A stretch of 64,000 nt of DNA, taken from contig CAZJXD010000007.1 of assembly GCA_964549945.1 (NCBI GenBank), positions 33,444 to 97,443 of the forward strand. Reading direction: 5' to 3'. Made by a program: the position numbers and the translations under genes. Origin of the DNA: an uncultured Desulfobacteraceae bacterium. GTDB lineage: Bacteria; Desulfobacterota; DSM-4660; Desulfatiglandales; B25-G16. Under the pieces are notes generated by a model. That model ran no database searches. It saw nothing but the letters and a program-made list of their open reading frames with translations, and was not told where the DNA came from. Shown here piece by piece: positions 1-64,000 of this stretch; within the stretch, counting starts at the first letter, position 1, and each line of letters opens with the position of its first letter.

Positions 1-213
1 CTACCACTTCGAGAATTACCGGATTCATCTATAATCTCACCATACTATGAATTATGCGAAATTTCATATCAACGCTAGTAATATAACCTATATTCTTTTA
101 TTTACAAGATATGGATCCCGGAATCTTTAGGGCTTGCTCTATTTTCCCCAATCCTATATCGTTCTTGCGGGCGGAGTATATATCTAGCCTAGTCCCGAGA
201 ATGTATTTGGGGA

Positions 214-231
214 CCCCTATTTCCATAGGGG
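214..231 (+). terminator. Weak hairpin (CCCCTAT-ttcc-ATAGGGG) followed by a short T-run; possible terminator of an upstream off-window gene
   Basis: 7-bp perfect stem read directly. The T-tract is only about 3 nt, so this is weak. Confidence 0.25.
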
Positions 232-276
232 CTTTATCAAGGGATGAGGGCAGTAGAATTCAGGAGGAGGAATGTT

Positions 277-678
277 ATGGACCGAAGGGAATTGATGACA
301 TTGTTCAACAAACAGCCCAGGATTGGCACGCTCAGTACTGCCAACAAATTAGGGGACGTCAATGTAGCCGTCTTCGGGTCACCTCGGATGATCGATGAAA
401 ACACCGTGGTTATGGGGATTGGCCAAAATCGATCTTTTCGGAACCTTCAAAGAAATCCCAAGGCTGTCTTTATCGTCATGGAGCCAGGAGAAACGGTTAT
501 GGATTGGAAGGGGGCGAGAGTTTATCTTGAGGCAATTGATATGGAAACCAGCGGCGAGTTCTACGAGGAAATCAAGCATGGCATAGCCAAGGCGGCAGGC
601 CAGCAGGCAGCTGATATGATCCACGCAGCTATTCGGTTCAGGATTACAGAGGTACGTCCGATTGTGGCTGAGAGCTAA
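277..678 (+). CDS. Pyridoxamine 5'-phosphate oxidase-like FMN-binding split-barrel protein
   Basis: The GGAGGAGG RBS just upstream of ATG 277 is a better start than the ORF-track ATG at 244. The about 133-aa size and sequence character fit small PNPOx-like flavin-binding proteins. Confidence 0.45.
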   Translation: MDRRELMTLFNKQPRIGTLSTANKLGDVNVAVFGSPRMIDENTVVMGIGQNRSFRNLQRNPKAVFIVMEPGETVMDWKGARVYLEAIDMETSGEFYEEIKHGIAKAAGQQAADMIHAAIRFRITEVRPIVAES

Positions 679-728
679 GTCGAACGAATCGCTCGATTGC
701 GTGTAAAGATCCCTTTTCGAAAAGGGCC

Positions 729-1715
729 TTAAAGGGCGTGTGAAAACAGGGCCTGAGCCACCTTTCTTACCATATCCAAGCCTCTAACCTCTTTTTCAAA
801 AAGAGGGATCTCGCCGCAGACATTATCAAAGGATTGGTACGCTTCTTCCCGATACTTATCCTGCATCTTGACGCGGTTAATGATAAATTGAGCGGAGTCT
901 TTTCCCACTTCAGATTTATCGATGACCTCGTTGATAATGACACCCCCTATGGGGATTCCAAAGTCCTCGAACCAGCCAATGAAGCGTCGGATTACCGCAA
1001 TGGGAAGAGACTCGAGGAGGGTTACAAAGAAAAAGGCGCTTTTTTCCTCATCTGTTAAAATAACCCTCATATGCTCTATTCTATCCTTAAACGAGGTGAG
1101 GTAGTCAAGCAGTGGGTCCTCTTCCTCTGCTACCTTCTTTTTTCTGAAGGATAGGCTCAGCCTCATAGCCGCTGCCTCCTGCCGGCTCTTGTACATCTTA
1201 TCCACCCAGAGGGTATAGACCTTGGACATGCCCAAGAGCCTTCTTGCATTTGCCGTGGGGGCGGTATCAAACACATAAAACTCAAAGGCATTTTCAAATA
1301 TAATATTTATCATGTTCTCGAACATAGCCGACTCTTCAAAGGCGGGGTTCATGGTGGCCGACTCTATAAACTCATCGGCCCTTGTGGGAATATCGGCAAA
1401 CTTGAGAAACCAGCTTATCTTCTCCCTTATCTCGTTCTTTGATTTTTCTATGGTGTCTTTGGTGTCTATCTCCTGTACAAATAGGTTTTGTGTTCCTGGT
1501 ATCAATACGGGTTTCCCAAAGACGTCTTGTTTGAAAAGGTTTGATAGGCTATGCACAGGATTTGTAGAGGCCAGGAGGGTCCTTTTACCCTGCCCTGCCA
1601 TCCACAGTGATACAGCTGCTGCAACAACCGTCTTGCCCACCCCTCCTTTTCCCCCAAAGTAAAGATATCTCATTTGTGGATGTTTCTTAAAAAAATCCTC
1701 CATGGTAGCATTCAT
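729..1715 (-). CDS. ArsA/Get3-family P-loop ATPase, paralog 1 (deviant Walker A GGKGGVGKT; DTAPTANA in place of DTAPTGH)
   Basis: N-terminal KGGVGKT deviant Walker A. DTAPT motif typical of ArsA/TRC40/Get3 ATPases. Single-domain ArsA half, 328 aa. Confidence 0.8.
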   Translation of the reverse strand: MNATMEDFFKKHPQMRYLYFGGKGGVGKTVVAAAVSLWMAGQGKRTLLASTNPVHSLSNLFKQDVFGKPVLIPGTQNLFVQEIDTKDTIEKSKNEIREKISWFLKFADIPTRADEFIESATMNPAFEESAMFENMINIIFENAFEFYVFDTAPTANARRLLGMSKVYTLWVDKMYKSRQEAAAMRLSLSFRKKKVAEEEDPLLDYLTSFKDRIEHMRVILTDEEKSAFFFVTLLESLPIAVIRRFIGWFEDFGIPIGGVIINEVIDKSEVGKDSAQFIINRVKMQDKYREEAYQSFDNVCGEIPLFEKEVRGLDMVRKVAQALFSHAL

Positions 1716-2695
1716 GATGATTTCTCCTCAAACATCACGTGTGCAAGATCTCTGATCACATCAAGCCCTTTTATCTCGGAATCGAATTCCGGAACAGCTG
1801 AAAGCACAGAAGAGCCGAACTTTTCGTCTATCATCTCGAGGGCGCCTGCCTGCATCTCGATCCTGTTTTTGAGATATGTTGGTATGTTATCCTTCAACAA
1901 TTCCCTGTTAATGACTCGATTTACTATATATCCAGAAAGGGGCACCTTATACTTGGCAAAAAGCTGTGCCGCCTTTTCAGTATCCACTATGGTCATCTCT
2001 TCCGGGGTAAGCACGAAGAAAAAGGCGGTCCTTTCAGTATCCGTCATGATCTTGGAGGAACGTCCTATCCGATCCTTTATGTACATCAATTCATTATATA
2101 TCTCGTCTTCCTCTGTCTCCTCCTCCCGCTTCATGGTAGCAATAGCCTTGTCATATTCTTTCATCTGCTCCCTCAGGCTTGTTATCTTTTCCAGCCAGGC
2201 ATCATAGATGGATGCCATGCTCAAATAATAAAGGGCATGGCCCAGGGGAACGAGATCGTAAATGTAGTAGTCGAAACCACCTTTCACCACAATATCAACC
2301 ACTGCATCGAAGATGGCGCTTTCCTCCATGGCCGGCTCAGCTGAGGAGGCCCTTATATAGTCTTCTATTTCCTCGGGGATCTTCTTCATGCCGTACATTG
2401 ATATGATCTTTTGCCGTATCTCCTCCTGATAGTCATGAACCCTCTTATCAGCATCGACCTCACAGGCAAAGAGATTTTCCATTATCTCAACATTTCCCTT
2501 GCCAAAGATATCGCGCTCGAAGATATCGCTCAGCGATGCCTGTGGGTCAACGGAGAAGACGAGCACCCTTTTCCCCTTCTTTGCAAGGTAATAGGCTGTT
2601 GCCGCTGAAAAGGTTGTCTTGCCAAGCCCTCCCTTGCCTCCGTACATAATGTATCTTTTGTTGGGATACTGTTGAAAGAAATCGACAAGGGGCAT
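1712..2695 (-). CDS. ArsA/Get3-family P-loop ATPase, paralog 2 (GGKGGLGKT; DLVPLGHA)
   Basis: Deviant Walker A and a retained GH signature. 4-bp overlap (ATGA) with the downstream paralog. GGAGGAC RBS directly upstream. Confidence 0.8.
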   Translation of the reverse strand: MPLVDFFQQYPNKRYIMYGGKGGLGKTTFSAATAYYLAKKGKRVLVFSVDPQASLSDIFERDIFGKGNVEIMENLFACEVDADKRVHDYQEEIRQKIISMYGMKKIPEEIEDYIRASSAEPAMEESAIFDAVVDIVVKGGFDYYIYDLVPLGHALYYLSMASIYDAWLEKITSLREQMKEYDKAIATMKREEETEEDEIYNELMYIKDRIGRSSKIMTDTERTAFFFVLTPEEMTIVDTEKAAQLFAKYKVPLSGYIVNRVINRELLKDNIPTYLKNRIEMQAGALEMIDEKFGSSVLSAVPEFDSEIKGLDVIRDLAHVMFEEKSS

Positions 2696-2763
2696 AGGTC
2701 CTCCTTTATCGTTTATTGGGTTTCTCGGGTTCTTTTATTAAAACTCTCCGAACTCAAGGAACA

Positions 2764-3039
2764 TTAATACATGCTATCCATGAAATCCTTCTCCCTCAGC
2801 ATCCTGCGCTTCCAGGTAGTGATCTGGGGCACAACATGGGGAAGCAAACGGAGTGAATAGTAAGGCGGAAGTATGGGAATGCCAAGCATGTCGCCCATGG
2901 TGATGAGGATAAAAAGGTGCTCCATGCTGGAGCGTGTTTTCAGGGCATGCCTTGCCATTCCATGGGTTGCCATGCCATACGTGAAATCCCTTACAAAACC
3001 TATTATGCCCCCTGATTTTTTCTTCTTTTTCTCTTCCAT
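2764..3039 (-). CDS. Small hypothetical protein A (91 aa), paralog of 3254..3535; hydrophobic segment plus basic C-terminal motif W-KRRMLREKDF
   Basis: ORF with a clear paralog upstream. The two share ...G.P.L..YY.LRL.P.....W+RRM.RE+DF. Co-oriented with the ArsA-like pair. Confidence 0.5.
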   Translation of the reverse strand: MEEKKKKKSGGIIGFVRDFTYGMATHGMARHALKTRSSMEHLFILITMGDMLGIPILPPYYSLRLLPHVVPQITTWKRRMLREKDFMDSMY

Positions 3040-3066
3040 GACTACGATCTCTTTTAAAATTATTCT

Positions 3067-3084
3067 TGACTACTCACGTAGTCA
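3067..3084. promoter_or_regulatory. Palindrome TGACTAC-tcac-GTAGTCA about 28 bp upstream of small protein A start; candidate operator
   Basis: Perfect 7-bp inverted repeat read directly. An extra GACTAC direct copy lies at the start codon. Confidence 0.35.
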
Positions 3085-3253
3085 GCCTGAAGCTGTTTAG
3101 ACTGAAGGCTTAAAGTGGTCAGAATAGCACTATTGCCGCACTTTGTTGAAGAAACAGTAGCTTCTCGTACCAAACATGGCTTCAAAATGCGCCGTATCCC
3201 CGTTTTTTCCTAACAGTCCTCAGCCTACAACCTATCTACCTGAATAGTTACAA

Positions 3254-3535
3254 TTAATCCCTTATCTGATCAAAGAAATCCCTTTCCCTTACCATCCTCC
3301 TCTTCCATGGCCCAATTCTCTTTACACAGTAAGGAAAAAGTCTCAGATGGTAGTAGTTAAAAAGGCAGGGAACCCCAATTACCTTTCCAACGATGGCTAC
3401 CATAAAAAGATCATCCAAACAACGCTTTTCTTTGTATATCCCCCCTATCAGGTCGTAAAGAAAAAACCCTTTTGCATAATCCTTTATAGCCTGTATCCAG
3501 GGGTGTTTCACTTCCTTATCATGTGAAGAAGACAA
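3254..3535 (-). CDS. Small hypothetical protein B (93 aa), paralog of 2764..3039; C-terminal W-KRRMVRERDF
   Basis: Paralogy with protein A over the C-terminal about 55 residues. Confidence 0.5.
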   Translation of the reverse strand: MSSSHDKEVKHPWIQAIKDYAKGFFLYDLIGGIYKEKRCLDDLFMVAIVGKVIGVPCLFNYYHLRLFPYCVKRIGPWKRRMVRERDFFDQIRD

Positions 3536-3612
3536 GGGGATATATTCCCAGGTTTATAACCCTATCCTGGGTACTATATCCCCTTTTGGAACACTACGTT
3601 AAGGTCCTAATC

Positions 3613-5277
3613 TTATGCTGGTGCCTTTTCCGCCTCAGCAGGGGCCTCTGCCGCTTCCCCTGATTTATATTTCTTGAAGGCCTTCCATCCGTCATAGGCA
3701 AGGATCAGGGCACAGATGATAAGCAGAATGGCTACTGCCGCAGCAAAGAGATTCCCAAACACCTTTTTGCCGGCAAATGCCGCGGGTATCAGCTTGAAAA
3801 AGGAGGTGTAAAACAAGGCGCTCACCGTTGTAGCATACATGAAAAACATCGGGTAGATGGCGATCTTATAGTTCTTCGCCTTCTGCACCAGAAACAGAGT
3901 TACAAGGAGAAGCGCAAAGGATGCCATCAATTGATTGGCGCCGCCAAAAAGTACCCATACGTAAAGCCAGGTTCCTGTTTTTATCAGTACAAAGGTGATT
4001 ATAAGGGCCACAATGGTCGCTACATGGGGGTTCTTTGCAACAGACCATGCATCACCCAGAACCTCGGCGCTCGCGACCTTCATAAAACGGAACACCAGGT
4101 TTATAATGGTAAGGGCGAGTATGATGATCATCATGCCCGCCAGGGCACCGGCATACGACATTGGCAGTCCAAGGGAGGTAATTGCCCCTCCAAGGCCTCC
4201 CACAAAGATGGCTGTAGGATTACTGACCTTTGCAACATAGGCCGCCTTATCGGCGAATGCCGTGGCGCATACTATCACCGCAATGATAGAGATGGTAAAC
4301 TCCGCAAACATTGCCCCTGCTGTGACCGGTCTAGCGTCCAGCTCGTTCTCGAGCTGCCGTGATGTGGCGGTGCTGGATACCAGGCTGTGCCACCCGGAGA
4401 TAGCACCGCAGGCGATAGTGACAAAGAGAAGGGGCCAGAGGGGTCCCATGCCGATACTCCAGCTGGTAAAGGCAGGGAGCGTCATGGGCTTATGGCCGAT
4501 GATTATCCCTATCACACCTGCTATGATCCCGAAGTATACCACGTAAACCGAGGAGTAGTTGTAGGGCTGAATGAAGCGCCATACGGGCAGAATCGAGCTA
4601 AAATAGCCGAATATCAAAACGCATACGAGGATCGTGGTATAGGAAAACTTCATGGTCCAAACCGTGCCTAACCAGATAGAGAAGAAGATCAATACGATAG
4701 CGATGATAGTGGTCGTGACGATGTTCGTTCTCGCCTTATAGATCATATGGCCCACGAGAAATGCCACCCCAATAACCACCAGCAAGGGAAAGGGGAGTAC
4801 TGGATTTCCACTTACCCCCGCGGTAATTACATGCCCAAAGGCCGTAGCAATCAGGAGCAGGTAAAAGTAAATGAAGGTAAGCAGTATCTTCCTTGCCCGG
4901 GGAGATATCAACTTATATCCCAGGGCCCCGAAGGTATCCCCATCGTTCCTTATGGATACCATGGCGCTCGAGAAGTCATGGAGCCACCCGATGAAAAAAA
5001 CGCCCAGTCCTAACCACAGGAGCGCGGGCATCCATCCCCATTGAATTGCCACAATAGGGCCTATGATCGGTGCGGCCCCCGCTATCGAGTTAAGCTGGAA
5101 CCCATAGAGCACATTCTTATTTGCCGGCATAAAGTCAACACCGTCCATATACATCTTGGCCGGGGTCGCTCTCCCAGCATCAACCTCAAACACTCTCCTT
5201 GCCGCCCACCTCGCATATACCCAGTAGCCGATCACAACAATTATTACCCACCATAATAATACCCATAATGAATTCAT
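3613..5277 (-). CDS. cstA: Carbon starvation protein CstA family membrane transporter
   Basis: Long polytopic membrane protein with a CstA-typical N-terminus (WW..IVVIGYWVY.RW) and length. Confidence 0.85.
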   Translation of the reverse strand: MNSLWVLLWWVIIVVIGYWVYARWAARRVFEVDAGRATPAKMYMDGVDFMPANKNVLYGFQLNSIAGAAPIIGPIVAIQWGWMPALLWLGLGVFFIGWLHDFSSAMVSIRNDGDTFGALGYKLISPRARKILLTFIYFYLLLIATAFGHVITAGVSGNPVLPFPLLVVIGVAFLVGHMIYKARTNIVTTTIIAIVLIFFSIWLGTVWTMKFSYTTILVCVLIFGYFSSILPVWRFIQPYNYSSVYVVYFGIIAGVIGIIIGHKPMTLPAFTSWSIGMGPLWPLLFVTIACGAISGWHSLVSSTATSRQLENELDARPVTAGAMFAEFTISIIAVIVCATAFADKAAYVAKVSNPTAIFVGGLGGAITSLGLPMSYAGALAGMMIIILALTIINLVFRFMKVASAEVLGDAWSVAKNPHVATIVALIITFVLIKTGTWLYVWVLFGGANQLMASFALLLVTLFLVQKAKNYKIAIYPMFFMYATTVSALFYTSFFKLIPAAFAGKKVFGNLFAAAVAILLIICALILAYDGWKAFKKYKSGEAAEAPAEAEKAPA

Positions 5278-5551
5278 GGCTTTTGCCCTCCCTTCGCTAA
5301 AGGTTATGTAGCACCTTTATTTAAAGGATAAACTCCCCTTCACCTCCTTTCCGTTGCGATGTAAAAATCCTCATCATTATAGATACATTACATTTCTATA
5401 CTCTTAAGGGGAAAAAATCAAGAATTTTCCCGAAAATCATGAAATGAAAAATGTCAACTCCATTCATTGCCCTAATTCTTAAAAAAGTATGCTACACTTA
5501 TAGGCCTGAGAAGAACCTTCCATGAACCTGGTCATATAAATTACACTCACC

Positions 5552-5992
5552 ATGCTTACCGTATGCCTGGCCGACATCGTTGCCATTATCCACCTCGGCT
5601 ACGTTGTCTTCGTAATAGTGGGGTTCATGTTCATCGTTGCGGGGATTTTCTTTAGGTGGCGGTGGATACGAAACCCCTGGTTTCGATTCCCGCACCTGGC
5701 AGCAATCATCGCGGTCGCTATTGAGGCGATCCTTGGGGTAAATTGCCCCCTCACGGTGCTGGAGTTCAGGCTCAGATGCCCCACCGGTCCCTTTCAGGAG
5801 AGGGTCTCATTCATCGCCAGCCTCGTAGATTCCATTCTCTTCTACGACGCCCCCGCATGGCTATTCACGGTAGTATATACTGGCTTTGCCGTGGCAGTAA
5901 TCATCACCTTCATTATGGCGCCTCCTGAGAGAAAAAGCCGCCATTGTTTGCGCAATAAGGTTTCGGAAACGGATGCTCAACCGAAGGAGTAA
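5552..5992 (+). CDS. Small integral membrane protein, DUF2784-like
   Basis: Four predicted TM segments. The LAD..AI.HLGYV.F...G motif resembles the DUF2784 family. Assignment by recollection only. Confidence 0.45.
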   Translation: MLTVCLADIVAIIHLGYVVFVIVGFMFIVAGIFFRWRWIRNPWFRFPHLAAIIAVAIEAILGVNCPLTVLEFRLRCPTGPFQERVSFIASLVDSILFYDAPAWLFTVVYTGFAVAVIITFIMAPPERKSRHCLRNKVSETDAQPKE

Positions 5993-6082
5993 CATGCCGC
6001 CGGCGCACGCATGTATCCTGGAACCTAATCTGCAATGTATGGGGTTTATTATTGCGGGATCCTTAGTGTTGAGGGGTGACCG

Positions 6083-7387
<1,305 letters not shown>

Positions 7388-7464
7388 CTACCTTAAAAAA
7401 TCCCTCTCCCCTCGCTGTCTCGCTCGCGTTGAGGAGATATGATGGACCATGAAAAAATCCAACC

Positions 7465-8424
7465 TTATTCCGAATCCCTATGTCTGAGAAAATCCTGTAT
7501 ATTGACGACCTTTGGGATATCCTTTTTTTGAAGCTTGCCGCTTCTGAGTTTCTTAATCTTCTTTACGTACTCTTGTAATTCCGCGTTCTTGCCCAGAACC
7601 TCCTCCATCTGGTGCTCGAACTCCTTTAAAGACCTCTCAAGCTCAAGGGTTTCTATGGAAAAGGAAAGGAGGGAGGACATTATGGATATCATTCGATTCA
7701 ATACCCTGAAATTGGTCCCCCTGAGGTATAGTGGCGAGTGACCCCACAGCCCAATATATGGATATTGTTCCCTTTGTGCCCTCTGCATGATCAGAGAATG
7801 CACGCCAGAGGGGCCTTCATAATCGACGAGACTAATGCCGTGTTCCGTTAAGGTGCCCTTCCACTTCTCCAATGAATAAATCCCAGAGATAATGGCCTCG
7901 GTATGAAGGACATCATCATACATCCCCCCAAGGCTGACTATCAGGTGGGCCTTCCAGTGCACACACAGGTCAAACAGGATATCAACGAATGTGTGCCACC
8001 GATAATCCGGCTCCTGGGCCTTTAAAAGGATAAGATCATTTCCTCCCTCGTTATTGGACCAGGCATAGAAAGATATCCGCTTTAAATTGAGGCGTTGAAG
8101 CCTCCCCTCCCTGATAGAGACAACCGGTCGGTTTTGGGTGAAGTGGTAGAAAGGGTCGGTTTTGACTTCGGCCAGCAGCGTAGCACCCTTCTTTCGAATT
8201 ACGTATTCAATCGATTTCAGGGCGACATTGCCTGCATTTGACCAATCCCCGAATCCAGCAATCAGCGCTGGATTCTCTAGTCTAGGCCTTTGGTGGAAGG
8301 TAACAAAATCATCGATCATGGCCCTCTTCCCCTCTCGTTTCCTCCTTATCAACGCTGACCTGCCCCTGGCGGCTTTATACCATGGAATAGGCGAAAAGAA
8401 AGTAAAAATCTCATGGCTGCTCAC
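7465..8424 (-). CDS. PAC2 (proteasome assembly chaperone 2-like) family protein
   Basis: The LIAGFGDWSNAGNVA motif matches the PAC2-family LI.AF.GWNDAG signature. True start is probably internal (MIDDF...). Confidence 0.55.
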   Translation of the reverse strand: MSSHEIFTFFSPIPWYKAARGRSALIRRKREGKRAMIDDFVTFHQRPRLENPALIAGFGDWSNAGNVALKSIEYVIRKKGATLLAEVKTDPFYHFTQNRPVVSIREGRLQRLNLKRISFYAWSNNEGGNDLILLKAQEPDYRWHTFVDILFDLCVHWKAHLIVSLGGMYDDVLHTEAIISGIYSLEKWKGTLTEHGISLVDYEGPSGVHSLIMQRAQREQYPYIGLWGHSPLYLRGTNFRVLNRMISIMSSLLSFSIETLELERSLKEFEHQMEEVLGKNAELQEYVKKIKKLRSGKLQKKDIPKVVNIQDFLRHRDSE

Positions 8425-8430
8425 GAAATG

Positions 8431-9297
8431 TCAATAGCTCACCAAGCTGGACACGGGCACTACCTCTGCCTCCTCTTTGAGGCTCAACTGAAGCTTCGTC
8501 AAAAACCCTAGGGTTTCCCTGTGGGGGTGCCCTATCCCTATGGCGTGACCCCTGTTTCTCGCTAAGTTAAGCAGCCTATCCATTTGTAGTCTGAGGGCGC
8601 CCTCTGAGAGATCGTTGTCCAGAAAGATATCCCTGCGAGCAGCCCTGATCTCCATCTGCTTCGCGAGATCGAAGGCCACGCTACTGCGGCTTGTCCTGCT
8701 ATCAACGAAGTAAAGTCCTCTTCTCTTCAGCTCCTCAAGCACCACCACCATCTTTTCCTTGTTCTCGGTGAATCTCGACCCCATGTGATTATTCACGCCC
8801 ACCACAAAGGGTATCTCGCCCAAATCCCTATGGAGAACCTTCAGGATGGTGTCGTTTTCCATGGAGACCAGCACTACCCCATCCCCCGGATTAATGCGAG
8901 GATAGCTCCTCGGTTCCATGGGAAGATGAAGCATGATCTCCCGCCCTCCTGTCTTAGCCATGTGTGCAATGGAGCGCGTATAGGGGGTGAAGGGCAATAT
9001 CGATAGGGTGAGCGGTAAATCAAGGTCTATAAACCCCCTGGCAAGGGAGTTATCGTAACCCAAGTCATCTATGATAATAGCGATCCTTGGGCATGTCGCT
9101 CGATGAGGTGAAATCGGGATTTCATAGGTGATAGACCTCTCCGGAGAGGGGGGCATTTCTTCAAAGGGAGGAACGGTTCCTCGTGTATGGAATCTCGGCG
9201 GATAATATATGGCTACGAGGATGAGAGTGCTCGCCAGGGCAAACCCAATGAAGGTGAGGTATATTTTCCCTGATCCATCTTTTCTGCGCTTACCCAT
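8431..9297 (-). CDS. Divergent polysaccharide deacetylase family protein (YibQ-like)
   Basis: N-terminal TM followed by the IAIIIDDLGY motif typical of the YibQ/DUF610 divergent deacetylases. Confidence 0.7.
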   Translation of the reverse strand: MGKRRKDGSGKIYLTFIGFALASTLILVAIYYPPRFHTRGTVPPFEEMPPSPERSITYEIPISPHRATCPRIAIIIDDLGYDNSLARGFIDLDLPLTLSILPFTPYTRSIAHMAKTGGREIMLHLPMEPRSYPRINPGDGVVLVSMENDTILKVLHRDLGEIPFVVGVNNHMGSRFTENKEKMVVVLEELKRRGLYFVDSRTSRSSVAFDLAKQMEIRAARRDIFLDNDLSEGALRLQMDRLLNLARNRGHAIGIGHPHRETLGFLTKLQLSLKEEAEVVPVSSLVSY

Positions 9298-9370
9298 GAG
9301 CCCCCAGCAAACATAGTTGAAATTCGCTTCAACCTTGAATCAACGTTGATCGTAATGAGTGTATTTAGGG

Positions 9371-9439
9371 GTTCAGCGTTCAGTGTTCAGGAAAGATCCC
9401 CTCCCTTTCATGGCTCCTGCCCCACTGAACCCTGAACAC
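9371..9439. repeat. Tandem (N)GTTCAG x3 with inverted CTGAAC-CCTGAAC copies; 9-bp stem 9383-9391/9431-9439 with alternative registers
   Basis: Read directly. Lies in the ctpA-yibQ intergenic spacer. Confidence 0.45.
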
Positions 9440-9504
9440 GCAAGATGTCTGACCCATGGAGTCAAATAATCAGCATGTAAGAAGCTAAAAGCTGGGCTCA
9501 GTGC

Positions 9505-10833
9505 TCATTGCCTTGGTTTTCGGCGCTCCATGACCGAAAAAATCTCCCAGGATTGGAGCACCTGTATCGCACTTCTCAGTTGATTATCGTTTGTGATAAG
9601 GCTTTGAATGCGAGATTCCTCATCTGAGGGAATCTCGCCCTCCTCTTGCTCCCCGACCTTCTTTTCGATGTGGCCCTCCAAATCCTTCTCCCTTATCATA
9701 GGTCTCGTTTCCTCTTTTGGCACTTCCTTTGGTGGTTGGAAGGCGACTTCGATATCAGGCGTAATGCCGCTGGCCTGTATCGATCTTCCGTTAGGGGTAT
9801 AGTACAGGGCCGTGGTGAGGCGTAACCCCGATCCATCTGAGAGGGGGAAAAGGGTTTGCACGGAGCCCTTCCCAAAGGAGGTGGTGCCCAATATGAGCGC
9901 CCTTCGATTGTCCTGTAATGCACCGGCCACGATCTCCGATGCACTTGCGCTCCCGCCGTTTATCAAGGTCACTATCGGATATCCCCGTGCACGATCGCCG
10001 CTTTGGGCATACGTCTTTTCCTCCTTTTGGTCCCTTCCCTTGATCGAAACAATCACGCCTGAATCCAGAAATTCATCGGCCACCTCCACGGCCTGAGAGA
10101 GCAAACCGCCTGGGTTGTTTCTCAGATCCAAAATAAGCCCCTTGAGGCCCTCTTTGGCCCCCATCTCACTCAGTGCCTTGGATAGTTCCTGGCCGGTGTT
10201 GCTTTGGAAGTTCGAAATCCTCACATAACCGATATCATGGGGAAGCATCAGCGAGCGAACGCTTCTGATGGGAATTACATCCCTTGTGATGACAAACTCG
10301 ATCGGCTTTTCCACCTCCTCCCGTCTGATGGTCAACCCAACCTTGGTTCCCTTAGGCCCTCGAATGAGCTTCACCGCTTCCATGATGGAAAAATCTTTTG
10401 TGGCCTTGTCGCCTATCTTAATTATCTGGTCCCCCGCCTTTATGCCAGCCCTAAATGCGGGTGTGCCCTCTATGGGAGAGACAACGGTGAGGACATTGTT
10501 TCGAATGGTTATCTCGATCCCTACCCCGGTAAAGCTCCCCTTTGTCTCTATCATTAATTCCCTGTATTCATCCGGGTCCATGAAAAAGGAGTGGGGATCC
10601 AGTGTCCCCACCATACCCTTTATCGCCCCGTAGATAAGTTTCTTCGGCTCCGTGCCCTCAACGTAGTTCTTCTCGATCTTCCGCAAAACCTCGGTCAGCA
10701 CCTCAATGTTCTTGTATACCTCCTCTGTGCCCGCATACACATCTTTGGAGCCGGCGCCGGTAAACATCAAGAAGATCACGAACACAATCGTGAGCGCCTG
10801 TTGAAAAAAAATGTTGGTCTTTGTTCTTATCAT
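9505..10833 (-). CDS. ctpA: Carboxyl-terminal processing protease (S41 family)
   Basis: PDZ plus S41 catalytic region. Start reassigned to ATG 10833 (M20 of the track ORF), which is directly preceded by GGAGAGAGGAG. Confidence 0.85.
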   Translation of the reverse strand: MIRTKTNIFFQQALTIVFVIFLMFTGAGSKDVYAGTEEVYKNIEVLTEVLRKIEKNYVEGTEPKKLIYGAIKGMVGTLDPHSFFMDPDEYRELMIETKGSFTGVGIEITIRNNVLTVVSPIEGTPAFRAGIKAGDQIIKIGDKATKDFSIMEAVKLIRGPKGTKVGLTIRREEVEKPIEFVITRDVIPIRSVRSLMLPHDIGYVRISNFQSNTGQELSKALSEMGAKEGLKGLILDLRNNPGGLLSQAVEVADEFLDSGVIVSIKGRDQKEEKTYAQSGDRARGYPIVTLINGGSASASEIVAGALQDNRRALILGTTSFGKGSVQTLFPLSDGSGLRLTTALYYTPNGRSIQASGITPDIEVAFQPPKEVPKEETRPMIREKDLEGHIEKKVGEQEEGEIPSDEESRIQSLITNDNQLRSAIQVLQSWEIFSVMERRKPRQ

Positions 10834-10944
10834 CTCCTCTCTCCTCTCGTCGTATTTACTGCATCGATCGGGCTCGCTGGGTTGGAACACGTAACGCCCT
10901 CATGGATGCTCATAGATCCGGTTTGAGCGCTCTGCTTTTTCTAC

Positions 10945-12114
10945 CTACTTTACCTTGAGCCATTTCTCCGGGTCAAGATTTTCCCCTCCTTTTCTGATCT
11001 CAAAATACACCCCTGGCCCCAGATTCCATCCAGGATCTCCTGCGATACCCACTGGCTCTCCTTCTGAAATCATCTCCCCCTTCTGCTTTGCCCTCTCTTG
11101 GAGATGAGCGAAGAGGGTGAAATAATGTGCCCCGTGATTAACGACCATTAGCTGCCCATACCCCTTAAACCAACCGGAATAATCCACTTTGCCTGGAAAC
11201 ACCGATCGAACCTCTTCACCCGCAGACCCGGTTATGTACACCCCTTTTGTATGCATGAATGGGTTTGATCCGGATTTATGAAGATCCCCTATGATCTTTC
11301 CCTTTAACGGCAGGGGTAATTCCCCCTTCATATGCGCGAGCCCTTTCAGGGGAAAATTCTGTTTCTCATCCGTCTCGAGTCGTATTATGGTCTGATTGAG
11401 CGCCTGAGCGGCCTGTTTCAACTCCCTCACCGCCTTTGCATAAAATTCCTTTTCCCTGCGTGACTTCATGAGCACATATACCTTTCCCTCAATATACCTC
11501 TCAAGGAGGGCTCCCCTTGCGTCCTTGGCCTTCTTCAGTACCTCGAGAGCGGCCTTATTCTCCTCGAGCCCGACCAGTTCCTGTTCAACCTGACTCCTCT
11601 TTTCCTCTACCATATCGAGAACCTCTCTATCCCGATCCATAATGGAGCTCATGTACCGAATTGTCTTCTCAAGCTCCTGAAGGCTATCGGCCCCCATGAG
11701 AAGGGCTATATAGCCGGCTCTCCCGAATTTGTAGAAGGCGACGAGGCGTCTGGTAAAGTAGTCCTCGACATCATGGAGCGAGTGGTTCAGCTTCTGGACC
11801 CTTCTTTGGCCATCCTCGATAGCATCTTCTGTCTCCCGGATCCGGCTCGATAACTCACGCAATGCACCCCTGTTCTTCGCCAACTCCATTTCCAATCGTT
11901 CTATCTCCCCCAGGATATCTTTCTCCCTTAGATCAACGCTGAGCAGTTCCCCCTGCTGCTCTGAGAGGTGCTTTTCGATCTCCTTGATCTGGGAGCGAGT
12001 AGCCTCGATGAGGGATTTCCTCTCCTCGGCCGAGGGCTCCGCCCATAGACAGGCCGCGAGTATGGCATAAAGGCCGAGAAAGAATGATAAGAGACCAGCG
12101 ATCTTTGTGTTCAT
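10945..12114 (-). CDS. envC: Murein hydrolase activator, coiled-coil plus M23 peptidase domain (EnvC-like)
   Basis: Signal/TM, long coiled coil and a C-terminal LytM/M23 domain. Overlaps the ftsX stop by 4 bp. Confidence 0.8.
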   Translation of the reverse strand: MNTKIAGLLSFFLGLYAILAACLWAEPSAEERKSLIEATRSQIKEIEKHLSEQQGELLSVDLREKDILGEIERLEMELAKNRGALRELSSRIRETEDAIEDGQRRVQKLNHSLHDVEDYFTRRLVAFYKFGRAGYIALLMGADSLQELEKTIRYMSSIMDRDREVLDMVEEKRSQVEQELVGLEENKAALEVLKKAKDARGALLERYIEGKVYVLMKSRREKEFYAKAVRELKQAAQALNQTIIRLETDEKQNFPLKGLAHMKGELPLPLKGKIIGDLHKSGSNPFMHTKGVYITGSAGEEVRSVFPGKVDYSGWFKGYGQLMVVNHGAHYFTLFAHLQERAKQKGEMISEGEPVGIAGDPGWNLGPGVYFEIRKGGENLDPEKWLKVK

Positions 12115-13010
12115 ATTCTAAAAAAACGACTCAATGAAATCATGCTTCCAAGAAACCCAACGATAATGCTCATAAGCAACAAGAGCAGGATAAAACGTGG
12201 CGAGAGAAAAACGATCTCGAGAGAGCTAAACCCAACCCTGAGATCTATTCTGTAGATGACCGCCAGGTAACACAGGAATAAGATCACCAGGGCGGTTAAT
12301 CCTCCGAGAAGCCCCTGGATCGAGCCCTCGATGAGGAAAGGAGCTTTTACAAGTCGATTGGTCGCACCCACGAGCTTTAGTATCTCGACCTCATCATGCC
12401 TGGAGTAGATAGTCAATTTTATCGTGTTGATAATAATGAAAAGGGCCGCTAAAAAAAGCAATCCCCCGAAGATTATGCCAATCAACCTCACCGCCCCCAT
12501 TATGGCCTGTATCTTCTCTATCCATTCGTGGCTGTAGTGTACCTCATCCACTACCTCGAGCCTCTCGAGCCTCGTTTTTAATTGCCGGGGGAAATCCTCG
12601 GTCTTCCCTCCGGAGAGAATGATCTCAAGGGAGGCAGGCAAAGGGTTATCCTTTAGGCCATCAAGGAGTCCGGCTTTATCGCCCAATCTTTTCTTGAGGT
12701 TTCTCATGGCATCGCTTTTTGAAATAAACTCCTTGACAGTCACCTCGGGATACTGGAGCAGCTCCTCGGTGACCCTCTCAACGGCAACCTTATCGGCATT
12801 CCCCTTGAAATATATGGACATGGTCAACGAGCTTCCCTGCTCCTCAATCCAATAATTGATATTAAGGAACACGAGGAGAAAGACGTCAAAGATGAGAAAT
12901 GCGATAGCCATCGTGCCGATGCCTATCAGGTGAACCAATCGATTCTCAGAGATGTTCGCCAGCGCTCGCCGCATGGAGTAACGAAGCAATGTAGCTCTCA
13001 CCTGAAACAA
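12111..13010 (-). CDS. ftsX: Cell division permease FtsX
   Basis: FtsX topology: TM, large periplasmic loop, then 3 C-terminal TMs. Lies downstream of ftsE. Confidence 0.85.
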   Translation of the reverse strand: MFQVRATLLRYSMRRALANISENRLVHLIGIGTMAIAFLIFDVFLLVFLNINYWIEEQGSSLTMSIYFKGNADKVAVERVTEELLQYPEVTVKEFISKSDAMRNLKKRLGDKAGLLDGLKDNPLPASLEIILSGGKTEDFPRQLKTRLERLEVVDEVHYSHEWIEKIQAIMGAVRLIGIIFGGLLFLAALFIIINTIKLTIYSRHDEVEILKLVGATNRLVKAPFLIEGSIQGLLGGLTALVILFLCYLAVIYRIDLRVGFSSLEIVFLSPRFILLLLLMSIIVGFLGSMISLSRFFRI

Positions 13011-13206
13011 ACCCTCTCACGTATCAATCGGTAAATAAAAGGTATTAAACCCCAGGGCAAGCCCTGGACCCTATTTTAAACGGCAACCCCGCCGCAAGCG
13101 GTCGGGGTATTGAAAATTTAATAATGAGTCTCATGGGTACATATCATATACAATCCCGCCCATAAAGGCTGGATTCTTCTTCTTTCATTCTCTTCTTCTC
13201 CGTCTG

Positions 13207-13866
13207 CTACACTACCCTGCCCTTATTGAGGGTGACCACCCTTCTCCTCGTATCCTTCAGCAGTGCCTGGTTATGGGTTGCCACGATTACCGTGGTACCC
13301 CTGATATGTATCCGCTTCAAGAGGGCCATTATCTCGATAGTCAGGTCTTGATCCAGGTTTCCAGTAGGCTCATCTGCCAATAGAATCAGAGGGCTATTTA
13401 TAATGGCCCGCGCTATGGCGACCCTCTGCTGTTCTCCCCCTGATAGTTGAGGAGGGCAATACCCCTCCTTTCCCCCTAACTCGAGGTACCTGAGGGCCTG
13501 ATGAACCCTCTTGCGTATGGTTGAAAAGGGAGCGCCCATTATCTCCAAGGCGAGGGCCACGTTCTCAAAAACAGTGCGATTGGGAAGCAGCTTGAAATCT
13601 TGAAAGACCATCCCCATTCTTCTTCGCAGCAGCGCAAGCTCTTTATCCTTTATCCTGTTAAGGTTTCTTCCGTTCACCAATGCATGGCCGCTCGTTGGCC
13701 TCTCGGCGCATAAGATGATCTTTAGCAATGTGGTCTTCCCCGCACCGCTGGACCCTGTGATGAACACGAATTCCCCCTTCTCAATCGTCAGGCTCACGTC
13801 TATGAGCGCGGGATTTTCCGAGCCAAAGCTTTTGTACACATGAAAGAGCTGGATCATCTCACCCAA
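13207..13866 (-). CDS. ftsE: Cell division ATP-binding protein FtsE
   Basis: ABC ATPase with Walker [10 protein letters not shown], signature LSGGEQQR and Walker [12 protein letters not shown]. 219 aa. Confidence 0.9.
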
Positions 13867-14161
13867 ACTGAGGGGCTAATCTCAGGAACACAAGGCCCAA
13901 AACTAAGGTTTATCTAAACCCATATCCTCGGGAGAGGGGTATGGGGTAAACGCCTCTTGGGTCCGGATACGTGAGTCTCCGGTTGCCGGAGTTAGTCAAC
14001 GGCTTCTCTTCTACGAAAGCAATGGTAGGTCGTTAAGAGGCCAGCAACTTGTATACGTCAACTGCTTTGCTATTTAGAATAAGGGCTGAAAGATGTCAAG
14101 GTGCTATTCATCGAGCATGGGGAGTGGGCTCTGAGCATAGGCGGGCCCTTGTCTCGGTATC

Positions 14162-15724
14162 TCATTTTGCGTATTCAATGGCTCTTGTTTCCCTGATTAC
14201 CGTCACCTTTATCTGTCCAGGGTACGTGAGATCCCTTTCTATCTTCTTTGCTATCTCCCTACATATCATCGCTGACTCGGAATCATCGACTTTATCGCTC
14301 TCCACTATTATCCTCAATTCCCTGCCTGCCTGAATCGCGTATGATTTATTTACCCCCTTGAGAGAATTGGCGATACCTTCCATGTCCTCCAGTCTCTTCA
14401 CGTAGGACTCGAACATCTCCCTTCGGGCGCCAGGCCGTGCACCGGATAACGTATCGGCCGCCTGGAGAAGCACGTCCATGACGGAAGCAGCCTGTATGTC
14501 CTCGTGATGTGCCGCGATCGCGTGAACTACCTCTTCGGATTCACCGTATTTTTTCGCGAGCTCGGCGCCTATATGCGCATGGGTCCCCTCGACCTCGTGG
14601 TCTACTGCCTTACCGATATCGTGAAGCAACCCTATCCTCCTGGCCTGTTTCTCGTCTAACCCCAACTCCGAGGCCATTATGCCGCACAAGAAGGCTACCT
14701 CAATTGAGTGTTGGAGGACGTTTTGCGCATAGCTTGATCTGTATTTTAGCCGACCGATTACCTTAATCAATTCCGGGTGGATCCCATGGAGGCCAATATC
14801 AAAGGTAGCCTGTTCCCCGGCCTCCTTGATGTTCGTCTCAATCTCCCTGCCCACCCTTTCAACCACCTCCTCGATTCGAGCCGGGTGAATCCTGCCGTCC
14901 TCTATCAGCCTCTCAAGGGCAACCTTGGCTACCTCTCTCCTGACGGGATTGAACCCGGAGAGCACCACGGCCTCTGGCGTATCATCGATAATTAGGTCTA
15001 TTCCGGTTGCGGCCTCGAGCGCCCTAATATTCCTGCCCTCCCTCCCGATAATCCTTCCCTTCATCTCATCGTTTGGCAGGTTCACCACCGACACGCACTC
15101 CTCTGCCACGTAATCACCTGCGTATCTCTTGATGGCCAAAGCCAAGATCTCCTGTGCCTTTCTGTTGGATATTTCCCGGGTTTCGGCCTCTATCTTCTTA
15201 ATGAGTTTGGAGGCCTCATGACGTGCCTCTGACTCCATCGAAGAAACGAGCATATCCTTTGCGTCAGCCGCGGAAATCCCCGCAATCCTCTCCAGCTTCC
15301 TCCTCTCATCCTCAATGAGGTTATCAAATTCCTCAGCCTTGCTCTTTATCTCGTCCTCTCGATTTGCAAGGCTCCCCTCTTTTTTGGCTATTCCCGACTC
15401 CCGCTGCTCGAGCTGCTCCATCTTCCTTTCCAGGGATTCCTCTCTCTGAAATAACCTTCTCTCTTGATTCTGGAGCTCTTTCCGCCTCGATCTCGTCTCC
15501 TCTTCGAAATCGATCTTCATTTGATAAAGCTTGTCCTTGGCCTGTAGCTGGGCCTCTTTTCTGATCGTCTCAGCCTGCTTGCTGGCTTCGAGTATAACCT
15601 TTTTTGAATACTCCTCTGCGGAATCAAGCCTGCGCTCTACTATCTTCTTGCGAGCTATGACACCTATCGCTCCTCCAATGATGATCCCTGCCAGCGCGAC
15701 AATACTCAAATAAGTGATTACCAT
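14162..15724 (-). CDS. rny: Ribonuclease Y
   Basis: N-terminal TM, coiled coil, KH domain and HD domain (HDIGK). 520 aa. AAGGTGGTGA RBS. Confidence 0.9.
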
Positions 15725-16200
15725 TGTCTCATCACCACCTTTTACATTGGTCCTGGAGTTTTTATGGGAAAAGAGGAATTGATAGAGGCTTAGGGGAATG
15801 ACAGGGTGCTAAGGGCGGAATGAGCGTTTCTCGGATAGTATTCAACGGAACATGGCGAGTTCGGGGGCTTTGAGCTAGGGTCTATTTCTAGAGGGACGCT
15901 CTTCACCTTCGCTTTTTGTGGTTCAATATAGATATCTTTCCCTGATATAGCATACATCCAAGCGGAAATGTATTCTTTAAGCCTTAGACTATCAATCCAC
16001 TCTTTTCGAATTCCCCCGCTTCAATGCCGTGTCAGCGGTTCTTCTTGAACCCAAGATCACGTAAGTGGGCATTTCGTTGCCCCATTAGGTCTTCTTCTTT
16101 TTTGGTGCCTGAAAAGACACACAAGGACAAGTGGAAACCCCCTTTCTTATGGTGTTGACTCAAAAAATTCCCGCCAATCACGAACATAGCAGGGGAAACC

Positions 16201-16491
16201 TTATTGCAATACCGTGTTTACGCTCAGTATCAACTTTTGGGACCTATTATTGATTTCCCTTAGTAGATCCTCCTTTTCTTTTGTGAGTTGAAAAAAATCT
16301 CCTGCGATATCAAGGGCGGCTAGAATGGCTGCCTTCTCATCGTTTAGGCCCCTGCTTGAGCCGCTTATCTCCTTGAGTTTTTGGTTCACATACGCCGCCA
16401 CCTTTAAAATCCGTTCCTTATCATCCGCGCCCCTTATGGCATACTCCCTATCCCTTATCTTGATCGTAATTGTCTCGTTCACGGTGCTCAT
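16201..16491 (-). CDS. zapA: Cell division protein ZapA
   Basis: About 96 aa, ZapA-like sequence. Start set to ATG 16491; the track ORF begins at a TTG abutting the zapB stop. Confidence 0.7.
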   Translation of the reverse strand: MSTVNETITIKIRDREYAIRGADDKERILKVAAYVNQKLKEISGSSRGLNDEKAAILAALDIAGDFFQLTKEKEDLLREINNRSQKLILSVNTVLQ

Positions 16492-16503
16492 TAGGTCACA
16501 CAA

Positions 16504-16734
16504 TCAGGCAAGCTCCTCTATTCTCCTCAGCAGAGCGGCTACTCTCTCCCGAACAGCCTCTCTATCGGCCTTTAGGCCCTCCATCTCCTGGGCGAGCGAG
16601 CGAAGTTCCTCTCCCGCCTCTTTCACTTGCCTCTTTAAGGCGGCGTTCTCCTCTTTCAGGGAACTCACCAGCGAGATAAGTGACCCTACCTTCTGTTCTA
16701 ACAGTTCAAACTGGTCTAGTTCATCGAATCCCAT
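16504..16734 (-). CDS. zapB: ZapB-like coiled-coil cell division protein
   Basis: 76-aa all-coiled-coil protein directly upstream of zapA. Confidence 0.5.
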   Translation of the reverse strand: MGFDELDQFELLEQKVGSLISLVSSLKEENAALKRQVKEAGEELRSLAQEMEGLKADREAVRERVAALLRRIEELA

Positions 16735-16850
16735 GAGGGTCTGCGTAATGGTAATAATTTCTACTATATCGTATCTGGATAGAAAGTCAAGCGATAAGAA
16801 GGTAAGACAGATGCCCGTTCAGGGAGGGGTTCTCGGGAAGGGTGATGGTA

Positions 16851-17015
16851 TTATATCAACTTCATGAGACGCATTATAAAGAAGAGGACTCCCACGACCA
16901 TGCCGAAGATGGCGCAAATCTGGGCAACCAAGAAGAGGTAAAACAACTTCTCCCTGGTATCCCTCGCTCGGCCATAAGGCCTCTTCTTTGTTATTGTTCC
17001 ACGCTGTATGGTCAT
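16851..17015 (-). CDS. Candidate 54-aa membrane protein (basic N-terminus KKRPYGRARDTREK plus one TM)
   Basis: Hand-translated small ORF between the V-ATPase D gene and zapB. No convincing Shine-Dalgarno. An in-frame stop lies 18 codons upstream. Confidence 0.25.
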   Translation of the reverse strand: MTIQRGTITKKRPYGRARDTREKLFYLFLVAQICAIFGMVVGVLFFIMRLMKLI

Positions 17016-17132
17016 GTGGTACGGAGCTATGAAGTATCGCGGTTTAGGGTGAGTTTTGTCTCCGCCTGCTCAGTTGAAGACACCTCCTGAAGCATAGTGT
17101 TAGATCGACGTGATGAGCGGCCTCCCTGTCCA

Positions 17133-17774
17133 TTATTTCCTTGCCTCAAGGGATGCCTTTATCTTCTTTAAGCGAAGGAAGCTCTCCCTCTCTATCTCCT
17201 CCATCCTCATCTCTATATGCTTAATCGTCGCCTTCAGCCTGGGAATTACGATATACTCCAAGGCATTCACCCGCCTCTTGGTCTTCTCTACCTCCTGGGC
17301 GATTCTCCTCACGGATTCCTCCACTTCCGCGAGCTTCACGAGTAACGAGAGGGCCTCCTCGAAACTCCTGGCAGCATCATCGAGCTTCGCGTTGGTACTC
17401 AATAGGCCATAGCCCCTCTCGTGAACCCTTCTCACGAGCTCCCCAGCCTCCATAATCGGAACCGAGACGCCCATTATGTTTTTGGTCATAAGGCTCAGGC
17501 TTATGTCCCTTGCGCTTATTGCGCCTATCTGTTCAATGTCGCGGGGACCCAGCAGGACTTCGGCCATAAGGAGATCGTGAAAGGCGCCCTTCAAGCGTTC
17601 CTCTGCCTGTCTTCTCGCGTCCTTATACTCCCGGATCACCACCATGAACTCGGAGATCAGCGCGTCGCGTTTCTCCTTCAGGAGCTTATGCCCTTTATCG
17701 GCGAGCTTTACCCTCTTCTTGAGCTTCAGCAGCTCCATCCTGGTGGGCTTTACGTTCTGCAGTGTCTCCGTCAC
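17133..17774 (-). CDS. atpD: V/A-type ATP synthase subunit D
   Basis: 213-aa coiled-coil protein with the conserved N-terminus (PTRMELLKLKKRVKLA). Last gene of the operon. Confidence 0.9.
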   Translation of the reverse strand: MTETLQNVKPTRMELLKLKKRVKLADKGHKLLKEKRDALISEFMVVIREYKDARRQAEERLKGAFHDLLMAEVLLGPRDIEQIGAISARDISLSLMTKNIMGVSVPIMEAGELVRRVHERGYGLLSTNAKLDDAARSFEEALSLLVKLAEVEESVRRIAQEVEKTKRRVNALEYIVIPRLKATIKHIEMRMEEIERESFLRLKKIKASLEARK

Positions 17775-17777
17775 GCG

Positions 17778-19196
17778 CTAATCCCCTGCCTTCACCGCCG
17801 AATCTCCCTTGTAGTATTGCTTCACGTACTTCTCGTCTATCCTCTTAAGCTCGCCCTCTGGAAGCATGGACAGCAGTTCCCATCCCAGATCGAGCGTCTG
17901 TTCAATGGTCCTGTTTTCATCCGCCCCCTGAGTGACAAACCTCTCCTCGAAGATATCCGCGAACTTCAAATTGAGACGATCCCTCTCGTTTAACGCCTCC
18001 TCGCCCACAACCGCCACGAGGCTGCGGACATCCCTTCCTTCTGCATACGCGGAGTAACACTGGTCTGATACCCCTAAATGATCCGCCCTCGTTCTGCCCT
18101 CCCCGATGCCCTCGTTCATGAGCCTCGAAAGGCTCGGCAGGACATCCACCGGAGGGTAAATCCCTTTTCTATGCAGCTCACGAGAGAGCACGAACTGCCC
18201 CTCGGTGATATATCCGGTAAGGTCCGGCACGGGATGGGTGATATCGTCGTCGGGCATGGAGAGTATGGGCATCTGGGTGATAGAGCCCTTCTTGCCTATG
18301 ATCCTTCCTGCCCTCTCATAATTGGTGGCGAGATCGGTATACATGTATCCCGGGTATCCTCTTCTCCCGGGAACCTCTTCTCGTGCCGAGGAGATCTCCC
18401 TCAACGCTTCGCAGTAGTTGGTCATATCCGTAAGGATCACCAGCACATGGGTGTCATAATTGAAGGCAAGGAACTCCGCTGCTGTGAGCGCCATTCTTGG
18501 TGTGATAATCCTCTCGATGGCGGGATCATCTGCGAGGTTGATGAACGAAACGATCCTTTCCAGGGCCCCGGAGGATTCGAAGCTATTCATGAAGAAGTTT
18601 GCCTCCTCATGGGTGATTCCCATGGCCGCGAATATCACGCTGAACGGTTCTTCCGAACCCAAGACCGTTGCCTGCCGCGCGATCTGCGCGGCGAGCTCGT
18701 TATGCGGTAAGCCCGCGCCGGAAAAGATGGGGAGCTTTTGTCCCCTCACCAGGGTATTCATTCCATCGATGGTGGAAACACCGGTCTGGATGAACTCGTT
18801 CGGGTAGTCCCTCGCCGTTGGGTTGATAGCGGCGCCGATAATAGGAAGCCGTGCCTCCGGGATAATCTCTGGGCCCCCGTCGATTGGCCGGCCCAGCCCA
18901 TCGAAAGACCGTCCGAGCATCTCCTTTGAGACCGAGAGCCTCATGATGTCCCCGGAGAACCTCACCCTCGTCTGATCCGTGTCGAGCCCCCTTGTCCCCT
19001 CGAACACCTGGACAATGGCCAGGTTTTCCTGTGATTCCAATACCTGTCCCATTCTGTTCTCGCCCTCGGGGGTACGTATATTCACCACCTCGCCATAGGC
19101 CACCTCTTCCACCCCTTCGACGATCATGAGGGGGCCCGCGACCTGGGTGACGGACCGATATTCCCTCGCTTTGATATCCCGTGCCTTCTCTTTCAT
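17778..19196 (-). CDS. atpB: V/A-type ATP synthase subunit B
   Basis: 472 aa, non-catalytic B subunit sequence. Confidence 0.95.
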
Positions 19197-20962
19197 TTCT
19201 GATCCCCCAGTGATTCGAATTCGCCCTCGATAGACTTTATAAGTTGTTCATACCTCTGTGGAAAATCGGGGTTTGGGGTATACTTCATCCTTGCTATCTC
19301 ATCCTTAACCTTCATCGCCGCGATCCTGCTCGCCATAATGCCAGAGCTGATCGCCTTGTTGACCTCCTCATAGAATCGCTTAATGATCCTCAGCATGAGA
19401 TACTGCTTCTCCTTCGAGCAGTAAGAATCTATCTCGTGGTAAGCGTGTTGCTGGAGGTAGTCTTCCCTGATCATCCTCGCCACCTCCAACAGCGCCCTGT
19501 CCGCCTCAGGCAAGGCATCTTGGCCAACCAGCTGAACGATCTCCTGAAGCTCTGCCTCCTTCTCCAAAATGGTCATCATATCCCCTCTGAGCGCCTGAAA
19601 CTCCTTATCCACGTTCTCATCAAACCACGGCCTCACGAAGTCCAGGTAGAGCGAGTAGCTCGTCAACCAGTTGATTGCCGGGAAATGCCTGCGGTCTGCG
19701 AGGTTGGTGTCCAATGCCCAGAAGGAGCTCACTACCCTTAGGGTGTTTTGAGCAACCGGTTCAGAGAAATCCCCCCCTGGAGGGGACACAGCTCCAATAA
19801 TCGAAACGGACCCGAACCTCTTTTCCTTGCCCATGGTCACTACCCTGCCCGCCCTTTCATAGAAGTCGGCAAGCCTCGTGCCCAAATATGCGGGAAACCC
19901 CTCCTCGCCTGGCATCTCCTCAAGCCTTCCGGAGATCTCTCTGAGCGCCTCGGCCCACCGGGAAGTCGAGTCGGCCATCAGGGCGACGTCATATCCCATA
20001 TCCCTGTAATACTCGGCAATGGTCACTCCTGTATAGATCGAGGCCTCTCTCGCTGCCACCGGCATATTTGAGGTATTGGCGATCAAGGTGGATCGCTCCA
20101 TCAATTTCTCTCCGGTGTTTGGATCATCGAGCTCCGGGAAGGTGAGCAACACCTCGGTCATCTCATTGCCCCTCTCCCCACAGCCGACGTATACGACGAC
20201 CTGTGAGTCAGCCCACTTCGCGAGCTGGTGTTGGCTCACCGTTTTGCCGGTTCCAAAGCCCCCGGGAATGGCCGCGGTGCCGCCCTTGGCTATCGGGAAA
20301 AAGGTGTCGTATATCCTCTGGCCCGTGAGCAAGGGCACCTCGGGGTCGAGCTTCTCCTTCAGGGGCCTCCCTATTCTTACCGGCCACTTTTGCTTCATCG
20401 TCAACTCAATCCTCTCGCCCTCATCTTCGAGAACGGCGATAACCTCATCAACCGAAAAACTTCCGCTCTTTATCTCTACCGCCTTCCCCCTTTTCCCAGG
20501 CGGTACCATCACCTTATGGAGTATCACCTTTGATTCCTGCACCTCCCCTAGGATATCGCCCTCGACGAGCTCATCGCCTTTCTTTATGGTGGGGGTGAAA
20601 TCCCATTTCCGATTGGGATCGAGGCCTGGAACGTTTATTCCCCTTGTTATGTAGTCCCCTGTCTGGTTCCTGATCTCTAACAACGGCCTCTGTATTCCAT
20701 CATAAAAATTGGTGATGATGCCCGGACCAAGCTCGACCGAAAGGGGGGCACCTGTCCTCACCACCTCTTCCCCCGGCTTCAGCCCGGTAGTATCCTCGTA
20801 GACCTGTATATACGCCAACTCTCCTATGAGCTTTATCGTTTCCCCCATCAGCCCTTCCTGGCCCACCCTCACCACCTCATACATCTCGCAGCCCCGCATG
20901 CCCTTTGCGATGACCAGTGGGCCAGCAATGCTCTGGATCTTCCCTGTGCCTCCCTCTGCCAT
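19193..20962 (-). CDS. atpA: V/A-type ATP synthase catalytic subunit A
   Basis: 589 aa, P-loop GGFGTGKT and the A-subunit non-homologous region. Confidence 0.95.
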
Positions 20963-20972
20963 AATCTCCTCT

Positions 20973-21296
20973 CTATGCTATTTCAAACCCAACGGTTTTC
21001 TTGATAAGCGCTCGTATAGGGTCGGGCCTCGTGACCAGGGGCCCTCCGCTATCTGGAATCTCAACCAGGATAGGCATTATCCCCTTTTTAAGCCTCGCAG
21101 CCTCCTCCAGCTCCTCTCCCAGCTCCTCCGCTACCCTTTCGGTAATCAACATGAGGGCAACCTCTCCACTGAAGAGCTCCCTCAGCAAGGCCCTTCTATC
21201 TCCTCTTCTGACCTCATCGAGCAGAAACGTCCTCCGGATACCCGCCAGTTTGAAACCATGAACCGCGTATCTGTCCCCTATCAAGGCAATTTCCAT
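20973..21296 (-). CDS. atpF: V/A-type ATP synthase subunit F
   Basis: 107 aa, position between C and A, F-subunit-like sequence. Confidence 0.75.
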
Positions 21297-21298
21297 GG

Positions 21299-22336
21299 CT
21301 ACCTCGTCACCGTCTCCCTTATATCCTCCCTGTCAAGATCGACTTCGGTGCTTCTCACTACGGCCATGAGGCCATTGACCTCCGCCTCCTTGGATACGAT
21401 AAACCCGATGAGAGGCCCGGGCCCGAAAGGCTTCTTCTTCCTGATATCCTCTGCCTTCTTTGACAGGAGGTTGTCGAGGGCTGCTTCAAATGAAAAGACC
21501 GACTCAGTCCTCTCGTATTCCGGCTGAGCGCTCAACAGAGGCTCATAATAGATGGTGCCCTCCAGGAGCGAGATGAGGCCCGATAGTTCCTCCTCATCAA
21601 AGGCAGTGGTTATCTCGTGCGTGAGCGCGAACTCGGGGACCAAAAAGGGGCTCACCTCATCCAGGGAGAGGCCGTCCTTCTTCGCCCTTAGGATCATCTT
21701 GAGGTTATGGACCTGCGCGCATACCTCGATGAAGTCCCTGAATTCCCTCATGCCCTTCATCTTCAAGGCCTTTGCCAAGAGGTCTTCCCAGAAGATCTTG
21801 TCTAACAAGGCCTCCAGGTGAAACAGGTTGTGCGTCGCGTGATAGTTGGCGAGCCCCTCGCTGAGCCCTTGATAGGGGGTTCTCGTCAAGAGCGCGGCGA
21901 AGCCGTCCACTCCCTCCGCGTCGATGAGACCCTTCAGGAACACGAAGTCCAGCTCGCCCCCCTCAACCAGGGATTCCACGATCTCCTCCTTTCTCGCCTC
22001 CCCGTGGATTCCCCGCATGATCGTTCTCAGGTTCATCACATCCCATCTTCCCAAGAGGTATTGCCTTATCGGCCATGCGCCCTTGGGCATGATAGTTGAG
22101 AGTTCTTTCGCCAAGGCGGAGAATTCCTCCAGGATAGCCCTTTCTAGCTCCCTGGCCTCGTGCGCCGCCCCCTCCGAGAGGTAGGGAAAATAGTCCGTTC
22201 CCTCCAACAGGGAGGCTACCTCTGCTGGAGAGGTACAACCCCATAGATCATCCCATCTCATCGGAGAGATGAACTTCCCCTCCTTTGCCATGACCTTCGC
22301 GTTTACGTAAAGATATGAGAGGACATCCCTGATCAC
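21299..22336 (-). CDS. atpC: V/A-type ATP synthase subunit C
   Basis: 345 aa, position between E and F. Confidence 0.75.
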   Translation of the reverse strand: MIRDVLSYLYVNAKVMAKEGKFISPMRWDDLWGCTSPAEVASLLEGTDYFPYLSEGAAHEARELERAILEEFSALAKELSTIMPKGAWPIRQYLLGRWDVMNLRTIMRGIHGEARKEEIVESLVEGGELDFVFLKGLIDAEGVDGFAALLTRTPYQGLSEGLANYHATHNLFHLEALLDKIFWEDLLAKALKMKGMREFRDFIEVCAQVHNLKMILRAKKDGLSLDEVSPFLVPEFALTHEITTAFDEEELSGLISLLEGTIYYEPLLSAQPEYERTESVFSFEAALDNLLSKKAEDIRKKKPFGPGPLIGFIVSKEAEVNGLMAVVRSTEVDLDREDIRETVTR

Positions 22337-22983
22337 AGTTTATCCCCAAACAGCAGCTTGGCAACATCGACCCTTATACCCTCCCTCAGGCGGTTCAATT
22401 TTGCCTCGATGGTGTTGTCAACCTCAACCTGCCTTTCCAGGTCCCTCACTATGACGCCTCCGAGACATGGAATTGCCGCCTTCGCAAGGGACAGGGAGAT
22501 ATCCCTTCCCGTCATCTTTTTCACAAAGCTATGGAGTTCCCCTGTCATCTTCTGGTCGAATCTGCCGCTGTCCCGTTTGTTAAAGGCGAGCTCCACCTTG
22601 TCTCCGACCACGATCTCACAGGCACCGGCCACGAGGTTGAATATGATATCCTTGTACACGAGTTTATCCTTCTTCCCCTTTTCAGCCAATTCCTCCAAGA
22701 ACTTGGTGGCGCCCTTAAAAGAGACGGAAATCGCCTCTTCTTGCGCATCCATCTTCTTTCGTCTCACCTCTAGTTTCGTCTCGGCGATTATCCTTTGGCC
22801 TTCGAGGGCGGCAATCCTCTTTCCCCGTGAAAGAACCCTTTGCTCCTCTGCCTCCGCCTTTTGCTGGGCAGCCTCCTTGATGCTCTCGGCCTCTGCCTGG
22901 GCCTTTTGAAGTGTCTCCGATATCTCCCTTTCCGCACCGGCCTCGATGTAGGATATTATCCTGTCAACGCCTTTATCCGACAT
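22333..22983 (-). CDS. atpE: V/A-type ATP synthase subunit E
   Basis: 216-aa charged coiled-coil peripheral stalk protein. Confidence 0.75.
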   Translation of the reverse strand: MSDKGVDRIISYIEAGAEREISETLQKAQAEAESIKEAAQQKAEAEEQRVLSRGKRIAALEGQRIIAETKLEVRRKKMDAQEEAISVSFKGATKFLEELAEKGKKDKLVYKDIIFNLVAGACEIVVGDKVELAFNKRDSGRFDQKMTGELHSFVKKMTGRDISLSLAKAAIPCLGGVIVRDLERQVEVDNTIEAKLNRLREGIRVDVAKLLFGDKL

Positions 22984-23030
22984 ATTTCTCCTCGATTAGG
23001 AAGAACGGACGTTATCGGCAACCACTGGGA

Positions 23031-23516
23031 TCAACCACCCATGATCTTTGTTCCCACAAAGATCAAAATGGCGACAAGCAGTCCGAAAATAGCAAAGGTC
23101 TCCGCCATGACGGCGAGGACCACTGCCTGACCGAAGGTCTCCGCCCTCTTCGCTACGGCGCCCATGCCGCTCGCAGAAATAGCGCCCTGGGCAACGGCCG
23201 TAATACTGCTCAGCCCGATTACAATCCCTCCCCCGAGGGCGGCGTAGCCCATCTCCAGGGGGACCTCCTTTGCCGCACCGCCGAGCACGCCAACCCCGAT
23301 AAGGATCAACACGGCCCCCAGGAATCCATAGATCCCCTGGGTCTGGGGGAGGGCTTGGAGCACCAGCACGGGCCCGAACTTCTTTGGGTCCTCCGATATC
23401 ACGCCGGCCCCCGCAACACCAGCCAGCCCAACTCCAACCCCTGCGCTAATAGCAGCCACGCCCATAGAAATCGCTGCCCCTATGATTGCCAACACTGCTC
23501 CCATAGACAGTTCCAT
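23031..23516 (-). CDS. atpK: V/A-type ATP synthase proteolipid subunit K
   Basis: 161 aa, 4 TM, Gly/Ala-rich c-ring proteolipid with a conserved carboxylate. Confidence 0.85.
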   Translation of the reverse strand: MELSMGAVLAIIGAAISMGVAAISAGVGVGLAGVAGAGVISEDPKKFGPVLVLQALPQTQGIYGFLGAVLILIGVGVLGGAAKEVPLEMGYAALGGGIVIGLSSITAVAQGAISASGMGAVAKRAETFGQAVVLAVMAETFAIFGLLVAILIFVGTKIMGG

Positions 23517-23532
23517 AGAAAATACCTCCTTG

Positions 23533-25479
23533 TTATTTGATCTTCGCTACCTCATAGTTCATCTTAAGGGGGGTGAACTCCGACCCCCCGCTCCGATAAA
23601 ATTTAGTGAAGAACTCCACATAGTGTAATCGAAGCCCATGGACAAAGCCTCCCATGGCGTTAATCACGAAGTTGAACAGGTGGCCGATGAAAAAGACGGG
23701 AATTGCGACCAGCACCCCGATCGTACCCAGCATGTAGAGCATGCCGGCAAGCACATTGACGGTCATGGCAATCCCCGTGGTACATAATCCCAAGGCCATG
23801 AGCCTCGCATAGGAAAGGATATCGCCCATGAACCCCGTTATCTGAAACATGGCCATTGCCTTGTGTCCCATCAAGAGCAATGCGAGGGAGAACGCAATGA
23901 AGGCGAGGCCCGCTGACTTGTAGCCAAGAAGGTAGAACACAATTCCCGGCTGTGCGAATAAAAACCAGAGATTGCCGGTAAGCGCGCTCCACGGCTGTCC
24001 CCTCTTGAGGTTGTCCACTACGTTTATCACCACTCCCGTGTTCACGTGAGCTGCACCAACGGCGAGGGCTATGATGAGAAAGGCCGTCACTTGGGCCATG
24101 GGATCGAATACCTGCATCGCCTCCAGAATAGGCAGCTTTAGCCCAAAACTGCCGAACCACCCTCCTGAGAGGGCCCCAATGATAATCGTGGCGCCCCCGG
24201 CCGCAAAAAGTATGATTCCCCCATCTCGTATCGTCTGATTGTATCTTCCTCCCCCTCGTATTAACAGGAGGCCCAGGGCAAGGGCAATTACCCCATACAG
24301 GGCGTCGGTGAGCATGATCGAGAAAAACAACAGGAACCCGGGAACGAGAAATATAGTTGGATCAACCCCGTTATAGTCCGGCAGACCGTAGAGCCGCGTC
24401 AAGAGCTCAAAGCTCCTGAAGAACTTCGGGTTTCGCAGCTGTACCGGCACATCATCGCCCTGCTCGGGATCGGATGCCTCTACTACACAAGCTTCATGGG
24501 TGACCTCCCGTATCTCCTGGTCGGCTTGTGCGTAACGCCCTTCCGGAATCCATCCCTCAATGACCACCACGTGCTCCATGGAGGCGAATTTGTTCTGGCT
24601 CTCTTCCCTCTGCCTCTCGGCCGAGAGGAACTCCTGGTACTTTTGGAGCTCATCCCTCCATCTTCCCGCAATACCCACGATCACTGCCTCATGCCTTGAT
24701 TTCTCATCGGCTAAGGCCTTCAACCGATTATCAACGGACTCCATCGCCTCCCGTGGCCTTCCGCGCTGGCCCTCCAGCTCAACTCTCTCCCAATTCAAGC
24801 GCCGGAGGTTCGCCAACACCAGCGAAGACTGTTCTTTGAGGCAGATTACGAGCGTTATCCCTCTGTTATCGGGCAGTTCCGATATCCCGAGGTAGAAGTT
24901 GCCATCGGTCACCTCTTCAAGCCGCTCCCTTATGCTATCGATCTCCTCCCTTGACGCTATCCCCAGCAAGACGGAGAGGAATTCGGACTCTCCGATATCA
25001 CCCAGATCTACCTCTAAGGGCAACACGAGCTCCAATAACCCCCGTGCCCTCTCCAGATCAACAATCTCCTCCTCGATTCTCTCCAACTCCCTCACCGCTC
25101 CCTCAGCCTCTCGTTCGATCTTCTCTATGCTCCCGTCAACCACCTCAATAAGTTCGCTGCCGTAGATCTCCCTTGTCTCGAGCCTCTTCGGCGGCAAGGG
25201 GGCGAAGATCCCCTTGATAAAGCCCTGTTTCGGCTCTGGATCATAGCGTTCGAAAAGATCCAAAAGCCGATTCACTGCAATATTCTGAGCAGCTATCTTC
25301 CGTATAGTGGGGGAAAGGGGGTGAGGCCTCAAGAGATCGCCTAACGCAGGGTCAGCAACCTTTTCAGAATAATCGGTCAGATGGACCGTGCCGAGCTCCT
25401 GTAATCTCTTGACTACCTCATATCGGTAGTCCTCTAAGGCGAGGATCTGTATCTTTTTCATCCTGATTGGTCTCAGCAT
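23533..25479 (-). CDS. atpI: V/A-type ATP synthase subunit I (a-subunit)
   Basis: 648 aa, with a soluble N-terminal half and a polytopic C-terminal half. Confidence 0.85.
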   Translation of the reverse strand: MLRPIRMKKIQILALEDYRYEVVKRLQELGTVHLTDYSEKVADPALGDLLRPHPLSPTIRKIAAQNIAVNRLLDLFERYDPEPKQGFIKGIFAPLPPKRLETREIYGSELIEVVDGSIEKIEREAEGAVRELERIEEEIVDLERARGLLELVLPLEVDLGDIGESEFLSVLLGIASREEIDSIRERLEEVTDGNFYLGISELPDNRGITLVICLKEQSSLVLANLRRLNWERVELEGQRGRPREAMESVDNRLKALADEKSRHEAVIVGIAGRWRDELQKYQEFLSAERQREESQNKFASMEHVVVIEGWIPEGRYAQADQEIREVTHEACVVEASDPEQGDDVPVQLRNPKFFRSFELLTRLYGLPDYNGVDPTIFLVPGFLLFFSIMLTDALYGVIALALGLLLIRGGGRYNQTIRDGGIILFAAGGATIIIGALSGGWFGSFGLKLPILEAMQVFDPMAQVTAFLIIALAVGAAHVNTGVVINVVDNLKRGQPWSALTGNLWFLFAQPGIVFYLLGYKSAGLAFIAFSLALLLMGHKAMAMFQITGFMGDILSYARLMALGLCTTGIAMTVNVLAGMLYMLGTIGVLVAIPVFFIGHLFNFVINAMGGFVHGLRLHYVEFFTKFYRSGGSEFTPLKMNYEVAKIK

Positions 25480-25483
25480 GATA

Positions 25484-25795
25484 TCAGCCTAACAGCGTTC
25501 GCAATATGAATTCCCTTGCCTTTCCCAAATTCCTTTGGGCATCTTTTCTGAGTTTCTCGATGTCCTTGTTCCATTCCTCGGTAATATTCCGGCACTCCTC
25601 TCGCGCGTCCTTCTCAGCAAACTCCCTCATCTTCTCCGCTTGATCTTGGGCGTTGCCAATCCTCTCCGCAATGAGCTTTTCCGCCTCGGCCTTGGCATTC
25701 TCCACCACGCTACCCGCCTCTTCCCTGGCATTCTCCGACCTCTTCCTCGCCTCGTTCTCCGCATTCTTTATCTTGTGCAGGGATTCTACGATCAT
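25484..25795 (-). CDS. V/A-type ATP synthase subunit G/H (stator stalk)
   Basis: 103-aa charged coiled-coil. First gene of the operon. Confidence 0.5.
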   Translation of the reverse strand: MIVESLHKIKNAENEARKRSENAREEAGSVVENAKAEAEKLIAERIGNAQDQAEKMREFAEKDAREECRNITEEWNKDIEKLRKDAQRNLGKAREFILRTLLG

Positions 25796-25837
25796 CCTAA
25801 ACCTCTCTTGCTGGTATGGTCTTTTTTTAGGGGAATA

Positions 25838-26260
25838 CTACTTTAAGATGGAAAGGCTTTCAGTCTTTTTAGAAGGCAGGGTAATATCGTATTTTATCTC
25901 TTCCTCTAAGGCCTGCATCATGCAATTTCCCTCAAAGATGACCCCTTCCTCAATGACCAATTTCGGGGTCTGGATATTGCCAAAAAGCTTACCGGGAACA
26001 TTGATCTCTATCTTGTTTTCCGCAACGATATCGCCGCGAACCTCTCCGCTTATTATCATGTCACCAACGCGAACCCTGGACTTGATCACCGCGCTCTCGC
26101 CAACGATCAGGGTCCCGCTGGAAAAAATCTCCCCTGAGAACTTCCCGTCTATCCTCACGGCGCCGGTGAAGGAAAACTTGCCCTCGAATTCCGTATCCTT
26201 CCCTAAAAATGCGTTTATCTCATCCTTGGATTTCCTCATGGATTGCTCTCCACTTTGCAT
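25838..26260 (-). CDS. Bactofilin (DUF583 beta-helical cytoskeletal protein)
   Basis: Repetitive beta-strand pattern (G.V.G.I.G) typical of bactofilins. 140 aa. Confidence 0.8.
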   Translation of the reverse strand: MQSGEQSMRKSKDEINAFLGKDTEFEGKFSFTGAVRIDGKFSGEIFSSGTLIVGESAVIKSRVRVGDMIISGEVRGDIVAENKIEINVPGKLFGNIQTPKLVIEEGVIFEGNCMMQALEEEIKYDITLPSKKTESLSILK

Positions 26261-26517
26261 TTTTTTCTGCGGCTACATACCATAGTCTCATCGTCGATTG
26301 CAAGAAAAATTGTCCGGACTTTCAATCAACGGGCATTCGCTATCCAGGAGAGAGGGGGGATCGATTTGGTCGGAAAGGCCGCTTTTTTTAGTTGGTCTGC
26401 TCCACCTGATGCGTACAGGGAAGGTTTAACAGCGGGTCATTGGTTGGACCTCCCGCTTTCACGAGCGAAGGTGTTCTAAGTTCCCGCGAGAGGGATCGAT
26501 TATGTGGCCGTAGTCCA

Positions 26518-27624
26518 TCATTTCTGAAACATAAACCTCCTCATGCTCACATTCATTGCCAGGCCCATGGCGGCCAATGCGGAAACCACGGATGATCCCC
26601 CGTAGCTAAACAGCACCAATGGGATCCCTACCACGGGAAGCAGGCCCGTCACCATGCACACATTGATTACAAGGTGCCAGAAGATCAATGCGACCACGCC
26701 TACCACCAAAAGGGTGCCAAATCTGTCCTTGCTGTTCCTGGCTATATTAAGACACCATAGTATCAAGAACAGGTAGAGCGTCAATAGCGCTGCCGAACCT
26801 ATGAAACCCCACTCCTCCGCCAAAACGGAAAACAAAAAGTCGGTATGTTGCTGGGGCAGAAAATTTAGGCTCGTCTGGGTCCCCTTGAGATACCCCTTCC
26901 CCCAGAACAGGCCCGAGCCAATGGCAATCTTAGACTGTGTCACGTGATAGGCGGAGCCAAGGGGGTCCGTCTCGGGTCTTAAAAACGCGATGATCCGCTT
27001 TTTCTGGTAACCCTGAAGGCTCAGCCAGAAAAAGGGGGCTGAAATACAGGCGATGGAAAAAAAGATGAGCATTGATCTCCGGTTCACATGGACGAAGAGG
27101 ATAATCGAGAAAGAGACGATTACCAACACCAGGGCAGTGCCCAGGTCTGGTTGGGAGACGATCATCACAAACGGTAAGGCGATCATCGCTAAGGGTTTCC
27201 ATATATCCCTCATCCTATAGTTTCCCGTCTTTGGTGAGGTGGAAAAATACTTCGCGAGCACCAGGACAACGGAGACCTTCACCATCTCCGAGGGCTGCAC
27301 CGAAAAGAATCCCAGGTGTAGCCAACGTTGGGAGCCATGTGTTACCTTGCCTATATAGAAAACGGCCACCAGAAGTATCATGCATAGAATAAACAGGGGA
27401 TACGCGAGCCTGTCGAGTATGTGATAATCGAAGGTCGTCATGAGCAGCAGTACCAGGAAGCCAATCCCGTACCAACAAATCTGCTTCACGTAGATCCCGC
27501 TTCCCCCGATGGATCTGATTGAGTACGTGGCGCTGTAAAGGTTAACCACGCTCAGCAACCCAATCATCATCAAGATGGCCAAGAGAATCCAGTCGAAGTT
27601 ATCCAACAATCGTCGATCAAACAT
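26518..27624 (-). CDS. rodA: Peptidoglycan glycosyltransferase RodA (SEDS family)
   Basis: FtsW/RodA/SpoVE family, 368 aa. Downstream of mrdA. Confidence 0.85.
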   Translation of the reverse strand: MFDRRLLDNFDWILLAILMMIGLLSVVNLYSATYSIRSIGGSGIYVKQICWYGIGFLVLLLMTTFDYHILDRLAYPLFILCMILLVAVFYIGKVTHGSQRWLHLGFFSVQPSEMVKVSVVLVLAKYFSTSPKTGNYRMRDIWKPLAMIALPFVMIVSQPDLGTALVLVIVSFSIILFVHVNRRSMLIFFSIACISAPFFWLSLQGYQKKRIIAFLRPETDPLGSAYHVTQSKIAIGSGLFWGKGYLKGTQTSLNFLPQQHTDFLFSVLAEEWGFIGSAALLTLYLFLILWCLNIARNSKDRFGTLLVVGVVALIFWHLVINVCMVTGLLPVVGIPLVLFSYGGSSVVSALAAMGLAMNVSMRRFMFQK

Positions 27625-27650
27625 GTAGCCTTATCGCTCCATTGCCCTCA

Positions 27651-29492
27651 TTAGGTCCTTGAATTGAAATAGCCCTCGAGTATCATCTTCGCGATAGGGG
27701 CTGCCGTCGCCCCTCCCGTGCCTCCGTGTTCTATTACTATGCTCAGCGCGATCACCGGGCTCTCCGCAGGTGCAACCGCCACGAACCACGAATGGTCACG
27801 GAATTTATAGGGAACCTCCTCTTCTTCGATGACCTCTCCCTCTTCGGGCAGGGCTATCACCTGGGAAGTGCCCGTTTTGCCGGCGACCTGTAGGGCATCA
27901 GGCCTCGCCCTTCTTCCCGTTCCCGTTGGCTCGTTGACCACCCCGAGCAGGGCCCTTCTGATCAATTCCATGTTCTCCTTTCTAAGGTTCCAGCGCCCCA
28001 AGGTATCGGGCTTAAACCGAAAGACCGCGTTCCCGTCCTCCTTGCCTACCAATTTCGTTACCTGGGGCCTATAGAGGATTCCCCCGTTAAACAGGGCCGA
28101 GATAAATCGCGTCATTTGGATCGGCGTAATAAGGGTAAAGCTCTGCCCAACGGCCACAGACAGGGTTTCCCCTTCCTGCCATGGAACATGCCAATGCGTG
28201 AGCTTCCAATCCCTGTCCGGGACGAGCCCCGATTTCTCGTCTCCCAATCGAAGGCCTGTTCTCGAGCCAAAGCCGAGTAACCTGGCGTATCTCGCGATGG
28301 TATCTATGCCTATCCTTTGACCCATTTTGTAAAAGTACACATCACACGACTCAACTAACGCCCTGTGGAGATCTACCGCACCGTGGCCTCCCTCCTTCCA
28401 ATCGCGATATAGCCTGCCCTGAAAGTAGTAGTTTCCTGTGCAGATTACCTTCTCTTGGGGATCGATTATTCCCTCCTCCAGCCCTGCGAGGGCCACCACT
28501 ATCTTGAAAAGCGAGCCCGGCGGATACTGTCCCGTTGTCGCCCTGTTTTGCAGTGGAAAACGGAGGTTGGAAACGAGGCTTTCCCACCCTTTCCTGTCCA
28601 TCCCCATTGCGAAGTCATTTGGATCAAATGTGGGGCTGCTCGCCATTGCCAATATTTCCCCATTCATGGGATTCATGGCGACGATCGCGCCTGCTTTATC
28701 CTCAAGGGCCTTCTCGGCCAACATCTGAATATTCTTGTCTATGGTCAACGTGACATTCAAACCCGGCTCCGCATCCCTCTGGTAGAGCACCCGCAGCCTC
28801 CTGCCATAAGCATCTACCTCGACCTGTTGCCCTCCCCTGACGCCATTCAGCTGCTTCTGCCACTTTCTCTCGATGCCGAATTTTCCCACAAAGTCCCCGA
28901 GCCTATTCTGTGCGTACTCTCCGCTGTTCAGCTGTTCCCTATCAATTTCTCCCAGATAGCCAATGAGGTGAGAGGCAAAGGGGCCATAGAGGTAATGCCT
29001 CCTCGCCTTCACATCTATCACCACACCGGGCAAGCTGAACGCATTCGTCTCCACGCTGGCCAACTCATCGCGGGTGAGGCCCCTCTTTATGTAGATGGGA
29101 TTAAAGGGATTAAGCTTCTGGGCCCTTCTTATCCTCTTACTTGCTGAGCCATCGTCTATCTCAACCAATCCCCGTAGCCCGGTCAACAGGCCATCCAAAT
29201 CCCCTATGTCCTCGGGAATAGCCCCCAGTATGAACAGAGGTCGATTATCGACCAATAGCTCGCCATTCCTGTCGTAGATTAACCCCCGAAAGGGCAATAC
29301 ATCGCGAAGGTCTATCCTGTTGTTCTCCGATTGTGTCCTGAATTTTGCGCCGTGAATGATCTGCATAAACCACAATCGCACGAATAACACACCGAAGACA
29401 ATAAGGATAAAGAAGGTAAGCTTGGTGAGTCGCCTTTGAAATATATCGGTCTCTACAGGGTCAAAGCCAGAACGCCCTACCATGATTATCAC
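27651..29492 (-). CDS. mrdA: Penicillin-binding protein 2 (elongasome transpeptidase)
   Basis: N-terminal TM, PBP dimerisation domain and transpeptidase motifs (SxxK, SxN, KTG). 613 aa. Confidence 0.9.
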   Translation of the reverse strand: MIIMVGRSGFDPVETDIFQRRLTKLTFFILIVFGVLFVRLWFMQIIHGAKFRTQSENNRIDLRDVLPFRGLIYDRNGELLVDNRPLFILGAIPEDIGDLDGLLTGLRGLVEIDDGSASKRIRRAQKLNPFNPIYIKRGLTRDELASVETNAFSLPGVVIDVKARRHYLYGPFASHLIGYLGEIDREQLNSGEYAQNRLGDFVGKFGIERKWQKQLNGVRGGQQVEVDAYGRRLRVLYQRDAEPGLNVTLTIDKNIQMLAEKALEDKAGAIVAMNPMNGEILAMASSPTFDPNDFAMGMDRKGWESLVSNLRFPLQNRATTGQYPPGSLFKIVVALAGLEEGIIDPQEKVICTGNYYFQGRLYRDWKEGGHGAVDLHRALVESCDVYFYKMGQRIGIDTIARYARLLGFGSRTGLRLGDEKSGLVPDRDWKLTHWHVPWQEGETLSVAVGQSFTLITPIQMTRFISALFNGGILYRPQVTKLVGKEDGNAVFRFKPDTLGRWNLRKENMELIRRALLGVVNEPTGTGRRARPDALQVAGKTGTSQVIALPEEGEVIEEEEVPYKFRDHSWFVAVAPAESPVIALSIVIEHGGTGGATAAPIAKMILEGYFNSRT

Positions 29493-29501
29493 CCGAGATC
29501 G

Positions 29502-30065
29502 CTATAGGGGAGCCTGAGGCTTCTCCTGGGCATAGCCTAGGCCCTCCGGTCCCCCTATTATATCCAGGAAATAGAACAAGGGCGGAGCAAGGAGGCTCGT
29601 TATTAAGGCGGATAACAGCATGAAAACGAAGGGCATTGACGGCATAAATTGCCCAGCCGAAAAGAGCCTCAATATAACCAGGAGAAAGGCCCACTTGGCA
29701 AAAAGGAAAATGGCTACAAATAGCGTTGATGTCTTTATGTTGTTGAAATCCAAAAATTGGCGGCAACGGAACATCCCAAAGATGATAGCTGAATACACAA
29801 AGGCAAACAATCCAAGCTGACTTGGAGCCAGCACATCGGTTAAGATCCCCATACAAAAGGCGAGGCATCCCGCTCTCAACTCCTGATTCTTGCCGAGGAT
29901 ATAGATGAGAACGATTGGGATGAGATCGATATCCAGCCACTCAATCCCCAAGAGGTGGCCGATGCTTCCCCGTAGGAGAACAAAAATGCCGCTCATTACA
30001 CAGATGAGGGAAAACAAAACCCCCCCGCCCTCTCTCAAGTTTTCTATAAAATTTCCAGTCCCCAT
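29502..30065 (-). CDS. mreD: Rod shape-determining protein MreD
   Basis: 187-aa polytopic membrane protein between mreC and mrdA. Confidence 0.7.
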   Translation of the reverse strand: MGTGNFIENLREGGGVLFSLICVMSGIFVLLRGSIGHLLGIEWLDIDLIPIVLIYILGKNQELRAGCLAFCMGILTDVLAPSQLGLFAFVYSAIIFGMFRCRQFLDFNNIKTSTLFVAIFLFAKWAFLLVILRLFSAGQFMPSMPFVFMLLSALITSLLAPPLFYFLDIIGGPEGLGYAQEKPQAPL

Positions 30066-30074
30066 TTCCCTGCC

Positions 30075-30941
30075 TTACCGCGCTGAGTTCGTCATCCCTT
30101 GGGCTTTGCCCTTTCGAAGGGGAAGGAAGTTCCGCGTCAGGATTATGAGAACCTCCTCTAATTTGTTGAAATCCACAGCGGGAATGACCCGCACATCCTT
30201 GAAAAGCTTATAGGGGGAGTCGTCAACCCGCTTGACCCGGCCCAGATGAAGGCCCTTTGGGAATACGCCTCCCAGGCCTGAGGTCACAATAGCATCGCCC
30301 GGCCTTATCTCACATGTCTTTATTACGTAATCGAAATAGCACTCGCCCGATCCACTTCCCTTTAGCATACCTCTTCCCCTTGAGCTCTGGACTAATCCGT
30401 CAATAGCGGAGTTTTGATCCGTAACCAACAAGACCTGGGAATAATGGGGCGAGACCGAAACCACCCTTCCGACAACCCCCTCGGAGTTCACCACTGCCAT
30501 GTTGATCGCAACGCCCTCATGGGCACCCTTATCGATAATAATGGATTTAAACATGCCGCTGGAGTCCCATCCCGTCACCATTGCCGGCAGGAGCGGGTCA
30601 TCGGCGTTGTCTTGAAATTTGAGGAGGTCTTGCAGGCGCTTGTTGGTTAACAATACCTCTCGATACCTGCTGTTTTCGAGCTCGAGCAGCTCGATCTGCG
30701 CCTTGAGTTGAAGGTTCCCCTGACGAGCCTCCACCAGGAAGAAATAGTTGCTCCAGATATCCCTTATGAAGCGTACTGTGCCGATGAAGAGCTTTTGAAT
30801 GGGAGCGGTTACTTCAATAGCGAGCCTTTCGGCTGGATTCCACTCTTGCCCCTTGCCGATGCTGAGGGACAGCAAGATCACGGATATCACCAAAAAGATA
30901 TAGGCAACCCATTTCGGCTTATGCTCTAAAAAGATGGTCAA
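30075..30941 (-). CDS. mreC: Rod shape-determining protein MreC
   Basis: N-terminal TM, coiled coil, beta-rich periplasmic domain. Confidence 0.85.
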   Translation of the reverse strand: MTIFLEHKPKWVAYIFLVISVILLSLSIGKGQEWNPAERLAIEVTAPIQKLFIGTVRFIRDIWSNYFFLVEARQGNLQLKAQIELLELENSRYREVLLTNKRLQDLLKFQDNADDPLLPAMVTGWDSSGMFKSIIIDKGAHEGVAINMAVVNSEGVVGRVVSVSPHYSQVLLVTDQNSAIDGLVQSSRGRGMLKGSGSGECYFDYVIKTCEIRPGDAIVTSGLGGVFPKGLHLGRVKRVDDSPYKLFKDVRVIPAVDFNKLEEVLIILTRNFLPLRKGKAQGMTNSAR

Positions 30942-30965
30942 TTGCCGCTAGCCTGAACTCCTTTA

Positions 30966-32012
<1,047 letters not shown>

Positions 32013-32203
32013 TCAAAATCTCATACCTTGATTAGCTTAAATAATTTTAAGAGATTTATCAATAAAAATAGCGCCTACCTCAATAAAGGAGCGGCAGTAT
32101 GCTCGCCATAGGATTCAATCCAAGGCCCTCTTTTGTCTTGACAACGTATAAGAGCTATGATTAGTAAGATGAGTTATTTCTGGCGGAAGGGAAGTATTTC
32201 TCT

Positions 32204-32338
32204 ATGAAGCAAACGTTTCAACCAAGCAATATAAAGCGGTCCCGTGTCCATGGCTTTCGTGCGAGGATGAGCAGCAAGGGCGGAAGAAGGGTTCTCAAAA
32301 GAAGGAGGGCTAAGGGCCGGAAAAGGCTTGCTGTGTAA
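32204..32338 (+). CDS. rpmH: 50S ribosomal protein L34
   Basis: Hand-translated 44-aa ORF: [44 protein letters not shown]. Too short for the ORF track. Directly upstream of rnpA. Confidence 0.9.
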
Positions 32339-32408
32339 CACGCCGTATGGTTCGGTCTTATACAGGGGTTACGGATCTCGCCCATTCTCTATACGGTGAT
32401 GCCTTGAG

Positions 32409-32762
32409 ATGAGATCATTTTCGCTTACGAAAAGGGAGCGGATTCTCAAGAGGGCCGATTTCACCGACATTAATCTTCACGGCAAGAGGTTTCGCACAGA
32501 AAATTTCACCATTGTTGCACAACCAAACGGCAGGGATGTGACGAGACTGGGTGTAACGGTCAGCAAGAGGGTGGGAAATTCCGCAAAGAGAAACCGCGTG
32601 AAACGATTGATTAGGGAATTCTTCCGGCTACACAAGCACGAAATGCCGAAAGGATACGATGTGGTAATCGTCCCCATGCATGAAATCGAAGCGCCGAGCC
32701 TTTCTAAGATATATGAGGAGTTGGGTAACGCATTAATAAAAAATGGCGAATTCCTTTCTTAA
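32409..32762 (+). CDS. rnpA: Ribonuclease P protein component
   Basis: 117-aa basic protein with the RnpA motif (KRLGVTVSKRVGNSAKRNRVKR). Confidence 0.9.
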   Translation: MRSFSLTKRERILKRADFTDINLHGKRFRTENFTIVAQPNGRDVTRLGVTVSKRVGNSAKRNRVKRLIREFFRLHKHEMPKGYDVVIVPMHEIEAPSLSKIYEELGNALIKNGEFLS

Positions 32763-32973
32763 ACCGAGCACGTGGATAATAGCGTTAATCAGGTGTTATC
32801 AAATAGCACTATCGTCTTTTTTGCCGGCCTCGTGTCGATTTATGCCCACATGTTCTACTTATGCCTCCCTTGCCATTAAGAAATACGGGGTCATTAAAGG
32901 AGGGTTCCTCGCGGCAACAAGGATACTTAAATGCCACCCCTTTCATCCAGGCGGGTATGATCCCCTCAGGTGA
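32743..32973 (+). CDS. yidD: Membrane protein insertion efficiency factor YidD
   Basis: 76 aa with conserved LIRCYQ...S.F....CRF.PTCS.Y. Confidence 0.85.
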   Translation: MANSFLKPSTWIIALIRCYQIALSSFLPASCRFMPTCSTYASLAIKKYGVIKGGFLAATRILKCHPFHPGGYDPLR

Positions 32974-33187
32974 GCCCAGCGAGAGTCTTATGCGTGTATT
33001 ATCCCCGCGGTGAAAGAAGAGAGCCCGAGCAGACAGCGAATGGGCGAACAGATGGGCAATTCCTACAGGGCACGCACACCTTTCTTTTTACCGGCGCATT
33101 TCGCATATATGGTGGCCTCTTTTACTCGCTCACCGGGCATCATACGTTGCTAATTGTGGTGCAAGTGATTATGATTTAATCTGATTA

Positions 33188-34834
33188 ATGCTGGATTTTT
33201 CAATGGATAAAAGAACATTATTGGCCTTGATCCTGTCGTTTCTCGTCTTTCTCGTCTGGTCTCTCCTTTTTGGACCAAAACCAACGGACAAAACGGCCGA
33301 GAAACCCCCGACCCCGGAAAAAGGGCAGGAGCAGCGGGTTTTGCCGGAGAGAACGAAACCCCTGGGCCCCCAAAAAGAACTGATGCTGGAGGCAGTATCT
33401 GAAGCAAAGGACATCAAGGTCGAAACGGAACTCTACTCCGCTCTTTTTTCCGGTTCCGGCCCAATGATCAAGGGATTCAAATTAAAAAAATACCGGGCTA
33501 CCGTTGAAAAGGACTCCCCTTTAAAGGAGCTAATCCACGTGAACAATAAAGAGGGCTATGGGTTCAACCTCGGTTTCTCCGGTCAAAACATACCGAATAT
33601 CAACTGGTCAGCGTATACAGTAAAGAGAAAAAATATCACCCTGAAAAAGGGCGATCAACCTGAGGAGTTGGTCTATGAATGGAAGTCCCCTCAAGGAGTA
33701 GACATACAAACACGATTCCTCTTCCACGCCGACAAGTACAACATCGACCTCGCGGTCACCGTCAATAACGGGTCCGGGCACCTCATTGATGACGCCCTTT
33801 TGCTCCACATCGCACATCTTCCCCGGGAGGGCAAGAAGGCGTATGGCGCATTCGAGGGTATGGCCCTTTTGCTCGGCGACAAGCTCAAGGAGATCAAGGA
33901 AGGCAAAGTAAAGGAAAAGCAGTTCGAGGGCCGGATACCATGGGTAGCCTATGAGGAACCGTACTTCATGACCGCCATAGCCAACGAAAACGATACCGGG
34001 CTCACCGCAAAGGGCACCACGCTCTCCGACGGAGAAATCAGGGTATCTTACATAACCCCCTCCCTCAACGTGAAACCCTTGGAAAGGATCACCAAGAATT
34101 TCGCCCTCTACCTGGGTCCAAGGGATCTCTATGTGCTGAAAGGGTTAGGAAAAAAACTTGAAAAGGCAATCAACTTCGGGTGGTTCGATATAATCGCCAA
34201 ACCCCTGTTGGTCACGCTCCGCTTTTTTAATAAATATGTCTCGAATTACGGCGTTTCCATCATCCTGCTCACCATCCTCATCAAGATACTGTTTTGGCCG
34301 CTCACCCGTAAGAGCTATCAATCCATGAAGGAAATGAGGAAGCTCCAGCCCATGATGGCCAAGATAAGGGAAAAGTACAAAAACAATAAGCAGGAAATGC
34401 AGAAACAGCTCATGAACCTCTACAAGACCTATAAGATAAATCCCATGGGGGGCTGCTTGCCCATGGTGGTGCAGATACCCGTCTTCTTCGCCTTTTACCG
34501 AATACTGCCCAGCTCAATAGAGCTGCGACACGCCCCTTTTGTGCTGTGGATCAACGATCTGTCCGCGCCTGAAAGGCTCTTTTCTTTCTCCTTTAAAATA
34601 CCCTTTATGGCCCCTCCTTACGGTATCCCGGTCTTGACCCTGTTGATGGGTGCATCCATGTTTCTCCAGCAAAAAATGACACCCTCTCCGGGTGACCCCG
34701 CTCAGGCAAAGATGATGATGATGCTGCCAATCGTGTTTACGTTTTTATTCATCAATTTTCCATCTGGTTTGGTGCTTTACTGGTTAACTAACAATTTGCT
34801 ATCGATTGCCCAACAATATAGGATTAATAGATAA
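33188..34834 (+). CDS. yidC: Membrane protein insertase YidC
   Basis: 548 aa: N-terminal TM, large periplasmic domain, C-terminal 5-TM 60-kDa insertase core. Confidence 0.9.
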   Translation: MLDFSMDKRTLLALILSFLVFLVWSLLFGPKPTDKTAEKPPTPEKGQEQRVLPERTKPLGPQKELMLEAVSEAKDIKVETELYSALFSGSGPMIKGFKLKKYRATVEKDSPLKELIHVNNKEGYGFNLGFSGQNIPNINWSAYTVKRKNITLKKGDQPEELVYEWKSPQGVDIQTRFLFHADKYNIDLAVTVNNGSGHLIDDALLLHIAHLPREGKKAYGAFEGMALLLGDKLKEIKEGKVKEKQFEGRIPWVAYEEPYFMTAIANENDTGLTAKGTTLSDGEIRVSYITPSLNVKPLERITKNFALYLGPRDLYVLKGLGKKLEKAINFGWFDIIAKPLLVTLRFFNKYVSNYGVSIILLTILIKILFWPLTRKSYQSMKEMRKLQPMMAKIREKYKNNKQEMQKQLMNLYKTYKINPMGGCLPMVVQIPVFFAFYRILPSSIELRHAPFVLWINDLSAPERLFSFSFKIPFMAPPYGIPVLTLLMGASMFLQQKMTPSPGDPAQAKMMMMLPIVFTFLFINFPSGLVLYWLTNNLLSIAQQYRINR

Positions 34835-34842
34835 GTGGGTTA

Positions 34843-35511
34843 ATGTCAGGAGGAAGCTTTATGTCATCTATCGAGATAGAGGCCAGAACAACACAAGAGG
34901 CAATAGAAAAGGCCTGCGAACATTTTCAAATGAGCCAGGAGGAGCTCGATATAGAGGTCTTGGAAAGCAGATCCGGTGGTATTTTCGGAATCGCGGGAAA
35001 CAGGAAGGCCAAGATCAGGGCCACACCTAAAGGTGATCCGAGCATAAAGCTCGCCCGAGAGGTCTTGACGAAAATAATCTCGCTCATCTCTCCAAATACC
35101 ACGGTTTCCGCGGAAAGAAGGGGTGATGATATACTCTTAACCCTTACGGGAAATAACCCCGGAATACTTATCGGTTCTCAGGGCAAGACCCTTGAGGCCT
35201 TGGAGTTTATCATCAATAAGGCGGTGAATAGGGTATCAGAGAAAAAGATAAGGGTGATCGTGGATACCGAAAATTACCGCAAGCGCAGGGAGGAATCGCT
35301 CAAGAGGCTTGCTTTTGAGATGGGAGAGAAGGCCAGGAAGACGGGAAAGCCCGTTATCACAAGCCCCATGAATCCTCACGAGAGAAGAATAGTCCACCTT
35401 GCCCTCAAAGGAGATCGCGGGATTCAAACGAAGAGCAAGGGGGAAGGCTTCTACAAAAAAATCCTGATTATTCCAGATAACGTGAGGGTGGATGAAAAAC
35501 AGGGTGAGTAA
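34843..35511 (+). CDS. khpB: Jag/KhpB RNA-binding protein (Jag-N, KH, R3H)
   Basis: Sequence and the position after yidC. Start may instead be ATG 34861. Confidence 0.75.
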   Translation: MSGGSFMSSIEIEARTTQEAIEKACEHFQMSQEELDIEVLESRSGGIFGIAGNRKAKIRATPKGDPSIKLAREVLTKIISLISPNTTVSAERRGDDILLTLTGNNPGILIGSQGKTLEALEFIINKAVNRVSEKKIRVIVDTENYRKRREESLKRLAFEMGEKARKTGKPVITSPMNPHERRIVHLALKGDRGIQTKSKGEGFYKKILIIPDNVRVDEKQGE

Positions 35512-35531
35512 GCTCGAATTTCCCTTTTGGC

Positions 35532-36917
35532 ATGGACTACAAGGATGAGACCATTGCTGCCATAGCCACGCCAGTGGGTATAGGCGGAATAGGGATAATA
35601 AAGATCAGCGGAAAGCTCGCGGCAGGTATCGCGCAAAAGGTCTTTCGGCCAAGGCGTCCCATCAAATCGTTCGAGAATTTCCGGCTCTACCTGGGTCATA
35701 TAATCGACCCGAACTCGGGCCTTCCCACCGATGAGGTCCTGATGTCTATCATGCGAGGCCCCCTCTCGTACACCAGAGAGGATGTGGTTGAGATCAATTC
35801 CCACAGCGGCTACACGATCCTTTCCAGGGTACTCCAAATAATCCTCCAATCTGGCGCTCGGCTGGCCCAACCAGGGGAATTCACCTTTCGGGCCTTCCTT
35901 AATGGCAGGATTGATTTAACGCAAGCCGAGGCCATTGTTGACCTTATCAACGCCAAAAGTGAAATCTCATTGCGCTTAGCCGCGCACCAGCTTGCCGGTG
36001 GGTTCCTGACGCGACTCGAGGAAATCAGAAGGCAACTTATCGAAATCCTCGTTGAAATAGAGGCTTCCATCGATTTTCCCGATGAGCAGGCTACAAGAAT
36101 AGACCGGCAACGTCTAATAGATCGTATCCATACAGCCATCCTCGAACCGACCGGAGAATTGATATCCGCCTATTCACAGCGAAAGGTATGGCACGAGGGA
36201 ATAGCCGTTGTGATAGTGGGGCGAGTGAATGTCGGTAAATCCAGCATCTTCAACAAGCTGCTCCAGAAGGAGCGGGCCCTTGTTACTCCCATACCCGGCA
36301 CAACACGGGATATCCTTGAATCCGGAATAAGCATCGGGGGAATCCCTATATGGTTGGTGGATACGGCGGGGATGCGGAAGGTGAGGGGAATGGTTGAGAA
36401 AAAAGGGGTAGCCTTAACAAAGGCCCGCATTTCCTCAGCCGATATTATCCTTCTGGTAATCGATAGGAGCAGGGCCCTTAATAAGTATGATCTCGATCCC
36501 CTGAGCAAAGCCAATAAAAAAGCCGTTATTGTCGTCATAAACAAGGTCGATCTTGCCCGAAAGGTAAGCGAGAAAAAGATCGAAACGGTATTCGGGAACC
36601 TTCCGAGGGCTTATGTTTCAGCCCTTACAGGGGAAGGCTTCAACGACCTCACGAAAGCCATCTATACGCTTATTATGAGGAGCACCATCGTTATGCCCTC
36701 TACCCCCATTATCCCCAACATGCGACACACTCTCGCGCTCCAACAAGCCGGCGATTGCCTTGAGAAGGCAGTAAGGAATTTAAAGGATGGACATCCCTTA
36801 GAGATAGCAGCTGCGGATCTCATGTGGGCGAGAAACTCGATAGATGAGATAACAGGACACAAGACAAACGAAGAGGTGATCGATGGCATCTTTAGCAGGT
36901 TTTGTTTGGGTAAATAA
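35532..36917 (+). CDS. mnmE: tRNA modification GTPase MnmE
   Basis: 461 aa with G-domain GRVNVGKSS and the C-terminal CLGK motif. Confidence 0.9.
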   Translation: MDYKDETIAAIATPVGIGGIGIIKISGKLAAGIAQKVFRPRRPIKSFENFRLYLGHIIDPNSGLPTDEVLMSIMRGPLSYTREDVVEINSHSGYTILSRVLQIILQSGARLAQPGEFTFRAFLNGRIDLTQAEAIVDLINAKSEISLRLAAHQLAGGFLTRLEEIRRQLIEILVEIEASIDFPDEQATRIDRQRLIDRIHTAILEPTGELISAYSQRKVWHEGIAVVIVGRVNVGKSSIFNKLLQKERALVTPIPGTTRDILESGISIGGIPIWLVDTAGMRKVRGMVEKKGVALTKARISSADIILLVIDRSRALNKYDLDPLSKANKKAVIVVINKVDLARKVSEKKIETVFGNLPRAYVSALTGEGFNDLTKAIYTLIMRSTIVMPSTPIIPNMRHTLALQQAGDCLEKAVRNLKDGHPLEIAAADLMWARNSIDEITGHKTNEEVIDGIFSRFCLGK

Positions 36918-37184
36918 TCAATCCAGATTGTGCGTACCTGAACCGATAATTTGATTGTAAAAATAAGGGTAATGGGTTATACTTCAAAGCCAATAAAAAT
37001 TCATTAATCCTTATCCTTCACCATCACTTAAACACGGATGGCCTTACTGAAAACATGGCGTGATTAGCGCTTTACGTCCGCGGGGAGAGATGGGGGATTG
37101 CTCATGCCTAGGCACGGAATGCAGTGGAGCGGGGGGTTGGCGTTATCTCAAACACGGTAACCATACAATAAGGAGGAACATGAG

Positions 37185-38348
37185 ATGAATTTTGAATTAC
37201 CAGAGGAGCTTCAGATGCTCAGAGACACCGTTCGTGACTTTGTGGATGAGAAAATTGCTCCATTTGCGGATGAATGGGAAGAAAAACACCATTTCCCTTA
37301 CGAAGAGGCCATCAAACCAATGGGCGAGTTGGGTTTTTTTGGAACAGTTATCCCTGAGGAGTATGGAGGGAATGACATGGGCTGGCTGGCAGCAATAATA
37401 CTAACCGAGGAAATCGCCCGAGGTTCAAGTGCACTAAGGGTGCAGATTAATATGCAGACCACGGGGAATGCTTTCACTATTTATCACTATGGCGGCGAGG
37501 AGGTAAAGAGAAAATATATTCCTAAACTGGTGAGCGCGGAGTGTGTGGGGGCCTTCGCGATGACCGAACCCAACGCGGGCTCTGATGTTCTCTCCATGAA
37601 ATCCACCGCAGAGGACAAGGGCGACCACTGGCTCTTAAACGGGTATAAGACATGGATCTCCAACGCGCGCGTTGCCGACACGGTTCTTTACTACGCTTAC
37701 ACCGATCGCTCCGCGGGAGCCAAAGGGCTCTCCGCCTTTGTAATAGAGCCGAAGAACTTCAACGGCATCACCACCACCGATCTGGATAAGACAGGTACCC
37801 ACGCCACACCAACCGGCGAAATTATCCTAGAGAACACCAGGGTTCCCAAGGAGAACATCGTTGGGAAGCCGGGGGGTGGCGTGAAGATCCTCTTCGGGTC
37901 CCTCTCTAATTCCCGGCTCTCGTGTGCGGCCGGGGGCGTCGGTCTCGCACAGGCCTGTTTAGAGGCGGTGACCAAGTATGCCATGGAGCGAGAGCAATTC
38001 GGGCAACCTATTGGAACGTTTCAGATGAACCAGGATATGATCGCACAGATGGTGAGTGAGATTGAGGCTGCAAGGCTGTGCTGTTATAAGGCCGCGTGGC
38101 AGAAGGATCAAGGGGTGTTGGGCAACAACTTAGAGGTTGCGCAAGCCAAGTATCTAGCCGGTGAGATAGCCTATAAATGCTCTCGGTACGCCATGAGCAT
38201 CCTTGGGGCTTACGGTTATTCAACTGAATATCCGGTAGCCAGATATTACCGAGACGCACCCCCTTATGCAATGGTAGAGGGATCGCATAATATCTGCAAG
38301 TTTATTATCGCACAGGATCAATTAGGGATCAGAAAGGCAAATAGATAG
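37185..38348 (+). CDS. Acyl-CoA dehydrogenase
   Basis: 387-aa ACAD family protein. AAGGAGGAACATG RBS. Confidence 0.85.
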   Translation: MNFELPEELQMLRDTVRDFVDEKIAPFADEWEEKHHFPYEEAIKPMGELGFFGTVIPEEYGGNDMGWLAAIILTEEIARGSSALRVQINMQTTGNAFTIYHYGGEEVKRKYIPKLVSAECVGAFAMTEPNAGSDVLSMKSTAEDKGDHWLLNGYKTWISNARVADTVLYYAYTDRSAGAKGLSAFVIEPKNFNGITTTDLDKTGTHATPTGEIILENTRVPKENIVGKPGGGVKILFGSLSNSRLSCAAGGVGLAQACLEAVTKYAMEREQFGQPIGTFQMNQDMIAQMVSEIEAARLCCYKAAWQKDQGVLGNNLEVAQAKYLAGEIAYKCSRYAMSILGAYGYSTEYPVARYYRDAPPYAMVEGSHNICKFIIAQDQLGIRKANR

Positions 38349-38653
38349 AGCACTGGGTTTGGGCCTTCCTGTAGCACATTATAGGGGGCGTGAAATATTC
38401 TATACTCACACGAATTGTTTAAAAGTGATAATTCAGGCGTGAAAAAGGAGGGAAACTCGATAGAAGTATACCTATCTATACTGAAATTTACGATCTCAGG
38501 TAAGGTTTGATATGGGATATCAGAGAGAAATATACATTACGTTAAACGGGAATATACAATTAAATAAACATATTATCTATAGTATCAACAATTCCTTATT
38601 GTCTTACTATTACTATTTATATAGTTAACTATAATTAATAATTTGGTGAGGAA
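38349..38653. other. AT-rich (about 30% GC) 305-bp spacer upstream of dnaN; candidate replication-origin/DUE-like region
   Basis: Strong compositional drop read directly. No canonical TTATCCACA DnaA box recognised by eye. Confidence 0.2.
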
Positions 38654-39778
38654 ATGGAGATAAAAGTAGATAGAGAAACCCTTTTTAAGGCCATCTCCCG
38701 TGTCCAAGGTATCCTGGAGAAAAGAAGCCATATGCCCATCCTCTCTACAGTGCTCTTAGCGACAAAGGGCAATGATTTTGAGTTATCAGCTACTGATCTG
38801 GAGATAGGCTTTCAGAACAGCTACCCAGCTGAAGTTATTCAACCTGGAAGCATCACCATATCAGGTAAGAAACTCCTTGATATTACCCGGGAGACGAATA
38901 GCCCTAAAATCTATATTTCTGAAAAGGAGAATAACTGGGTATACATCTCAGACAGCAATGCCCATTACAATCTCTCCTGCCTCCCTGCGGACGAGTTTCC
39001 AGTCCTGACCGAGCCGGAGGGAACCATTATGATAGATCTCGATGGTAAGGTTCTCGGAGAGATGATCAGTAAAACTATCTACTCAGTAACTATTGAAGAG
39101 GCGGGATTTAAGCTGTCAGGCGTCTTTATGGAGAGGGTGGATAAGGGAGGAGAGGGCTTCTTAAGGATGACGGCTACCGATGGTCACAGGCTTTCCTTGA
39201 TCGATAAAAAAGTACCTGATGTTCAAAAGATGGAGATAGGAAGCGGTGTTATGATCCCGAAGAAGGGGATGGTAGAGCTAAATAAACTATCTTCAGAGGA
39301 AGAGAATATATTATTAGGGTTAAAACAGAATAACCTCGTGGCGAAAAAAGGCAAGGCACTGATTGTGATACGATTATTAGAGACGAAGTTCCCTGATTAC
39401 AAGAACGTAATACCTGCCGCAGACAAGGAGGAAAAAAACATAATTACCGTTAATAAGCAACCCCTTTTAGATGCTATGAGAAGAATGATGATTATCAGAA
39501 GTGACCAATACCAAGGCGTGAAAATGAGTGTAGGGGAGAATTATATAGAGATGACTTCGGTAAATCCAGACTTAGGTAACGTGGAGGAGAGGGTGGAGAT
39601 CAAATACATTGGCGAGCCAATTGAGGTGGGGTTTAACCCGAAATATTTCATAGACGCCCTTCAACCCATGGATAGCGATATCGTTTACCTTAATATCAAG
39701 GATCAGACAGGCCCATGTTTGATTACTGGAGACCAAGACGAGGGTTTCTTGGGTCTGATTATGCCGATGAGGTTATAG
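38654..39778 (+). CDS. dnaN: DNA polymerase III beta sliding clamp
   Basis: 374 aa, three-domain clamp. Followed 3 bp later by gyrB. Confidence 0.9.
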   Translation: MEIKVDRETLFKAISRVQGILEKRSHMPILSTVLLATKGNDFELSATDLEIGFQNSYPAEVIQPGSITISGKKLLDITRETNSPKIYISEKENNWVYISDSNAHYNLSCLPADEFPVLTEPEGTIMIDLDGKVLGEMISKTIYSVTIEEAGFKLSGVFMERVDKGGEGFLRMTATDGHRLSLIDKKVPDVQKMEIGSGVMIPKKGMVELNKLSSEEENILLGLKQNNLVAKKGKALIVIRLLETKFPDYKNVIPAADKEEKNIITVNKQPLLDAMRRMMIIRSDQYQGVKMSVGENYIEMTSVNPDLGNVEERVEIKYIGEPIEVGFNPKYFIDALQPMDSDIVYLNIKDQTGPCLITGDQDEGFLGLIMPMRL

Positions 39779-42163
<2,385 letters not shown>

Positions 42164-42343
42164 ACGATCTCGGTTTTTGCTCGACACCTACCGGACGAAA
42201 GATTTTTTATGGACTTCTCACATGTATGGAGTTAGCTCTGTACGCTAAGCCCGCCCCATCACAAACCTTCAACGCACAATTCGGCGAATGAGACTTCCAT
42301 GTTTTATCGCGGTAGTGGTTAACAAGAAGAAGAGAGGAGTTCA

Positions 42344-44761
42344 ATGAAGGCAAGCGATACAAGCTCTGTCACCATAGAAGAGGAGATGAAGAGATCCTAT
42401 CTTGAATATGCAATGAGCGTAATCGTTGGGAGGGCTATACCGGATATACGTGATGGGCTTAAGCCCGTGCACAGGAGAGTCCTCTACGCCATGGAACAGT
42501 TAAAGAACTATCACGACAGGCCGTACAAGAAGTCAGCCAGGGTGGTAGGAGATGTGATCGGTAAGTACCATCCCCACGGTGATGCTGCCGTGTACGATAC
42601 GGTTGTGAGGATGGCCCAGCCCTTTTCCATGAGGTACCCATTGGTTGATGGGCAGGGCAACTTCGGATCGGTGGATGGCGACCCGCCTGCGGCCATGAGG
42701 TATACGGAGATAAGGATGCACAAAGTGGCCGAGGAGTTCTTGACAGATGTGGAAAGGGAGACGGTTGACTTTGTCCCTAATTATGATGGCTCTCTCATGG
42801 AGCCCGTGATCCTGCCCACCAACATCCCAAATCTGCTCATCAGCGGCTCATCCGGGATTGCGGTAGGCATGACCACGAACATACCGCCGCACAACCTTCA
42901 TGAGGTGGCCGATGCGATCATCCATACCATCGATAACCCGGGCATCACCCTGGACGAGATCATGAATGACCTGCCAGGCCCGGATTTTCCCACAGCGGGT
43001 TTTATTTACGGGGATGAGGGGATTACCGAGGCATATTCAACGGGCAGGGGGATTATAAAGGTCCGTGCCCGGGCTTTCGTGGAGAAGATCGGAGAGAACA
43101 AGGAGCGTATAATTATCACCGAAATTCCCTATCAAGTCAATAAGGCGAACCTGCTGAAGAGCATTGGAGAACTGGTCAAGAATAAGAAGATAGAGGGCGT
43201 TTCCGATATACGAGATGAGTCGGACCGCGATGGGTTAAGGGTGGCCATCGATATCAAGCGGGGGTCCAACGCCTCGGTGCTGCTCAACCGCCTCTATAAG
43301 TTCACCCAGATGGAGACATCCTTTGGGATTATCATGCTGGCCATTGTAAACGGGAGACCGGAGACCCTCACCATTAAGGGTATAATACAGCACTTCATCA
43401 ACCATCGAAAAGAGATAATCGTTCGGCGAACCTCATTTGAGCTCAAAAGGGCAGAGGCGAGGGCCCATGTGCTGGAGGGGCTGAAGGTGGCATTAGATCA
43501 CCTGGATCGGGTCGTGGAGGTAATCCGTTCTTCGGCCACGCCCTCAGACGCAAAGCAGAACCTTGTCGAGGAGTTTCAGCTCTCGGAGATCCAGGCACAG
43601 GCCATTCTGGACATGAGACTACAGAGGCTTACCGGCCTTGAGAGGGATAAGATCGGCGATGAGTACAACACCACCATCAAGGATATAGAGCGGTACAGGG
43701 CTATCCTGGGCAATGAGGCGCTTGTACTGGATATTATCAAGGAGGAAACGAGGGAGATTCAAAGGAAATACGGCGATGAGCGTCGAACCGAGATTATCAG
43801 AGACGTTCGGGAAATAGACATTGAAGACCTGATCGTCGATGAAGACATGGTCATCACGGTGAGCCATGCAGGGTACGTCAAGAGGACCCCTATAAGCCTT
43901 TACCGGGCGCAACGGAGAGGAGGCAAGGGGGTGGCGGGGACAAAGACAAGAGAAGAGGACTTTGCGGCAGCCATGTTCGTGGCCTCGACCCATGATTATC
44001 TCATGTTCTTTATGACCACGGGGCGCCTTTACTGGAGAAAGGTGCACGAGATACCGGAGGCAGGCAGAGCCGCGAAAGGCACCGCGATTGTAAATCTGTT
44101 GGATCTTCAACCGACCGAAACGATAGCCACAACCCTGACCGTAAAGGGCTTTGAAGAGGGAAAGTACGTCGTGATGGCGACCAAAAACGGCCTTGTGAAG
44201 AAAACACCGCTCTCCGCCTATAGCAGGCCCAGGGCAACGGGGATTACCGCGCTAAAGATCAATGAGGGTGATGAGTTGATAGGGGTAAGGGTAACCAACG
44301 GAGAGCAGGATATCTTCCTGAGCTCGAGGCAGGGAAAGGCGATACGGTTTCACGAGAGCGAGCTGCGGAGCATGGGAAGGGTGGCCGCTGGAAATACGGG
44401 AATCCGGCTCGACCGAGGAGACCAGGTGGTGAGCGTGGAAACGTTGCATGAGGGCGCAACCGTACTCACCATTACGGAGAATGGCTACGGAAAGAGGACG
44501 GCAACCAAGGAATATAGGGCACAGAAGAGGGGCGGCAAGGGGGTCTTCTCCATAAAGACATCGGAAAGAAACGGCCTGGTGGTAAGCGCAAACCAGGTAG
44601 CGGAGAACGATGAGTTGATGATTCTCTCCGGAGAGGGGAAAATCATCCGGATCAGGGTGGCGGACATCTCCGTGATCGGGCGCCACACCCAGGGAGTAAA
44701 GCTGATTAACCTCGAGGCCCCTGAGAAGGTGGTTGCCGTGGCGAGGTTCATGGAGACATAG
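42344..44761 (+). CDS. gyrA: DNA gyrase subunit A
   Basis: 805 aa with the active-site region (AMRYTEIRM) and C-terminal beta-pinwheel repeats. Confidence 0.95.
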
Positions 44762-44771
44762 GGGTGGAACA

Positions 44772-45779
44772 ATGGCCAGGATAGGGGTTGTGGGCGGAGG
44801 GGGCTGGGGCACTGCGCTCGCGCACCTCATGGCCCTCAAGGGAGGCGATGTCGATCTATGGGTGAGGGAAGAGGAGGTGCGCCTCCAGATAGAGAGCAGA
44901 GGGATAAACGAGGAATTTCTGCCTGGAGTATCCCTCTCCCCAAGGATACATCCCGTCCGATCACTAGGGGAGGTGACCAGCAACAAGGCCTTTCTCGTCA
45001 TCGCGGTGCCCTCTCAGTTCTTCAGGACCATCGTCACCGAGATCGCCCCACTTCTCCTTCCTTCAATCCCCCTTCTGGTGGCAACCAAGGGCATTGAGAA
45101 CACCACCCTCATGACCATGTCACAGGTGGTGGCCTCGGTGCGGGGAAAAGGGTGCGAGGACGTATTTGCCTGCCTCTCAGGCCCGAGCTTTGCAAAGGAG
45201 GTCTGCGAACAACACCCCACCGCGGTCACCCTCGCATCGAGGAACACCGAACTCGCCACCATGCTCCAGGAATTTCTTTCCACCGAGTACTTCAGGGTTT
45301 ACACCACCAATGACGTGATAGGGGTGGAGCTCGGGGGCGCGCTCAAGAACGTGATCGCCATCGCCGCGGGCACCTCGGACGGGCTTGGCTTCGGGTTCAA
45401 CGCACGGGCTGCGCTTATCACAAGGGGCCTGGCGGAGATTACCAGGCTCGGCGTGGCCATGGGAGCAGAGCCGCTCACCTTCTCGGGGCTCGCGGGGCTG
45501 GGGGACCTGGTGCTCACCTGCACCGGGGATCTCAGCAGAAACCGGATGGTGGGCCTCAAGATAGCAGAGGGTGTGCCCGCTGAGGCGATCGTCTCCTCGA
45601 TGAGGATGATCGCCGAGGGGATAAAGACCTCTAGAGCAGCCTACATGCTGGCGCAGAGGGTGGGGGTTGAGATGCCCATCACGGCCGAGGTGTACCGTAT
45701 TATCTACGAGGGCAAGGATCCGCGCGAGGCGGTTAGGGATCTCATGACACGGCAGCTTAAAGGGGAGTTGGAGGGGTAA
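44772..45779 (+). CDS. gpsA: NAD(P)H-dependent glycerol-3-phosphate dehydrogenase
   Basis: Start reset to ATG 44772 (MARIGVVGGGGWGTALA Rossmann motif) after a GGGGTGGAAC RBS. Confidence 0.9.
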   Translation: MARIGVVGGGGWGTALAHLMALKGGDVDLWVREEEVRLQIESRGINEEFLPGVSLSPRIHPVRSLGEVTSNKAFLVIAVPSQFFRTIVTEIAPLLLPSIPLLVATKGIENTTLMTMSQVVASVRGKGCEDVFACLSGPSFAKEVCEQHPTAVTLASRNTELATMLQEFLSTEYFRVYTTNDVIGVELGGALKNVIAIAAGTSDGLGFGFNARAALITRGLAEITRLGVAMGAEPLTFSGLAGLGDLVLTCTGDLSRNRMVGLKIAEGVPAEAIVSSMRMIAEGIKTSRAAYMLAQRVGVEMPITAEVYRIIYEGKDPREAVRDLMTRQLKGELEG

Positions 45780-45791
45780 GGAACGGCCGCG

Positions 45792-46616
45792 ATGAATCAA
45801 CAAGGAGACAGCCCATTGCCCGAGATACTCAGGGAGAGCCTGCCAGGCTCTCTTTTCACACGGATTGTACACTACTTTCCCCTTCTCGGATCGACCAATT
45901 CATATTTAACGGCGCTGGCCAAAGGGGGAGAACCGGAAGGGGCCCTGGTGATAACAGAGAAACAGACGAAGGGGAAGGGCAGGCTGGGCAGGCAGTGGCA
46001 CTCCCCTTCAGGGACAAACCTCCTGTTCTCCGCCTTGTTCAGACCGCCGATTTCCATCGGCATGGCCTTCTCCCTCACCATGCTCTCGGCCGTTTCCCTT
46101 GTGGATGCAATCCGGGAGATGACCGGGCTGCGAGCGTTGATAAAGTGGCCCAACGATATCTACTGTAACGGCAGGAAGATGGCAGGCGTTCTCACGGAGT
46201 TTTCGGCGGATGCCAGGGGCATAGAGTATGTGGTGGTGGGTATCGGGCTTAATGTGAACTGGGACATACGCGACAGGCCGGAGCTTGAACGAATGGCCAC
46301 AAGCCTGATGAAAGAGGTGGGTCACCCTGTCTCTAGGGTTGCCCTCCTCTCACGGATCCTTGAGAAACTGGAGAGCAACTACGAATGCCTTCTGAGGGGA
46401 GAGGATGCCCCCATCCGCGATCGATGGAATAAGCATTCCATGGTAATCGGGAAGGAGGTTTTGATCGATCCGGAAGGAGAGGGCAAAAGGGCCAAGGTGA
46501 CGGGAATCGATAGAAACGGAGCCCTTCTCATCGAGGAGGAAGGCGGAAGGGTATCCTCGATCGTGTGCGGCGAGGTGCAGGTGATATTCCCTACGCTTCC
46601 GGGAAGCACGCCTTAA
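45792..46616 (+). CDS. birA: Biotin--[acetyl-CoA-carboxylase] ligase (group I, no HTH)
   Basis: 274-aa BPL catalytic domain with the GRGRRG-like motif (KGKGRLGRQW). Confidence 0.75.
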   Translation: MNQQGDSPLPEILRESLPGSLFTRIVHYFPLLGSTNSYLTALAKGGEPEGALVITEKQTKGKGRLGRQWHSPSGTNLLFSALFRPPISIGMAFSLTMLSAVSLVDAIREMTGLRALIKWPNDIYCNGRKMAGVLTEFSADARGIEYVVVGIGLNVNWDIRDRPELERMATSLMKEVGHPVSRVALLSRILEKLESNYECLLRGEDAPIRDRWNKHSMVIGKEVLIDPEGEGKRAKVTGIDRNGALLIEEEGGRVSSIVCGEVQVIFPTLPGSTP

Positions 46617-47848
46617 AAAAGGTATATCTGGTGGCTGTCGGGATTCTTTCCAAAGAAGGTAACATCGTCGATTTTGTCCACCTTTGGCCCTCGAAGGAGC
46701 GTATACAGTGTCCGCTCTACCCCTATGCCCCCGCCGTAGGTATCCGGAAAGGTAGGTTTCCCCTCCCGATCTTTCATGCTTGCCGCTAACAGAAACGGCC
46801 CATATCCATCGAGTTGATTGATGTTCTCGATGTTGCCCTCAGAGATTATGGGCCTTACGGGTATAACCTTGTTATCCAGCAGTCGTTCCACAATGGGCTC
46901 GTAGAGCCATTCCCTTATGGCCCCTGAGAGAAGCTCCCGGGCCTCGGTCTGCTCACCGGTGTCGCGAAGGATGCTCTTGGCGCAGATGTCATAGTTGTAT
47001 ACCATATCGGAGGTAACCTCAGGCCGCTCTATCTTTCCCCCCTGTTTTAGGTATGGGTAGATAAGATCATAATTCTCCCTTGGGATGCCAGTGATCCAGA
47101 AGAACTGAGATTGCGTCTCCTTTCCTGCCCCCGATTCATACTCTTTAGGTCCATATTTTGTCTTTGCTTCATCAAAGGCGAAGGCGGGAAATGGCTGCTT
47201 TGGGACCTCTATGGCGACGCCGAGCTCCTTCAGCTCTTCCGCGTTTCTTTCCACCACCCTTTCCAGGCTGTAGATGATAAGCCTCTCGAAGAAATCCATG
47301 GCGATGTTCATGTCCTCCCTCAGGATCTCCGTTACCATACCCTGCTTTGAGAGATAGGTATCGAGGTCGATACCCCTGTTTCTTCTCAACTCTATGTCCA
47401 TCTGGCTGAAATCGACGATGTACTTCCCCCGCTGAACCCTGTCGGGGCTCTCCACCTCGAGCCTGATATTGGGAGAGTCCACGAATATGCCCTTTAACCT
47501 GGGGTGATGGCATGCGAGAAACTTGGCGTATATCATGCTGTGCGTGAGAACATAATGAAGGCCCTTGTAGGATATTGAAGGCACGTGCTCTACATCATGG
47601 GCCAGGGGATCCGTGAGGGGACTTAGTTGCACCCTCTCGAGATTGCAGAGCCCCTCATCGGCCAGGAATTGGTGCATGGCAGTCACGAGAGTTGCCCTCA
47701 CGGCTATGGCGGCAAGAAGGGTGTCCCCCATCCACTTTTGATAGTAATATTTCTCTATGTATTCCTGAAGGCTCGATCCTCCCTGCTTCAGCGCTGCCTG
47801 GAAGCCAAACAGGGCATCTCCGATTCCGATTGTTCCTTCGTCTTTCAT
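46613..47848 (-). CDS. Class II aminoacyl-tRNA-synthetase-fold enzyme lacking an anticodon-binding domain; candidate AsnA-type aspartate--ammonia ligase
   Basis: Class II motif 3 GGGIGVERTLYTLL and a motif-2-like region. 411 aa. Adjacent to glnA. Confidence 0.4.
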   Translation of the reverse strand: MKDEGTIGIGDALFGFQAALKQGGSSLQEYIEKYYYQKWMGDTLLAAIAVRATLVTAMHQFLADEGLCNLERVQLSPLTDPLAHDVEHVPSISYKGLHYVLTHSMIYAKFLACHHPRLKGIFVDSPNIRLEVESPDRVQRGKYIVDFSQMDIELRRNRGIDLDTYLSKQGMVTEILREDMNIAMDFFERLIIYSLERVVERNAEELKELGVAIEVPKQPFPAFAFDEAKTKYGPKEYESGAGKETQSQFFWITGIPRENYDLIYPYLKQGGKIERPEVTSDMVYNYDICAKSILRDTGEQTEARELLSGAIREWLYEPIVERLLDNKVIPVRPIISEGNIENINQLDGYGPFLLAASMKDREGKPTFPDTYGGGIGVERTLYTLLRGPKVDKIDDVTFFGKNPDSHQIYLF

Positions 47849-47860
47849 CTGCTCGCTCTC

Positions 47861-49189
47861 TTAGAGTATGGTTAGATATTTCTCGATCTCGTACTGGCTT
47901 ACATGAATCCTGTACCTGTCCCACTCGATCTTTTTATTGGCCACGAACTTATTAAAGATATGATCGCCAAGGGTCTCGCGAACGAGCTCGCTCTTTTCCA
48001 CCTCCCGAAGCGCCTCAAAGAGGTTTCCCGGCAGGGATGTAATGCCGGCTCGCTCTCGTGCCCCCTCGTCCATCTCGTAGATGTCCTCCTCGATCGGATC
48101 CGGGAGCGGATAGTTCTCCTCCATCCCCTTTAGCCCGGCCGCGAGCATGACGGCGAATGCAAGATAGGGGTTGCAGGCCGGATCAGGGGATCTGAACTCG
48201 ATCCTCGTTGCCTGTTCCTTGCCCGGCTTGTACATGGGCACCCTGATCATGGCCGAGCGGTTGCGCCTTGCCCAGGAAATATAGACAGGAGCCTCATAGC
48301 CGGGGACCAGCCTTTTGTAGGAATTTACCCATTGGTTCGTGACCGCGGTTATCTCCCTCGCATGTCTCATGATGCCCGCTATGTAAGATTTCCCCACTGA
48401 TGAAAGATGGTAGGTGTCCCCTCGATCGTAGAAGGCATTGATATCGCCCCTGAACAGCGATTGGTGGACGTGCATGCCGCTTCCGTTTTCACCGAAGACG
48501 GGTTTAGGCATAAAGGTAGCATAATGGCCCATCTTCCTTGCGATCTCCTTTGCTACTATCCTGTAGGTCATGGTCTTGTCGGCCATGGCCAGGGCCTCGT
48601 CGTATCTGAGGTCAATCTCGTGCTGGCTGGGAGCCACCTCGTGGTGGCTGTATTCCACCCTGATCCCCATATCCTGGAGGGCGAAGATCATCTCCCTTCT
48701 CAGATCACTGCCCATGTCCAGGGGGCGGTTGTCGAAATACCCGCCTTTGTCAAGGGGCTTTGGCGAGGTTTGGCCTTCAAAACAGAAGAACTCGAGCTCC
48801 GGTCCCATATAGGCCTTTAACCCCATCTCGGCGAGCTTTTTGGTCATCCGCTTCAACACATATCGAGGGTCCCCTTCATAGTGGCTCCCATCCGGCTGAA
48901 GGATATCGCAAAACATCCTGGCCACCGGCTTATCCTGGGGCCTCCAGGGGAGGAACTGAAAGGTGCTCGGCTCGGGCATGGCGATCATATCGCTCTCCTC
49001 GATCCTCGCAAAACCCTCGATGGAGGATCCGTCGAACCCCATTCCCTCCTCAAGCCCCTCCTCAAGCTCAGAGGGGGTAACGGCAAAGCTCTTCAGGATG
49101 CCGAGTACATCAGGAAACCAGAACTGGATAAAGCTGACATCCCTCTCCTTGACGATCTTAATGACGTCATTCTTCGTTTTACATAGCAT
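47861..49189 (-). CDS. glnA: Glutamine synthetase (442 aa, GSI-like)
   Basis: Conserved GS beta-grasp and catalytic domains. Confidence 0.9.
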   Translation of the reverse strand: MLCKTKNDVIKIVKERDVSFIQFWFPDVLGILKSFAVTPSELEEGLEEGMGFDGSSIEGFARIEESDMIAMPEPSTFQFLPWRPQDKPVARMFCDILQPDGSHYEGDPRYVLKRMTKKLAEMGLKAYMGPELEFFCFEGQTSPKPLDKGGYFDNRPLDMGSDLRREMIFALQDMGIRVEYSHHEVAPSQHEIDLRYDEALAMADKTMTYRIVAKEIARKMGHYATFMPKPVFGENGSGMHVHQSLFRGDINAFYDRGDTYHLSSVGKSYIAGIMRHAREITAVTNQWVNSYKRLVPGYEAPVYISWARRNRSAMIRVPMYKPGKEQATRIEFRSPDPACNPYLAFAVMLAAGLKGMEENYPLPDPIEEDIYEMDEGARERAGITSLPGNLFEALREVEKSELVRETLGDHIFNKFVANKKIEWDRYRIHVSQYEIEKYLTIL

Positions 49190-49215
49190 GGGTTGCCTTT
49201 CCTTGCTCTATAGGT

Positions 49216-50466
49216 TCAACCAGTGTTCTTTCTTGCCCTGAGGATTTCGGGTATATCAAGGCCAGTAGCGTTTTTTATCTCTTCGAATATCGCCACAATG
49301 GATCCGGTTATACCCTTAACATAGTTCGGCATCCCATGTCCATTACCATTATCAACTATGGTTATTTTATCGATCCGTAGGTTGTCGGCAACCACCTTGG
49401 TAACCTTATCCAGTATGTCGGGCAGCTGTTGGATCAAGAAAAGCTCCCTGGTATCCTCTTTCTCCCACTGCTCTCTCAACACCCTCACCGCCTCGGCCGT
49501 TGCCCTGCCGTCTTCGGCTATCCGTGCGGCATCGCCCACAGCCCTTAGTTCTTTGGCCTCCTTTTCCGCCCTGGCGGGCACGATCACCTCAGCCTCGTAC
49601 TTGCTCCTGTTCATCTTGACCCTCTGCTCCTCGAGCTTCTGTTCTTCGGAGACCCTCGCGATATCACCGGCCACCTTAGCCCTGGCTTCGGCCCTGTTTG
49701 CCACCGCGGTCAAGTCCGCCTTCTTTACCCTCAGCTCGTTTTCAGCCTCCACTATGGACATGTCCGCCACGGCCTCTGCGACATTTCCCTTCTTCTTCGC
49801 CTCGGCGGCCACAAGCCGTGCCTCGGCCTCAGCATTGGCCTCGGTTATCCTGGCATCCCTCCGCACCTCCGCGTTCTTTCTCCGTCCAACGGCCTCGAGA
49901 TACCCCTGGTCGTCGGAGATATGCTTGATCTTAAAGGTATCCAGGACTAAGCCGAGCCTCATAAGATCGCTTCTCGCCTCAGCCACCACCCGTTCCGCGA
50001 ACTCAAGCCTGTTGCTGTTCGCCTCCTCCGGGGTTAGGGTAGCAAGGACGCCGCGAAGGCTTCCCTCAATGTTCTCCCTTGCCACCTGGGATAGGTCGCT
50101 GATATTTTTTCCTAAAAATCTCTCCAGGGCATTCGAGAGCCCCTCTTCCTCGCTTCCCGCTATCTTCACGTTCGCCATAGCCTGGATGTTGATGGGGATT
50201 ACACCATTTGTGAGCGCACCGGTGAGCTCTAAGTCAATGGGTATGATATTCAGCGGCATCCTGGTTACCGACTCGATAATGGGGATCCTGAGGCCTCTTC
50301 CTCCCTTTATAATCCTGTATCCCACCTCTGTGCCATCCTTGAGCCTTCTCTTCCTGCCGGAGAAAACCAAGATCTCGTTTGGATGGCAGACCCTAAGATT
50401 CGCCTTGATAAAGGCGAGAATCACTAGGATTACTATTATGCCTAACCCGATCCAGAAGCCTACCAT
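49216..50466 (-). CDS. Flotillin/SPFH (band 7) domain protein with Ala/Glu-rich coiled coil
   Basis: N-terminal TM plus SPFH domain, then a long EA-repeat coiled coil. 416 aa. Confidence 0.8.
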   Translation of the reverse strand: MVGFWIGLGIIVILVILAFIKANLRVCHPNEILVFSGRKRRLKDGTEVGYRIIKGGRGLRIPIIESVTRMPLNIIPIDLELTGALTNGVIPINIQAMANVKIAGSEEEGLSNALERFLGKNISDLSQVARENIEGSLRGVLATLTPEEANSNRLEFAERVVAEARSDLMRLGLVLDTFKIKHISDDQGYLEAVGRRKNAEVRRDARITEANAEAEARLVAAEAKKKGNVAEAVADMSIVEAENELRVKKADLTAVANRAEARAKVAGDIARVSEEQKLEEQRVKMNRSKYEAEVIVPARAEKEAKELRAVGDAARIAEDGRATAEAVRVLREQWEKEDTRELFLIQQLPDILDKVTKVVADNLRIDKITIVDNGNGHGMPNYVKGITGSIVAIFEEIKNATGLDIPEILRARKNTG

Positions 50467-50492
50467 AATGCTACCTCCTTGGTGAAGTTCTA

Positions 50493-50834
50493 TTACCCAA
50501 TGGCCTTTGGCCCCCTCTCCATGGTCCTTATCCTGATACAGTGTGGCAAATCCAGGACAAATATCTTGCCGTCGCCTATGTTTCCGGTTCTCGCGCCCTT
50601 GATTATGGCCTCAATAACCGGCTCCACGAAATCCTCGTTGCAGGCCACCTCAATCTTCACCTTCTTGAGCAGGCTGCCGACCTCCTTTGCCCCCCTGTAG
50701 ACCTCTGTGAAGCCCATTTGCCTCCCCCGTCCCAGGGCATTTGAAACGGTCATGAGATGCACATCCGCGTCCTCTAATGCCTTCTTCACCTCTTCAAGCC
50801 TATGGGGCTGGATAATCGCGATGATATATTTCAT
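50493..50834 (-). CDS. glnK: Nitrogen regulatory protein P-II
   Basis: 113-aa P-II from the internal ATG ([10 protein letters not shown]...). T-loop RGAKEVG. Directly downstream of amtB. Confidence 0.9.
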
Positions 50835-50844
50835 TTTCGCCCTC

Positions 50845-52077
50845 CTATTCCAACACGGTATATGCAGCTTCATGGTGCTGGGCGAGATCAAGGCCTACCA
50901 TTTCATCCTCTCTTGTAACCCTCATCCCGAACAAGGCGTCAACCAAGGCGAAGAGCATCCATGTCATTGCCGCCGCATAAGCGACGCACACGAGGAGATA
51001 CACGCCCTGGATCAGGAACAGCCTGGTGCTTCCGAAAAAGAGCCCGTTCGCCCCGGCTTCATTGACGGCCTTTTGCGCGAAGAGCCCCGTTGCGAGGGTT
51101 CCCCACATACCCCCGATGCCATGGACACCGAACACATCGAGGGAATCATCATAGCCCACCTTCGGCTTGAGCGCCGTTACCGCCAGATAGGAGAAGATAC
51201 CCCCAAAAATTCCGATTGCTACCGCGGATAAAGGCCCCACAAAGCCACACGCTGGAGTTATGGACACGAGCCCCGCGACAGCGCCAGTCACGATTCCCAA
51301 TACGGTGGGCGCGCCGAGCTGCTGCCACTCGATGAGCGCCCACGTGAGGCCGGCGGCGGCGGCCGATATATTTGTGGTCACGAATGCATTTGCGGCAATC
51401 CCTCCGGCCTGGAGGGCGCTGCCTGCGTTAAAGCCAAACCACCCGAACCACAGAAGGCCACCGCCTAACACGGTGATCGGCAGATTGTGGGGCGTGAACG
51501 CCTGTTTTTCGTAACCCAGCCTCCTTCCGATCAGGGTTGCCATCACGAGGGCCGAGACGCCTGAACTCACGTGAACAACGATTCCTCCGGCAAAGTCAAG
51601 AGCACCTATTTTTTTCAGCCAGCCGCCCGTTGACCAGACCCAGTGAGCGATTGGGTCGTAGACAAAGGTTGCCCAGAGAAGCATTAAAAAGGCGAATGCA
51701 GAGAACTTGATCCTTTCCGCAAAGGCGCCGACGATCAGCGCCGGTGTGAGGATTGCAAACATCGCCTGGAATATCATGAAGGCCAGATGGGGAATAGTGC
51801 CGGCGTAGTCAGGGCTTGGCTGGAGCCCTACCCCCTTGAGGCCGACCCAATCCAAGCTCCCGATAATCCCATGACCGGTGTCGGGCCCAAAGGATATCGA
51901 GTACCCGTACATCACCCATTGCAGACTGATCAGGCACATGATGATAAAGCACTGCATGAGGATGGAGAGGATATTCTTCCTGCGCGCCATGCCCCCGTAA
52001 AAAAAGGCCACGCCAGGCGTCATGATAAAGACCAGGGCCGTTGAAGCCAACACCCATACCGTATCGCCTGAATTCAT
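50845..52077 (-). CDS. amtB: Ammonium transporter
   Basis: Amt/MEP family. Start reset to ATG 52077 (GGAGGTG RBS), since the track ORF starts at a TTG inside the promoter. Confidence 0.9.
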
Positions 52078-52123
52078 CTCGCACCTCCGCGTTCTTTCAT
52101 CAACAGGGTATGGGTTGGGAAAA

Positions 52124-52139
52124 AGCAAGACAAATGCCA
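52124..52139 (-). promoter_or_regulatory. Sigma-54 (-24/-12) promoter TGGCAT-ttgtc-TTGCT upstream of amtB-glnK
   Basis: Read directly on the minus strand. GG and GC are separated by exactly 10 nt, about 45 nt upstream of the amtB ATG. Confidence 0.6.
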
Positions 52140-52383
52140 AAACTTGACTAGGGTGCTAATATGTTGATATTACGTAAAATATTGGAATAGTTGAAGAGAG
52201 TGGGATCGAGATGGAAATACATTTTTGTAGGAATCCAATGAATAAGGTAACAAAAAGGCAAGAAATAAGACTATAAACTACAAAAGTGTTACATAACAGA
52301 GGGAATAATTTCGACTGCCCGAAAGGCGTACTTCTCAAGGCAGCCTGCTTGATGTGGATCAGTTCTCGGAAGGGGTCCTTTTT

Positions 52384-53925
52384 TCATCGATAGGTCCGGT
52401 AATCCACCCCGTATTTTTTTGTCTTATAGGTGAATTTCCGCTCGGTTATATGCAGCATCTGGGCCGCCTTTGACATATTGCCATGGGTGTTTTTAAGGGC
52501 GTCGATGATCATCTCCTTTTCGAGGTTTCCCACGGCTTCTTCCAAAGACAGGGCGGGAATCGTGTCCGACTGCTCACCGGTCTGGAGCGTTGGAGGCAGG
52601 TGATAGCTATGAATCACATGCTCCTCACAGAGCAGCACCGCCCGTTCAATGCAGTTCTCGAGCTCGCGCACATTGCCCGGCCAGTGGTACTGCATGAGCA
52701 TGTCAATTGCGGGGGTAGACAATCTTCTGATGTCCTTTCGGTTTTCTTTCGAATACTTTTCCAAGAAGTAGTCGGCCAAAAGCAATATGTCGGTTTTTCG
52801 TTCCCTCAAGGGGGGCATATAGATGGGAAAGACATTGAGACGATAGTAAAGATCGCTTCTAAATGCCTCTTCCGCCACAGCTTGTTCCAGATTCTTGCTT
52901 GTTGCCGCTATGATCCTGATATCTACTTTGATGGTATGGTGTCCGCCCACCCTCTCTAACTCTTTTTCCTGAAGCACCCTGAGGAGCTTCACCTGAACTT
53001 CCATGTCGACGGAGCCTATTTCATCCAGGAAAACCGTGCCCTTGTTGGCGAGCTCGAATTTCCCCAGTTTTTGGCGAATTGCCCCTGTAAATGCACCTTT
53101 TTCATGCCCGAAGAGCTCGCTTTCGATCAGATTTGCCGGCAGCGCAGCGCAGTTTACCTTTACAAAGGGCTGTTTCGCCCTTTGACTGTTGTAATGGATG
53201 GCGTTGGCCGCCAGCTCTTTTCCGGTGCCGCTCTCGCCCCTGATCAATACCGTTGCATTGCTCCTGCAGACCTGAGAGATCATCTGAAAGACCTCTCTCA
53301 TCTTGTTGCTGGTGCCGACTATGTTGGTGATCCGGTATTTCCGGGAAAGCTCATCCCTCAATCTTCGGTTTTCTTCTCTAAGCTTCTCGCTTTCGAGCTG
53401 AATGCTCTCGAGGTTGATCACATGCTGAGCTATCATTGTTGCGACAATCGAGAGGAGCCTCTCTCCTTCTTTTAGAGAATAGGCTTCATTATATGGCCTA
53501 TCGACGCTCAGCGTCCCCACCACCTGATCCCCCTTTTTTATGGGAACACAGATAAAGGAGAGCTCTTGATCACGGAGAATCCTTCTGGTAGCTGTTCGGT
53601 CCAGAAAGAGGGGTTCTTGGCTGATTTTCGGCACGATAAAGCCCTTTCCGGTCTGGATTACCCTTCCTGTCACGCCTTCGCCTACCTGGTATTTCCCCCT
53701 CTCCATGGCAACCCTGGACATGCCATGGGCCACCTCGATCCTGATCTCGTTTCGAAGGGGGTTAAGGATGGTAACCGTACCCCGCACCATGTCCATTGAG
53801 GCGGAAAGGATGTCGAGGACCTTGTAAAGAGATCTCCTCAGATCAAGGCTCTCGCTGAGGGCCTTGGTGATCTCATAGAGAAGCGTGAGCTCCTCTGTCT
53901 TTTTCATGACACCGGCATCTATCAT
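52384..53925 (-). CDS. Sigma-54-dependent transcriptional activator with N-terminal GAF domain (NifA-like, no receiver domain)
   Basis: GAF, AAA+ sigma-54 interaction domain ([14 protein letters not shown]) and C-terminal Fis-type HTH. Start reset to ATG 53925 after a GAGAGGA RBS. Confidence 0.85.
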
Positions 53926-54385
53926 AGATATCCTCTCACACCAATAACTCTTAGCAAATAGGGCCTGAAAACACAATAGATTTGAGATCTTCCATGCAAT
54001 CCCCAAGCAGAGGTTTGCCGAACAGATGTGATAGAGGGAATCAAGGGAATAAATTGTGTGATGCCTTCGCATATGAAATTCTGCGACCTAATTGAGCCCT
54101 CTTGGAGCTACCTCACGAGAAGGAGGGGTTTTGCTGGGAGGGATTGGTGGTTTGGCGAAAGGCAGCCAGGAGCGAGAGATCGGGACTATACCCGACAAAA
54201 GTGCGGAAGGTTAATATCAAATAAACCCAGATGCTCGAGGATCTTGTTTATGCCTTCTTCATCTTCAATGAAGGCGATACTTCTCATTTTTCCTTGCACT
54301 TCGGACAGCCGAGAGCTTCCGTTTCATAGGTCTCTGTATGAATTTGGGCTAGCTCTATCAGGTTCAGAACAAAAGGCCTTCCCCC

Positions 54386-55453
54386 TCACATTCTTAAATA
54401 GAGTTCCTTAATCCTCTCCCTCGTCATTATTCTTCTCCAGTCGGCTCCGAGGGCATTTTCCCAAAGCGGCTCAAGCATAAGGGCAACATCGATCATCTTT
54501 TCAAGCTTGTCATTGTCAATATCCACCAGGAGGTCGTGAGGCAACACTATTTCATGTTTTTCCATCATGGAATGGAATTCGCGAACACTTTCCGGATAGT
54601 ATTCATCAAGGCAATTAAAGGCCATGCAGTTGCCGATTCCGTGATGAATCTCGAGGACAAAAGACAGGCCGTATGACAGGGCATGGCATATGCCAACCTG
54701 TGAATAGGTTATACTCATGCCCCCAAAATAGGATGCCATCATCATCTTGTCGTCACTCTCTGGGCCGCCCTCTAAGAAAACCTCCCGACAAAGGCCAAAG
54801 GCCTTTTCCCCATAAGACTTGGCAAAGGCATTGAGGTAAGTGCCATTTAAGGATTCCACGCAGTGGATATAGCAATCCATCCCCGTATAGAAGCCCTGTT
54901 CTGGAGGCACATCAGTGGTGAGCTCAGGGTCGAGCAAAATCTGGTCAAATACGGTGTAGTTGGAATTGATCCCGAGTTTCTTCTGAGGACCATTGAGCAC
55001 CGTGGTGCGGGATACCTCGGCACCGGTTCCAGAAAGGGTCGGGATACCTACATGATACACCGCAGGGTTCTCAACCAGATCCCATCCCTGGTAATCCTCC
55101 GAAGATCCGGGGTTTGTGAGCATAAGGGATATGGCCTTGGCAATATCCATGGTGCTCCCCCCGCCTATTCCTATGACAGCTTCTGGCAAGTGACCTGAGA
55201 AGCGCTTGGTTCTCTGCGTGAGTTCATCCACATATACTGTTTTGGGCTCCTCATCAACATTGACCCACAGGAGTGAATCCTGCGGCCTTAAAGGTATTCT
55301 TTCCCTCAAAGGGCTCTGCAAAAACACATCATCTACCAGGAAGAGCATAAAGGAATCATGGCCCCGGCATTTTTCAGCGAGTATTTCACCAAGCTGGTCA
55401 AAACAGCCTCTGCCAAAAAGGATATGGGAAACATTCTTGAGGTTTTTCATCAC
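54386..55453 (-). CDS. Iron-containing alcohol dehydrogenase family protein (DHQS-like fold)
   Basis: GIGGGSTMDIAKA glycine-rich NAD-binding motif and metal-binding histidines. 355 aa. Confidence 0.7.
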   Translation of the reverse strand: MMKNLKNVSHILFGRGCFDQLGEILAEKCRGHDSFMLFLVDDVFLQSPLRERIPLRPQDSLLWVNVDEEPKTVYVDELTQRTKRFSGHLPEAVIGIGGGSTMDIAKAISLMLTNPGSSEDYQGWDLVENPAVYHVGIPTLSGTGAEVSRTTVLNGPQKKLGINSNYTVFDQILLDPELTTDVPPEQGFYTGMDCYIHCVESLNGTYLNAFAKSYGEKAFGLCREVFLEGGPESDDKMMMASYFGGMSITYSQVGICHALSYGLSFVLEIHHGIGNCMAFNCLDEYYPESVREFHSMMEKHEIVLPHDLLVDIDNDKLEKMIDVALMLEPLWENALGADWRRIMTRERIKELYLRM

Positions 55454-55509
55454 AGGAAAACTCCCTGAAGCAGTATCGAGACCATGGTAAAGCCCTATGC
55501 CTTCTCCAT

Positions 55510-56709
55510 TCAGGAGACACCTTGAGCCTTTAAGGCATTCACCATTCTCTCAATCCGATGCACAAGCTCTGTTTGTGTCCAGGAAATCTTGATCAGGAGT
55601 GAAATCGTCCTCATCATTACGCTATCTGACTGAAGAAGCTGCACCTGTTCGTAGTCGGGGTAAAGCGGAAGCAGTGCGATAGGGAGCTTTGCCGCAGACC
55701 TCAACTTTTTAAGATGATCCCAGTTGCGGATGTAATGCCAGTTGTTGTCATACCAGTAGAAACACCCGTCAACGCCTGCCCGCGAAAGGCTTCTGGCCGC
55801 CTCCCTTGCCCCTGACTCATCCGGCAGAAGAAAGCTGAAGAATGTGGCGGAATCCCCTTGTTCGTCTGGAACCTTACGAAATGTTATTTCGGAAAACTGG
55901 GCGAGAGCCTCTTTTATTTGTTTCTTATGGGCACGCTGTTTTTCCAGTATGAAATCGAGCTTTCTTAGCTGAGCTAGCCCTACCGCCGCATTCAATTCGC
56001 TGATGCGATAGTTGGTGCCGAGAATGGAGTGGCCCTCAAGCCCCCTGTCGTTGCCCCTATGGTCATGGCCATGGTCGGCGTAACTATCCATGGCTTTATA
56101 TATTGCCTCATCGTCCGTTACCATGGCACCGCCTTCACCGCAGGTAATCGTCTTGACCGGGTCAAACGAAAAGCACCCCGCCTGTCCGAATGTGCCCAAG
56201 GCTTTTCCCTTCAACGTAGCGCCGAACGCCTGACAGGCATCCTCTATCAGGATAAGGCCCTTCTGTTGGCATAGGTCTTTAATAGCATCAATACGGGCCA
56301 TGGCTCCGCACATATGAACAGGCACCACGGCCTTGGTGCGGGGCGTAATGACTGCCTCGATCGCTTCAGGGTCAAGGCAAAGGGTTTCGTCTATTTCAGC
56401 GAACACGGGTACTGCACCGGCCTGCAAGATCGCTTCTATGGTAGCGATGAAGGTAAAGGGAGGCACTATAACCTCATCTCCTGCCCCGATCCCGCAGGAG
56501 GCTAGCGCTGTGCAAAGCGATGCGGTTCCACTGGAACACAGATGGCAATATCTCGCTCCAATACGTTTTGCCAGTTCCGCCTCAAATGTCTTTGCTTTCC
56601 AGCGCCCCTTTCGTGCCTGATCAAAACCGTAGCGAAAAAGTACCCCTGTATCGAGGACCTCCTGGACCTCTCTTCGCTCCTCATCATCGAATAACTCAAA
56701 TCCTGGCAT
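55510..56709 (-). CDS. DegT/DnrJ/EryC1/StrS family PLP-dependent aminotransferase
   Basis: 399 aa, fold type I sugar aminotransferase signature. Confidence 0.85.
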   Translation of the reverse strand: MPGFELFDDEERREVQEVLDTGVLFRYGFDQARKGRWKAKTFEAELAKRIGARYCHLCSSGTASLCTALASCGIGAGDEVIVPPFTFIATIEAILQAGAVPVFAEIDETLCLDPEAIEAVITPRTKAVVPVHMCGAMARIDAIKDLCQQKGLILIEDACQAFGATLKGKALGTFGQAGCFSFDPVKTITCGEGGAMVTDDEAIYKAMDSYADHGHDHRGNDRGLEGHSILGTNYRISELNAAVGLAQLRKLDFILEKQRAHKKQIKEALAQFSEITFRKVPDEQGDSATFFSFLLPDESGAREAARSLSRAGVDGCFYWYDNNWHYIRNWDHLKKLRSAAKLPIALLPLYPDYEQVQLLQSDSVMMRTISLLIKISWTQTELVHRIERMVNALKAQGVS

Positions 56710-57051
56710 GATCGATCCTTCTGTCTTGCTTTTCTTTGTTGCGTTTAAGATTCAGGTTGCTGATATTCCCTATGTATCGGCCTTTATATACTAACCCTGA
56801 TTCCCTGACAAGGATTAAAAAAGATGATTTCTTGTCTTATTTCGGGGAACACCATACGTGGGTAAAGAAATGATGCGAGTGGCGGCCTGTTTCTACTCGT
56901 CGTGCACCACCATATCTTTTATGGACCGCAATGTATGTACAAAGAATTTGAAGGCGCGCCCTTATAAGAATGCTCTGCGGAATTTCAATAGGTTAGGAGA
57001 AAAGGCTACCAGGCAGAACGCTTGGTGGCTACAGATAAAAAAACAATAATG

Positions 57052-57078
57052 TTATGTAAATTATATTTATTTACATAA
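57052..57078. promoter_or_regulatory. Perfect 10-bp inverted repeat TTATGTAAAT-N7-ATTTACATAA in the DegT upstream region
   Basis: Read directly. Lies in a 558-bp non-coding spacer. Confidence 0.5.
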
Positions 57079-57267
57079 ACGTAGAAATACAATGGGCAAA
57101 TCATGCTTTACAATAGCAGAAATGAAACAAAGGCACCCAGTCCAAGAGCTCGTGGAGAAGTGCAAAGACGACAGCATAAAAAACCGTTGGGATCCCTTGT
57201 CTCAAATCATCCAAGGCCGGTAACCCGTACTTCAGATGAGAGAACGCTCGATTTCGCTTGGGTTGTT

Positions 57268-58170
57268 TTAAGGAGGTTCGGGGCTTCCGATGAGTGCGGT
57301 AGAGTAGGGATCGTGGGTGTTGTATCGTGTCAGGGCGATTTTCGGATTCATGTTTGAGTAGCAGTACGGGCAGCCGTGGGGGCAGGTGTCAGTCATACCG
57401 ATGTCGCGGCTCAGGGCGCAGCCGCAGTGTTCACGCTGCCCCGGGTCTTTTTCGGATGATACCGGGATACCCCAAAGCTCGCGGATGAGCGCGGCGTCGA
57501 TACAGCTCGAAGGCTTGATGCCCAGATAGGTGTAATCCCTCGCCTCTGCGCAGGCAACGATCCCCAGTCCGTGCCCGGCCGCGGTCTTGGCCACGTGTGA
57601 AAGGAGCGCCACTGTTTCCGGGTTTCTCCTGGGCTCCTTGTCGAAGACGTATCCCTGTGTTTCCAGGGGTGCAAGGTTGCGCACGGTCTTCCTATATAAG
57701 GTGATGATGCTGATGATTACCCTTTGGGTGCGCCCTGCGAGCTGCTGGCACAGGTTCTCAAAGGCCTTGCGGTGATAGGAAGCATCGGTCCTGTTGGAAA
57801 GGATAATGGGATCGTAGCGCCAGATCACGCGGCGCGGCCCGATCCTCTCGCTAAGCTCGATGAATGTGGAGATGCGCTCCTCCAAGGGCGGCAGGTTGGG
57901 CTCCAGGGCCTTGGGATAGTCGTTCAAGGTAAACAGGAAGTAGAAACGGTAGCCCATGCCTTCCACCTTTGGAAGAAAGCGGAGCATGGGCGCGGGATTT
58001 TTTGACCAGCACACTATGGCGTCCACGGATTCAGGCACGAGCGAGATGCGCGCAACCTGCCCGGGATTAAAGGGGTTGGGCACCAGGCAGTATCCCTCCT
58101 GCAACCGGTTCATGAACCAATCGGAATAGAAGGCGGGTATGTCTGTGCGGCGGCTGGCGCTGATGATCAT
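57268..58170 (-). CDS. DUF1848 family protein (Cys-rich C-terminus HCGCA...CPHGCPYCY)
   Basis: 300 aa. Family assignment by recollection. GAGG RBS. Confidence 0.5.
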   Translation of the reverse strand: MIISASRRTDIPAFYSDWFMNRLQEGYCLVPNPFNPGQVARISLVPESVDAIVCWSKNPAPMLRFLPKVEGMGYRFYFLFTLNDYPKALEPNLPPLEERISTFIELSERIGPRRVIWRYDPIILSNRTDASYHRKAFENLCQQLAGRTQRVIISIITLYRKTVRNLAPLETQGYVFDKEPRRNPETVALLSHVAKTAAGHGLGIVACAEARDYTYLGIKPSSCIDAALIRELWGIPVSSEKDPGQREHCGCALSRDIGMTDTCPHGCPYCYSNMNPKIALTRYNTHDPYSTALIGSPEPP

Positions 58171-58200
58171 CTTTTAGCCTCGTGTCAGAGCGATGTATGG

Positions 58201-58249
58201 ATAGCCAAAAGAAAAGCCCTCATCAGAAGAGGCTACTCCCGATGAGGGC
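58201..58249 (-). terminator. Intrinsic terminator: 9-bp GC stem GCCCUCAUC/GAUGAGGGC, 16-nt loop, then UUUUCUUUUGG on the minus strand
   Basis: Read directly. Sits about 30 nt upstream of the DUF1848 start and about 470 nt downstream of the preceding gene. Confidence 0.55.
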
Positions 58250-58717
58250 CGATTTCAAACGATTTTCAATAGCGATGAAAGGCTGGAGCTTGTCCACGGG
58301 CGCTCCACCGCTCCTGATTTGGCGTAAGAAATATTAAAAATCTTTAAACGGTGCAGTGCCATTTCCGATCGGGACCAGCAGTCTTCCGATGAAATTTTGG
58401 GTTATGATTCCGTGGGGGTTCCCCGGTAGTGGTTGTCGATATGCACTGGCAAAATATTCTGGTGAACCGCTACTTTTCAAAGGTAAAGATTTTAGCCAGA
58501 CAGACATTCGACCTTTGCTCGACCGGTAACCTCTATCCCGGTTTTTTCATAAACATTTTGGAATCGTCTTCTATGATCGGCTAAAGTTCCGGACGCTACG
58601 CCCCACAAACAGGGCTAAAGGCTAACCTATAAATACTGGTACGGGAGGCTTTGGGCTCCTTTGAACCGCTCAGTGGGTTCAGCCTTCTGTGTGGAGGATT
58701 ATGGTCCGTATCGTTCC

Positions 58718-60181
58718 CTAAGGCTCCGAACCCAAGATATGCTCTGCGTAGTTAGCAAGGCTAGCCATGACCATGGCCGCATCTTCAGGTGTGAAGTAGC
58801 AGACTCCTCCCATTTTCCCCAACATGCCGTCCATTCGACTCTCTATGTCCACGGAGGTGGTCGGAAACTCCGAGGCGACTATCACCGGCTTCTGATATCG
58901 ATCGGCAAGGCTCAGGGACTCCTGAAAAGCATCCCGTATGCCCGTTAGGGTTTCTTGGAGCTGCTTTTCGATTTCCTGTGGGCTGGCAGACGGTGGCAGG
59001 GGTCTCAAGGGCAGGGCGGGCATGATGCCCAGCAATATGACTCCATCAATTTCGCTGCACCGAAGCAGACACCCCAAGGCTTTCCACAGGTGGTCGGGCC
59101 GAAGGGCTGCAACCAGATCCACGGGATTTGCTCGGTTCCACCACGCGGGCATAAAGGCGTCGAGTTCGGCGATGGTCTCCTCAGGCAGGGACAATACCTC
59201 CAGGCCGGCCTCGGCGCATGCATCTGCGGCAAGCACGCCCCAACCGCCTCCGGCTGTAACGACGCCCACACGCCTCCCCCTGGGCAAGGGCTGCCGAATA
59301 AATCCAACGCCGATATTGGTTACGTCATCTATGCTCTTTGCGCGTATGATCCCTGTCTGCCTGCGCACGCCGTCGAAGGCGGAATCAGAGCCAGCCAGAG
59401 CGGCAGTGTGGGACATGGCTGCTTTGGCGCCGGCATTGGTGCTTCCTGCTTTGAGCATGATGATCGGCTTTTTCTTGATTACCTCTCTGGCGATCTCGAA
59501 AAAACGCTTTCCGTCCCTGAACCCTTCGATGTAGGACAAGATGACTTTGGTTTCAGGATCCTCGGCCAGATACTGGAAGAAGTCCTCACAGTGCAGGTCA
59601 GCCTCGTTACCGCTGCTCACGAAGCAGCTTATGCCGAGGCCCTTTTTCATGACCCGTCGGGCAATGGAGGTGGCCACGTTTCCGCTTTGGGCGACCACGG
59701 CTACCTGCCCGGGCGGTAGGAAAAGGGGCGGCATGGCCACGTGGAGGTTCGCCTGGGGACAGATGATGCCGTTGCAGTTGGGCCCGACCAGGATCATTCC
59801 CCCGGCGCGAGCTCGGTTTACCATCTCCAGTTGCAGATCCTCCCCCTCATTCCCCACTTCCGCGAATCCGGCTGTGATCACTACTCCGGCCCGGACCCCT
59901 TTGGTCACGCATTCCCCGATCACCTGTGGAACGGACGGAGGCGGCACGACGATAACAGCCAGATCGGGGGTGTCTGGAACGTGGGCGATCCTGGGATAGG
60001 ATTTCAATCCTTGAATCTCAGCCTCGCCGGGGTTTACGGGGTATATGGGGCCTTTGAAGCCGCCGCTGATCAGGTTGGACAGGATAATGGAGCCCCACTT
60101 GTCAGGCTTATTTGACGCGCCGATAAAGGCAACTGAATTGGGGTGAAACAAGGGTTGAAATCTTTCCACAATTTCCAACAT
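58718..60181 (-). CDS. Acyl-CoA synthetase (NDP-forming) alpha-type / CoA-binding domain protein
   Basis: N-terminal CoA-binding Rossmann fold (VAFIGAS...) and succinyl-CoA-synthetase-like ligase-CoA domains. No adjacent ATP-grasp beta subunit. Confidence 0.6.
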   Translation of the reverse strand: MLEIVERFQPLFHPNSVAFIGASNKPDKWGSIILSNLISGGFKGPIYPVNPGEAEIQGLKSYPRIAHVPDTPDLAVIVVPPPSVPQVIGECVTKGVRAGVVITAGFAEVGNEGEDLQLEMVNRARAGGMILVGPNCNGIICPQANLHVAMPPLFLPPGQVAVVAQSGNVATSIARRVMKKGLGISCFVSSGNEADLHCEDFFQYLAEDPETKVILSYIEGFRDGKRFFEIAREVIKKKPIIMLKAGSTNAGAKAAMSHTAALAGSDSAFDGVRRQTGIIRAKSIDDVTNIGVGFIRQPLPRGRRVGVVTAGGGWGVLAADACAEAGLEVLSLPEETIAELDAFMPAWWNRANPVDLVAALRPDHLWKALGCLLRCSEIDGVILLGIMPALPLRPLPPSASPQEIEKQLQETLTGIRDAFQESLSLADRYQKPVIVASEFPTTSVDIESRMDGMLGKMGGVCYFTPEDAAMVMASLANYAEHILGSEP

Positions 60182-60588
60182 CGTTGAAAACGCTCCTTAT
60201 TATCTTTGTTTTTCGGATCATCACGCCATGCTCATCTTGGGTCGGGCCAGTATACCTTAATGAGGTTGGAAGTAAAAGGGCTGTGCTGATGATTAATCCA
60301 TGCCTTCTGTCGTTGGAAGAAAGCGGCGCAACCACCTCATTTCTTGAGAGTCCCCACAGGGGTAGCTGCAAAACCCCGTCCATGGCCCAGGGCGCCAGAT
60401 TTTGCAGGATCAGGGAAGATTGAAGGGCTTCTCCTCCATGCCTTGGAGCCCCAATATCCCTTGACTCGCCTCATGAGATGAAATATCAAGGCAGAAGGGC
60501 ATTGTGCATTGCCAGCTCAAGGGGCGGAAATTTTTACCATCTATAGGGAAACCGGCGAGCTAGACCTGAACGCTAAAAAAAAGGATCT

Positions 60589-61311
60589 GTGATGGTGGCA
60601 TCACCTGCACGAGAAATAAGGGGCGTCATTTTTGACTTGGATCAAACGCTCATTGATTCTTTGCAGGCCTTCATCGAGGCCTTTAATAGAGGGGTTGAGC
60701 GCTTTGGGCTGGCCCCTGTTGCCCAGGAGAAGCTGACCTCTTTTTTGGATAATGGCTGGCGGATGGGGAAGATGCTTTTCGAGGAATTCCCTTCCGTCTT
60801 CAATGAAGAGGATGCCCGGAAGGCATGTGAGGATGAGATACGGAAGGCCTATCTGGAATTGGAGCCCGAGAATGTGGTGTTGAAGTCGGGAGTGAGGCGG
60901 ACCCTCTGTTCGCTGAAGGAGAGGGGAGTCAAGATAGGGATAGTCACCGGAAGAATGGGCAAGGGTGACGGTAAGTGGCGCGAGCTTCGCAGGTTGCATA
61001 TTGATCAGTATGTGGATGCCATGGTTACCGCTGCCGAGGCACCTGCGAAACCTGCCCCGGATGGCTTGATCTTGTGTGTGAAGGCATTAGGGCTTGAGGC
61101 AGAGGATTGCGTGTATATTGGGGATTCACGGCTTGATATCAGGGCCGGCAAAAAGGCAGGATTGCTGACTGTAGGCATTCAGACTGGCGTTGCCGGTAGA
61201 GAGCTTCTTGCCGAGGAAGGACCTGACTACATGGTGGATGAAATAAGTGAGCTTTTGAGTCACCTACCTGAATTTCATAAAACTGGGGGGACCTACCACG
61301 GAAGAATATGA
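60589..61311 (+). CDS. HAD-superfamily hydrolase (phosphoglycolate phosphatase-like)
   Basis: Motif I IFDLDQTL, motif IV GDSRLD. Confidence 0.75.
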   Translation: MMVASPAREIRGVIFDLDQTLIDSLQAFIEAFNRGVERFGLAPVAQEKLTSFLDNGWRMGKMLFEEFPSVFNEEDARKACEDEIRKAYLELEPENVVLKSGVRRTLCSLKERGVKIGIVTGRMGKGDGKWRELRRLHIDQYVDAMVTAAEAPAKPAPDGLILCVKALGLEAEDCVYIGDSRLDIRAGKKAGLLTVGIQTGVAGRELLAEEGPDYMVDEISELLSHLPEFHKTGGTYHGRI

Positions 61312-61345
61312 AGCGCTTTTCAAGTTTGCCGCGAAGGCAGGCTCA

Positions 61346-61558
61346 ATGGAGGGATATCTCTATGAAAGAGAGAAGATAGAGCCCCTTTCTAACTGGGTGA
61401 GCAATTTGGAGACGATGTATGCCAATCTTCCAGATGAGGTAAAAGCCAGGATCAGAGACGAATTGTGCAATGTCCTGGCACGGATTTTCCAGTATGGAGG
61501 AGCCCGCCTGGAGCAAGAGATTCGAACACGGTTACATACCTTTCGCTCCTCACTCTGA
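61346..61558 (+). CDS. Hypothetical 70-aa protein, in frame with the downstream gene across a single TGA
   Basis: ORF only. No recognisable family. Confidence 0.3.
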   Translation: MEGYLYEREKIEPLSNWVSNLETMYANLPDEVKARIRDELCNVLARIFQYGGARLEQEIRTRLHTFRSSL

Positions 61559-61564
61559 AAGACT

Positions 61565-61990
61565 ATGAAGCCTTCAGCTTCCGGAAAAGTCGCAATAAAG
61601 GGAACGCTGGTCGAGGGATTAAGGGAATCAGGCCTTTTCATGGGTATCCCTTGGGTCAGAGAGCAATTCATAGGGAAGCTGGGCATTGATCCATACCCGG
61701 GGACCCTTAACCTGGAGTTCAAGGATCCTCGAGACCTCGACATGCTTAAGGAGGTCAAGACCCGGCCAGGCATTGAGATACACCCGATGGAACAGGGATT
61801 CTGTTCAGCAAAGTGCTTTCATGTGTTGATATGCGGAAGGGTAAGGGGGGCAATCGTTATTCCTCTCGTGGATGATTATCCCGAATCCAAATTAGAGATC
61901 ATCGCCGAAGAAAGGCTCAAGGATCTCTTGTCGCTTCAGGTTGGTGATATAGTACTGATAGAAATCGATGTTGGAAATGGGCCTGCATAG
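61565..61990 (+). CDS. ribK: CTP-dependent riboflavin kinase homolog (archaeal RibK/DUF120 type)
   Basis: 141 aa with the PYPGTLNLE motif characteristic of the archaeal-type riboflavin kinase family. Confidence 0.55.
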   Translation: MKPSASGKVAIKGTLVEGLRESGLFMGIPWVREQFIGKLGIDPYPGTLNLEFKDPRDLDMLKEVKTRPGIEIHPMEQGFCSAKCFHVLICGRVRGAIVIPLVDDYPESKLEIIAEERLKDLLSLQVGDIVLIEIDVGNGPA

Positions 61991-62407
61991 CGCTTCCTAG
62001 AGCCCTGAACCCTGAGCCTACAATACCCATATCTCCTCCGTATCTACCAGCAAATATTAGGTTGCTTTTTCATATCTCTTCTGGTACTAAAATAACGATT
62101 TCCTTCTCTCAATCATATCAACGCAAAAACCAGGCTATGAGATGCCTGCCATTAGCTGTAGACAACAAGCTTTTCACTTCAAGCTCTGCGATCTGGTTAT
62201 CTTCGCTTTGAATTCTAGAATTTCTCACTTTCTTCTATTAGCTTCCAATAACCTTGACAATGGAGAAGCTTCAAGGTTTAAGATCGCAAAATGAGACCTT
62301 AAAGCGCGGACAAAACCGGAAGTACCCTCCCTATGTGCTCATAGAGCATGAGGCCCTCTTATTCTTCGTAACAGCTGCTTTACATTGAGCAAGGCGGAGG
62401 TTTTGGA

Positions 62408-62971
62408 ATGCCAGATATTATCCCGATCGAAAGGATCGCCAGCATGATCTATCTCATCCGGGATATCAGGGTTATGCTTGATAGAGATCTTGCTGCTCTT
62501 TATGGAGTGGAAACGAAAGCGCTGAAGCAAGCCGTAAGACGAAACATTAAACGTTTTCCCAAGGATTTCATGTTTGAGCTAACAAAAGAGGAATTTAAAA
62601 ATTGGAGGTCACAATTTGTGACCTCCAATCGAGATAAAAAGGGTTTACGATACAGCCCTATGGCTTTCACGGAGCAAGGCATGGCTATGTTATCAAGTGT
62701 TCTTAATAGCGACAGGGCTATTCAGGTAAACATTCAGGTCATGAGAGCTTTCACTAAATTACGGGAAATGCTATCTACTCACGAGGATTTGAGGAGAAAA
62801 GGCGAGGCCATGGAAAGGAAATACGACCGTCAGTTCAAGGTTGTATTTGATGCAATAAAGAAACTCATAGATATTGAGAGTAAGCCAAAAAGAAAGATAG
62901 GATTTGAAGTCAAGGAGCTACAAGCTAGCTATGGCAAGAAAGAAAAGTCAAAAAAAGGCCTAATGAACTGA
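62408..62971 (+). CDS. ORF6N-domain DNA-binding protein (phage/antirepressor-associated family)
   Basis: N-terminal LDRDLAALYGVETKALKQAVRRNIKRFPKDFMFELT matches the ORF6N domain consensus. GC about 42%. Confidence 0.6.
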   Translation: MPDIIPIERIASMIYLIRDIRVMLDRDLAALYGVETKALKQAVRRNIKRFPKDFMFELTKEEFKNWRSQFVTSNRDKKGLRYSPMAFTEQGMAMLSSVLNSDRAIQVNIQVMRAFTKLREMLSTHEDLRRKGEAMERKYDRQFKVVFDAIKKLIDIESKPKRKIGFEVKELQASYGKKEKSKKGLMN

Positions 62972-63149
62972 TATCAGACATTTGGCCCAAAACCTTCCTG
63001 CAGGGATGTGGTTTTTTCCTTTCTGCCATCTCAGCAGAAGGGAAAAAGAAATACTAACCTCAGCGCTTTCTGCGTCTCGAACGAGCGGAGCAAGTGGGCG
63101 GTAACAGGAAACAGTGAAAACAGGTAACCCGAAACGCGCTAGGTACCCC

Positions 63150-63857
63150 ATGCCCATACGGGAATGGTCTGTGGATGATCGGCCCCGGGAGAAGCTGCTC
63201 AAGTATGGAGAGCATACCCTGAGCAATGCCGAGCTGCTGGCCATTATGATCAGAACAGGCGCACCAGGGAAAAGCGCGGTTGATATTGGCAGGGAGCTGC
63301 TCCATAAATTCAAATCCCTTCGTTCAATGAGCGGCGTAGATGTATCGGAATTCAGGAAAATTACCGGCCTCAAGAACGCGAAGATCGCCCAGATCAGGGC
63401 AGCTATTGAACTGGGGAGGAGAATGCTGAGTGAGGAGAAGGCCCTTGAAGGGCCGGTCAAATCATCCTCTGATGTGGTGGGCTTCCTGATGCCCCTCATG
63501 GGGAATTTGAAAAAGGAGCGGTTCATGCTGCTCTTGCTCGATAAGCGAAACGTCATATCAGAGGTCACGGATATCGAGTACGGCACGGTTGATCAAGCCA
63601 ATCCCTACATTCGTGATATCATTCAGATGGCAATCCGCTACAATGCCCCCTCGATCATCGTGGCCCACAATCACCCGTCTGGTTCTATAACCCCGAGTGA
63701 ATCCGATAAGAGATTTACCAAAAGCCTCATGATGGCAGCACAGGCAACGGGCATCAGCTTCTTTGATCATATCATTATCGGCGATAACCGCTACTTCAGC
63801 TTTGCAGATGAAGGCCTTATTGGCGAATATAAAGCGGTCGCAATCGGGGAGCTATAA
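63150..63857 (+). CDS. radC: RadC-like JAB/MPN domain protein (UPF0758)
   Basis: HhH N-terminal region and the JAMM motif HNHPSG. Start reset to the internal ATG (MPIREW...). Confidence 0.8.
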   Translation: MPIREWSVDDRPREKLLKYGEHTLSNAELLAIMIRTGAPGKSAVDIGRELLHKFKSLRSMSGVDVSEFRKITGLKNAKIAQIRAAIELGRRMLSEEKALEGPVKSSSDVVGFLMPLMGNLKKERFMLLLLDKRNVISEVTDIEYGTVDQANPYIRDIIQMAIRYNAPSIIVAHNHPSGSITPSESDKRFTKSLMMAAQATGISFFDHIIIGDNRYFSFADEGLIGEYKAVAIGEL

Positions 63858-64000
63858 GAAAACAAAAACAAGCTTCGGGAATTGATGTTATCGCATCGAG
63901 AGCTCGCACACAGACTTGCGGAGCTTGCCCATACGGGAGTAAAGAGGGGACGCTCGGAAAGCGCCGGCAAAGCCGGCATGGAGTAGGTGGTGAAAGTCCA

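Follow-up and report, generated by a model that had tools for sequence, protein, structure and literature searches.

Layout of the locus

The window, the whole stretch of 64,000 nucleotides analysed here, derives from an uncultured Desulfobacteraceae bacterium and harbours near its start a series of minus-strand genes for a permease, two small proteins and two ATPases. The features are as follows.

cstA: 3613-5277, minus strand, CstA-family permease of 554 aa with many transmembrane segments, first gene of the conserved unit
cstX1: 3254-3535, minus strand, 93-aa ORF starting from TTG, fast-evolving DUF7990 paralogue
cstX1-cstX2 spacer: 3040-3253, 214 nt
cstX2: 2764-3039, minus strand, 91 aa, canonical DUF7990/CstX protein
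ATPase A1: 1712-2695, minus strand, 327 aa, single-domain Get3/ArsA-family protein with an intact catalytic set
ATPase A2: 729-1715, minus strand, 328 aa, A1 paralogue whose catalytic motifs are degenerate
PNPOx-like gene: 244-678, plus strand, flanks the four-gene set on the side opposite to cstA
thioredoxin-fold protein T: 2-28, minus strand, codons 1-9 (MNPVILEVV) of 125 aa, remainder outside the window

The two ATPases and the two small paralogues of the original prediction correspond to four real minus-strand ORFs, which are flanked, as had been described, by cstA and the PNPOx-like (flavin-binding) gene. The ORFs of A1 and A2 overlap by 4 bp (ATGA, 1712-1715) at the A1 stop codon. The 214-nt spacer between cstX1 and cstX2 is present as a single copy in the window and occurs also in contigs of the same species (L086-L088); no other locus was found to contain it, the closest relatives L015 and L008 included, and the gap between the two genes amounts to approximately 30 nt in L015 and at most 44 nt in L008, as implied by ORF coordinates. 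No Rfam match was obtained for positions 1-6000 of the window, spacer included, and a promoter and terminator scan gave signals no more than expected by chance.

Conservation of gene order across genomes

A genome scan with a 20-sequence CstX alignment gave 588 genomic matches, and 80 loci from at least eight phyla were compared. The conserved unit consists of cstA followed by one or two cstX genes, ATPase A1 and ATPase A2, an order equally found in metagenomic contigs, with Thermodesulfobacteriota, Bacillota, Chloroflexota, Actinomycetota and Nitrospirota among the lineages that carry the module. Cultivable carriers include Symbiobacterium thermophilum, Desulfomonile tiedjei, Desulfobacca acetoxidans and Thermoflexus. 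The gene neighbourhood is conserved in most of these loci. On the other hand, two aspects of the initial description require revision. The permease gene had been regarded as a mere flank of an accessory module; cstA is, however, the conserved first gene, which immediately precedes cstX in the same orientation in 61 of the 67 loci with enough flanking sequence. Equally, a duplicated ATPase had been matched to a duplicated small partner, yet while A1 followed by A2 is found downstream in 68 of 70 loci, only 43 of the 80 loci possess two cstX genes and 37 a single small protein, so that a doubling of cstX does not go hand in hand with the paired ATPases. In about 9% of the loci, for example Thermoflexus L037, L067, L070 and L082, cstA is not adjacent, and the core of CstX and ATPases may therefore work with other partners. 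In one locus (L001), a second DUF7990 gene adjoins a gene for a CitMHS transporter.

The permease and the small CstX proteins

The cstA product matches the Pfam CstA family (E 5.9e-115) and is 28% identical to the pyruvate transporter CstA of Escherichia coli (E 1e-61), compared to which it is shorter by about 150 aa. Sequence searches of the PDB with CstA, CstX and T gave no meaningful match.

The products of cstX1 and cstX2 are 36% identical across 78 residues (E 6e-21) and both contain the motif YY.LRL.P...WKRRM.RE.DF, which substantiates the notion of paralogous small proteins with a common motif. Both are assigned to the Pfam family DUF7990 (PF25952) by way of near-identical database proteins (99% and 94% identity) that carry a precomputed match to this family. 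Homologues of cstX2 constitute 4377 database clusters with PF25952, and those of cstX1 28 clusters, all with PF25952 and mostly 85 aa long, wherefore the GTG at 3511 (85 aa) is the probable start of cstX1. The Symbiobacterium thermophilum locus (L004/L034), which shows exactly the order of the conserved unit and matches the 'Sth' case of Castillo & Saier (2010), links DUF7990 to the CstX of these authors. By this assignment, the small proteins are members of a named family. Beyond the work of Castillo & Saier (2010), nothing was found in the literature on DUF7990, cory-CC-star or CstX.

With a median identity of 74% to orthologues from distant phyla, as compared to 49% for CstA, CstX2 is the most conserved protein of the module; cstX1 is only 30-40% identical to the upstream copy in distant-phylum loci. 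CstX2 possesses one moderately hydrophobic segment (Kyte-Doolittle value of 1.51 in a 19-residue window) between basic flanks, and the CstX hydrophobic segment ends approximately 32 residues before the C-terminus. An AlphaFold2 model of CstX2 alone displays three helices at low confidence (pLDDT 62). Fusion proteins of CstX occur as CstX-CstX (P0209), as a thioredoxin-like domain joined to CstX (P0217, P0256, P0295) and as the C-terminus of CstA joined to CstX (P0245), the last one being a single cluster representative that could be a frameshift artefact. Membership in the cory-CC-star family (NCBIfam NF041419) was rejected, as the small proteins score 36 and 41 bits, below the cut-off of 80, and a C-terminal Cys-Cys occurs in none of 356 family proteins examined, with the CstX proteins of the window ending in ...DSMY and ...QIRD; the relationship is at most distant. 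Equally, no homology of CstX to E. coli YbdD (PF04328) was detected by hhalign (probability 0.7%) or as a Pfam match to PF04328.

Two diverged ATPases

The assignment of A1 and A2 to the ArsA/TRC40/Get3 family was confirmed, as both pass the cut-offs of Pfam ArsA_ATPase (PF02374; A1 E 8e-70, 236 bits; A2 E 2.5e-64, 218 bits; cut-off 24.3) and TIGR00345 GET3_arsA_TRC40 (227 and 210 bits, respectively; curated cut-off 135). Pairwise identity of the two proteins amounts to 33% (E 5e-61), and both have retained the deviant Walker A P-loop. The histidine of the DTAPTGH motif has indeed been lost from one of them: A2 reads FDTAPTAN, with Gly-His gone, and A1 reads YDLVPLGH with the histidine retained. 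A further alteration had been overlooked, as switch I of A2 reads STNPVHS, with Asn for the catalytic Asp, where A1 reads SVDPQAS. These differences are preserved among orthologues, with GGKGGLGKTT, SVDPQAS and YDLVPLGH each at least 90% conserved in 74 A1 orthologues, and STNPVHS and DTAPTAN at least 90% conserved in 67 A2 orthologues next to an intact P-loop. The switch-I Asn of A2 is the equivalent of D57N in yeast Get3, a variant that binds but does not hydrolyse ATP (PMC12506534). Judged from these motifs, A2 probably binds ATP and is deficient in hydrolysis.

In a sequence comparison with the structure database, A1 is closer to archaeal Get3 than to ArsA. Its best solved relative is Get3 of Methanocaldococcus jannaschii (3ug6, 1.2e-62), with an end-to-end alignment, followed by 3zq6 (2.6e-55), and the alignment to archaeal Get3 proceeds without large gaps across a helical region that is missing from E. 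coli ArsA. The A1 insert (KEYDKAIATMKREEETEED), which aligns to the Met-rich lid of the M. jannaschii protein, is of comparable length but four residues shorter owing to one gap, and is highly charged. CXXC is absent from A1 and A2, A1 reading DNIPTYLKN where archaeal Get3 structures have CDFC or CEFC, and no ligand site is evident in either ATPase.

A thioredoxin-fold fifth partner

The thioredoxin-fold protein T, encoded just beyond the cstA-cstX1-cstX2-A1-A2 operon, is the fifth partner of the module. Thioredoxin-fold partners are linked or fused to CstX and often carry a CxxC motif, which is missing from the T orthologues of L010, L011 and L023. ArsD is the small thioredoxin-fold partner of ArsA; neither a sequence relationship nor a specific structural link of T to ArsD was found.

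Relation to known systems

The arrangement of ATPases and small proteins was already described in 2010, when Castillo & Saier (Int J Microbiol, PMC2963123) reported 26 cstA-cstX-arsA-homologue operons by comparative genomics alone. These operons encode, as does the locus in the window, a permease of the CstA family (TC 2.A.114), a roughly 90-aa CstX containing a single hydrophobic segment, and ArsA homologues that comprise one domain and some 330 aa, and they contain neither arsR nor other ars genes; the window locus belongs to them. In some genomes, neighbouring ATPase genes (products 25-31% identical) and pairs of CstX paralogues were noted, co-evolution of CstA, CstX and the ATPases was observed, and CstX was proposed to be the link by which the ATPase supplies CstA with energy (PMC2963123). 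New compared to 2010 are the equation of CstX with Pfam DUF7990, the division of labour predicted from the conserved Asn for Asp and DTAPTAN motifs of A2, a much wider spread (588 genomic matches, at least eight phyla) with CstX2 as the most conserved component, and the thioredoxin-fold fifth partner along with the CstX fusion proteins.

The arsenite pump resembles the module in its design. ArsA boosts efflux via the carrier ArsB (PMC12415280). Both systems combine two homologous Get3/ArsA-fold halves with a secondary carrier from one operon and with a small thioredoxin-fold protein (ArsD there, T here). Unlike in ArsA, the halves are here encoded by separate genes and one half is catalytically degenerate; the carrier is CstA, unrelated to ArsB, an extra adaptor, CstX, is present and metalloid cysteines are absent. 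Moreover, ArsA drives the export of a ligand that it binds itself; no ligand site is evident in A1 or A2. With Get3 of M. jannaschii (3ug6/3ug7) and Methanothermobacter thermautotrophicus (3zq6), the ATPases share full-length alignment including the helical insert, and with archaeal and eukaryotic Get3/TRC40 in general the deviant Walker A, switch I and switch II motifs, with the deviations given above. Get3 differs in being a CXXC zinc-mediated homodimer with a Met-rich insert, as compared to a putative CXXC-less heterodimer of diverged paralogues with a charged insert, encoded together with a permease.

Mycobacteria likewise possess a single operon with neighbouring paralogous genes for Get3-like ATPases, BagA/BagB (Rv3679/Rv3680), which have been implicated in protecting against the toxicity of glycerol and nitric oxide (cited in PMC10597346). 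With only 25-51 bits against the equivalog cut-offs of 400 and 521 (NF053622, NF053621), A1 and A2 were rejected as members of this family. In E. coli, a gene for a small protein equally resides immediately downstream of a CstA-family permease gene (CstA-YbdD and BtsT-YjiX, PF04328), and CstA requires YbdD for pyruvate uptake (PMC5847655); these loci, in contrast, do not encode ATPases, and homology of YbdD to DUF7990 was not detected.

A proposed ATP-dependent CstA complex and its alternatives

The most likely reading, to which we give about an even chance (probability around 0.5), is a transport complex in which CstA is coupled to or gated by ATP and CstX serves as adaptor. Gene order, conservation, motifs and fusions were observed directly, while the heterodimer, its docking to CstA, the function of ATP and the substrate are inferred. 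The four genes constitute the downstream part of a cstA-cstX1-cstX2-A1-A2 operon. A1 and A2 would assemble into a Get3/ArsA-like heterodimer at the cytoplasmic face of the membrane, in which A1 would hydrolyse ATP and A2 would bind but be unable to hydrolyse it. With a single hydrophobic helix and, at the C-terminus, a conserved basic one, the DUF7990/CstX adaptors may tether the ATPase dimer to CstA, and ATP binding and hydrolysis would be coupled to, or gate, transport by CstA in functional analogy to the action of ArsA on ArsB. Synteny in at least eight phyla, the fusions and the complementary catalytic motifs of A1 and A2 point to such a complex, as do, by analogy, the need of E. coli CstA for YbdD and the enhancement of ArsB efflux by ArsA, and the 63-74% identity of CstX2, A1 and A2 across phyla would fit a tightly interacting machine. 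Against it count that conservation is lowest for CstA (49%), which is moreover not adjacent in about 9% of loci, that A1 is nearer to archaeal Get3 than to ArsA, that no ligand site is evident in either ATPase, and that characterised CstA-family members are described as H+ symporters without need of an ATPase (PMC7730263).

Several other readings need to be weighed against the CstA complex. The relationship of A1 to archaeal Get3, which extends over the region missing from ArsA, would also suit a targeting function, in which the A1/A2 chaperone shields the CstX helix, or segments of CstA, post-translationally and hands it over to the membrane, where CstA would be destination or receptor, ATP driving capture and release rather than transport. 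CXXC-less archaeal Get3 homologues do bind tail-anchored proteins, and similar bacterial homologues are predicted to bind hydrophobic segments (PMC6593721). Given its end some 32 residues before the C-terminus, the sole hydrophobic segment of CstX would emerge late from the ribosome, and a subunit that naturally resembles D57N would promote a persistent closed state in which the client is held. We nevertheless regard such targeting as unlikely, and tail-anchor targeting, as initially suggested, received no specific support: the CstX helix is flanked on both sides by strongly basic residues of high conservation (WKRRMLRE), a poor fit to a translocated tail, the A1 insert is four residues shorter than the Met-rich lid and highly charged, a Get1/Get2-like receptor gene was not seen among the conserved neighbours, two ATPase genes for the insertion of one 90-aa protein appear unparsimonious, and CstX is conserved over its whole length, beyond the demands of a simple membrane anchor. 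A heterodimer that senses the nucleotide or energy state, or possibly, by means of the thioredoxin-fold partner, the redox state, and that turns CstA, itself driven by protons, on or off via CstX without supplying energy is, in our view, quite unlikely. Although the description of family members as H+ symporters (PMC7730263), one degenerate ATP-locking site as typical of switch-like SIMIBI dimers, and the linkage or fusion of CstX to a thioredoxin-fold protein often bearing CxxC are in line with such a gate, the strict conservation of the A1 catalytic residues argues for real turnover, and CxxC is missing from the T orthologues mentioned above.

That the ATPases and small proteins form an independent module, a ParA-like adaptor system or a general chaperone next to cstA by coincidence, seems highly improbable. 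A few loci with cstX-cstX-A1-A2 sets without adjacent cstA (Thermoflexus L037, L067, L070, L082) fit this reading, but the same-strand position of cstA directly upstream in 61/67 loci of many phyla and the existence of a CstA-CstX fusion speak against coincidence; moreover, ParA/MinD models score far below Get3/ArsA models on A1 and A2. The suggested ParA-like adaptor has no support, and a ParA-like partition system was rejected. Barely conceivable is a split ArsA, an arsenite/antimonite resistance ATPase that would act with an ars transporter encoded at another genomic site, as could be read from the PF02374 match and the annotation of homologues as 'arsenite-transporting ATPase' in databases. 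Against the ArsA equivalog model TIGR04291, A1 and A2 reach 102 and 92 bits with a cut-off of 650, and they are single-domain proteins of 327 and 328 aa as opposed to the two-domain ArsA of about 580 aa. The metalloid-binding triad is absent from the window proteins and their orthologues, A1 and A2 each having one non-conserved Cys, ars genes were found neither in the near neighbourhood nor in 7 kb beyond the window start (same-sample contig L089) nor among the conserved neighbours, and no operon combines ars with cst genes according to Castillo & Saier (PMC2963123). Arsenic resistance was consequently rejected, and the initial view of an ATPase and small-protein module without ars genes proved correct; the module is conserved and unrelated to arsenic.

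As a bolder and less likely extension of the CstA complex, the module could represent a complete non-metal counterpart of ArsD-ArsA-ArsB, in which the ultra-conserved CstX docks a split Get3-type ATPase with one hydrolysis-dead subunit onto CstA with the assistance of T, and in which a carrier of the secondary type for small carbon compounds could become a scavenging pump driven or gated by ATP. In an equally tentative variant, A1/A2 would be a bacterial Get3 for which, for the first time, both a dedicated client (CstX) and a receptor in the membrane (CstA) are identified.

Implications

As the idea dates from 2010, the value of the present analysis lies in refinement and testability, not in discovery. 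If A1/A2 drives or gates CstA, it would be a second, non-arsenic Get3/ArsA-fold ATPase that makes a secondary carrier ATP-dependent, which would provide a concrete role for many bacterial "Get3-like" proteins, the function of which is still listed as unknown in reviews. Annotation is equally concerned, as "arsenite-transporting ATPase" and "arsenic transporter" are wrong labels that such genes routinely receive. Many anaerobic and subsurface lineages carry the module, and high-affinity uptake of pyruvate or related compounds could aid starvation survival and syntrophy there.

Organisation and conservation of the locus

Five co-directional genes are encoded on the minus strand, as deduced from the list of open reading frames and the sequence: the permease gene cstA, two genes for small paralogous proteins (CstX1 and CstX2, family DUF7990) and two ArsA/Get3-family ATPase genes (A1 and A2). 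At the edge of the window, the start of a gene for a thioredoxin-fold protein (T) is found.

3613-5277, minus strand: cstA, 554 aa
3254-3535, minus strand: CstX1, upstream small ORF, 93 aa from TTG
2764-3039, minus strand: CstX2, second small ORF, 91 aa
1712-2695, minus strand: A1 ATPase, 327 aa
729-1715, minus strand: A2 ATPase, 328 aa
28-2, minus strand: T, first nine codons MNPVILEVV, rest off the window, match to the cluster representative P0363

As most CstX1 homologues possess 85 aa, the GTG at 3511 is the likely start of CstX1. The spacer between cstX1 and cstX2 (3040-3253, 214 nt), present in one copy in the window and without Rfam match, is seen in the same-species contigs L086-L088 only and is absent from the closest relatives L015 and L008, where, judged by ORF coordinates, the two genes are about 30-44 nt or less apart. 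An intact PNPOx-like gene (244-678, plus strand), apparently shortened in the closest relative (L015:9020-9600), sits between A2 and T and is no conserved part of the module. Contig L089 from the same sample, which covers the off-window side, carries the A2 C-terminus, the PNPOx-like gene, T, patatin, MgtE, Thi4 and IleRS; no ars genes occur on this contig either, in line with the lack of ars genes at the locus stated in the original prediction.

The order CstA, one or two DUF7990 proteins and two ArsA-like proteins on a single strand recurs in three unrelated metagenomic or genomic contexts. Scanning one genome per species gave 588 relatives; the 80 loci retained, annotated by means of the window proteins, span Thermodesulfobacteriota, Bacillota, Chloroflexota, Actinomycetota, Nitrospirota, Acidobacteriota, Rokubacteria, WOR-3 and an Acetobacteraceae MAG. 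Of the 67 loci with enough flank, 61 have cstA as immediate upstream neighbour on the same strand, with a 62nd case, L075, hidden by a spurious ORF; downstream, an A1-type gene precedes an A2-type gene in 68/70 loci, the remaining two being frameshifted or truncated. Therefore, cstA, originally regarded as a mere flank, is itself a member of the unit, in which the ATPase pair does not vary. The number of DUF7990 genes, on the other hand, is two in 43/80 and one in 37/80 loci; the duplication of the small protein is thus lineage-specific and, contrary to the original prediction, not matched to the duplication of the ATPase. Versus orthologues in distant phyla, median identity amounts to 74% for CstX2, 68% for A1, 63% for A2 and 49% for CstA, and identity ranges (not a median) from 30-40% for the upstream CstX copy.

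Several loci deviate in detail. In Thermoflexus (L037, L067, L070, L082), the order is cstX-cstX-A1-A2 with no cstA adjoining, and L070 has, upstream and on the opposite strand, a large ORF that by eye resembles a GAF-type histidine kinase. Between cstA and cstX, 7-8 high-GC loci have an opposite-strand ORF of ~218 aa that possesses a single N-terminal transmembrane segment and lacks a Pfam match (L081:5923-6579, minus; L078:5809-6585, minus); it recalls the archaeal 'CstY' of Castillo & Saier by size and topology alone.

The ATPase pair

The tandem ATPases are confirmed by their coordinates, the four bases ATGA common to both genes, the Pfam ArsA_ATPase matches (E 8e-70 for A1, 2.5e-64 for A2) and the TRC40/GET3/ArsA family model TIGR00345 (227 and 210 bits, both above the curated cut-off of 135); A1 and A2 are 33% identical. 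Among solved structures, archaeal Get3 proteins score best (3ug6, 1.2e-62; 3zq6, 2.6e-55) and align over the full length. The alignment takes in a helical insert missing from E. coli ArsA; in A1 this insert is 4 residues shorter than in archaeal Get3 and highly charged. At the CDFC/CEFC sites of archaeal Get3, non-Cys sequence is found instead. Since each ATPase contains a single, non-conserved Cys, the metalloid site and the CXXC are absent, including the As(III)-binding cysteines whose absence was to be checked, and the ArsA equivalog model yields only 92-102 bits versus a cut-off of 650. A1 and A2 are neither classical ArsA nor classical Get3. Public databases annotate A2 clusters as 'arsenite-transporting ATPase' or 'arsenic transporter', labels that find no support in motifs, model cut-offs or context.

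The ATPase that has lost the histidine of the family motif DTAPTGH is A2, with FDTAPTAN in switch II versus YDLVPLGH in A1. A second change in A2, initially overlooked, concerns switch I, with STNPVHS versus SVDPQAS in A1. The P-loop GGKGGLGKTT, SVDPQAS and YDLVPLGH are each at least 90% conserved among A1 orthologues (n=74), and A2 orthologues (n=67) combine an intact P-loop with STNPVHS and DTAPTAN, conserved to at least 90%; the catalytic asymmetry is ancient. By motif alignment, the switch-I Asn of A2 coincides with the catalytic Asp of Get3, presumably residue 57 of the yeast protein (from its STDPAHN motif). As Get3 D57N is trapped in the ATP-bound state with ATP unhydrolysed (PMC12506534), the replacement of this Asp by Asn makes A2 probably an ATP-binding partner deficient in hydrolysis.

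The small proteins, their fusions and T

CstX1 and CstX2 are indeed paralogues (36% identity over 78 residues, E 6e-21), and both carry the C-terminal motif given in the original prediction. The family search proposed for them gave no match in the local Pfam copy for either protein and succeeded through database relatives 94-99% identical, which bear a precomputed PF25952 (DUF7990) match. The CstX2 family comprises 4377 clusters at 90% identity and, by exhaustive HMM search, 437 at 50% identity; CstX1 has only 28 close clusters. Weak matches to NF041419, "cory-CC-star protein" (36-41 bits versus a cut-off of 80), were rejected as neither C-terminus is Cys-Cys.

CstX2 is conserved over its entire length, with Gly, Asp and Pro within the hydrophobic segment (EHLFILITMGDMLGVPILPPYYSLRLLPYVVPQI.TWKRRMLRE), a pattern that resembles a surface for protein contacts more than a simple membrane anchor. 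Borderline hydrophobicity (Kyte-Doolittle, 19-residue window: 1.5 for CstX2, 1.8 for CstX1) and basic residues on both flanks make a simple N-in/C-out tail anchor unlikely for CstX2. At position 50, inside the hydrophobic segment, a Gly-Asp pair is invariant among CstX2-type proteins; in their CstX1-type counterparts from Desulfobacterota, the Gly of the matching alignment column precedes a Lys, Arg or Asn. Such complementary charges would be in keeping with a CstX1-CstX2 heterodimer. A His-rich tail, HEH.LHG(L/M/V), which might bind metal, ends the upstream CstX copy in Chloroflexota and Actinomycetota loci (14/148 family representatives; for example L081:6668-6967, L070:6382-6855 and P0209).

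Fusions occur among the cluster representatives: P0209 is a CstX-CstX fusion, and in P0245 CstX is linked to a C-terminal portion of CstA (Pfam CstA positions 477-560), although this single representative could be an artefact. In P0217, P0256 and P0295, CstX is joined to a ~100-aa domain also found standalone as T (about 125 aa), which has no Pfam family and adjoins the module in 25/80 loci, either ahead of cstA or right behind A2 (L015:9583-9957, L081:3533-3913). A CxxC after the first strand of T is common, not universal, among orthologues.

Prior description and proposed mechanism

In 26 operons reported by Castillo & Saier, cstA accompanies an arsA homologue; 24 of these operons also carry "cstX", a protein of about 90 aa with one predicted transmembrane segment (PMC2963123). 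The ATPases were single-domain proteins of about 330 aa, present as side-by-side pairs of 25-31% identity in two organisms, one abbreviated "Sth"; CstX paralogue pairs occurred in two organisms, ars genes were absent, and CstA, CstX and ATPases co-evolve (PMC2963123). The Symbiobacterium thermophilum MAG loci L004 and L034 show CstA-DUF7990-ArsA-ArsA. With "Sth" taken to denote this species, this gene order identifies CstX as DUF7990. No later papers pursuing the operon were found in the literature searched, and PDB sequence searches gave no solved structure for CstA or CstX. The locus is a further member of this operon type, known since 2010 from comparative genomics only.

From the observed gene order, motifs and fusions we infer, as best-supported model, a mechanism following an earlier proposal in which CstA is energised by the ATPase and linked to it by CstX (PMC2963123): A1 and A2 would pair as a Get3/ArsA-like heterodimer in which one site is catalytic and the other locks ATP, CstX would tether this dimer to the CstA permease, and the nucleotide cycle would drive or gate transport. 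Precedents support this pattern. Pyruvate is the substrate of the E. coli transporters CstA and BtsT (PMC7730263), and E. coli CstA requires the small downstream partner YbdD (PMC5847655), which matches CstX in position but is not homologous (hhalign probability 0.7%); ArsA is the precedent of a Get3-fold ATPase aiding a secondary carrier (PMC12415280). On the other hand, the model is weakened because CstA is, by median identity, the least conserved member, because about 9% of loci, for example in Thermoflexus, are without adjacent cstA, and because a second DUF7990 gene in L001 directly precedes a CitMHS/TrkA_C transporter gene (L001:9677-12233), so that the CstX family may serve other permeases too.

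An alternative is a Get3-type chaperone, in which A1/A2 would hold the CstX helix until its delivery to CstA or the membrane. The affinity of the ATPases to archaeal Get3 and the late emergence of the CstX hydrophobic segment agree with this, but the conserved basic flanks of CstX and the charged insert fit poorly and no receptor gene is conserved nearby. A gate with a regulatory role only is also possible. Arsenic resistance and the ParA-like role considered in the original prediction are effectively excluded; its observation was correct and its interpretation partly right.

An old hypothesis becomes directly testable through a D57N-like subunit occurring naturally, a CstX2 of extreme conservation, a thioredoxin-fold partner and fusions. 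These refinements do not render the finding categorically new.
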